A stretch of 32,000 nt of DNA, taken from NCBI RefSeq assembly GCF_000223395.1, contig NC_015931.1, positions 930,001 through 962,000 on the forward strand, written 5' to 3'. Positions 1 to 32,000 of the stretch are shown here, piece after piece. Origin of the DNA: Pyrolobus fumarii 1A (GTDB taxonomy: Archaea > Thermoproteota > Thermoprotei_A > Sulfolobales > Pyrodictiaceae). The stretch's first letter is position 1. Every line of letters begins with the position of its first letter. The position numbers were made by a program, and so were the translations under genes. Under the pieces are notes generated by a model. That model was not told the DNA's origin and made no database searches. It was given only the letters and a program-made list of their open reading frames with translations.

Positions 1-1115
1 CCTAGCAGCGCGAGGAGCCTTACAGCGCGGCGTATAACTAGCCTGGCTAGGTACCCCTCACCGCTATTAGACGGTACTATACCATCGCCAAGCATCCACA
101 TAATGGTTCTCGTGTGGTCTAGGAGAGCATAGACTCTAGCCGCCTTTTCCAGCTCCGCTTTCACCCAATCAACGTCAGCGCCGAGCGCGGATGCAATCTT
201 CTCATAGTATGCTTTGATGCTCTCGGGTGACTCTGGGTCTAGGTAGCCAGCCAGCCTCGCAGCGCTCCATAATAGTTTCTCTTCGGGCTCATCAACGCCT
301 ATCACCTTGAAGAACTCTGGAACAAGCTCGCGGTATATGGCGTGGAAGGCTGTAGGTGCACGCCTATTGCTAAACCACGTTATCCTCTCCAGGCCGTAGC
401 CAGTGTCGACAACCCTCAACGGCATCTCTACATATTTGCCGTCCCTAACCTCGTACTGCATGAAGACTAGCGTGGCAAGCTCCAGACCGCCTACAGTCAC
501 CTCGAAGCTCGGTCCAGCGTTGCCGCCACCCTCCCACCACGACTCCTTGAATACAATCTCCTCTTCGGGAATCCCCAGCTCTTTAGTGAAGAACTCAAAA
601 GCATACTCTACCGTCTCGTCCTTCCAGTAAACGTGCTTATCGGGGTAGTTAAACGCGTGATGACCACCCATAGTGAAGCCGGTGAGGTGCCTACCAACAG
701 TGAGACCAACGTGATCTATATCCTCAAGGCGTATACACGGTTGTGCTATCACGAGTGGATTCGCGGGTGGCGGCACAAGACCGCTAGTAACGTGAGGCTG
801 AAACACAACTATACTCGCTATTGTGAGGTAGAGATCCTCCCTCCATCTCGCAACAACAGGTCTAGGTGGTATGATAGTGTGGCCGTGCCTCTCGAAGAAC
901 CGCAAGAACTTCTCGATAGCCTCGCGTAGCGTCAGCTCCGGCACGCTCCTGGGTATATCCCAGAATCGATACTCCTCACAGGGTGCGTCGCCGCACGTCT
1001 CCCTCTCACTACTGAGCGTCCAGAAGTACTCGTTGCAAACCTTGCACTGCTTACGGTGGAAACCGCGCTCCTTGAAGAACTTCAGCCTATAGACACTCGG
1101 GTCTACGCGGGTCAA
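1..1115 (-). CDS. alaS: Alanyl-tRNA synthetase (archaeal type), N-terminal ~370 codons; the gene continues past the left window edge
   Basis: Absent from the ORF track because it is open at the window edge. My hand translation of the minus strand from TTG 1115-1113 (in-frame TGA at 1124-1122) is stop-free to base 1. It reads (M)[32 protein letters not shown]...[19 protein letters not shown]...[29 protein letters not shown]...[13 protein letters not shown]...[21 protein letters not shown], which I recognise as the archaeal AlaRS catalytic core. The TTG start is uncertain. Confidence 0.85.
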
Positions 1116-1206
1116 CCACGATCACCTTACCGGCCCAACAGGGGGAGCAGCATAACGACCTATACTCTTTAGGCTCTGCATAGTGATGGGCGCTAGAGCC
1201 CCTAGC

Positions 1207-1212
1207 TTTAAA
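1207..1212 (+). promoter_or_regulatory. TATA-like box (TTTAAA) upstream of rpl39e
   Basis: TTTAAA lies in otherwise GC-rich spacer, 38 nt upstream of ATG 1250. This fits an archaeal TATA with a short leader. Confidence 0.45.
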
Positions 1213-1249
1213 GGCTGTCTGTGCTTTCTGGCAGTGCCGGGGGACGATA

Positions 1250-1405
1250 ATGGCGCGGAACAAGCCTCTTGCTAGGAAGCTGAGGCTTGCCAAGGCGTAC
1301 AAGAGTAACAGCCCGGTGCCAGTATGGGTTATCGTGAAGACGAACCGTAGATTTACAACCCATCCGAAGCGGAGGCACTGGAGGAGGAACTGGATAAAGG
1401 CGTGA
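1250..1405 (+). CDS. rpl39e: 50S ribosomal protein L39e
   Basis: Below the ORF-track length cutoff. Hand translation: [51 protein letters not shown] (51 aa), a typical L39e. It sits directly upstream of rpl31e, as in the conserved archaeal cluster. Confidence 0.9.
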
Positions 1406-1406
1406 G

Positions 1407-1694
1407 GTGAGCGCGGTGCCCAAGGAGAAGAAGGAGATGGTCTACGTTATCCCCCTTAAGCGTGTCTACTGGGGTAGGAGGACTAACCGTGCGGCGCGTG
1501 CTGTAAAACTAGTTAGGCAGTTTGTGGCTCGCCACTTCGGCGTTGAGCCCGAGAAGGTGTGGATAAGTAACGAGGTTAACGAGTACATCTGGCAGTTTAG
1601 CATCGAGAAGCCGCCGAGGCGCGTCAAGGTATACGTCGTTAAGGACGAGGAGGCTGGCTTAGTGAGGGTATACCTGGCTAGGAAGCAGGACTAA
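1407..1694 (+). CDS. rpl31e: 50S ribosomal protein L31e
   Basis: Track ORF (GTG start). YVIPLKRVYWGRRTNRAARAVKLVRQFVARHF...EVNEYIW is L31e-like, and it sits in the conserved rpl39e-rpl31e-eif6 order. Confidence 0.9.
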   Translation: MSAVPKEKKEMVYVIPLKRVYWGRRTNRAARAVKLVRQFVARHFGVEPEKVWISNEVNEYIWQFSIEKPPRRVKVYVVKDEEAGLVRVYLARKQD

Positions 1695-1697
1695 CCG

Positions 1698-1702
1698 TTT
1701 TT
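1698..1702 (+). terminator. Oligo-T (T5) tract just after the rpl31e stop
   Basis: TTTTT lies 4 nt after TAA 1692-1694. Oligo-T is the archaeal intrinsic termination signal. It may be only partially effective inside this cluster. Confidence 0.35.
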
Positions 1703-1737
1703 CCCTAGGCGCGGGAAGCTGCCGGGGGCTACGGATT

Positions 1738-2430
1738 TTGTCCGAGGAGAAGGGGGCTATTGAGAAAATCAGCATCTTTGGCAACTCGAACATAGGGGTC
1801 TACATATTCGCCAACAACAAATTTGCGCTAGTGCCGCCCGGCGTAGCCGAGAGCGACAAGAAGAGGATACGTGATACTCTCGGAGTGGACATAATAGAGG
1901 TCAAGATAGCAGACATGATAATCAATGGAGTGATGGTTGCGGGTAACGACAGGGGGTTGCTTCTCCCAAGGATAGTCAAGCCTGAGGAGATAGACGAGCT
2001 CAAGAGTTATATAGGTGGTAGCGTGCGCATAGAGGTGCTCAACATACGTAGTACGGCACTTGGCAACCTCATAGCTGCTAACAACAATGGTGCTCTAGTT
2101 TCGCCTCTCGTTGATAGAACCGTGCTAGAGATCGTACGAGATGTGCTTGGTGTTCCTCGTGTCGAGATGAAGAGGCTTGCGGACATACCGTCAGTTGGTT
2201 CAATGCTAGTCGCCAATAGTTACGGTGGGCTTGTGCACCCCGGGGTCTCCGACGAAGAGATAGAGTTCCTCCAGAGTGTGTTCGGCGTTGAGTTCATCCG
2301 CGGGACGGTCAACTTTGGCCTCTACTTCGTGAAAGCCGGGATAGTGGCTAACGATAATGGTGTGCTTGTCGGTGAGGATACAACTGGCCCTGAGATTGCG
2401 CAGATAAGCCAGGCGCTTCTTCCAAGGTGA
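1738..2430 (+). CDS. eif6: Translation initiation factor 6 (aIF6/eIF6)
   Basis: FGNSNIGVYIFANNKFALVPPG, repeated GN/VAGN/ANS segments typical of the pentein-fold eIF6, about 230 aa, conserved position. The track start is TTG. Confidence 0.9.
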   Translation: MSEEKGAIEKISIFGNSNIGVYIFANNKFALVPPGVAESDKKRIRDTLGVDIIEVKIADMIINGVMVAGNDRGLLLPRIVKPEEIDELKSYIGGSVRIEVLNIRSTALGNLIAANNNGALVSPLVDRTVLEIVRDVLGVPRVEMKRLADIPSVGSMLVANSYGGLVHPGVSDEEIEFLQSVFGVEFIRGTVNFGLYFVKAGIVANDNGVLVGEDTTGPEIAQISQALLPR

Positions 2431-2480
2431 AGCCGTTATAATAGTCCGGTCTATGCGTTGCGGCACCGGGTGACTAGTTA

Positions 2481-2759
2481 ATGGCTACAAGCGGCGATGT
2501 GCAGGTCAAGATATTCCGTGTAGAGGGCCGCATGCTCATTAAACACGACAAGTTCCCGACATGGTGGAAGTTCCGCAAAGAGGTTAGAGCGTTGACGCCC
2601 GAGCATGCGATAGAGAAGGTACTGTCCGAGATGGGTAGCAAGCACCGCGTCAAGAGGTATAACATCGTGATTGAGAGCGTCAAGGAGATTAGTCTGGATG
2701 AGGCAACCGACCGCTATGTGATCCTCCTCTCGCAGCTAAAGAAGTGGGTGAAAGAGTAA
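2481..2759 (+). CDS. rplX: 50S ribosomal protein LX (L18Ae/L20A family)
   Basis: VKIFRVEGRMLIKHDKFPTWWKFRKEVRALTPEHAIEKVLSEMGSKHRVKR matches archaeal LX. A TTATAAT TATA-like box lies at about 2436-2442 upstream. Confidence 0.85.
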   Translation: MATSGDVQVKIFRVEGRMLIKHDKFPTWWKFRKEVRALTPEHAIEKVLSEMGSKHRVKRYNIVIESVKEISLDEATDRYVILLSQLKKWVKE

Positions 2760-3196
2760 TGAGTGAGCAACGCATAGACGTAAACACACTTCTGCAGCAA
2801 CTGTCCGCACTAGAAGAGTACATAGCAGCGCTTCAGACTAGCATAGAGCGTATCAATGCCAGTTTGCAAGTCCTCTATGCTGGCGAGAAAGCACTAGAGG
2901 AGCTTCGCAACGGCGACGTCGAGGCACTAGTAGATTTGGATGGAGGCGGTGTAGTGTACGGTTTTGCCCGCATAAATGGAGGCGAGAAGAGTAAGGTGCT
3001 CATCCATGCCGGGCTCGATGTGTTCGTAGAGGTGCCTATTGACAAGGCTCTCGAGATAATAAGGCAGAGGCAGGCTGAGACCGCTAAGACTCTTGACGCG
3101 TACCGCCGCGAGCTCATGAACGCTCTGGGTGCCTATCAGCAGCTGAGGGCTATGCTAGAGCAGGCGATAAGGCCGGCGGCTAGGCAACAGGGTTGA
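2759..3196 (+). CDS. pfdA: Prefoldin alpha subunit
   Basis: Coiled-coil / beta-hairpin / coiled-coil layout (LLQQLSALEEYIAALQTSIERINASLQ ... VLIHAGLDVFVEV ... LDAYRRELMNALGAYQQLRAML). I prefer ATG 2759, which overlaps the rplX stop as TAATG, over the track GTG 2744. Confidence 0.85.
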   Translation: MSEQRIDVNTLLQQLSALEEYIAALQTSIERINASLQVLYAGEKALEELRNGDVEALVDLDGGGVVYGFARINGGEKSKVLIHAGLDVFVEVPIDKALEIIRQRQAETAKTLDAYRRELMNALGAYQQLRAMLEQAIRPAARQQG

Positions 3197-3209
3197 ACCA
3201 GGGGAGCAA

Positions 3210-4154
3210 ATGGTACTCAAGAGGCTTCGCAAGGTACTTCAGGGTTTTGTAGAGAAAGTTGAACGTGTAGTACAGAAGGCAGCTGAAAAGGCTACAACAA
3301 AGACGATCAGCGAGAAAGATGTAGACGAGTTTCTCCAGGATCTTCTCATGGAACTCATAGAAAGTGATGTTGCGTTTGAGACCGCCGAGAAGCTGGTAGA
3401 GGAGTTGCGCAAGAGACTAGTGGGTCTTCAGGTGCCGAGAGGAGCTGATACGCGCAAGATACTTGAGGGCAAGGTACATGAGGCTCTCGTTGAGCTTCTC
3501 AAGACAGGATGGCGGCATATAGACCTAGTGTCCGAGGCCAAGGAGAAGTGTAGACGAGGCGAACCTCTTGTCATAGTATTCTTGGGTGTAAATGGCGTAG
3601 GAAAAACGACAACGATAGCGAAGTTCGCCTACATGTTCAAGAAAGCAGGGCTCACACCAGTCATAGCAGCAGCTGATACATTCCGTGCAGGTGCGCAGGA
3701 GCAGCTGAGGCTTCACGCTGAACGTGTAGGTGCGGTTTTCGTAGGTGGGCGTTACGGTGCCGATCCTGCCTCGGTAGCTTACGATGCGATACAGATGGCC
3801 AAGAGTAGGGGCTATTGTGTGGTCCTAGTTGACACTGCAGGGCGCATGCATACCGATATCGACCTCATGGAGGAGCTTAGGAAGATTGTACGTGTAGCCA
3901 AGCCAGACTACAAGGTGCTTGTGGTTGACGCTTTAACCGGGAATGATGCTGTGGAGCAAGCGAAGTTCTTTGACGAGGCGGTGGGTGTCGACTTTGTAGT
4001 CCTTACAAAGTTTGATGCGGATGCCAAGGGTGGTACAGCGATAAGCGTTGTGGATGCTATCAAGAAGCCAATACTGTTCCTTGGCGTGGGTCAACGGTAT
4101 GAAGACTTGGAGCCCATGGAGCCAGAGAAGCTTGTCGCCAAGCTGTTATCCTAG
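3210..4154 (+). CDS. ftsY: Signal recognition particle receptor FtsY
   Basis: SRP-GTPase motifs GVNGVGKTTTIAK (G1), DTAGR (G3) and TKFDADAKGG (G4). The 314 aa length and the position after pfdA fit FtsY rather than SRP54. Confidence 0.9.
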   Translation: MVLKRLRKVLQGFVEKVERVVQKAAEKATTKTISEKDVDEFLQDLLMELIESDVAFETAEKLVEELRKRLVGLQVPRGADTRKILEGKVHEALVELLKTGWRHIDLVSEAKEKCRRGEPLVIVFLGVNGVGKTTTIAKFAYMFKKAGLTPVIAAADTFRAGAQEQLRLHAERVGAVFVGGRYGADPASVAYDAIQMAKSRGYCVVLVDTAGRMHTDIDLMEELRKIVRVAKPDYKVLVVDALTGNDAVEQAKFFDEAVGVDFVVLTKFDADAKGGTAISVVDAIKKPILFLGVGQRYEDLEPMEPEKLVAKLLS

Positions 4155-4186
4155 CGGGGTTTAGGGCACCAGTCTGGGCGCGGGCA

Positions 4187-4363
4187 ATGATAGAGAAAGT
4201 GCGCGAGACCCTAGAGACATGGCGGCAGATAATACTCAGGACGAGGAGACCTAGGCGTGACGAATTCCTACTAACCTTCCGTATTGTGCTGCTCGCGATA
4301 CTTGCTATAGGCGCGGTTGGTTATGCTATTCACCTGGCAGCCAGGTTTGTGCTTGTAGGGTGA
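4187..4363 (+). CDS. secE: Protein translocase subunit SecE / Sec61-gamma
   Basis: Below the track cutoff. Hand translation: [58 protein letters not shown] (58 aa). It has a basic amphipathic N-terminus and one C-terminal TM helix, and lies directly upstream of spt5 with a GTGA overlap. Confidence 0.8.
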   Translation: MIEKVRETLETWRQIILRTRRPRRDEFLLTFRIVLLAILAIGAVGYAIHLAARFVLVG

Positions 4364-4857
4364 AAGGTGTGACGGAGGAGACCAAGGAGCGCGGCCCGCA
4401 ACGACCTGTGAGGTTCTATGCTGTGAGGACCATCGCTGGGCGAGAGATAGACGTAGCGTTGTTAATTGAGAGTAGGGCTAGAGAGAACAATCTTGACATC
4501 CGTTCGATAATAGTCCCGCCTAAAGTGAAAGGTATAGTGCTTGTCGAGGCGCCAGCGGCGTTCATCGTTAGTGAGGCTATACGTGGTATAAGGTATGCCA
4601 GGAGTGTAGCTCCGGGCTACATACCACCCGAGGAGATAGCCAAGGTGATGAAAGAGGAGGTTGCCATACGCATCAAGGAGGGTGACGTAGTAGAGATAAT
4701 CTCTGGTCCGTTCCGTGGATTCCGTGGTAGGGTTGAGCGCGCTGACCTAGAGAAGGGTCAGATAGAACTCACGCTGCTAGACGCAAGTTATAACCTAAGG
4801 ATAATAGTCTCGCCGGACATGGTGCGCCCGGTGAGGGAGGAGACCCATGGGGCGTAA
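4360..4857 (+). CDS. spt5: Transcription elongation factor Spt5 (NusG homolog)
   Basis: NGN-type N-terminus ([19 protein letters not shown]) and KOW motif ([19 protein letters not shown]). Conserved secE-spt5-rpl11 order. Confidence 0.9.
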
Positions 4858-5356
4858 GAAGACGCTCACTTTCACTGTTGAGGGTGGTAGGGTCAAGCCT
4901 GGGCCGCCAATAGCGCCTGCTATCGCGCCACTAGGGTTGAACGTAGCCGAGGTTGTGCAGAAGATAAACGAGGCGACCAAGAAGTTCGAGGGTATGACAG
5001 TACCGGTTAAGATCATCGTTGACCTTGACACTAAGGAGTATGAGATAGAGGTTGGCATTCCGACCACAACTGCGCTACTCTTGAGAGCAGCTGGTGCCAA
5101 GGAGCCGTCTGGTGACCCGGCACACCACAAGATAGGCGATATACCATTCGAGAAGATAGTCGAGATAGCCATAATGAAGAAGCCGCAGTTGACGGCTAAG
5201 ACGCTAAAGGCGGCAGTCAAGACTATACTAGGTACTGCGAGGTGTATCGGACTGCTCGTTGACGGTAAGGATCCGAAGCAGGTGGTGAAGGAGGTAGAGC
5301 AGGGTCTTTACGATGCCGTGTTGGCAAAGTACGAGGAGGAGTGGCGCAAAGCCTAA
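4847..5356 (+). CDS. rpl11: 50S ribosomal protein L11
   Basis: [37 protein letters not shown] is canonical L11. It overlaps the spt5 3' end by 11 nt. Confidence 0.92.
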
Positions 5357-5395
5357 CCGGGCTTGGGGGGCGCGTAGCGCGCGAGGTGGAGAAGA

Positions 5396-6043
5396 GTGTC
5401 GTTCGTGCCTAAGGAGAACCTCGTGGATGCAATAAGGAAGGCGATAGCGTACTCGCCGGAACGTAAGTTCAAGCAGAGTGTTGAACTGATAGTTGTGCTT
5501 AGGGACGTTGACCCTAGGACCCCGGAGGGCCGTATAAGGGAGATAGTATTCCTTCCACATCCGCCAAAGAAGCACGTAACGATATGTGTGGTTGCAGATG
5601 GTGATATGGCTGTCAAAGCACGTGAGGTCGCCGACCGTGTAATAACTCGTGAGGAGCTACAAGGTATTGACAGGAAGATGGCGAAGAAGATAGCACAGAC
5701 GTGCGACTGGGTGCTCGTCAAGACCGATCTTATGGGCCTGGCTGGTAGGATACTTGGTCCGGCTCTTGGTCCAAGGGGTAAGATACCAGTGCCGATGCCG
5801 CCGAACGTTAACGTGGAGGCGTTTGTCAACAGGTATAGAAGTGCTGTGATGGTGAGGACCAGGGACCAGCCACAGGTAATGGTTAGGATTGGCACGGAGG
5901 ACATGAGTCCCGAGGAGCTTGCGGAGAATGCGATGCGTGTGTTGCAAGTGCTGGAGGGTAAGCTGAAGAACCCGACCTACAACATCGCGAAGATTATCGT
6001 GAAGACCACGATGGGACCGCCTATAGAGGTCCGGCTACGGTGA
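5396..6043 (+). CDS. rpl1: 50S ribosomal protein L1
   Basis: KFKQSVELIVVLRDVDPR...FLPHPP...LAGRILGPALGPRGKIPVP is L1-like. GTG start preceded by GAGGTGGA. A small GCGCG-TAG-CGCGC hairpin lies in the leader at about 5372-5384. Confidence 0.92.
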   Translation: MSFVPKENLVDAIRKAIAYSPERKFKQSVELIVVLRDVDPRTPEGRIREIVFLPHPPKKHVTICVVADGDMAVKAREVADRVITREELQGIDRKMAKKIAQTCDWVLVKTDLMGLAGRILGPALGPRGKIPVPMPPNVNVEAFVNRYRSAVMVRTRDQPQVMVRIGTEDMSPEELAENAMRVLQVLEGKLKNPTYNIAKIIVKTTMGPPIEVRLR

Positions 6044-6062
6044 GGCGGCGGGGTGGGCGCCA

Positions 6063-7109
6063 GTGGCGCTTCGCATAGCGTTCAAGAGGACTAGGCCGAT
6101 ACCAGAGTGGAAGAAGAAGGAGGTTGAAGAACTAACCAGGCTGATAAAGAGCTACAAGGTTATCGCGATCGCGGACCTGACGGGTATACCAGCGGCGCAG
6201 TTGCACCGTATACGTAAGAAGCTACGCGAGAAGTATGGCGAGGACAAGATAAAGCTGCGTGTTGCTAAGAACAAGTTGTTCAAGCTCGCTCTCGAAAGGG
6301 CGGGTATAGATGCCAGCAAGTTTGAGCCTTATCTGACTGGCAACAACATATTCATCTTCGCTAACATAAACCCGTTCGAACTCGCAATGATACTAGACAA
6401 GGAGAGGGCAAGGGCGCCAGCAAAGCCGGGTATGAAGGCGCCCACTGAGATAGTCGTGCCAGCTGGCAACACGGGTCTCCAGCCAGGTCCAATCATGAGC
6501 GTGTTTAGCAAGCTCCGTATCCCGATACGTGTGCAGGAAGGCACCATCTGGATTGCAAAGGATACTGTTGTAGCCAAGCCAGGTGACGTGATAAGCGAGG
6601 AGCTCGCGTCGCTCCTCCAGAAGCTTGGCATAGAGCCTGTAGAGATATACCTAAAGCTCAAGATGGCCTATGAGGATGGTGTGGTTATCCCAGCAGAGCA
6701 CCTCTACATCAACATTGACGAGTATAGACAGCGCGTCGAGGAGGCTGTAAGACATGCGCTGTGGGTGGGTGTAGAGATAGCATACCCAGAGCCCGAGGTG
6801 ATGAAGCTAGCGATACCGGTTGCAGTAAGGCGCGCATTCGCTGTGGCAGCCGAAGCTGGTTACGTGACACCAGAGACGGCAGAGTTCGTACTAAGGACGG
6901 CAGTTGCGAAGGCACTAGCAGTCGTCGCCGCCCTAGGCGACAAGGCAAAGGAGCTAGGCATCGAGGTGCAAGTGGCTGCTCCGGCTGCGGCTGCGCCAGC
7001 TGCTACCGAGGAGAAGGAGGAAGAGAAGAAGGAAGAGGAGGAAAAGAAGGAAGAGGGCGTCAGCGAGGAGGAGCTCGCCGGCGGTCTCGAGAGCCTATTC
7101 GGCTTCTAA
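6063..7109 (+). CDS. rplP0: 50S ribosomal protein P0 (L10 family, stalk)
   Basis: L10/P0 N-terminal domain, then an Ala-rich hinge, a Glu/Lys-rich tract and the stalk tail EEELAGGLESLFGF. Confidence 0.92.
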   Translation: MALRIAFKRTRPIPEWKKKEVEELTRLIKSYKVIAIADLTGIPAAQLHRIRKKLREKYGEDKIKLRVAKNKLFKLALERAGIDASKFEPYLTGNNIFIFANINPFELAMILDKERARAPAKPGMKAPTEIVVPAGNTGLQPGPIMSVFSKLRIPIRVQEGTIWIAKDTVVAKPGDVISEELASLLQKLGIEPVEIYLKLKMAYEDGVVIPAEHLYINIDEYRQRVEEAVRHALWVGVEIAYPEPEVMKLAIPVAVRRAFAVAAEAGYVTPETAEFVLRTAVAKALAVVAALGDKAKELGIEVQVAAPAAAAPAATEEKEEEKKEEEEKKEEGVSEEELAGGLESLFGF

Positions 7110-7115
7110 ACGCCC

Positions 7116-7553
7116 CTACTTGGTTTCTATCTCAACCTCAGCGTACCTATCCACGCTCTCCCATACCCTCAGACGCACTTTCAGCTCTCTGCATCTTTCC
7201 GCGCCAAGTCTCCTACAGAGAGCTTCGTGTAGTTCTCTTGCTAGGGTTAGTGCTATGTGTTCGGTTGTCGCTGAATTGTAGGGTATCCTCTTTACGCGAT
7301 AATTAAAAACGCCGTGTGCCTCAAAGTGGCCGCTCGCTGGTAGTATAACAGCCATGTTCCACTCGGAAAGAATCGTTTGAAGAGTATCTCTCAGCAATCT
7401 AAAATCTACTACCATGCCATGCTCGTCTAGCGTGCCTTCTACCTCGGCATCTACACGAAAAGTGTGACCGTGGAGTATGGGCGTGGAGCCTGGCTCGGGT
7501 GTATAGTGGATAGCTTCGAAGACGAGATTTGCTACACCGACCTTCACGCGCAA
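7116..7553 (-). CDS. 6-pyruvoyl-tetrahydropterin synthase / QueD-family protein (paralog class undetermined)
   Basis: FEAIHY...ILHGHTFRVDAEVEG...HGMVVDF matches the PTPS/QueD fold signature (zinc His triad region, GMVxDF). No Cys precedes HGH, so I cannot assign QueD versus a PTPS-III-like function. Confidence 0.7.
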   Translation of the reverse strand: MRVKVGVANLVFEAIHYTPEPGSTPILHGHTFRVDAEVEGTLDEHGMVVDFRLLRDTLQTILSEWNMAVILPASGHFEAHGVFNYRVKRIPYNSATTEHIALTLARELHEALCRRLGAERCRELKVRLRVWESVDRYAEVEIETK

Positions 7554-7559
7554 AATGCT

Positions 7560-8153
7560 CTACCCCACGCCTCTACAAGCATCCAGGTGAGCGTTAATGC
7601 TTGCCAATATTCTCTTAAACCATGTTAGATATTCGCCTCTCGCTCTCCTCTCAAGGAATGAGATGCAAGGCTCTACGCTCCTATAGTGCGCGAGCTTCTC
7701 GCTGCAATCGTCGAATACCTTTACACGCGTGTAAGCGATTAACAGCTCGACTAGACAGGAGGCTAGGCGCGTGAACGGCTCCGGGTCGCTCACTTTAGCA
7801 GCTCTAACCGGCCTTAGTGTCAACCTCTTCTTGTATCCATCCATTTCTATACTCTCAACCCTAGCCTCTATCACGAGGTAAGGATTGGAGAGAGTAGGGC
7901 AACAGTACTCTTGGTTCTCGGTGCGTGCCTCCCCGAATAACACTCTAGCATAGTCGATAGGGTCCGAGGGGACCGAAAGCACAACACAGCCTCCTAACGT
8001 TGCATTGTAGAGCGTTGTACCAGGGTAGAGCCATGCGTATAGCATATCCCCGTCGCGTACCACACCCAGGGGCGTGAAGCGACAACCATGGTCAAGCGTA
8101 GCGATACTAGCGATAGTCTCGTATATCACTCCTTCGCGAAACCATCGAAGCAA
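7560..8153 (-). CDS. DUF447-like protein (split-barrel type, family often linked to tetrahydromethanopterin biosynthesis genes)
   Basis: The N-terminus FREGVIYETIASIATLDHGCRFTPLGVV resembles DUF447 family starts as I remember them. Called from memory of the family and from context only. Confidence 0.45.
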   Translation of the reverse strand: MLRWFREGVIYETIASIATLDHGCRFTPLGVVRDGDMLYAWLYPGTTLYNATLGGCVVLSVPSDPIDYARVLFGEARTENQEYCCPTLSNPYLVIEARVESIEMDGYKKRLTLRPVRAAKVSDPEPFTRLASCLVELLIAYTRVKVFDDCSEKLAHYRSVEPCISFLERRARGEYLTWFKRILASINAHLDACRGVG

Positions 8154-8816
8154 CTTATCCTCGAGATACTTGAGGCCATACGGGCTAGTTTAGGTTTCGA
8201 CCCACTTGCTGATCGTAGAGCAGCTGTGCTCCTCGAGACCCTCCTCTATGAGGCTATGAGCGAGGAGCGCTTAGCGAGCATTAGGGACATCAAAGCAATC
8301 GTTGAGGGACGCCTAGTAAGCGTGGTTGCAAGCGGCGCCTGTCTAGAAAAGGAAGCTAATCTCATCGAGGGGGTCATCATAGCTGCTGATGGCGCTACGA
8401 GCGTCTTACTACACATGGGCTTCGATTGCCCAGATATCATCGTGACCGATCTAGACGGGCCCCTCGAAGATATACTATGGTGTGCCTATCGCGGCTCGTT
8501 GATAGTCGTGCACGCGCATGGCGATAATGCATGGCTGCTCCACGAAATCGTGCCAAGAACGCCTCTCGTAGCTGGTAGTGTCCAGGTTGAGCCTTTGCTC
8601 GGCCTGGCTATGCTGCTGCCAGGCTTCACCGACGGTGATAGGGCAGCTTGGCTAGCGCACGTGGCAGGCGCATCAAAGATAAGACTCGTAGGTTGGTGTC
8701 CAGATGCACCTCAACACCCGTTATCAAAGAGGCTTGTTAACCCCCTTAAGCGTAGAAAACTAGTAATTGCAGAGAAGCTACTCGAGATGCTCAAGGGATA
8801 TCGTGGAGAGTTGTAA
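8088..8816 (+). CDS. mptE: MptE-like 6-hydroxymethyl-7,8-dihydropterin pyrophosphokinase (DUF115 family) candidate
   Basis: AADGATSVLL...PDIIVTDLDG...VVHAHGDN pattern as in archaeal MptE/DUF115. The track start (GTG 8088) overlaps the divergent gene by 66 nt. There is no canonical in-frame start between 8154 and the first internal ATG, so the 5' end is uncertain. Confidence 0.55.
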   Translation: MVKRSDTSDSLVYHSFAKPSKQLILEILEAIRASLGFDPLADRRAAVLLETLLYEAMSEERLASIRDIKAIVEGRLVSVVASGACLEKEANLIEGVIIAADGATSVLLHMGFDCPDIIVTDLDGPLEDILWCAYRGSLIVVHAHGDNAWLLHEIVPRTPLVAGSVQVEPLLGLAMLLPGFTDGDRAAWLAHVAGASKIRLVGWCPDAPQHPLSKRLVNPLKRRKLVIAEKLLEMLKGYRGEL

Positions 8817-9576
8817 GAGCGGTGCAAGGATACTATGGGTTGTGACTGGTGCCGGGAGCTGGCTCCGAGAAGCAGCCGGAATAGCAGCTGCTCTCGCAAA
8901 GTTTCATCGTGTAACCATTGCGTTGACTAAGGCTGGGTATGAAGTTGCAAGGGTCTTCGGGGCTCTCGGTTTATTGAGGCTCGCGGCGCCAGGCGGGTAT
9001 TATCGCGAGCTTGTAGTTGAAGCGTCGGCTAGCGGCTTGCCAGTCGTGAACAGAGTATCTGCAAAGAGCTATGATCTCGTCGTTATCGCGCCTGCATCCT
9101 CCAACACTATCGCTAAGATAGCGTATGGAGTTGCGGATAACCTGGCGTCCAGCGTTGCTAGCCAGGCTTTGAAGAACCGCGTGCCTCTTGCAATTGTGCC
9201 TAGCGAGTGGCCCGACGGTGTAGAAACCGAGCTGCCGTGTCGTGTTGACAGAAACCTTTGTGTAGGCTGTAAGGCGTGTATACCGGTCTGCCCTGTAGGT
9301 GCCATAACACTCGTTGAAGGCAAGGCACGTATAGAGCTGCAAGAGTGTGTCGGGTGTACTAGGTGTGTCGCAGCATGCCACGTTGGCGCAATCAAATGCT
9401 TCGATAGGGTCAAGGTGAGGCCTAGTAGAATTGATATTGAGAACTTGGAGAGAGTGAAGATGTATGGTGTTGTGGTTCTGGAGAGGCCGCTTCAAATCCT
9501 CAAGTGGGTATCTTCCATGGGGTATTGTGTCCCGGGCTCTTCGTTTATAGGAGGGAATGGCGGGTTGACGGAGTAA
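8767..9576 (+). CDS. Flavoprotein domain (AfpA/DmrB/CoaC-type) fused to a 2x[4Fe-4S] ferredoxin domain; DmrX-like candidate pterin reductase
   Basis: ILWVVTGAGS ... VVIAPASSNTIAKIAYGVADNL is the flavoprotein-family signature. CVGCKACIPVCPVGAI and CVGCTRCVAACHVGAI are two ferredoxin cluster motifs. An alternative in-frame start is GTG 8803. Confidence 0.6.
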   Translation: MQRSYSRCSRDIVESCKSGARILWVVTGAGSWLREAAGIAAALAKFHRVTIALTKAGYEVARVFGALGLLRLAAPGGYYRELVVEASASGLPVVNRVSAKSYDLVVIAPASSNTIAKIAYGVADNLASSVASQALKNRVPLAIVPSEWPDGVETELPCRVDRNLCVGCKACIPVCPVGAITLVEGKARIELQECVGCTRCVAACHVGAIKCFDRVKVRPSRIDIENLERVKMYGVVVLERPLQILKWVSSMGYCVPGSSFIGGNGGLTE

Positions 9577-9582
9577 CAGCGG

Positions 9583-10431
9583 GTGTGTGGGGTAACCCGG
9601 GTCTTGCCTTTCGGCAAACAGATGTTCACTGGGTGTAGTAGGGAGGATGTTGCGCCAGCCGTGCTTCTAACGAGCCTTGAGGAGGTCTACGAGGAGGCTA
9701 GTAATAAGCTGAAGAGCGTGTCTGGCGAGGTTCGCGGGCGCGGGGGCTTCGCATCCCGTAAGGGCAAGTATCACAACATCGAGATCATGGTGATGAAGAC
9801 GCCTATAGGTGCGCCTGCGACAGCCATCGCGCTAGAGGAGCTGTACAGGCTAGGTGCTAGGATATTTGTAAAGGTTGATACAGCGCTGGGCTTGCAGAGG
9901 AAGCTGCGCCCAGGCACCCTCATAGTGCCTATTGCTGCCGTGCGTGCCGAGAGTGTATCAAAGTACTATGCGCCGGCCGAGTACCCTGCAATACCAAGCT
10001 ACAAGTTCCTCCAGGTGCTAGACAAGGTGACCGTGCGCGGTAGTGGCGTAGAGCCCACCCCGACGGTGGTAATGAGCACCGACATGTTCTATCTAACGGT
10101 ACGAGAGGAGTACGAGAGGTGGGCTAAGCTCGTTGGAGCTGTAGATATGGATACAGCCGCGCTATACACCATCGCGCAGGTAAGAGGTCTTCATGCTGGC
10201 GCGCTGCTCGTGATAGACAGTAGCGTGTGGAGCGGGCCGCGCGAGGAGGTCTGGCTAGAGGAGAGTGAAGAGAGTGTTGTGAAGACGCGTGAAGAAGTGA
10301 TAAGTACGCTGCGCACGGCAGTCAACCTTGGTCTTGAGGCTCTCATAGTGATGTACGAGTATCTGAAGTCGGAGAAGGCTATTGAGCGACTGGAGAAGAC
10401 ACGTGGACAGAAGAGGCTTGTCTCGCTATGA
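9583..10431 (+). CDS. PNP/UDP-family nucleoside phosphorylase-like protein (divergent)
   Basis: The family layout is retained: AVRAESVSKYY (R-x-E/D-G-x-S region), MSTDMFY and VGAVDMDTAAL (EME-like). The G-x-G-x-PS and GTxG motifs are altered (TPIGAPAT, VDTALG). Confidence 0.6.
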   Translation: MCGVTRVLPFGKQMFTGCSREDVAPAVLLTSLEEVYEEASNKLKSVSGEVRGRGGFASRKGKYHNIEIMVMKTPIGAPATAIALEELYRLGARIFVKVDTALGLQRKLRPGTLIVPIAAVRAESVSKYYAPAEYPAIPSYKFLQVLDKVTVRGSGVEPTPTVVMSTDMFYLTVREEYERWAKLVGAVDMDTAALYTIAQVRGLHAGALLVIDSSVWSGPREEVWLEESEESVVKTREEVISTLRTAVNLGLEALIVMYEYLKSEKAIERLEKTRGQKRLVSL

Positions 10432-11558
10432 GCGTGGGAGCCCCCTTACCAGTAACGTGGAGTGAGAGGTTCACGAAGTTTTTCTTCTCAAGTAGCGATG
10501 AAGTCAACAAGGCCTGGATGGAGCGCATGAAGACATATCGGCGCTACCTTGACGAGACCGGGCTGGCACGATGCTGCGTAGAGTTCTTGGAGCCACGCGA
10601 GGCCCCATTAGAGCACATAAAATGGGTGCATGACGAGGAGTTTGTAGAGATGCTCTTAGAGGCTGATAAGCTACCGTCAGCAGTCGTGATAGACTATGGT
10701 GATACGCGTGCCTATCCCGGCTTCCTCAAAGACCTCCTACTGATAATAGGCGGTGAGGAGATACTTCTGGACCACCTTGTGGAGAGGGGACGTGTAGCCG
10801 GCTACCAGCCTTTTGGAGGCCTCCATCACGCGGCAAGTAGGAGAGCTTCAGGATTCTGCCCCGCCAACGACATTGCGGTTCTAATAGAATACGCTAGGAG
10901 GAAGTACGGCTGGAATAGGTTCGCCGTGATAGATATAGACGTGCATCATGGTGACGGTACACAAAGCATATACTGGAACGACCCCACAGTACTCGCGATA
11001 AGCTTCCATGGCTACTCGCCAGGCTTCTATCCCGGCACTGGCAACTACAATGAACTGGGAGGCGACCGCGCCAAAGGCACAAAGCTCAATGTCCCGCTTC
11101 CGCCCGGCACGGGCGACAAAGCATTTCTTACAGTATTCGAGCGGCTTGTGCCAGAAGCACTCCGCATATACCGTCCAAGACTCATAGTGGCGCAGCTAGG
11201 GGTGGATGGCCACCGAGACGATCCTCTAGGCATACTGATGCTAACAACAACTAGCTATGTACAAGCAACCAAGATGTTGAGAGAAGTTGCTGAAGAGATA
11301 GGTGCTGTTCTTGTCGGAGTAGGTGGTGGGGGCTATGGTGTTAGCGCGTCGCGTGCAATGATAGCAGAGACTGTAGGACTCATAGGCGGGCTTGACAAAC
11401 TACCTCCCGATGTAAGGGTAAGGGTAGAAGAGCTAATGGATCCTGAACCGACAAGTGATCCGCCGCAACGCGTGCAAAGCTTAGTGGAGCTAGCGGATCT
11501 TCTCCTCCAGAAGCTTGAGGAGGCGGTAGCCCCAGAGGAGGAAGAGGAAGAGAACTAA
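10428..11558 (+). CDS. Histone deacetylase / acetylpolyamine amidohydrolase (AcuC) family protein
   Basis: GGLHHA, DIDVHHGDGTQ and GVDGHRDDPLG are class I/II HDAC-fold zinc-site motifs. The start overlaps the upstream stop (ATGA). Confidence 0.85.
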   Translation: MSVGAPLPVTWSERFTKFFFSSSDEVNKAWMERMKTYRRYLDETGLARCCVEFLEPREAPLEHIKWVHDEEFVEMLLEADKLPSAVVIDYGDTRAYPGFLKDLLLIIGGEEILLDHLVERGRVAGYQPFGGLHHAASRRASGFCPANDIAVLIEYARRKYGWNRFAVIDIDVHHGDGTQSIYWNDPTVLAISFHGYSPGFYPGTGNYNELGGDRAKGTKLNVPLPPGTGDKAFLTVFERLVPEALRIYRPRLIVAQLGVDGHRDDPLGILMLTTTSYVQATKMLREVAEEIGAVLVGVGGGGYGVSASRAMIAETVGLIGGLDKLPPDVRVRVEELMDPEPTSDPPQRVQSLVELADLLLQKLEEAVAPEEEEEEN

Positions 11559-11626
11559 AAACGCGAGTTGTACGTTTGTTCTGTTATCTGTTTAATGGAT
11601 GAGGAGGGGATATTAAGCTGAGAAAA

Positions 11627-11675
11627 GTGATGACTCGGTTCTCGGCCGATGCTGGCCCCCTCGCCGCGGCCCTGA
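11627..11675 (+). ncRNA. Candidate C/D box sRNA (weaker model)
   Basis: GUGAUGA (11627-11633), 12 nt, CCGA (D'-like, 11646-11649), 3 nt, degenerate C' UGGCCCC, 12 nt, CUGA (11672-11675). Box spacing is canonical, but C' is poor and there is no terminal stem. Confidence 0.4.
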
Positions 11676-11751
11676 GAGCCGCTGTTGCGGCATAACTGTG
11701 AGGGGCCGTTCTGGGGCTCCCGCCCCTCGCCGCCACCCTGAAAACAATTGT

Positions 11752-13434
11752 TTATGCTTGTAGCCTCAGCCTCTTGACGACAATGTTCCTGTCCAGCAGT
11801 GATAGTAGTGGAGCTGCTCTCGGGCCACTATCACGACCTACGAATATCTTGTAGAACCAGCGGTAGAATTCGCGCCTCTTTTTCGCGTCAAGGTCTTCCG
11901 TAGCCTTCATGAGAGCGTTCTTTATGTTCTCCTCGTTCCAGTCCTCGAGCGCCTCTAGTAGCGATGCTGCTTTCTCGAACTTCTCTCGCACCCAGTCTGG
12001 TAGCTCGACGCTAGGCGGCTCCTCGAGTATATCCACTCTCATCTGGCTCGGTGCATACTTCTCCATCCAGCGACGTGCACGAGGAATCAGTGCACGTAGC
12101 CTCTCAACGTCATAGCTTGTCGGGTCGCGTGGCATGTGGCCAGTGCGCTGCAGCCTCTTCAGCGCCTCCTCAAACGCCTCATTATCGTCCAGCTTGCGGA
12201 GCAGCCATGCCAGGATGGCAACGTGTGTGTATGGGGGTTGCGCAGGCAGCTTATCTGGTATGTTCTCCCAGGATAACAGGCTGTAGAAGTAGCTCTTCGC
12301 TAGATGAGCATCTTGCTCTTTGTCGCCGGTCGACTCGGCACCGTAGAATATGCGTTCAGCCTGGTACCACGCATTGTAGTAGTTTGGTATGTCGCGTAGG
12401 CTGAGCGTCACTTTCCTCATGGGAGGTACGCGGAGGTATAGGAAGCGGAGCACCTCAGGATGGGCCACCTCTAGCCACTCGCGAGGCGTGAAGCCCTTGA
12501 AGTCGCTGCTGGACATGTCTGTCTCTTCGCCCGTTGCGGGGTCCCTGTAAGCGACCCACTCGTAGGGCGTGCCCATCGGCGGTTTCATCCGGAAGACGTT
12601 CACTGCGAGATCCTTGGCGGAGTCTCTGCTACCACCTGGCATTGCGTGGTCCTTGCCGTATGGCTCGAAGTCTACTCTTAGCGCCCACCAGACACCGACC
12701 CACTCTAGCCTCCAGTTCAACTTGCCCTCGGTTAGCGGGGCCTCCCCCGTATACCCGCAATGCTTACACTTGTATACTACGGTGTCGCCCTTGATCTCGA
12801 TGGATTCTGTAGTGTCGATCCTCCCGCACCTCGCGCAGATAGGCTCGAATGGTATCCAGCCGGGTGGGTACGGGTTCCTCCCACGGTACTTGTTGAGAAT
12901 CTTCCGTATCTCCTCACGCTTCTCGATACTAAGCCTCGTGAAATCGAGTAGACTTCCACGGTACAGGTCGGTAGTTGTTACAACTTCTACCTTCCCATCA
13001 GTGAAGTCTTTGAGATAGGGGCCAAAGTCCTCCCAGTAATGATCAACCCAGTTGTCGTGGCAACCTTTGGGATCCGGCACGCGTATCAAAGGCCATCCGG
13101 TGTACTTTCCGCAGGCCTCGCGTGGGTCTGGGAACTGCGCACACTGTGGCTCTTTGCCTTTCCACGCGTCCTGCGTGTAGAGAGTGATGAACTGTCTTAT
13201 CCTCCATCCGCGCGCTTCAAGAATGCGTCGAACAACCTCTGGTATTACGACCTCGCCGCGAAGCCTCCCAACATGCTGAAGTCCCGAGACGCTCAAGCCG
13301 CCGTTAAATACAAACTCCTCCTTGCCCTCCTCCCGTTTACGCTCCTCCAGGAACCTCTCAACTTCCTCTGCTAGCTCCTCTATCCAATGGCGATACCAAC
13401 CCCAGCGCTCCTCTAACTGTTTCAACGCGATCAT
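11752..13434 (-). CDS. lysS: Lysyl-tRNA synthetase, class I (archaeal type)
   Basis: HIGN-like VSGLQHVGRLRGE, zinc-ribbon insert CARCGR...CKHCG and KMSKS-like DMSSS. The maximal ORF reaches GTG 13506. I prefer ATG 13434 (MIALKQLEERWGWYRHWIEE) because the 24 extra residues look non-protein-like and a TTTAAT box lies about 35 nt upstream on the minus strand (13474-13469). Confidence 0.88.
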   Translation of the reverse strand: MIALKQLEERWGWYRHWIEELAEEVERFLEERKREEGKEEFVFNGGLSVSGLQHVGRLRGEVVIPEVVRRILEARGWRIRQFITLYTQDAWKGKEPQCAQFPDPREACGKYTGWPLIRVPDPKGCHDNWVDHYWEDFGPYLKDFTDGKVEVVTTTDLYRGSLLDFTRLSIEKREEIRKILNKYRGRNPYPPGWIPFEPICARCGRIDTTESIEIKGDTVVYKCKHCGYTGEAPLTEGKLNWRLEWVGVWWALRVDFEPYGKDHAMPGGSRDSAKDLAVNVFRMKPPMGTPYEWVAYRDPATGEETDMSSSDFKGFTPREWLEVAHPEVLRFLYLRVPPMRKVTLSLRDIPNYYNAWYQAERIFYGAESTGDKEQDAHLAKSYFYSLLSWENIPDKLPAQPPYTHVAILAWLLRKLDDNEAFEEALKRLQRTGHMPRDPTSYDVERLRALIPRARRWMEKYAPSQMRVDILEEPPSVELPDWVREKFEKAASLLEALEDWNEENIKNALMKATEDLDAKKRREFYRWFYKIFVGRDSGPRAAPLLSLLDRNIVVKRLRLQA

Positions 13435-13605
13435 CTGTGCAGCCCCCAAGTCCCGTAGAGCCGTCCCGAGGATTAAACCGAGGAGTTCGAACCAAACGTA
13501 TACCACGGGAATGAATGTTTACAACATTTTGCAACTATCGTTTGTGTACACATGTGTAAATACTCCGGCAGTAGTGTATGTCTAAGGTGAGGGCGCTAAA
13601 GACGT

Positions 13606-13899
13606 ATGTTGTGCGGCGAGGCTATGCATGTAGTCAAACTTTTGCTCGATAAGTTCGTCGCATTGACGAACATGAATGTAAGAGGTGTTAAGGTGGTTGT
13701 CAAAAAGCGTGTCTATGACAAACAACAACTCTATACCATGCATTATCTTGTTCTTCTTGTTGAGGCGTGTAAAGGCCATAACTGTGGTAAGTACAAGGTG
13801 CAAGGGATTGTCAGTGAAATGTGCGACGTACTTGGGTTGAAGGTAGTTAGCTGTGGTGATCGCGAGGAGTGCCTCCTAGTCTGGAGGGGTGTGGGTTGA
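13606..13899 (+). CDS. Hypothetical small Cys-containing protein in an AT-rich patch
   Basis: The 97-aa track ORF is lysine-rich and carries CKGHNC and C...C...C spacings. A TAAATA box lies at about 13556 and AAGGTGAG upstream. I recognise no homolog. A 73-aa antisense ORF (13582-13803) competes with it. Confidence 0.3.
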   Translation: MLCGEAMHVVKLLLDKFVALTNMNVRGVKVVVKKRVYDKQQLYTMHYLVLLVEACKGHNCGKYKVQGIVSEMCDVLGLKVVSCGDREECLLVWRGVG

Positions 13900-13904
13900 A
13901 CGGA

Positions 13905-13961
13905 GGCTCAGCACCCAAAACCGTCTTCACTAGTTCCGCCAATCGAGCCCTCATCATAGCC
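13905..13961 (-). ncRNA. C/D box sRNA (2'-O-methylation guide)
   Basis: The minus strand reads GGCU-AUGAUGA-gggcucgauugg(12)-CGGA-acua-GUGAAGA-cgguuuugggug(12)-CUGA-GCC. It has perfect C and D boxes, recognisable D' and C', exact 12-nt guide spacers, a short GGC/GCC terminal stem and an intergenic location. Confidence 0.8.
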
Positions 13962-14122
13962 GTAGTCTCGAGTGGAGCCGCGGCCTCTAGCCGGACGGGG
14001 CCGCATCGAGCCGCCGACGCGGCGGCCTTGCGGCCCCGGGTCCTACCAGTCCATTACGGTGGTCGCCACGCCGGTTTTTCACTCTCGGTGCGGCGTAGCT
14101 AACAGCGGGAGGTCGCTGGGTC

Positions 14123-15241
14123 GTGCCGTTACGCAGTCCCCTCTACCAGTTGCACCGTGAGCTTGGTGCGGTATTCACTGTGTTCGCGGGTTGGGAGCAT
14201 CCGGTCGACTATGGCAGTGTTGTTGAGGAGCATCTTGCCGTGCGTAAGCGAGTTGGAGTCTTCGATTTGAGCCACTTGGGTAGGATAATAATCTCGGGAA
14301 GTGACGCGAAAGAGCTTCTCGAGAAGCTCGTGCCGCGTAGACTTGCCGGAAAACCTGGTGTTGTTGACGGTCCGACTGCCTTCCTTGACGAGAAGGGGGG
14401 TTTCATTGACGATGTGCTGCTCTACCCACTGTCTAACGGCGAGTGGATGATAGTCGCTAATGCCGCTAGTAGGGAGAAGGATATCGCGTGGCTCCAGCAG
14501 TGGGCTAGGAGGCTCGGCCTCGATGTTGAGATAAGGGATGAGACGTTCAGCATGGCGCTTGTGGCTGTTCAGGGTCCGGAGTCTCTCCGAGTACTTGGCC
14601 GTGTCGGTCTCGATGTGGCGACACTCGAGTCGCTAAAGAGGATGGAGTTTGTTGAGAATCTTGACTCGCCGTTCGGGAAGTTGCGTGTCGTGTCCAGGAG
14701 TGGATGGACTGGTGAGGATGGCTTCGAGATATATGCGGATCCTGATACATCTGCAAAGCTCTTCCGTGCACTTGTCGAGGCTGGTGCACGCCCATGCGGG
14801 TTGGGCGCCAGAGACTCACTGCGCATGGAGGTGGGTTTCCCCCTCATAGGCGACGAGCTTGGCCCTGATGTTACGCCAATCGAGGCCAGGTATTGGCTTG
14901 TGCTTGATATGGGCAAGGTTGCTAGCGGCGAGTGTGTTGGATGCGATGCCGTATGGAGAAGACTCCTTGAGGGTGTTTCGCGTGTAAGGCTGGGCGTTAA
15001 GCTTGGCAAGGGGGTTAGGCTAGTACCGCGTAAAGGCGACAAAATACTCGTTGGCGATGTGGAGATAGGTAGAGTGACTAGTGGCGCCTACTCGCCCATA
15101 TTGGAGAGGGGCATAGGCCAAGCGTACATTGACGCGGGGCACGCTCTGCCCGGGCTAGAGGTTGTCGTCGAGAGGGGCAAGAAGCGCGTGAAAGCCAAGC
15201 TAGTCGACTTTCCATTGATTAAGCTTGGTGGCCGTGGATAG
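14123..15241 (+). CDS. gcvT: Glycine cleavage system T protein (aminomethyltransferase)
   Basis: SPLYQLHRELGAVFTVFAGWEHPVDYGS...EHLAVRKRVGVFDLSHLGRI...GWTGEDGFEI are canonical GcvT motifs. Confidence 0.9.
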   Translation: MPLRSPLYQLHRELGAVFTVFAGWEHPVDYGSVVEEHLAVRKRVGVFDLSHLGRIIISGSDAKELLEKLVPRRLAGKPGVVDGPTAFLDEKGGFIDDVLLYPLSNGEWMIVANAASREKDIAWLQQWARRLGLDVEIRDETFSMALVAVQGPESLRVLGRVGLDVATLESLKRMEFVENLDSPFGKLRVVSRSGWTGEDGFEIYADPDTSAKLFRALVEAGARPCGLGARDSLRMEVGFPLIGDELGPDVTPIEARYWLVLDMGKVASGECVGCDAVWRRLLEGVSRVRLGVKLGKGVRLVPRKGDKILVGDVEIGRVTSGAYSPILERGIGQAYIDAGHALPGLEVVVERGKKRVKAKLVDFPLIKLGGRG

Positions 15242-16175
15242 CCCAGTACCTCTTTCTCAGCTCCTCCAGGAACTCTTCAAACTCGTCTGGAGGCAGGTTA
15301 AGCGCTGCAAGTATGCACGTGGTGACCGCGTCGTCCTTTTCTCCAACAAGCCCCATAGTAGCCTCTAGAGGATAGCCAAGCAGCCCTGCTAGCTTCTGGA
15401 TCCTCTTACGTTCAAGCCTTTGCAGCTCCCGGGCTATCGCCCTCCCGACACTCCGTGCAGCTGCAGAGGAGAACACTGCTATAGTAACGCTCCACAGTAC
15501 TATGCCTATAGCCATGAGGACCATTGTCAGGGCTTTCCCGGCGGTGGTCTTAGGCACAATATCGCCGTATCCCACGGTCGTTATGGTGACTATCGTGAAC
15601 CAGAGGGCGTCGAAATAGGAGTGTACACTGTGTCCCGCTTCAACGGCATAATATGCGAGTGAACCAGTGGTAATCGTCATAGCGAATAGCGCGAATATTG
15701 GTGAGAGTGCGAGCCCTCTTATGAAGCCGCGTAGCAGCCTGGCAAGGTCGCTCCCATAAGCCAGCATTATAGCGACCCTGGCTATTCTAGCGGCCCTCAC
15801 AATGCTCGATGCGAGCGGGTTTGTGTCAACGGCAACAAGAGGGATCATGCCTGGTATCTCCCACGCGGTCATCACGATATAGCTCATAGGGTATGGGGAG
15901 AGCGCAACACGATACGCATATGCTAGTAGGGCAGCCAAGCTCATGTAGAAGTCGATGGTGTAAAGCGTGGGGCTTGGGGGCGCCAAGGCAGCCACTATAG
16001 CGAAAAAGCCAAGGTAAACCTCGAGTATGTCAAATACGTACCTTGCCAGTGGCTTGTGAGGGCCAGTGGCGAGTGCAGCCAGCGCCTCCCCTCTGGCGGC
16101 CACAAGCGACCCCGGTATCACCAGGCCAGTAACTGCCCCCTCACCAAGCCTCCTACCATGCGAGTGGTGCCGCAC
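15219..16175 (-). CDS. Voltage-gated-type (6TM) potassium channel, KvAP-like
   Basis: Selectivity filter TITTVGYGD and an S4-like IVRAARIARVAIML with Arg at every third position. The C-terminal PDEFEEFLEELRK resembles the KvAP tail. Convergent 23-nt overlap with gcvT. Confidence 0.85.
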   Translation of the reverse strand: MRHHSHGRRLGEGAVTGLVIPGSLVAARGEALAALATGPHKPLARYVFDILEVYLGFFAIVAALAPPSPTLYTIDFYMSLAALLAYAYRVALSPYPMSYIVMTAWEIPGMIPLVAVDTNPLASSIVRAARIARVAIMLAYGSDLARLLRGFIRGLALSPIFALFAMTITTGSLAYYAVEAGHSVHSYFDALWFTIVTITTVGYGDIVPKTTAGKALTMVLMAIGIVLWSVTIAVFSSAAARSVGRAIARELQRLERKRIQKLAGLLGYPLEATMGLVGEKDDAVTTCILAALNLPPDEFEEFLEELRKRYWAIHGHQA

Positions 16176-16189
16176 CCCGGGTGTAGAGT

Positions 16190-16852
16190 ATGGCGGACCT
16201 ACGTGACTTCGCGAAGAACTGGGCCCCCGAAAAGAAGCCTGGCATCGGCTCCAAGATAAAGAAGATGTTCAAGAGGGAGCCGCCACTCCGCCTCCGCATA
16301 GTCCAGGCCATTCACATGCTCAAGGTTCAGACCCACCGCCTGGAGTACATGATAGCGAGGATGAAAGAGAGGGACCAGGAGTTATTCGAGAGGGTTGTTG
16401 AGGCTCAGATGGAGGGTGACAAGCTACGCGCACAAGTGTACGCTAACGAGGTCGCAGAGATAAGAAAGGTAGTCAAGACGCTAATGACCGCAAAGCTAGC
16501 CCTGGAGCGCGTGATACTCAGACTCGAGACGATAACCAGCCTTAGCGACGCAGTAGTCGCCCTAGCTCCAGTGGTCGGCGTAGTTCGCGAACTGAAGACC
16601 CAACTCATGGGTATAGTGCCGGAGATCGCGCTAGAGATAGCCGAGGTTGGTGAGCTACTAGAGAGCCTAGTGATAGAGACTGGCGAGTACACCGCCATCG
16701 CTAGCGGCGTGGGCGCAGTCACACCAGAAGCAAAGAAGATCCTACAGGAGGCCGCCACTATTGCCGAGCAGAGGCTACGCGAAGAGTTCCCGACTCTTCC
16801 AGAGATACCAGCCTCCACGACAGCCGAGGGTGCAAAGGCGGAGAACGGCTAA
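16190..16852 (+). CDS. cdvB: ESCRT-III / Snf7-family protein (CdvB paralog)
   Basis: About 220 aa, with a basic N-terminal half and an acidic C-terminal half. Long heptad helices (LRLRIVQAIHMLKVQTHRLEYMIARMKERDQELFERVVEAQMEGD...) and a Pro-rich tail FPTLPEIP. No cdvA or cdvC in the window. Confidence 0.75.
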   Translation: MADLRDFAKNWAPEKKPGIGSKIKKMFKREPPLRLRIVQAIHMLKVQTHRLEYMIARMKERDQELFERVVEAQMEGDKLRAQVYANEVAEIRKVVKTLMTAKLALERVILRLETITSLSDAVVALAPVVGVVRELKTQLMGIVPEIALEIAEVGELLESLVIETGEYTAIASGVGAVTPEAKKILQEAATIAEQRLREEFPTLPEIPASTTAEGAKAENG

Positions 16853-16857
16853 GCCCG

Positions 16858-16862
16858 TTTTT
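16858..16862 (+). terminator. Oligo-T (T5) tract after the cdvB-like stop
   Basis: TTTTT starts 6 nt after TAA 16850-16852. A second T-rich run (CTTTTCT) follows at about 16880. Confidence 0.5.
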
Positions 16863-17344
16863 GCACCATACTAATCCCGCTTTTCTCGCTTATGAGCTGG
16901 ATGCGCGGGAGGGTCGGGGCTGGCGTAGGCCAGCCACCGGCCCACCACGGGCCTAGCTCTATTGCCCGAGCCTCCTCATCCCCATGCGTATTGCGCGTAT
17001 GGTTGCACTATTCATGCATGTGGGCGGGGCTTCGGGGTCCCTCGCCGTCCTCATCGGGGTTAAACCCCTAAGACGGCCCATCAATGAACAGGTATCCACA
17101 TCGCCCTATGCTACCACTTAAGCCGCATATGTTACGTATCGTCTTAAAAGGATTGTATTATGGAATTCGAGGGTTGCATGAAATGCTGGATTTGCGGATT
17201 TAGGTGGACGTGTATATCCTCGTGTATGGTCGTAACAATTGCTCTAGGTGATTAGACGTATATACAAATTATGGTTACTTGATATTTTAAAAGTGAAGGC
17301 GTATATAGCATGTATGTTTTGTCGAAGTACGTGGTGAGTGTGAA

Positions 17345-17632
17345 ATGAGTAGCTGTATTAGCACTGAAATGAAGTACGGTATTGAGATTAGGGAGGATGT
17401 GGAGTATTGGGAGCGTATTGCGCAGAGTTTGTTGGTAAAGTGCGGCGGGAAAGTGTGCATAAGGGGTTCTAGCGTCAGCTTTAGCGATGTGAAAAGGTTC
17501 GTGTTGTATGCTCTTATGAGGGGTGTGGAGGACATATCGCAGCTTGCGAGGCTAGTAGAGGAGAGTTTCGGCGTGAGTCGTGAGGATGCGGTGAGGCTGG
17601 TGCTTCTCGTACTTGCGGACTATGAGCCTTAG
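17345..17632 (+). CDS. Hypothetical protein (95 aa)
   Basis: Track ORF in an AT-rich patch with protein-like composition (EDVEYWERIAQSLLVK...LARLVEESFGVSREDAVRLVLLVL). I recognise no family. Convergent 4-nt overlap with feoA. Confidence 0.4.
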   Translation: MSSCISTEMKYGIEIREDVEYWERIAQSLLVKCGGKVCIRGSSVSFSDVKRFVLYALMRGVEDISQLARLVEESFGVSREDAVRLVLLVLADYEP

Positions 17633-17853
17633 AGTGGCTCTACCAGCACTTTTTCGGCTAGGCCGCGTCCAACGGCTACTAGTGAACCCCTAACGCGTAC
17701 TATTATCGGGCCACCTGTTACCATCACAACCTCTACCTCCGAGCCAGGCGCTAGCCCCATCTCCATTGCTCTCCGGGTGGCGCCTCTACCCCCAAGGACT
17801 GCTACTACCTTTGCTCGTGTACCTGGTGGTAGCTTTGAGAGTGGGACTGGCAT
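17629..17853 (-). CDS. feoA: FeoA-domain protein (SH3-like, FeoA/DtxR C-terminal type)
   Basis: PLSKLPPGTRAKVVAV....RRAMEMGLAPGSEVEVV....GPIIVRVRGSLVAVGRGLAEKVLV is the typical FeoA pattern. No feoB in the window. Confidence 0.8.
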   Translation of the reverse strand: MPVPLSKLPPGTRAKVVAVLGGRGATRRAMEMGLAPGSEVEVVMVTGGPIIVRVRGSLVAVGRGLAEKVLVEPL

Positions 17854-17909
17854 GCTAAAGCCCCCGGCTAGCCTAGAGTGTGTAAGCGCCCCCAGGGCGT
17901 TAAAGCACG

Positions 17910-18695
17910 GTGGCGAATGTGCGTGGAGTTAGTGTCGCCGTTCTGGGCGCGGGTAAGATGGGTTCCGCGATAGGTAAGGCGCTGCTCGAGTGTGGTGCGA
18001 GGGTTCTAGCGACTAGGGCTCGTAGGGAGTTGCTCGGGGAGCTTGCTAGGCTAGGATTCGAGCCCATAGAGTCTAACCGCGTCGCGGCTGAGCGCGCAGA
18101 CCTTGTGATAATTGCCGTGAAACCATGGCATGTTGAGAGCGTTGCCAGGGAGGTGAGAGACGTGGTTGTGGGTAAACCTGTCGTGTCGATAGCGGCTGGC
18201 GTGCGGCTTGAAAAGCTGCGCTCTTTGATGCCAGGTGCAATAGTCTATCGCGCGATGCCCAATATGGGTGTTCTTGTAGGATTATCTGCTACTGCTCTTG
18301 CTGGAGACCGAAATACTGATGCGGCTAGAATGGTCGAAGACGCTTTCCGATGCATGGGTGAAGTGTTCTGGATAGATGAGAAGCTCTTCCCCGCGTGGAC
18401 TGGCTTGGCTGGGAGCGGCCCAGGCATACTAGCGTCGATCGCTGATGCGCTGGCGCTAGCCGGCGTCGCTGCTGGTATATCAAGACGTGACGCGGAGCGC
18501 ATAGTGTCGCTGCTGTTCCGTGCTGTAGGCGAGTTGCTCCTTACCAAGGGGTTCCAGGGGCTCAGGGATGAGGTGGCAACGCCTGGTGGTACGACTATAG
18601 AGGGGCTACGTGTTTTAGAGCAGGGTGCGAGGGGCGCCATCATAGACTCTATCCTAGCGGCTGTGGAGAAAGCGAGGAGGCTGGAGGAGAGTTGA
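17910..18695 (+). CDS. proC: Pyrroline-5-carboxylate reductase
   Basis: Rossmann motif VAVLGAGKMGSAIG, then VKPWHV, RAMPNMGVLVG and ATPGGTTIEGLRVLE. Confidence 0.88.
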   Translation: MANVRGVSVAVLGAGKMGSAIGKALLECGARVLATRARRELLGELARLGFEPIESNRVAAERADLVIIAVKPWHVESVAREVRDVVVGKPVVSIAAGVRLEKLRSLMPGAIVYRAMPNMGVLVGLSATALAGDRNTDAARMVEDAFRCMGEVFWIDEKLFPAWTGLAGSGPGILASIADALALAGVAAGISRRDAERIVSLLFRAVGELLLTKGFQGLRDEVATPGGTTIEGLRVLEQGARGAIIDSILAAVEKARRLEES

Positions 18696-19858
18696 ACGCG
18701 ACGCTGGCAATACTAGCCCTCCTAGTCTTCAACATGGGTGGTGTATTCGACCTTACTGGTGTAGGTCCCGGTGTGGCAACGGGACGCGTTCTGTACACGA
18801 ATGGGACCAAGGTAGGAGTCGTGGCTAGTGTTAATGGTAGTGTGTTTGCATTGCGGGACTATACACCGTTGGATGCCGGATGGGGCACCATACTAATGGC
18901 TAGTCGTGATGGCAAACTCCTAGTAGCCTACAAGAATGGCAGCATGTACCAGTTGGGCGATGTTGTAAAGAGTATGCCTCCCTATCGAGTCACCTCAAAA
19001 GGCGCCCTCGTTACGGCTGGTTTAGTAGCACTGCTGGTGAACAAGAGTGGTGCCGCAAGATTACGTGTGGACGGTCTACTCGTGGTTGACTACCGTGATG
19101 GTGTTGTGCTAGGCTCTAGAGGTGGCAATGACGCGGTAATCTTGAGGGGTAGTAGTGCTCTCCTCTATGAAGGCCTAGCACCACTAGCACTGTGTAACGA
19201 GACGCACGCCGTTGTTGTGTATAAAGGTGATATAGGTATACTCGGGTATAGAAATGGGCTTGTCACACTCATACACGTTGATAATGTCAAGCCTGTTTGG
19301 GGAGAGACGCTGGATTACAGCATAGCATCGTGTAGCGATGGCACATTGGCTTTCACGGGTAGGGCGAACAGTACTATAACAATAGTCGTTCTCGACACGG
19401 CTAGTGGCTCTTGTTGGCTTGTAAAACCCTTAGGTGAGGTGAGGGGGGCGGGTGTCGCTGTCGACGGGAAACGTGTGACAGCTGCTTTCAGCGTCAAAGG
19501 TGGAGCTAAACTAGCAATATACAAGTGTAGGTTTAAGGTTGAGAGTCTCTTCGTGGAGCCTAAGAGGCTCAACGCGACCATATTATTGGAGAGCGTGGAG
19601 AGTAGTGCGGTGAGCATAGAGAGGCTGCCAGCGGTAAACAAGACGACAATGTTGGCGCCAAACCTTCTGCTTGCAGTTCTCGAGGTGAGAAGCTCGGGTG
19701 AGAGTGGTGCGGGTAAAGTTAAGCTCGGGAATGCCCCCGGTGTCCCCGTGTTACTGCTCCTGGTTATCTTCTTCACCTTGTTAGCTTCCATCTTGCTAGC
19801 TAGACGATCGGTAAGGAGGATATCTTCGGCGGAGTCCGCTCGTCACCATCCCGGATAG
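18692..19858 (+). CDS. Hypothetical exported glycoprotein with a C-terminal TM anchor
   Basis: N-terminal hydrophobic segment, many N-x-S/T sequons (NGT, NGS, NKS, NET, NST, NAT, NKT), and a C-terminal VPVLLLLVIFFTLLASILLA followed by RRSVRR. The start overlaps the proC stop (TTGA). Confidence 0.6.
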   Translation: MNATLAILALLVFNMGGVFDLTGVGPGVATGRVLYTNGTKVGVVASVNGSVFALRDYTPLDAGWGTILMASRDGKLLVAYKNGSMYQLGDVVKSMPPYRVTSKGALVTAGLVALLVNKSGAARLRVDGLLVVDYRDGVVLGSRGGNDAVILRGSSALLYEGLAPLALCNETHAVVVYKGDIGILGYRNGLVTLIHVDNVKPVWGETLDYSIASCSDGTLAFTGRANSTITIVVLDTASGSCWLVKPLGEVRGAGVAVDGKRVTAAFSVKGGAKLAIYKCRFKVESLFVEPKRLNATILLESVESSAVSIERLPAVNKTTMLAPNLLLAVLEVRSSGESGAGKVKLGNAPGVPVLLLLVIFFTLLASILLARRSVRRISSAESARHHPG

Positions 19859-19915
19859 AACCCGGTCGGCACCGCGTTGGGCTCCACACCCGAGGGCAGG
19901 GGGACACCGGGGGCT

Positions 19916-19920
19916 AAAAA
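19916..19920 (-). terminator. Oligo-T (T5 on the minus strand) downstream of speH
   Basis: Plus-strand AAAAA is minus-strand UUUUU, 24 nt after the speH stop (19946-19944). Confidence 0.4.
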
Positions 19921-19943
19921 CGAGACGAGCGGGGCCGGGGAAA

Positions 19944-20339
19944 CTATTCCAGGGAACGGTCCGCGGCCCCCACCTCGATGTGCCTCGGGCGTAGCTTCGA
20001 GACTATGTACTGGAAGGCGCGCTGCGGGTCAGTGTGCTTCCCACAGCTATAGACGTCAACGGTCGCGAAGCGGTACTCGGGCCAGGTGTGTATCGTTATG
20101 TGGCTCTCTAGGATAACCGCTACAACAGACACGCCTTCCCCGATCTTCCACGACTTAACGTCAAGAAGCGTCATGTTGCCCAGTTTCGCGGCCTCCACGA
20201 CAATGTCGCGTAGCGCCTTCTCGTCCTTTAGAAGCTCGACCTCCTCGCAGTCATAGAGGTTGCCGTAAACATGGCGGCCGACGACTCTGGGCTCGTTGGC
20301 GGCTGGCTGCGGCCTAGGCTTAATGACTGGCAGCGTCAC
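19944..20339 (-). CDS. speH: Pyruvoyl-dependent S-adenosylmethionine decarboxylase proenzyme family (SpeH); could be the crenarchaeal arginine decarboxylase paralog
   Basis: [11 protein letters not shown] and [14 protein letters not shown]. The Glu78-Ser79 self-processing site is the SpeH hallmark. Confidence 0.85.
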
Positions 20340-20374
20340 TCCAACTCACCAGGCCCCCACGACCCCCCGGGTAC

Positions 20375-20380
20375 TTATAA
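20375..20380 (-). promoter_or_regulatory. TATA box (TTATAA) for speH
   Basis: Palindromic TTATAA flanked by direct GGGTAC repeats, 35 nt upstream of ATG 20339 on the minus strand. Confidence 0.5.
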
Positions 20381-20637
20381 GGGGTACCCCCCTCCATGAG
20401 CATCGTGAGTAGCGCGTAGTGTGTTGTTGCGGGCCCTACCGCCCCTGACTCCCTCATCATTGGCGGAAGCCTCGGAGCCAACGCTCTCGCCACCGGGCCC
20501 GCCACTGTGAATCATTGTCGCGTGGTCTCTGGTATACCCTCAACCTCTTCGAAAAATGTTCGGGACCACTTTAACACATTAAAGTCAAATTAATGTTAAC
20601 ACGTGTATTGCTGCAGTGTGCGTTAACTACTGTCACA

Positions 20638-20646
20638 TTTTATTAT
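20638..20646 (+). promoter_or_regulatory. TATA-like tract (TTTATTATT) upstream of the cytochrome gene
   Basis: It lies in a strongly AT-rich spacer 40 nt upstream of ATG 20686. GGTG sits 8 nt before the ATG as a possible SD. Confidence 0.4.
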
Positions 20647-20685
20647 TGGTTTCGAGCATTGTAATCCAAAATAGTGGTGTAAAAC

Positions 20686-21849
20686 ATGAGATTGAGGAAA
20701 CGCGATATCATAGTCGTCCTAGCTGCTCTGGTTATGGGGGTATACGCGGCATCCGCTGCAACACTCTGGGCTCCAGTTGAGGAGATGGGAAGCACATGGC
20801 TAGGCGAGATGAGGTTCGCTGATACGCTTCACGCAACCACCAAGGGCATGAAGTACTGGTATGAGCGTGGCATAGGGAAATACACAGGGATACCATACGA
20901 GCAAATGTTCTGCTCAAAATGCCACGCTACGTGCGAGTCTTGCCATGGCGTCCGAGACAGTAACGGTAACGTAGTAGACTTCAGCGTGAAGATGGCGAGT
21001 AACCCAGATACGTGCTTTGCCTGCCATGGCAGACAGAAGAAGGCATACCTGCTAGGCAAGAGTAACCCAGAGCTAGCAGACGTCCATATGTTGGGTCTCG
21101 GAGTATCGTGCACCTTCTGCCACTCTAGTGTAGAAGTGCATGGTATGCACGGTGACTTCCAGTACATGTTCGACAAGGGTGGCGTGTTCGACGTGAGCTG
21201 TGAAAAGTGCCACATATACGGCTATGCGCCGAGACCATACAGATTCATAGAGGAGCATCGCGTGCATCTCGATGATATAGCCTGTTCTGCTTGCCACTCT
21301 CCAACAGTAGTGACATGTTACAACTGTCACCTTTCATACTCGTACGAGAAATACGTAGAGACTGGGGTGCCCGTCAAGAAGGCTATACCGATCATTGGTT
21401 GGCTGCCGCTGGTACGCGACCAGAGGACGGGCAAGATAGTCCCGGGTAACTTCATGGTTGTAGTCTGGACCCACAACGGCACCGAGGCGGTGCGTGTCGA
21501 CATAGCGCAGTTCTTCCCGCACATCGTGGACGAGAGGGGTCGTACCTGCAACGACTGTCATGGTATAGAGGCTGCTAAGCAGCTGCTCGAGAGTGGCGAG
21601 CTACGCCTAGTATGGGTTGAGAATGGGCAAGTGAAGCACATGAACGGCGTCATACCGATAGTCGAGGGCACCAAGCTGGTATTCCAGACATTCGTGTGGG
21701 ACGAGGCCAGCAACAGCTTCAAGCCGTTCAAGGAGGTGGTTGTGACGGTCGGCCCAGACACTCTCATTGAAGCCACCAGCGGCCTCACCATGGAAGACCT
21801 TGAGAAAATGGCAAAATCCCCCGAGGAACTCCAGAGTGGTACAAGCTGA
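20686..21849 (+). CDS. Octahaem c-type cytochrome, N-terminally anchored or secreted
   Basis: Eight CXXCH motifs: CSKCH (aa 76-80), CESCH (83-87), CFACH (110-114), CTFCH (142-146), CEKCH (172-176), CSACH (200-204), CYNCH (211-215) and CNDCH (288-292). N-terminal hydrophobic segment IIVVLAALVMGVYAASAA. Confidence 0.85.
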   Translation: MRLRKRDIIVVLAALVMGVYAASAATLWAPVEEMGSTWLGEMRFADTLHATTKGMKYWYERGIGKYTGIPYEQMFCSKCHATCESCHGVRDSNGNVVDFSVKMASNPDTCFACHGRQKKAYLLGKSNPELADVHMLGLGVSCTFCHSSVEVHGMHGDFQYMFDKGGVFDVSCEKCHIYGYAPRPYRFIEEHRVHLDDIACSACHSPTVVTCYNCHLSYSYEKYVETGVPVKKAIPIIGWLPLVRDQRTGKIVPGNFMVVVWTHNGTEAVRVDIAQFFPHIVDERGRTCNDCHGIEAAKQLLESGELRLVWVENGQVKHMNGVIPIVEGTKLVFQTFVWDEASNSFKPFKEVVVTVGPDTLIEATSGLTMEDLEKMAKSPEELQSGTS

Positions 21850-21854
21850 CATAC

Positions 21855-22619
21855 TCACAAGCCGAGTTCCTTGACTAGTTTTTTCAAACCTTGCACCAGC
21901 GAGGCTAGGCTACTTCTAGTCACAAGGACAAGGTCTGCATCCTGGTAGAGGCCTCCAAGGGATACCTCTCTAACCTCCTCGTTGGGGACAGTGCGGGCTG
22001 CAAAGTTCTCAATTCGAATACCGAGTCTTTCAGCGGCAACTCTCAATGCAGCCCAACTGTCGCTGTCCCAGCGGAGATAGGCTGCAAATCCACGATAATA
22101 GCTCTTGAACGTCTCTAGGTACGCGGTTATCCTATCGGCAAGGACGCGGCGGTAACACTCGCGAATCTCGGGCGTCTCGTATATCGGGTTCCAATCGTAC
22201 GCGGCATACGGCCAGTGCTCGTCAAGTTCGCGTGGTACGACACCCGCGTTGGTAAGCATAACCTCATGTACCTTGTCAATGAGGCCGTTCTTCCACAGTG
22301 TCCTCCTTATCATGTAGTGGATGAAGCTTTGAGAATAGGGCTTGCCATAGCTGCATGGAAGGAACAATAGTATCTTGCCGCGAGGAGGCTCGTAGCTTGT
22401 CAGTAGCTTTGAGAACCCCTTCTCGAATGCCGGGTGTATCAGATAGTCGAGGCCGACACCACGTATGTACTCACGGCACTCGCCGGGCTCCACCCAGTCA
22501 AGCTCCTTTCCGGTCCACACGCGGCGCGGGCAGACCATGATGCCCCTAGGAGTGGGGACGTGCATGGGGAGTGTAACGCTTGTCGGCGCGGCGGGGCCGC
22601 TGTCCCCCGCCCCTAACAC
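21855..22619 (-). CDS. Stand-alone DUF5591/ArcS-core-like protein
   Basis: LFLPCSYGKPYSQSFIH matches PC-X3-KPY-X2-S-X2-H, the motif I know from archaeosine synthase ArcS. At 254 aa there are no TGT-like or PUA domains. An alternative start is Met19 (MHVPTPRG). Confidence 0.55.
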   Translation of the reverse strand: MLGAGDSGPAAPTSVTLPMHVPTPRGIMVCPRRVWTGKELDWVEPGECREYIRGVGLDYLIHPAFEKGFSKLLTSYEPPRGKILLFLPCSYGKPYSQSFIHYMIRRTLWKNGLIDKVHEVMLTNAGVVPRELDEHWPYAAYDWNPIYETPEIRECYRRVLADRITAYLETFKSYYRGFAAYLRWDSDSWAALRVAAERLGIRIENFAARTVPNEEVREVSLGGLYQDADLVLVTRSSLASLVQGLKKLVKELGL

Positions 22620-22754
22620 CTAGCCTCATCGAGCCCCCGATGGGGGTCTAGGCTAGGCTCTTATAGGCGGGAGTCGGGGCGGCGCGGCCCCGCCGCGAAC
22701 CCGCCTTAGGTTGATACGCAGGAGTGGCGTTTATCCCCAGCTGGGTGGGCGCGG

Positions 22755-23054
22755 ATGCCGGTAGACATTACCTTCGAGCTCAGCTATCTACTGAGCGATA
22801 AACTAGGTGTCGATGTTAACGTGGAGAATGTTGACTTTACGCCAGGAGACGGTACACTCTGTGTTGATGCGGTGGTCGAAGGTAGTAAGAGGAGGGGGTG
22901 TGTGCAAGTAAAGCCGTGCAAGAACATTACTGAGGAGCATAAGTGGGTGCGCTGCGTCTCAAAGAACATCGCGAATAACGACAAGCTTCTCGAGGAACTT
23001 GCCCGCGCTTTGAGGGGTGGTGATGGTGGCAGGGAGAGTAGCGAGTCTACTTGA
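22755..23054 (+). CDS. Hypothetical small protein (99 aa)
   Basis: Track ORF with protein-like composition and four Cys. I recognise no family. It overlaps the next ORF by 38 nt. Confidence 0.4.
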   Translation: MPVDITFELSYLLSDKLGVDVNVENVDFTPGDGTLCVDAVVEGSKRRGCVQVKPCKNITEEHKWVRCVSKNIANNDKLLEELARALRGGDGGRESSEST

Positions 23055-23559
23055 AGGCTGGAGACGTGTATGGCTTCTACCATTCTTGCACGTCATCATA
23101 GAGCGTGGAGGCGCTAGCACAAGAGAGGTTGCGGACACGCTTGGTGTGAGAACAACGCTAGTGAAGAGCGCATTGTACGCCCTTCGAAGAGCAGGTGTCA
23201 TAGTCAAGATCAATGAGGGTGAGCGCGTGAGGTACGTGCCTGCGCCTGGCGTTGCAGAAGAGTATAGTAAACTCTTCAGGATCGTGAAGCTTGATGGCGA
23301 CTATGCGGCCTTTACCGGCAGTCACTACATCTACGTGGATATTAAGAAGAGTAGGGTATCCTCCTGGGTGTTGCCGGAGTACATCGTTGAGAAGGTTCTG
23401 GAAGCTTACCAGAGGATGAAGGATGCCAGGCCATCAGAGATAGGCAGGGCATTGGGTCTACACGGTCGTACTGTGTCAAGAGCTTTGCGTGTCTCTAGGT
23501 TCCTGGGTCTGGCTCCTCAACGCGTAGAGGATGAGGGCAGCCTCGGCAACAGGGCTTAA
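23017..23559 (+). CDS. Putative DNA-binding protein with two HTH-like segments
   Basis: N-terminal wHTH-like GASTREVADTLGVRTTLVKSALYALRRAGVIVKI. C-terminal HTH-like ARPSEIGRALGLHGRTVSRALRVSRFLG. Confidence 0.5.
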   Translation: MVMVAGRVASLLEGWRRVWLLPFLHVIIERGGASTREVADTLGVRTTLVKSALYALRRAGVIVKINEGERVRYVPAPGVAEEYSKLFRIVKLDGDYAAFTGSHYIYVDIKKSRVSSWVLPEYIVEKVLEAYQRMKDARPSEIGRALGLHGRTVSRALRVSRFLGLAPQRVEDEGSLGNRA

Positions 23560-23958
23560 CCTACCCTCGACGCCTTTGATGTAGACTGGGCGTCCCACGG
23601 CAATATCCTGCTTGGTTATACCGGGGTCGCCACCTCCAAACACTATCATTGTCTTGTCCTTGGCTAGTCCAGCTATCTCGTCTATTGTCATCGGCTCGCC
23701 ATAGTCTTTCGAAACGACAATGATAGTGTTGGGGGTGAAGAGTTCGACAGCGTCTCTCAACTCGGGTAGAGTAACAAAGCTTCTGCCCAGCCTCAATGCT
23801 ATCCTCATTGCCTCCGGCACGCCGTTCTGGGCTGCCGCTCCATACACGCGTGTCGCGACCAACACGCGATACCCGAGACCATAGACTGTTCTAGCCATGT
23901 CTATGAGCCTCTGGGCACTTGACACGTCGTGCACAACGGGTATCACGGTTGCAACCAT
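23476..23958 (-). CDS. Hypothetical alpha/beta protein (possibly DUF531/SPOUT-like)
   Basis: The 160-aa track ORF shows an alternating beta-alpha pattern (VIPVVHDV..AQRLIDMARTVYGLGYRVLVAT...IIVVSKDYGEP...MIVFGGGDPG). The family call is from weak memory only. Its 3' end overlaps the convergent ORF by 84 nt. Confidence 0.4.
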   Translation of the reverse strand: MVATVIPVVHDVSSAQRLIDMARTVYGLGYRVLVATRVYGAAAQNGVPEAMRIALRLGRSFVTLPELRDAVELFTPNTIIVVSKDYGEPMTIDEIAGLAKDKTMIVFGGGDPGITKQDIAVGRPVYIKGVEGRLSPVAEAALILYALRSQTQEPRDTQSS

Positions 23959-24079
23959 CCTCTACACCCTACTCACGCTAGCGTAGCACGGGTATACAGA
24001 GCCTCCTAGGCAGCAAACCCATAGCCAAAACAAGTTAAGGCTACGAGCGTCACCATTAGCCATAGGTGTGTGAATACTG

Positions 24080-24988
24080 TCAACCGCTGTCAGTTCTAGG
24101 GACCCCGTCTACCGAGGAGACTTTCCCACGAGCAAAGCTACGTAGGACAGCCTCATATACCATCAATGGGTCGAGTATATTCTTACACCCGAACCTAGAG
24201 AGATCCGCCCCGTCAGTGCAGATGATAGCCTCAGAATCCTCGACCCTAACCGTAAACCTAGCGGAGTCCTTAACAGCCTCGTACACCTCGTCAAGAATCT
24301 CAGGGCTACAAGCGAAACACGCACGTGTAATGTCAGAGTCGCTAGAGGTACTGTACACCACCTTACCATCCACAAGAACTACTATACTGCGTGTTAGGTC
24401 AGCAGGAACCTGGAGGCTAACGTGCGTCGTTACAACCACTGGATGACCCCTCGCAAGCCACTCGAACATTCGCAGGACAACGCTAATACTATTGACGTCT
24501 AGGCCCGAGAAAGGCTCATCAAAAACATATGCCTCGCATTCCCTCCCCATGCCAGCAGCGAGCAGCAACCTCTTCCTCATGCCTGTGGAATAGCTACGAA
24601 TGGGCCTATCCCAGAAGCTGGCAATATCGAGCAACTCCGCAACCTCGACCATACGCTCCCATGAGGATCCGGAGGCGCTTATAACAAACCTCAAGAACTC
24701 CCTACCCGAGAGCCACCATGGTAAACCAACATCCTCGAAGACGAAACAAACCCGTCTGCACACGGTATCCCTCGACCGCCAGGGATCCAGGCCAAACACA
24801 GAGACACTGCCACGAGAAGGCCTCAGTATCCCAGCAAACAAGCGCAATAATGTAGACTTGCCACTACCATTAGGACCAAGTAGAAAGTGAAGACCTGACC
24901 CCTCGAAACTCACGTTGACGTCGACTAGTGCCAATGTAGAACCGAAAACCTTCCACACACTCCTAGCAGCAAACAAACATAGACCCAC
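24080..24988 (-). CDS. ABC transporter ATP-binding protein (ABC-2/CcmA-like) with an ~80-aa C-terminal extension
   Basis: Walker A GPNGSGKST, signature YSTGMRKRL, Walker B YVFDEPFSGLD and H-loop TTH. Confidence 0.88.
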   Translation of the reverse strand: MGLCLFAARSVWKVFGSTLALVDVNVSFEGSGLHFLLGPNGSGKSTLLRLFAGILRPSRGSVSVFGLDPWRSRDTVCRRVCFVFEDVGLPWWLSGREFLRFVISASGSSWERMVEVAELLDIASFWDRPIRSYSTGMRKRLLLAAGMGRECEAYVFDEPFSGLDVNSISVVLRMFEWLARGHPVVVTTHVSLQVPADLTRSIVVLVDGKVVYSTSSDSDITRACFACSPEILDEVYEAVKDSARFTVRVEDSEAIICTDGADLSRFGCKNILDPLMVYEAVLRSFARGKVSSVDGVPRTDSG

Positions 24989-25100
24989 CCTTACGTCATA
25001 AGTATCCTCGACGGAGGTGTATGTTATTAATTTTCCTGGCAGAAAGTTTCCAACAAGCTATAACAATCATAAAAGTAGTGCATCCATACTGGGATAAACA
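24989..25100. promoter_or_regulatory. Divergent AT-rich promoter region
   Basis: ATAAAA at 25069-25074 lies 27 nt before ATG 25101, a leaderless-type spacing. An AAATTAATAA-like tract on the minus strand at about 25021-25035 faces the ABC ATPase start at 24988. Confidence 0.45.
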
Positions 25101-25220
25101 ATGTATACAAGGCGTAAGATCGTACTACTGCTGCTATCCTCGCTAATGTTAATAGTGATAACAGCTATTAGCGTGTATGCAGGGAGCGCATTCTGCTCTA
25201 GCACCGGAAAACACTATTGA
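25101..25220 (+). other. Signal/anchor-peptide mini-ORF (39 codons), out of frame with the downstream body
   Basis: Hand translation: MYTRRKIVLLLLSSLMLIVITAISVYAGSAFCSSTGKHY-stop, with a basic n-region plus h-region. The body ORF 25177-25518 is in the +1 frame. Confidence 0.5.
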
Positions 25221-25518
25221 GGTAAACGCATATGCACTGTACAACAATGGCTATGGAAGGGTAGACGCCTCTGCAAAGGCATACGACAGTACAGACGAAG
25301 TAATGGTAATGATATACGCCCGGTTTGACGACACACCCGTCTATTGTGCAATAGATTTTGGCCAGGGCTATGCTTACGCCTATATCGACTCTAAAGAGGC
25401 TGGGATTGAGAACGTCAAGTATACGTATGCTGAGGCTGAAGGAGAGAATTACAATACAGGTGAAACTGTGTTTGTATCGGCCTTTGCGTCACAAAGTAGC
25501 GGATGGTGTGGCTGCTAA
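25177..25518 (+). CDS. Small acidic Tyr-rich protein ending in CGC; probably the body of a frameshifted exported protein
   Basis: The 113-aa track ORF has no signal peptide of its own, and its frame is open from 25162. No family recognised. Confidence 0.5.
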   Translation: MQGAHSALAPENTIEVNAYALYNNGYGRVDASAKAYDSTDEVMVMIYARFDDTPVYCAIDFGQGYAYAYIDSKEAGIENVKYTYAEAEGENYNTGETVFVSAFASQSSGWCGC

Positions 25519-25567
25519 CATGACAAGACGATCAACATGATAAACAAGTGTAGCTAGGTGATACGTC

Positions 25568-25666
25568 ATGATGCATGGATCACAATTTTCTAAAACACTG
25601 AGTCTCCTGTTTTTTATCCTCCTTTCTCTCTCTATTCTTGCCATTACATCATGTTGCAACGCTTAA
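25568..25666 (+). other. Second signal-peptide mini-ORF (32 codons), out of frame with the downstream body
   Basis: An AGGTGA SD (25556-25561) lies 6 nt before ATG 25568. Translation: MMHGSQFSKTLSLLFFILLSLSILAITSCCNA-stop. The body ORF is in the +1 frame. Confidence 0.5.
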
Positions 25667-26750
25667 TACCCTTATCGCAGCAGAAGGCTTGCCTCCTAAC
25701 GACTTTAGCGACCCTGGTAACCCTATTGTACTTGTTTACAAGGTTTGCAGCTTGAGTAATAAGACGATAATATTCTTCAACACTACATCGGGCGGGAAAC
25801 AGCCTATAGGAAGCTGTGTCACGCTCAACATAACATTGTTTAGAGTTAATGATAGTAGCTTCGTCGTGAGGTATACGTTCAAAGCCACGAATTTCAAACT
25901 TGTAAAAGAGTATGTGCTGGTAAAACCGTACTACATGTTGTTTAACTCTAGTGGTGATTTCGCTGGTGCATTCCCCTTCATGTTGTTCGACGTCAATATC
26001 GTGAACGATACTATCGTTAAGATATATAGTAATCAAATTTTCTATAGTGTAAGTTTTAGATGTTCTAGGGACGAGTGTAGCGAGCCCCTCAAGCTCTTGC
26101 AAGATGTTATTAGGGGATGCAGTAAGCGTGGTGTAACGCGTCTAAACAAGACGGTATCGATTATAGTCTCCAAGGAAGAGGTATACGTAAAGCTTAGATG
26201 GGCTCCTCTTATGCTCATGTATGTTCTCTCCAAGCGTCCGGCAGACAAACCTATAATCGTGGATGGTGTCCGCCTGGGTCCTGAAAGGCTTATAGTATTC
26301 GATGCGGAGAGTGCCTCTGGGCTTAGCGCTAGTATCGTGAAAGCTGCGATGGAGAAAAGGGGTCTAAAGGTACTACATTGCGAGGTAACTAAAAATGGAA
26401 AACTTGTCGGAGTTGTCGTGCTTACGCCGGATTGTCGTATATCCGTGATTATCGTTTATGGGAGGCATGTTGGATACTATGACTTGTTAACGCGTGTACT
26501 AGTGTATGGCGTGTATGAGGGCGGGCCGTGTGCGAATGTACTGTGTGTGTTTCCGCTTGACACCCAGTTCTACTTTGATCGTTTCGAGATGAGGGGTGTC
26601 GAGGTTAGGTTAGTGTATACAAATCTCCCGTTGAGTAGCGTGAATTATGTTGTTGGTACGGATAGACCGTACAGGCTGTACACGCTTGCGCTTGCTGCAT
26701 TGTGGGTCATCATCTCATCGATACTTATGCACTTGTTTAGAAGGTGGTGA
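25638..26750 (+). CDS. Sequon-rich extracellular protein with a C-terminal TM anchor (hypothetical)
   Basis: 370-aa track ORF (TTG start as listed, frame open from 25602). Sequons NKT, NTT, NIT, NDS, NSS, NDT and NKT. C-terminal LYTLALAALWVIISSILMHLF followed by RRW. Confidence 0.6.
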   Translation: MPLHHVATLNTLIAAEGLPPNDFSDPGNPIVLVYKVCSLSNKTIIFFNTTSGGKQPIGSCVTLNITLFRVNDSSFVVRYTFKATNFKLVKEYVLVKPYYMLFNSSGDFAGAFPFMLFDVNIVNDTIVKIYSNQIFYSVSFRCSRDECSEPLKLLQDVIRGCSKRGVTRLNKTVSIIVSKEEVYVKLRWAPLMLMYVLSKRPADKPIIVDGVRLGPERLIVFDAESASGLSASIVKAAMEKRGLKVLHCEVTKNGKLVGVVVLTPDCRISVIIVYGRHVGYYDLLTRVLVYGVYEGGPCANVLCVFPLDTQFYFDRFEMRGVEVRLVYTNLPLSSVNYVVGTDRPYRLYTLALAALWVIISSILMHLFRRW

Positions 26751-27133
26751 TCATGACGGGTAGGTACGCGGGTTTCCTGCTACCGGTCGTAGTATGGGTT
26801 GTTGTGATGCTCGCCTTCAGCCTAATGGTCTACACTGTGGACTACCCTACGGGTGGCTACTTTTCCTATACGCCGTGGAGCGCTGGCATACCATCCGCGT
26901 ACTTAGGGAGGATCTATATTTGCTCATGGGGAGGGAATGCGAGTATCAGCATTAGACTCTCGGGTATAAAGATGGCTAAGTTTTTGGTTCTGGCTGAGGC
27001 TATCGGAAGCGGCTCTAATGTCACGGTGTCTAGACTCGTTGTTGGAGATTCTCGTAGCCTGGCGTTCACGTATGAGCTTAGGAGCCCAGACCTCTACAGG
27101 TTTACGATCCTAGTGGCGTTTTGTGCCAAGTGA
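26744..27133 (+). CDS. Hypothetical membrane-anchored protein (129 aa)
   Basis: N-terminal TM FLLPVVVWVVVMLAFSLMVY followed by a beta-like ectodomain. It overlaps both neighbours (7 nt and 11 nt), consistent with an operon. Confidence 0.55.
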   Translation: MVIMTGRYAGFLLPVVVWVVVMLAFSLMVYTVDYPTGGYFSYTPWSAGIPSAYLGRIYICSWGGNASISIRLSGIKMAKFLVLAEAIGSGSNVTVSRLVVGDSRSLAFTYELRSPDLYRFTILVAFCAK

Positions 27134-28088
27134 GGGAGCGGCACAAATCCTTGTAGAGTTTAACGCTTGGGGGCCTAGACGAGAACTGGCAGCGAACATG
27201 GTGGTATCGGCGCTCTTCTTCGCAGGCCTATGGGCTGCAGCGACAAGCCTGATATACGCGTGGGTCAGTCGTACCAGCAGAGAGCTATTGTTGTTCTTTG
27301 CGAGGTTTCCGGCGACGAGCCTGCTAGGCAGCATCGGCGCGATAGCGATCCTGAGTGATGTGTGGCCACCAAAGGTGTTGATAGACTATTCTCCCAGGGT
27401 TGTTGCTATGTACGCTTCTATCACGAGCTACGAGTCTTTCACACTCTATCTTCTACTCTTCCTGTCGGGTCTCTACGCGGTACTCTTCTACGCGTACGCC
27501 ATCGAGCGCAAGCTCTTCGACGCGTTAGAGCTGGCGTCGTTCAGGAGGAGTGAAGTGGTGAGGACACACCTAGTCTCCTGGGTACTGTTATACTGGTTGC
27601 TGGTCATCTTCACTGTCCTAACGCTAAGCTACTCCTACGCCGCGATACTCTACCAGCTTAGACCCATAGAAGCGCTTAGTATCGTAATGCCAGTTGTGCT
27701 GCTAGAGTTGACGTTCTATCTTCTTGTAGGATATCTGGTCGCTACGCTGCTCTGCATGGTGTTTGGCAGAGTGAATGTCGCGATTCTAGCTCATTTGCTC
27801 GCCTCGTTCGGGATAGTTGAGCTTGTCCGCAACCACCCCCGCATATTTGAGGTGTACTGGAGCCTAGCAGATCTTGACATCCCGGTGTTTGGCATACCCC
27901 TCTTCGACAAGAGTGTAGAGGAGGTGACGGTGGGCGAGGTGCTTAGCAAGATGCAGGAGAGGCTAAACATCATTATGAGCAGCATGCTGGTCGAACGGTT
28001 GATACCGAAGACGGTGATGGTATCTGCTACGCTGCTAATACTCGTAGCCATACTATATGTGGTGGCTATGAGGAGAGAGTTTCGGTAG
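27123..28088 (+). CDS. Polytopic membrane protein, likely the ABC-2-type permease partner
   Basis: 321 aa with about 6 hydrophobic helices and a last TM near the C-terminus (VMVSATLLILVAILYVVAM). The permease assignment comes from context with the divergent ABC ATPase. Confidence 0.5.
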   Translation: MPSEGAAQILVEFNAWGPRRELAANMVVSALFFAGLWAAATSLIYAWVSRTSRELLLFFARFPATSLLGSIGAIAILSDVWPPKVLIDYSPRVVAMYASITSYESFTLYLLLFLSGLYAVLFYAYAIERKLFDALELASFRRSEVVRTHLVSWVLLYWLLVIFTVLTLSYSYAAILYQLRPIEALSIVMPVVLLELTFYLLVGYLVATLLCMVFGRVNVAILAHLLASFGIVELVRNHPRIFEVYWSLADLDIPVFGIPLFDKSVEEVTVGEVLSKMQERLNIIMSSMLVERLIPKTVMVSATLLILVAILYVVAMRREFR

Positions 28089-28133
28089 GAGCGTGGCGAC
28101 TCAGCGTACGCGTGTTGGCGTGTTTATCCAACT

Positions 28134-29096
28134 CTACGCGTGCCTCGAGAGGTAGTCGAGTATTGTTTTTGCTATGGCTCTGGCTAGTGGTGGTGGCACG
28201 GCCTCGCCAACCTGGTTGTATTGCTCATCGCGGCCGCCGAGGAACACATGGTTATCTGGGAAGCCCATTAGCCTAGCTTGTTCGCGGACCGTTAGGAACC
28301 TATCCTCGTAGGGATGGATGAAGCGGCTCGAGCCAAGGACGGTTGGGGCGGGTTTCCGTGGGTCGAGGCGGATAAGGTTAGGTAGTCTCCTACCCTCAGC
28401 ACCCTCGTATAGTATCATCGCTTGACCCCAACGTAGCCTTGCTATCCTCTTAGCCTTCTTGGGGCTAGTTGAAGGTGGCTCGTGATTCGGGGGCCATGGA
28501 GCACCAGGTTCTGGTAATCCCTTCAGAGCGTCACGTACAGTGAGTAGTCTCCTAGAGGGCCTTGGACGCAGGGGTATGTTGGATATGAATACTCTCCTCC
28601 TGTGGCTCGGCGTCCCGTACCTCTCGGCCTCGAGGATATTGAAGTATATGCGTTCGTAGCCTGCTCTCGCGAATACCCTTCTCAGCTCGTCGCGTAACTC
28701 GCCCTCAAGTATACCCGGCACATTCTCCATCACGAACACCTTTGGTCTAAGCTCTCCGACTATGCGGGCATAGTGGAGTACAAGCTGGCCTATCGGATCC
28801 CTGTACAGTCTATCAAGCGGGTCTTTCATCCTACGTGGGTTTGCGCCAGTGAACGGCTCGCAAGGCGGACTACCTATCACCACATCGGGTTGGCCAACGA
28901 GCCTCTCGATCAGCCTGCCGGTAACCTCCCTCACATCTATATGCAGGGCTATCGCTTCTGGAAAGTTCGCCTTAAAGCTGCGTATCGCGGCCGCGTCGTT
29001 ATCTACGCCCAAGAGGACTTGGAAGCCTGCGTCCCGGAATCCTCTCGAGAATCCACCGGCACCGCTAAACAAGTCTATAATTGTGAAGCGTGTCAA
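28134..29096 (-). CDS. DNA (cytosine-5)-methyltransferase (Dcm family)
   Basis: Motif I IDLFSGAGGFSRGF, IV GSPPCEPFT, VI FVMENVPG, VIII SHRRRVFI, IX REQARLMGFPDNHVF and X YNQVGEAVPPPLARAI. Confidence 0.88.
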   Translation of the reverse strand: MTRFTIIDLFSGAGGFSRGFRDAGFQVLLGVDNDAAAIRSFKANFPEAIALHIDVREVTGRLIERLVGQPDVVIGSPPCEPFTGANPRRMKDPLDRLYRDPIGQLVLHYARIVGELRPKVFVMENVPGILEGELRDELRRVFARAGYERIYFNILEAERYGTPSHRRRVFISNIPLRPRPSRRLLTVRDALKGLPEPGAPWPPNHEPPSTSPKKAKRIARLRWGQAMILYEGAEGRRLPNLIRLDPRKPAPTVLGSSRFIHPYEDRFLTVREQARLMGFPDNHVFLGGRDEQYNQVGEAVPPPLARAIAKTILDYLSRHA

Positions 29097-29102
29097 GCGA
29101 GA

Positions 29103-29615
29103 CTAGCCCCTCCTCTCCTCTTTCGCTATCTCCTCCTCGAGCTTCTGGATAACCTCCTCGAGTATACTAACTATCTGCTCCTGCCTCTCGTCCGGCTCCA
29201 GAGGCGAGCCACACCTCGGACATATCATTCCATACTCCATTGCCTCGTCAAAGGTGAAGCGTAGCCCGTCGGTCGGGCACGTGTAGAATATGTTGTCGCG
29301 CTCATACTCGAGACGCAGTCGGAGCTTCTCTATAACGGCCTTCTTCCGCGCCACGAGGGCAGGTCTGAGATTCTCGAAGTTGACGCGCCAGTAGAATATC
29401 AGGCGGCCTGTATCGGGGTCTCTCTGCTTCCTATAGATGACGAAACCAGACTCCATTAGCTTGTTGAGCGCCCTTCTAATAACGTTGAACTTCAGCCCGG
29501 TCTTCTCGGCCATCTGCTCCTCGGTTAGCTCCTGACCGCTCTCATAGAGTATCCTGAGTACCTCGCGTGTTTCTGGCCCGTAGAGCCTCTCGATGAATGT
29601 GTAGAGCTGTTCCAT
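29103..29615 (-). CDS. tfe: Transcription factor E (TFE-alpha, TFIIE-alpha homolog)
   Basis: wHTH EVLRILYESGQELTEEQMAEKTGLKFNVIRRALNKLMESGFVIYRKQRD plus zinc ribbon YTCP...CPRCGSPL. I prefer ATG 29615 (MEQLYTF...) by alignment to Sulfolobus TFE as I remember it. The maximal ORF reaches GTG 29681, which overlaps the mbf1 stop as GTGA. Confidence 0.85.
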   Translation of the reverse strand: MEQLYTFIERLYGPETREVLRILYESGQELTEEQMAEKTGLKFNVIRRALNKLMESGFVIYRKQRDPDTGRLIFYWRVNFENLRPALVARKKAVIEKLRLRLEYERDNIFYTCPTDGLRFTFDEAMEYGMICPRCGSPLEPDERQEQIVSILEEVIQKLEEEIAKEERRG

Positions 29616-29677
29616 CGTGGACCCTAGTACTACTGAGGTTGAAAGAAGGTGGATAAGGGCTACCCCGGGGGCGCTTT

Positions 29678-30325
29678 TCACTCCTCACGTATCTCGACAA
29701 TATCGCCGAGTGTCAGCTCGAACTCGCTGCGCTTGCGCCTAGACCCGGAGACCCCAAGCTCGACATCCTCTTCGACAACGGGCTCCAGAAGCTTGATGCC
29801 AAGCACCTTCTCCAGCCTTCTGGCAAGATCCACGGTTGGTACCAGGGTGCCAGCCTCAATCCTCTTGATAACATTAACCCTCTCCTTAACTCTCACGGCG
29901 AGCTCCTCTTGAGATAGACCGAGTCTTTCACGGGCCCTCCTTACCCTCTCCGCGAAATCAGGTACGACCTCGTACCTCTCAGCCAGCCTATCGCTGCCTA
30001 GGCCTCTCCCACGGCCCCCGCCCGGCCTGGGCGTAACTGGTCTGGTGGAGGGCCTTGGCGTGGACGGGCGTGCTAGAGCGGGTGAGGGCCTAGAGGCTGG
30101 TGTAATAGTTGTACGGGTAGCACCGCCACCGGATATGCGAGCCTTGAGTGGCACATCCTCTGTTCCCGTGCTTCTCGCGCGACTAATATACCGGTTGTAG
30201 CACCTTTCACACACGTACATCTCGCTACCCTCAACGTATATAACGTATGGCTCGTCCTCGACGGGCAGGCCACACATCTCACAGTAAAGGACGCGTCTCC
30301 TGCTAGACAAGGACCTGCACCCCAC
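29678..30325 (-). CDS. mbf1: Archaeal multiprotein bridging factor 1 (zinc ribbon + XRE-type HTH)
   Basis: N-terminal CEMCG...CERC zinc ribbon. C-terminal FAERVRRARERLGLSQEELAVRVKERVNVIKRIEAG HTH. A long Pro/Arg/Thr/Ser linker lies between them. Confidence 0.8.
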   Translation of the reverse strand: MGCRSLSSRRRVLYCEMCGLPVEDEPYVIYVEGSEMYVCERCYNRYISRARSTGTEDVPLKARISGGGATRTTITPASRPSPALARPSTPRPSTRPVTPRPGGGRGRGLGSDRLAERYEVVPDFAERVRRARERLGLSQEELAVRVKERVNVIKRIEAGTLVPTVDLARRLEKVLGIKLLEPVVEEDVELGVSGSRRKRSEFELTLGDIVEIREE

Positions 30326-30363
30326 TCAGCCAACAACCATTAGGCTATCAAGCTCCGCTAGGG

Positions 30364-30369
30364 TATAAA
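30364..30369 (-). promoter_or_regulatory. TATA box (TTTATA on the minus strand) upstream of mbf1
   Basis: Plus-strand TATAAA at 30364-30369, about 39 nt upstream of GTG 30325. It could also fire rightward. Confidence 0.45.
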
Positions 30370-30975
30370 CTAGGGGCTCGGCAAGGGCCCAGCAGCATCA
30401 CTCTCACTTCAGATGCTCGACGGATAGCTCCTCACAGCCCCACCCTGAACAACCATAGGGGAGGGTATAGTGCCGAGCGTTGCGCGTGGACTAGCGTGGT
30501 GCGTTAACGGGCCTCACGATAAGATGCATAGGGCGATTATGTGCTGTCGTTAGGAAGTGTAGAAGAGTTACCATGAGGTCTCGCAATGTTAGACTGTGTG
30601 TTTATCTCGAAGCCCGTTTGCCAAGCTAGCAAAATGTGAGGCACCTAGCTGCACTATTAACATATTATCACCAGGGTTAGTATAAATGTGTATGCGCAGG
30701 GTGCACTAGTGTTAATACCGCCGATGCTTATCGGCGTGTTGCACGGCACCATCTAGAACATTAAGAGGTTTGGCGCAAGAGTTTATATAGTAGAAGACTA
30801 CTGTGCGCTCGGGCTGTGCTGGATACACATCACAGTAATTGGTATCTAAGGAGGTTTAGACTAAAGAGAAAAGTAGGCCGTGGCATGTGTTTACATTTTG
30901 ACTATTTTGGCGAGTCGGATATGTGTAGGGATAGAGATATGGTAGCCTCTGTATCTGCAACCTGGTGCACCCTTA

Positions 30976-31782
30976 TTGCGGGCGCACAGGAGCCTCATTG
31001 TGTTGCTACCTGTACTAGCTCTTGCTTCTGCAATCGTCTATACAGTCTATCACTCGTCTAGCGCACCCATGATGCACTCAACAGATAATGCGATGCGAGT
31101 CTATTCTAGAAGCTTATGTGCATACCGTATGCTCTTTTATGATCCACTCGCGCTCGAATATCCAAATCAGACGCTCCTCCGCCAAATAGAGTACATCGTG
31201 AACGAATCGGGAGGCTGCCTCGACGCCTATATCGGAGAAGAAGCGGGTCTAGAACCACTCCTCCACCTCGATAAATATGATATCATCGTTATCCGTGCGC
31301 ATGGCGGGATCTGGGATGGAAGAGGCTTCTATTTCGCGACTGGTCTCTCACCACAGGGCCCTTACGACATCCCAGTATTACTCGTCCAGAAGCTAGCTAA
31401 AAATGGTGTGCTTGAGGCGGGCTCACCAGCTGTACTCTCCGAGGGAGCTGTCATATCATCCTCAGAGTATATCATAGTCGGGGCTCTCTTCTTTAAGCAT
31501 GTCGCGAGGCTCAAGAAGGGCGCGGTAGTCGTAGTAGCATCTTGTGATAGCCTCAATGATCCGAGATTCGTGGAAGCGGTCCTCACGGCTGGGGCCGTGG
31601 CATATATAGGATGGATGGGTAAAACGACACCATCTGCAATAGACGATATGCTTCCAAGCCTTATCAAGCTAATCGTAGAGCACCTAGATAACCCATGCGA
31701 AGCTTTGACTAATCTGAAGATTATTGGGGTGAAGTTAGTGGCGCCAACGGGTGCCGTTCTCTCCGGGGTATGCAAAGAGTAA
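30976..31782 (+). CDS. Secreted or anchored protein with a clan-CD (gingipain/C25-like) cysteine peptidase pattern (hypothetical)
   Basis: N-terminal LIVLLPVLALASAIVYTVY. A hydrophobic block plus His-Gly (YDIIVIRAHGG, His109), then a hydrophobic block plus Ser-Cys (GAVVVVASCDS, Cys190) followed by AGAVAYIGW. The track start is TTG. Confidence 0.45.
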   Translation: MRAHRSLIVLLPVLALASAIVYTVYHSSSAPMMHSTDNAMRVYSRSLCAYRMLFYDPLALEYPNQTLLRQIEYIVNESGGCLDAYIGEEAGLEPLLHLDKYDIIVIRAHGGIWDGRGFYFATGLSPQGPYDIPVLLVQKLAKNGVLEAGSPAVLSEGAVISSSEYIIVGALFFKHVARLKKGAVVVVASCDSLNDPRFVEAVLTAGAVAYIGWMGKTTPSAIDDMLPSLIKLIVEHLDNPCEALTNLKIIGVKLVAPTGAVLSGVCKE

Positions 31783-31820
31783 CTCCGAATAATACTATTT
31801 AGGTCAGGTTGTAATTCTGT

Positions 31821-32000
31821 CTACCAAGTTATCTCGGAGTACACTTTGACCATGCTAGCTTCTCCGATACGTGTTAATGCAGCGTGAACAACCAAGAGTT
31901 CTCTCCTTGCACTCCTGCGACATTCACAACAATACCCTCGGTTTCTCCAGATCGTTACACTAAGACGCTTGGAGCTTGCTGCCTCTAAAACTACCCATCT
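31821..32000 (-). CDS. Possible 3' end of a gene entering from the right edge
   Basis: Hand translation of the minus strand from base 32000 is open for 59 codons (…RNRGYCCECRRSARRELLVVHAALTRIGEASMVKVYSEITW) to TAG at 31823-31821. No family recognised. Confidence 0.25.
   Translation of the reverse strand, partial: RWVVLEAASSKRLSVTIWRNRGYCCECRRSARRELLVVHAALTRIGEASMVKVYSEITW

Follow-up and report, generated by a model that had tools for sequence, protein, structure and literature searches.

Pyrfu_1008 of Pyrolobus fumarii 1A is a real gene which encodes an exported eight-haem cytochrome, and its large family, judged by collinear haems and distal histidines, is a distant relative of octahaem tetrathionate reductase (OTR). 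The best explanation of the evidence as a whole, to which a probability of roughly 45% is given, is that the protein is an extracytoplasmic OTR-like reductase or electron-exit module in which one haem is non-standard.

The gene was located at positions 20686..21849 (+ strand) of the 32-kb window (the whole stretch of 32,000 nucleotides that was analysed); the ORF begins with ATG and encodes 387 amino acids followed by a stop codon. The translated product is 100% identical to the GenBank entry 'hypothetical protein Pyrfu_1008 [Pyrolobus fumarii 1A]', in which the start is placed two codons downstream (385 amino acids), and the gene and its neighbours are identical in arrangement across three P. 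fumarii assemblies. A motif scan identified eight CXXCH motifs (at residues 76, 83, 110, 142, 172, 200, 211 and 288), which account for every one of the 16 cysteines, and no CXXCK, CX3CH or CX4CH. The first two are separated by two residues only (CSKCH-AT-CESCH) and motifs 1-7 lie within residues 76-215, with motif 8 at 288; an earlier note on this DNA had described the same eight motifs, two of them two residues apart, seven early in the protein and one further towards the C-terminus. All other reading frames of the 32-kb window lack CXXCH, and a chance ORF was excluded on this basis. Recent horizontal transfer was also rejected, as the A+T content of the gene (46.5%) equals that of the window (46.6%).

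Pyrfu_1008 is no new sighting, having been catalogued in 2015 by Kletzin et al. in the archaeal multihaem 'cluster 13', for which no function was given. The other members of this cluster are Ferp_0264, Arcve_1313, LI82_00240 and the ANME-1 entries BSM_13300, BSM_13170 and GZ27E7_11, and threading by the same authors returned the templates OTR 1SP3 and HAO-like 4N4J (99.6% confidence, 63% of the length). Cluster 13 is the same family as that described here, but the 2015 account contains neither a haem-by-haem map, a ligand analysis nor the bacterial bulk of the family. P. fumarii has several further multihaem cytochromes (three HAO-like proteins, which Kletzin et al. (2015) placed in a different cluster, one tetrahaem, an 11-haem and a 6-haem protein), and the Pyrodictiaceae and Ignicoccus are noted for such proteins, so that the earlier description of multihaem cytochromes as uncommon in Crenarchaeota is only loosely true.

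Upstream of the gene lies a 130-nt A+T-rich region (20556..20685, + strand; 65% A+T versus 47% for the window) which, from consensus only, is predicted to be an archaeal promoter. It contains a TATA-like TTTTATTATT (20638-20647), a GGTG Shine-Dalgarno-like motif (20676-20679) and two copies of GTTAAC (20595 and 20622) around the palindrome ACACGTGT (20599), all on the + strand. The divergent neighbour encodes AdoMet decarboxylase (speH, PF02675; 19944-20339, - strand) and the convergent neighbour a DUF5591/ArcS-C-terminal-domain protein (PF17884; 21855-22619, - strand); because of these orientations Pyrfu_1008 is taken to be monocistronic. The scan of window ORFs revealed no ccm gene, oxidoreductase partner or second cytochrome. 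No porin-like gene adjoins Pyrfu_1008, whose archaeal host has no outer membrane, and no nitrate or thiosulfate reductase gene lies next to it. The earlier picture of a gene with its own AT-rich promoter region, set between the unrelated speH and an ArcS-motif gene with no maturation or partner genes nearby, is thus upheld. Lack of a maturation system in the genome, which the same note had named as grounds against a haem protein, does not apply, since the P. fumarii genome has at least three CCM homologues (Kletzin et al. 2015, Table S1).

At the N-terminus (residues 1-29; 20686..20772, + strand) a predicted Sec signal peptide or signal anchor was recognised from hydrophobicity, from the AF2 model and from Table S1 of Kletzin et al. 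(2015), where the protein is SignalP-positive with one TMH, in agreement with the export or anchor sequence noted earlier. Here RLRKRD is followed by a 13-residue hydrophobic stretch and by ASA|A; the Kyte-Doolittle maximum is the window at residues 8-26, the AF2 model places a helix at residues 2-41, and signal cleavage after A-S-A24 is possible. Family conservation defines a pre-haem segment, F-x-[ST]-S-L-H49-x-T-x-x-G54-[M/K/H]55-x-x-W-Y59-x-x-G62 (20815..20871, + strand), in which H49 and Met55 are candidate axial ligands. The OTR-like six-haem core (residues 43-208; 20812..21309, + strand), delimited by hhalign against the OTR family, holds haem motifs 1-6 (CXXCH scan; starting at nt 20911, 20932, 21013, 21109, 21199 and 21283, + strand) and the conserved distal histidines H134, H152, H191 and H194.

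The C-terminal beta-rich domain (residues 209-387; 21310..21846, + strand) carries the family-specific haem 7 (CYNCH, nt 21316, + strand) and haem 8 (CNDCH, nt 21547, + strand), the latter with an invariant H279 ahead of its motif. The full-length AF2 model, in which haems are not placed, had a pLDDT of 87; within it the C-terminal domain was mostly >90 (mean 85.5 when modelled alone) and beta strands span residues 208-354. Foldseek searches of the PDB with the full model and with the C-terminal domain alone returned best E-values of 0.87 and 0.19 (TM <0.2), the weak matches being to OB-folds, PAS and EF-G. As the haem core of a multihaem protein shows hardly any secondary structure when modelled without haems, this negative result is informative for the beta-domain only, whose predicted fold found no match among solved structures.

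Alignment of the family against the OTR family with hhalign gave a probability of 98.9% (E 2.8e-17; query 43-208 to OTR 78-330), with 99.1% (E 1.8e-18) for a permissive alignment and 98.1% against the single sequence Igni_1130. Haems 1-6 of Pyrfu_1008 correspond to OTR haems 2-7 and haem 8 to OTR haem 8; OTR haem 1 has no counterpart in Pyrfu_1008 and haem 7 of Pyrfu_1008 has none in OTR. Invariant OTR histidines were aligned with H49, H134, H152, H194 and H279, that is with five of the seven OTR distal histidines. In addition, S-L-H49 fell on OTR S-x-H and G54-M55 on an invariant OTR glycine and the lysine following it, which by residue counting is K56 of 1SP3. The C-terminal half alone was not significantly similar to OTR (probability 37%), and only H279...C288xxCH aligned with the OTR haem 8 region.

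Membership of OTR itself was rejected. The features of OTR were defined from PMC11024163 and the OTR-family alignment; its catalytic haem 2 has a conserved lysine (G-K) as ligand instead of the motif histidine, followed by N-D-F-C (PMC11024163). Pyrfu_1008 has Met55 at the position of this lysine, the invariant N-D-F-C is absent, and the N-terminal haem 1 is missing from the haem order. TIGR04315, with a cutoff of 375 bits, scored 31.2 and matched residues 129-221 only; PF11783, which is present in all 120 Igni_1130 relatives among the matches listed, was not among the Pfam matches even at E<=10.

The PDB profile matches of Pyrfu_1008 (1SP3, NrfB, MtrA, GSU1996, MccA, OcwA and NrfA) were all confined to the six-haem core, and its NCBIfam scores were far under the cutoffs for the families compared. 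NrfA/ONR was rejected as there is no CXXCK and the AF2 model has a beta-domain in place of long C-terminal helices; the NrfA matches had E-values of at least 2.6e-4 over ~70 residues. For HAO/HDH/IhOCC, no HAO chain was among the PDB profile matches at E<=1 and the C-terminus is not helical. MccA matched in the haem core only (E 1e-6), and Pyrfu_1008 has neither CX15CH nor, since all 16 cysteines are used in the eight CXXCH, a spare cysteine for Cu. The MtrA/DmsE decahaem family was rejected on haem number (eight, not ten) and on TIGR03508 (24.6 bits versus a cutoff of 192), and an OcwA-like identity on haem number and C-terminal fold. Comparison with NrfA, OTR, HAO, MccA and DmsE/MtrA, proposed in the earlier note, therefore placed the protein in none of them by motifs, HMM cutoffs or profile matches. 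The view that it could not be placed in the NrfA, HAO, OTR or MtrA families accordingly holds for these families as defined, although by hhalign the protein can be placed, as a distant OTR relative.

The family comprised 370 clusters at E<=1e-30, from both bacteria and archaea, and no model in Pfam or NCBIfam is dedicated to it; in the literature searched, the locus tags of its members had no main-text mention. Pyrfu_1008 aligned over its full length with 26 homologues and with 105 family representatives, all signature residues being present; the conservation figures given here refer to the alignment of 105. The signature is a module of ~340-400 amino acids with S-L-H-x-T-x-x-G-[MKH]-x-x-W-Y, then seven CXXCH of which the seventh lies in T-C-Y-N-C-H-F, then the beta-domain and H-x(8-9)-CxxCH. 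All eight CXXCH are invariant or nearly so. Members, in hundreds of clusters, were found in Ignavibacteria, Calditrichota, Planctomycetota, Zixibacteria, Desulfobacterales, Archaeoglobales, ANME-1 and Pyrodictiaceae, a list biased towards [VI]TCYNCH[FL] because the loci were drawn from the subset sharing this motif.

Type IX secretion tails (PF18962) were found on family members at 24 of 76 GTDB loci, in Ignavibacteria-like bacteria, and many bacteria would send these proteins to the cell surface by this route; other members carry lipoprotein boxes or PKD domains. Taken together, these features indicate a site of action outside the cytoplasm for the family, in many cases on the cell surface. 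The type IX tails are restricted to members with lysine or histidine at position 55 and are not seen on the Met-type subfamily, which includes Pyrfu_1008, an observation which counts against the best explanation. Tandem fusions of two or three modules, giving 16- and 24-haem chains, are common. The family gene was solitary at ~59 of the 76 GTDB loci and in every gene context inspected, which fits a self-contained module, and a search for a conserved gene neighbourhood revealed none. At one bacterial locus only, the genes around the family member encode a Rieske/cytochrome b complex, multihaem proteins and two CRP/FNR regulators.

The conserved ligand set consists of the eight motif histidines, H49, H134, H152, H191, H194 and H279, and position 55, giving 15 conserved ligands for 16 axial positions; the deficit of one is the same as in OTR. 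Since the AF2 model carries no haems, the haem that misses a ligand is assigned by arithmetic, not from structure. In the pre-haem segment H49 was conserved in 98%, G54 in 97% and Tyr59 in 91% of the 105 representatives. Position 55 was Met in 54, Lys in 35 and His in 3 (92/105, 88%), that is, the three classical haem axial ligands, and changed 20 times on the tree, as against 66 times for each of the neighbouring positions 53 and 56. A ligand role for this position is suggested by these substitutions, but is weakened by the remaining ~12% of members, which have Leu, Ile, Phe, Ala, Gln or Arg.

One reading of the single unaccounted ligand is that it comes from a neighbouring subunit, Pyrfu_1008 molecules assembling outside the cell into a cytochrome 'wire', homo-oligomeric or filamentous. 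Other hyperthermophilic archaea are known to have cytochrome nanowires, and the natural fusions of two or three whole modules suggest contact between modules. However, a conserved ligand contributed by an adjacent subunit would already be in the conserved count, the PDB profile search and Foldseek revealed no sequence or fold similarity to solved nanowire subunits, and the N-terminal anchor favours a membrane-bound monomer or dimer, all of which makes this reading highly improbable.

The presence of Met, not Lys, at the ligand position means that haem 1 could be a six-coordinate His/Met electron-transfer haem, and Pyrfu_1008 could accordingly be a pure electron conduit or shuttle like MmcA or periplasmic STC. 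Such a protein, with all haems six-coordinate, haem 1 at higher potential and no catalytic site of its own, would shuttle electrons between complexes in the membrane and periplasmic reductases (the HAO-like enzymes, for example) or outward to the S-layer. The loss of the N-D-F-C signature along with the lysine, the wire-like proteins GSU1996 (3e-14) and MtrA (2e-12) as best PDB profile matches, the 16- and 24-haem fusions and the absence of a dedicated partner gene are in keeping with this, and MmcA shows that OTR relatives can turn into conduits. On the other hand, full six-coordination would need one ligand more than the conserved set provides, Pyrfu_1008 keeps a counterpart of the catalytic haem motif of OTR, whereas MmcA lost its own, and the conserved Arg116 (89%), Tyr59 and Asp132 (92%) could make a pocket. 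A conduit without catalysis is on balance unlikely, but deserves serious consideration.

On the preferred reading of an OTR-like reductase or electron-exit module, Pyrfu_1008 would be Sec-exported, matured by Ccm and located on the outward side of the cytoplasmic membrane, where the N-terminal helix, if uncleaved, would keep it anchored; alternatively it would be set free beneath the S-layer. It would act as a stand-alone redox module, representing a distinct family in the OTR/MmcA branch. Electrons would enter from membrane quinol-oxidising cytochromes or hydrogenase-linked carriers and move through a bis-His chain made up of its own OTR-like haems 2-6 together with haems 7 and 8 of the new beta-domain. 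The chain would end at the single non-standard haem. This is most likely haem 1, which is homologous to the catalytic haem of OTR and at which Met55 would occupy the extra ligand position filled by Lys in OTR; an external oxidant would be reduced at or near this haem.

In its respirations, at up to 113 degrees C, P. fumarii uses thiosulfate, traces of oxygen and nitrate, which it reduces to ammonium, and Pyrfu_1008 is a concrete candidate among the unassigned terminal enzymes of these respirations. Plausible substrates are nitrite or hydroxylamine en route to ammonium, and thiosulfate, tetrathionate or polysulfide; for surface-displayed relatives, extracellular acceptors are plausible. The connection of multihaem cytochromes with Fe(III) or mineral respiration or with nitrogen and sulfur oxyanions, raised earlier, may be hypothesised for Pyrfu_1008 also. 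A narrower proposal is that one of the known respirations of P. fumarii, whose terminal enzyme is missing, relies on Pyrfu_1008 as a dedicated reductase, either an ammonifying one for nitrite/hydroxylamine or one for thiosulfate/tetrathionate. OTR of Shewanella reduces tetrathionate, nitrite and hydroxylamine in vitro (PMC11024163), neither Kletzin's clusters nor the OTR search showed a P. fumarii protein of the NrfA type (CXXCK) or a canonical OTR (PF11783), and a ligand deficit of one suits a single active site. This proposal is nevertheless improbable, as the OTR active-site residues are not kept, no genes for nitrate or thiosulfate reduction adjoin the gene, and the family, with members in ANME-1, Archaeoglobales, Planctomycetota, Zixibacteria and Ignavibacteria, showed no link to nitrate ammonification or N/S gene clusters across the member taxa. 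For nitrite ammonification, the three HAO-like octahaems of the same genome are at least as good candidates, which also counts against the best explanation.

It is doubtful, though by no means far-fetched, that the family forms a new functional class of OTR-derived octahaem proteins, marked by a Met/Lys/His switch at the formerly catalytic haem and by a beta-domain holding two extra haems, with Pyrfu_1008 as the Met-type prototype operating above 100 degrees C as a reductase for an S/N intermediate or as an outward electron exit. If true, axial-ligand switching would tune potential or chemistry, and the family would be a further case, with MmcA and OcwA, of multihaem enzymes rebuilt by loss and gain of haem modules. 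For mutagenesis and spectroscopy, the exchange of Met, Lys and His at the site of the OTR lysine ligand offers a simple handle.

Among known systems, Pyrfu_1008 has the general attributes of a multihaem c-type cytochrome (eight CXXCH, an export signal and, per Kletzin et al. (2015), CCM homologues in the genome), and haem loading is predicted. With NrfA/ONR/HAO/MccA and with NrfB/MtrA/GSU1996 it shares generic parallel/perpendicular haem-packing motifs over residues 70-210, which give weak profile matches; it differs from these proteins in haem count and in having no CXXCK, CX15CH, Cu-binding cysteines or C-terminal helices. OcwA of Thermincola potens (6I5B), a cell-surface terminal reductase of the NrfA/MccA type, has weak profile similarity to the haem core (E 8e-6) and is a functional analogy, combining an electron-transfer chain with open-coordination haems outside the membrane; it has nine haems, two open sites and a three-helix bundle, whereas Pyrfu_1008 has eight haems, a beta-domain and no bundle.

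MmcA (Methanosarcina acetivorans MA0658) is an OTR-related heptahaem protein passing electrons to methanophenazine, Fe(III) and AQDS (PMC11024163), and is a precedent for a non-OTR function among OTR relatives. Like Pyrfu_1008 it is an archaeal OTR relative in a separate clade with an altered haem complement, but it has no counterpart of OTR haem 2 or its lysine, uses CX3CH and CX4CH and sits in an rnf operon, while Pyrfu_1008 retains the haem 2 counterpart, uses CXXCH only and is solitary. Compared with OTR (Shewanella oneidensis SO_4144, 1SP3), Pyrfu_1008 is ~140 residues shorter, has an extra haem, haem 7 (CYNCH), immediately following the one that matches OTR haem 7, has Met for the Lys ligand and has a C-terminal domain that is not detectably similar. 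Both proteins nonetheless carry eight CXXCH haems in an extracytoplasmic setting, lack a C-terminal three-helix bundle, have a ligand-type residue after an invariant glycine ~20 residues before the OTR catalytic haem or its counterpart, and are one axial ligand short of the positions to be filled.

The gene Pyrfu_1008 was called in the window as an ORF of 387 codons with an ATG start (20686-21849, + strand), and its product is 100% identical to a GenBank protein annotated as a 'hypothetical protein' of Pyrolobus fumarii 1A. The start is ambiguous (20686-20694): the ORF begins at the ATG at 20686, while GenBank uses a TTG two codons downstream (385 amino acids); a GGTG sequence (20676-20679) lies 7-10 nt upstream of the ATG. 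A motif scan of the product identified eight CXXCH motifs (residues 76, 83, 110, 142, 172, 200, 211 and 288), which contain all 16 of its cysteines, and no CXXCK, CX3CH or CX4CH variants. The cluster is not due to chance, as a search of the other five frames across the 32-kb window found no CXXCH at all. Two residues lie between the first two motifs (CSKCH-AT-CESCH); seven motifs fall within residues 76-215 and the eighth is at 288. At the N-terminus are basic residues, a hydrophobic core of 13 residues and an A-S-A site. The eight motifs, their layout and the N-terminal anchor described in an earlier note on this DNA were thus confirmed.

That core observation is correct, yet not new, as Pyrfu_1008 had already been catalogued and threaded onto octahaem tetrathionate reductase (OTR) of Shewanella. 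Kletzin et al. 2015 (PMC4429474, Tables S1 and S2) placed it in 'cluster 13 multiheme', along with Ferp_0264, Arcve_1313, the ANME-1 proteins BSM_13300, BSM_13170 and GZ27E7_11, and LI82_00240; their threading, with 99.6% confidence and covering 63% of the length, pointed to OTR (1SP3) and to an HAO-like protein of Kuenenia (4N4J), and no function was assigned to the cluster. Their table lists Pyrfu_1008 as 'cytochrome: YES' and the genome as '>=3 CCM: YES', so that the absence of a maturation system, which the earlier note had named as counting against a haem protein, does not apply. The genome also encodes HAO-like Pyrfu_0788, 1334 and 1339, tetrahaem Pyrfu_1102, and 11- and 6-haem proteins in Pyrfu_0785-0788 (PMC4429474; Kashyap and Holden 2021, PMC8105010). 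The description 'lone' therefore holds for the locus, but not for the genome.

At the locus, an AdoMet decarboxylase gene (PF02675) lies upstream on the opposite strand and a convergent DUF5591 gene (a domain known from the ArcS C-terminus) lies five bases past the stop codon, so Pyrfu_1008 is monocistronic; gene order is identical in three P. fumarii assemblies. Pfam scans assigned the remaining ORFs of the window to translation, transcription and metabolism; in agreement with the earlier note, none was a ccm gene or an oxidoreductase, nor was there another cytochrome. The AT richness of the putative promoter region was also borne out: the 130 nt 5' of the gene are 65% A+T (47% across the window), with a TATA-like box (TTTTATTATT at 20638) preceding the GGTG at 20676. 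Just upstream of this box, two GTTAAC copies (20595 and 20622) were observed around a palindrome (ACACGTGT at 20599); judged from sequence, this element (20590-20647) may be a regulator-binding site in a promoter region common with the divergent speH.

Two further features of the window were observed. Two genes upstream of Pyrfu_1008, a 388-amino-acid ORF without a family match (18692-19858, + strand) looks like a surface glycoprotein, given its N-terminal signal, its transmembrane anchor at the C-terminus and its numerous N-x-S/T sequons; it was not found beside Pyrfu_1008 homologues elsewhere. A low-GC island (25000-30325; GC 0.43-0.47 compared to about 0.54) contains four + strand ORFs (25177-25518, 25638-26750, 26744-27133 and 27123-28088) with no match in Pfam, PADLOC or PHROG and, on the - strand, a type II cytosine-5 DNA methyltransferase (28134-29096), a winged-helix/TFIIE-alpha-like protein (29103-29681) and an HTH_3 regulator (29678-30325). 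The island may represent an integrated element; alternatively, its role may be restriction-modification-like or defensive.

A word-indexed search returned 26 homologues of Pyrfu_1008, the nearest at 83% and then 59-63% identity, including unnamed Pyrodictium and Pyrodictiaceae metagenome-bin proteins. An HMM scan covering all 1.84 billion cluster representatives gave 6212 matches at E<=1e-3, of which 370 reached E<=1e-30; the majority of the best 150 span almost the whole profile, and natural fusions that join two or three whole modules (16 or 24 haems) are common. A pattern-seeded scan in which each GTDB species was represented by one genome identified 76 loci, with hosts in Pyrodictiaceae, Archaeoglobales, Ignavibacteria/Melioribacteraceae, Calditrichota, KSB1, Zixibacteria, Planctomycetota, Gemmatimonadota, Acidobacteriota, Desulfobacterales and WOR-3, among others. 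At about 59 of these, no second ORF with at least three CXXCH was found within 8 kb. At 24 of the 76 loci the product carries a C-terminal sorting domain for type IX secretion (PF18962, confirmed in 5/5 proteins tested), and lipoprotein boxes and a PKD domain were also found in family members. No common neighbour gene was seen across the contexts inspected in detail, one bacterial locus differing. At this locus (L008 1-10711, metagenome bin GCA_947085185.1), the family gene lies between two CRP/FNR-type regulators and adjoins a Rieske/cytochrome b complex and three more multihaem cytochrome genes, one NapC/NirT-like; no other homologue was seen in a respiratory gene cluster. On an archaeal contig (L005 6237-7655), a homologue of 46% identity lies directly downstream of a hemA-like gene for glutamyl-tRNA reductase, the first enzyme of haem synthesis; this pairing was seen once only.

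The earlier note could not place the haem arrangement in the NrfA, HAO, OTR or MtrA families, and by formal membership tests Pyrfu_1008 indeed falls outside OTR, NrfA, HAO, MccA, MtrA/DmsE and OcwA. Matches in curated libraries are only generic: Pfam Cytochrom_c3_2 scored 29.7 bits, TIGR04315 (OTR) 31 bits where its cutoff is 375 and TIGR03508 (DmsE) 24.6 where its cutoff is 192. PF11783 (OTR) did not match, though it is carried by all listed relatives of the OTR-like Igni_1130. Against all PDB sequences, the family profile matched only in the haem core, residues 70-210 (GSU1996, E 3e-14; MtrA, 2e-12; NrfB, 3e-8; OTR 1SP3, 4e-7; MccA, 1e-6; OcwA, 8e-6; NrfA, 3e-4). An NrfA, HAO, MccA or OcwA architecture was ruled out because their C-terminal three-helix bundle is absent from the AF2 model (pLDDT 87, pTM 0.82); the C-terminal domain is instead all-beta (pLDDT 85.5 alone), and Foldseek of the models against the PDB found no match for it. 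A relationship to OTR is nevertheless traceable by hhalign, whose comparison of profile with profile told more than the PDB search: 98% probability against Igni_1130 alone, and 98.9% (E 2.8e-17, residues 43-208) against a 25-sequence OTR-family profile, or 99.1% (residues 38-313) at a permissive setting. The C-terminal half alone was not significant (37%).

Pyrfu_1008 is best supported as an exported, stand-alone OTR-like redox module, in which a bis-His haem chain would feed a single non-standard haem on the membrane's outer face. OTR is defined by its catalytic haem 2, which takes a conserved Lys as ligand in place of the motif His, the seven others being bis-His (PMC11024163). By residue counting this Lys follows Gly in 1SP3 (G55-K56); in the 25 OTR sequences the Gly is invariant and the next residue is Lys in 15. 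In the hhalign alignment, G54, invariant in the family, falls on this Gly and position 55, Met in Pyrfu_1008, on the Lys. Of 105 representatives, 54 carry Met at position 55, 35 carry Lys and 3 His, and the remaining 13 have Leu, Ile, Gln, Phe, Ala or Arg; on a neighbour-joining tree, flanking positions 53 and 56 change about three times as often as position 55. Fused proteins keep one residue type throughout all modules, and members with a type IX tail are Lys- or His-type, never Met-type. The main rival is that Pyrfu_1008 might be a pure conduit, following the precedent of MmcA, the OTR-related heptahaem conduit of Methanosarcina acetivorans; the Met ligand, the loss of OTR pocket residues and the wire-like fusions in the family favour this, while a polymeric wire is less likely.

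For the redox module, nitrogen and sulfur intermediates are plausible candidate substrates, since P. fumarii performs nitrate ammonification and reduces thiosulfate; a dedicated nitrite or thiosulfate reductase is a less likely reading. Extracellular acceptors are plausible for the family because relatives are displayed at the surface. New in this analysis are the haem-by-haem homology map to OTR, the negative formal membership tests, the Met/Lys/His position 55, the unmatched beta-domain, and the family's size, its range of host taxa, its solitary gene context and its targeting to the surface. The significance would be greater if the non-standard haem were catalytic, or if Pyrfu_1008 were a respiratory electron exit of P. 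fumarii.

Pyrfu_1008 and OTR are collinear, with Pyrfu_1008 haems 1-6 corresponding to OTR haems 2-7 and haem 8 to OTR haem 8, and family residues H49, H134, H152, H194 and H279 match invariant OTR histidines. Eight motif His, six other His and position 55 give 15 conserved ligands for 16 axial positions, a deficit of one that OTR shares. Judged from sequence, either haem 1 would be OTR-like, with Met55 proximal, the distal side open and the freed H80 ligating a neighbouring haem, or haem 1 would be His/Met-ligated and one other haem open. In contrast to OTR, the family has no counterpart of OTR haem 1, lacks the invariant N-D-F-C stretch after the Lys, and has an added haem 7 (invariant T-C-Y-N-C-H) that immediately follows the haem matching OTR haem 7. 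Pyrfu_1008 is a variant within the OTR superfamily.

Follow-up and report, generated by a model that had tools for sequence, protein, structure and literature searches.

Two adjacent split genes for putative exported proteins in Pyrolobus fumarii 1A: probable frameshift alleles and a possibly length-polymorphic poly-T tract

We identified two adjacent genes in Pyrolobus fumarii 1A, referred to here as gene 1 and gene 2, each of which is cut into a short ORF encoding a signal-peptide-like sequence and a longer body in the +1 frame. The window, i.e., the whole stretch of DNA analysed, comprises 32,000 nt (positions 930,001 to 962,000 of NC_015931.1). The two frames of gene 2 overlap across a run of six T (T6) that is only five T long (T5) in one of three read-set assemblies of the strain, and the shorter run restores an uninterrupted ORF. 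With slightly better than even confidence, we interpret the two interruptions as genuine frameshift alleles, with gene 2 carrying a length-polymorphic poly-T tract that resembles phase variation. The two genes open a cassette (25101-28088) that is best explained as encoding four orphan envelope proteins. An initial annotation, made from the sequence alone, had already located both split genes together with the T6, GGG, A4, ATAAAA and AGGTGA motifs, and all of these coordinates were correct on re-check. The features are as follows (window coordinates).

24080..24988, minus strand: DrrA-type/ABC-2 ABC transporter ATPase (Pfam ABC_tran, 9e-20; NCBIfam drrA, 1.2e-33)
25069..25074, plus strand: TATA-like box ATAAAA, 26-27 nt upstream of ATG 25101, read from the sequence
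25101..25220, plus strand: gene 1 5' piece, 39-aa ORF in frame 0, ATG 25101 to TGA 25220, product MYTRRKIVLLLLSSLMLIVITAISVYAGSAFCSSTGKHY
25162..25220, plus strand: gene 1 frame overlap, 59 nt; one base too many within it breaks the gene
25177..25518, plus strand: gene 1 body, 113-aa orphan in the +1 frame, which is open from 25162
25556..25561, plus strand: Shine-Dalgarno (SD)-like AGGTGA with a 6-nt spacer to ATG 25568, read from the sequence
25568..25666, plus strand: gene 2 5' piece, 32-aa ORF, ATG to TAA; product of the T6 allele MMHGSQFSKTLSLLFFILLSLSILAITSCCNA
25602..26750, plus strand: gene 2 body, orphan, in the +1 frame, which is open from 25602 (TGA at 25599-25601)
25610..25615, plus strand: T6 tract, within the signal-peptide-coding region and inside the gene 2 frame overlap
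26753..27133, plus strand: gene 3, 126-aa orphan with an N-terminal transmembrane (TM) anchor and 2 sequons
27123..28088, plus strand: gene 4, 321-aa orphan polytopic membrane protein with ~6 TM segments (hydropathy)

In archaeal promoters, a TATA-box spacing such as that upstream of ATG 25101 is expected for a leaderless crenarchaeal first gene. The spacing implies an mRNA that would start at or beside this ATG. The encoded peptide has an n-region (MYTRRK), a 19-residue hydrophobic core and a cleavage-like site (VYA/G). The gene 1 body has neither a signal peptide nor an SD sequence of its own. Removing one base within the 59-nt overlap fuses the two frames, and the predicted fused product contains ...AGAHSALAPENTIEVNAY... 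The candidate sites for the extra base are GGG (25182-25184) and A4 (25208-25211).

Gene 2 has the same layout. The longest ORF of its body comprises 370 aa (25638-26750, from TTG 25638), the frames overlap by 65 nt, and one base removed there joins them. The body contains seven N-X-S/T sequons, nine cysteines and a C-terminal TM anchor with an RRW tail. Its sequon density is 1.89 per 100 aa, nine times the 0.21 of 28 background genes (Poisson P ~2e-5). As predicted from these features, the architecture is that of a type-I anchored N-glycoprotein. A sequon-enriched protein with a C-terminal TM anchor needs an N-terminal export signal if it is to reach the outside. The signal-peptide-like N-terminus, the seven sequons and the anchor together point to a surface-exposed product. 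With five T, gene 2 becomes an uninterrupted 393-aa ORF from the ATG that starts MMHGSQFSKTLSLLFLSSFLSLFLPLHHVATLN; the fused peptide given in the initial annotation was right apart from one typo, which this sequence corrects. A predicted junction or mature N-terminal peptide of the 393-aa protein is, for example, ...LNTLIAAEGLPPNDFSDPGNPIVLVYK.

On the scales used, the hydrophobic core of the frame-0 peptide of gene 2 scores 2.76, compared with 1.67 for the T5-fused peptide. The frame-0 mini-ORF ends in L-A-I-T-S-C-C (25634-25660), which fits the bacterial lipobox [LVI][ASTVI][GAS]C and is lost in the T5-fused frame. Given the stronger frame-0 core and the lipobox-like I-T-S-C end, the original lesion of gene 2 may lie downstream of the T-run. 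The ancestral lesion might then be nearer to 25640-25666, and T5 would be an upstream secondary suppressor. The gene 2 overlap also contains a (TC)4 repeat (25625-25633), in which one added unit (+2) would fuse the frames as well; no length variant of this repeat was found in any assembly.

Public annotations start gene 2 either at TTG 25752 (332 aa) or at TTG 25638 (370 aa). Both codons are without an SD sequence, and ATG 25568 is overlooked in both annotations. The gene caller used the 370-aa TTG start on the T5 contig as well, despite the 393-aa ORF from the ATG.

Across all six reading frames, the window has 266 ORFs of 25-70 aa, and each was scored for the combination of a basic n-region and a hydrophobic core. 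Only six passed a loose signal-peptide filter, and the two mini-ORFs ranked at the top (2.95 for gene 1 and 2.76 for gene 2). Initiation signals were found only at the mini-ORF starts, with none comparable before ATG 25177 or TTG 25638. The initiation signals, the rank by hydrophobicity, the sequon enrichment and the C-terminal anchor lead us to conclude that the two pieces of each gene belong together. The same evidence bears out the proposal of the initial annotation that each is a gene for an exported protein, divided between a signal-peptide ORF and a body in the +1 frame. The window contains 65 homopolymer runs of at least 5 bases, seven of at least 6 and none of at least 7; about 0.03 runs of at least 6 are expected in the 124 nt of combined frame overlap. 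Both lesions lie within the first 4-28% of their own gene, beside the signal peptide. This early position is weakly suggestive, in two genes only, of selection for clean ON/OFF behaviour.

Logan assemblies of three runs (SRR064176, SRR064175 and SRR3923853) were recovered by exact-sequence look-up of the 113-aa product. A fourth run, SRR064726, has contigs elsewhere in the window, none of which carries the cassette genes. Gene 1 matches the reference in all three assemblies and gene 2 in two of the three. In an alignment of positions 25000-25700, the gene 1 overlap is identical in four of four versions (the reference and the three assemblies). At the assembly level, the T-run of gene 2 is T6 in the reference, SRR064175 and SRR3923853, and T5 in SRR064176. 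The T6 contig of the later run, SRR3923853, is the same contig in two samples. The SRR064176 contigs (41.6 kb and 70.1 kb) span window positions 1-32000, and the missing T at 25610-25615 is their sole difference from the reference; all 64 other runs of at least 5 bases agree. The initial annotation had predicted that dropping one T would fuse gene 2, and SRR064176 contains exactly this allele, with an intact 393-aa ORF.

Contig ends give some indication of the quality of these data. SRR064176 passes unbroken through G6 and C6 runs. The contigs of SRR064175 begin or end at C4-C6 runs (window positions 16111, 20358 and 20388; region 20354-20392), which the SRR064176 contigs cross unbroken. Judged from these breaks rather than from run metadata, SRR064175 is probably homopolymer-noisy (454-like) and SRR064176 is not. 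A GA-rich low-complexity stretch at the 3' end of the L10/P0 gene (7039-7082; aggaagagaagaagg...) encodes an acidic/lysine-rich tail, and the contigs of SRR064176 and SRR064726 all break within it, as is typical of de Bruijn assembly at repeats. This stretch, near 7058-7082, is the only place in the window where SRR064176 contigs break.

The finished genome of P. fumarii 1A (DSM 11204, CP002838; 1,843,267 bp) was built from one Illumina library (1,753x) and two 454 libraries, with an Illumina-polished consensus and GenePRIMP curation (PMC3156397). The stated error rate is below 1 in 100,000, and 19 pseudogenes were reported (PMC3156397).

On the preferred reading, genes 1 and 2 would be true exported-protein genes with translation starts at ATG 25101 (leaderless) and ATG 25568 (SD-led). 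The reference would carry one extra base per gene, within or shortly after the signal-peptide-coding part. Ribosomes would then make only the 39-aa and 32-aa hydrophobic peptides, and the bodies would not, or hardly, be made. The frameshifts would be real alleles of the strain rather than assembly errors. For gene 2, T6 would be the OFF state and T5 the ON state, the latter giving a 393-aa precursor of a type-I membrane N-glycoprotein. Replication slippage on the poly-T homopolymer would be the most likely cause of such an ON/OFF polymorphism, comparable to a contingency locus or to phase variation. The strain's DNA would be, or would formerly have been, a mixture of T5 and T6, and de Bruijn assemblies of different runs would have resolved the resulting bubble differently. 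With mixed DNA, neither the 454 nor the Illumina reads would have forced a correction of the T-run.

Several observations underlie this reading. Since the split of gene 1 is the same in all data, a simple assembly indel is very unlikely there. Because T6 is reproduced in two independent assemblies, an assembly indel is also unlikely for the T6 of the reference. Core genes elsewhere in the window are intact (eIF6, prefoldin, FtsY, Spt5, L11, L1, L10/P0, tRNA synthetases and others), and thus the surrounding sequence shows no sign of frameshift noise. The deposited sequence is most likely correct. SRR064176 is otherwise perfect over 32 kb and its sole deviation restores the 393-aa ORF; a generic homopolymer error is therefore a poor explanation of T5. 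The balance tips modestly towards DNA heterogeneity, rather than platform error, as the source of the T5/T6 difference. Gene 1 would be either a fixed pseudogene or an allele with a rare revertant, and is OFF in every data set. Of the four options raised in the initial annotation, slipped-strand variation is favoured for gene 2, assembly error is unlikely, recoding is without support, and paired pseudogenisation is improbable.

Against a polymorphism, T5 is seen in a single de Bruijn assembly (SRR064176), the 454 libraries of the genome project are prone to homopolymer errors, T6 is found in two of three read-set assemblies as well as in the reference, and gene 1 is invariant. As in a contingency locus, gene 2 has a repeat within the ORF at an expression-controlling position (T6), and its product is predicted to be surface-exposed; gene 1 has only GGG and A4. 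The six T are fewer than in the classic hypermutable tracts of bacteria (usually at least 7 mononucleotides), a threshold that is bacterial, and the host of gene 2 grows above 100 C. We consider it unlikely that the T5/T6 difference is an adaptive, reversible switch. The fuller proposal, that the short poly-T tract reversibly switches a surface-anchored N-glycoprotein ON and OFF and that gene 1 is a second switch now locked OFF, is correspondingly speculative.

The strongest alternative, which we regard as possible though improbable, is that both genes are plain fixed pseudogenes, decaying orphans in a low-GC island, and that a homopolymer error of sequencing or assembly produced the T5 of SRR064176. 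In favour of this, the polished reference and two independent assemblies all have T6, gene 1 does not vary, and the genome paper reports 19 pseudogenes as well as the use of 454 libraries (PMC3156397). The GC content of genes 1 and 2 is 44-47% (47% for gene 1 and 45% for gene 2), below that of every one of the 28 background genes (50-59%), and orphan genes of this composition would fit recently acquired, dispensable DNA. Gene 1, which has no intact version in any data set, is consistent with a pseudogene; gene 2 has an intact T5 version in one assembly. This explanation must however accommodate an assembly that is error-free elsewhere over 32 kb, including the 64 other runs, and whose lone discrepancy involves exactly the base that restores the 393-aa ORF. 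It also leaves the early position of the lesions to chance, and random decay would place both within the first 4-28% of their genes with a probability of only ~1-2%.

It is improbable that the reference is wrong at the T-run, i.e., that the true genome has T5, gene 2 is intact, and only gene 1 is frameshifted. T5 does come from the longest and cleanest assembly (the 70-kb contig of SRR064176), and SRR064175, which breaks at C4-C6 runs and looks like noisy 454 data, could over-call T6. However, the reference was polished with 1,753x Illumina data and curated with GenePRIMP (PMC3156397), and the later, independent SRR3923853 contig, seen in two samples, also has T6.

Programmed recoding, in which a +1 shift of the ribosome or slippage of RNA polymerase on T6 and on GGG/A4 would yield full-length proteins, is very improbable. 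A P-site tRNA-Phe on UUU UUU would re-pair perfectly after a +1 slip, and the product would be identical to that of the T5 allele; among the Phe codons of the background genes, TTT (55) is rarer than TTC (170). The archaeal gene fucA1 is interrupted at an A-run and yet expressed, though by a -1 shift (PMC8211752). According to a 2021 review, this -1 programmed frameshifting (PRF) is the sole case of frameshifting demonstrated for a gene of cellular archaea, and +1 PRF in archaea is only apparent, in one haloarchaeal virus (PMC8211752). No programmed +1 shift site was found in gene 1 or gene 2; the absence of an RF2-type site from both genes agrees with the initial annotation, and gene 1 lacks any slippery site. 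At the T-run, the A site holds neither a stop nor a clearly rare codon, and there is no SD-like element at the RF2-type distance. RNA near both overlaps is no more stable than shuffled controls (z -0.7 to +1.0), six T are few for slippage by RNA polymerase, and no orthologs were found that would show the layout to be conserved. Low-level adventitious slippage on T6 is possible, but a programmed event has no support.

It is just as hard to credit a coincidental layout, with mini-ORFs that are non-coding or encode independent small membrane peptides and bodies that are independent cytoplasmic or tail-anchored proteins starting at ATG 25177, TTG 25638 or TTG 25752, since the treatment of the bodies as separate genes in public annotations (113 aa and 332 or 370 aa) and the tendency of CT-rich DNA to yield hydrophobic peptides in two of three frames are outweighed by the rank of the mini-ORFs as the best two of only 6/266 signal-peptide-like small ORFs, by an ATG with start signals that the bodies lack, by sequon enrichment that would be purposeless in the cytoplasm, and by a T5 allele that links the two gene 2 pieces exactly.

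The cassette is transcribed divergently from the ABC transporter ATPase gene (24080..24988), whose match to the NCBIfam drrA subfamily (1.2e-33) is under the curated cut-off. Gene 4 is a possible permease partner for this ATPase, and the ATPase is likely to be the partner of the 6-TM cassette protein. In terms of an ABC-2/DrrAB exporter, the ATPase is thus drrA-like at a score below the cut-off, and the ~6-TM protein of gene 4 is without a Pfam or NCBIfam match. The region 25001-27000 is low in GC (42.5% and 47.4% per kb, compared with ~54% elsewhere), coincides with orphan genes 1 and 2, and is flanked by the ABC ATPase gene and by a C5 DNA methylase gene (28134-29096, minus strand). The cassette resembles an island that is either young or acquired.

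Other genes of uncertain function occur in the neighbourhood. The ORF at 30976-31782 (268 aa, called as 259 aa) is an orphan without a Pfam or PHROG match, and ~270 bp after it, just past the end of the window, lies a gene for a 1,103-aa protein, also without a Pfam match. The sole Pfam match of a 385-aa protein (20692-21849) is a faint one to a multihaem cytochrome c3-type family, and a C6 run is located just upstream, at 20387.

We searched for homologues in 5.8e9 clustered and 1.84e9 representative proteins and in genome and metagenome scans. In word-index protein searches, the gene 2 body, the gene 1 body and gene 4 matched only themselves, and a full HMMER scan of the 1.84e9 representatives found no homologue of the gene 2 body besides itself. 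The fused 393-aa protein had no match in the metagenome scan. The four cassette proteins are without Pfam, NCBIfam or PHROGs matches, and a PDB sequence search gave no match for them, the fused gene 2 protein included. In a genome contig scan, the ABC ATPase matched only bacterial ABC ATPases that are unrelated (21-39% identity), and no archaeal synteny was found. No paralogs of the cassette genes were found within the window, and Rfam had no match in the window. Single-sequence AlphaFold models were unusable (pLDDT 40.7 and 46.9; gene 1 body ~47), and a bacterial promoter/terminator scan is uninformative for an archaeon. As the cassette proteins have no orthologs, the two-frame layout, selection and tract conservation are not comparable across species.

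Homopolymer-driven phase variation is a hallmark of host-adapted bacteria, and to our knowledge no contingency-locus-type phase variation of a surface protein has previously been shown in Archaea. A genuine T5/T6 polymorphism would extend this type of surface-protein variation to Archaea and to the upper temperature limit of life. The selection that acts on the surface of a vent chemolithoautotroph (e.g., viruses, attachment or glycan cost) would then be of interest. In practice, the public annotations (113 aa; 332 or 370 aa) begin at internal codons that are artefacts and leave out the signal peptides. Should the polymorphism prove spurious, both genes would be ordinary pseudogenes within a low-GC island of orphan genes.

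In Neisseria opa, CTCTT repeats lie in the signal-peptide-coding region. The Listeria monocytogenes inlA gene has a 5' poly(A) tract and undergoes phase variation by slipped-strand mispairing (Orsi et al. 2010, PMC2831843). Like such bacterial contingency loci, gene 2 has a short simple repeat in the first few dozen codons of a putative surface-protein gene, and a length change of +/-1 would give either a very short peptide (8 aa in InlA, 32 aa in gene 2) or the full protein. Both tract lengths also occur within the data of one strain. Unlike those loci, gene 2 is found in a hyperthermophilic crenarchaeon, its tract has only 6 T and its product is an orphan, and the variation is known from one assembly-level difference rather than from read counts or switching rates.

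With RF2 (prfB), genes 1 and 2 share the need for a +1 shift, which would carry ribosomes out of a short ORF and into a long body downstream. They differ in that they are archaeal, do not encode release factors, and lack a CUU UGA C-type site, an in-frame stop at the shift site and an SD-like stimulator 3 nt upstream. Archaeal frameshift pseudogenes occur in A/T-rich tracts (van Passel et al. 2007, as cited in PMC8211752), and likewise involve disruption at or near an A/T homopolymer in a well-finished genome. Here, in contrast, an intact allele of gene 2 is detectable in data from the same strain, and the lesions affect two neighbouring genes at matching relative positions.

Among archaea, the closest precedent is fucA1 of Sulfolobus solfataricus, an alpha-L-fucosidase gene interrupted at an A-run and subject to programmed -1 frameshifting (PMC1616953; PMC8211752). 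The interrupted allele is one A off its intact orthologs and is weakly expressed by means of the -1 shift (PMC8211752). Expression of fucA1 requires a -1 shift on A-AAA-AAT with rare codons and a stem-loop, whereas genes 1 and 2 would need a +1 shift and stimulators were not found; fucA1 also has intact orthologs and genes 1 and 2 have none. Nevertheless, all three are crenarchaeal genes in which a short N-terminal and a long C-terminal ORF overlap by ~40-65 nt, and in fucA1, as in gene 2, the intact version differs by one homopolymer base.
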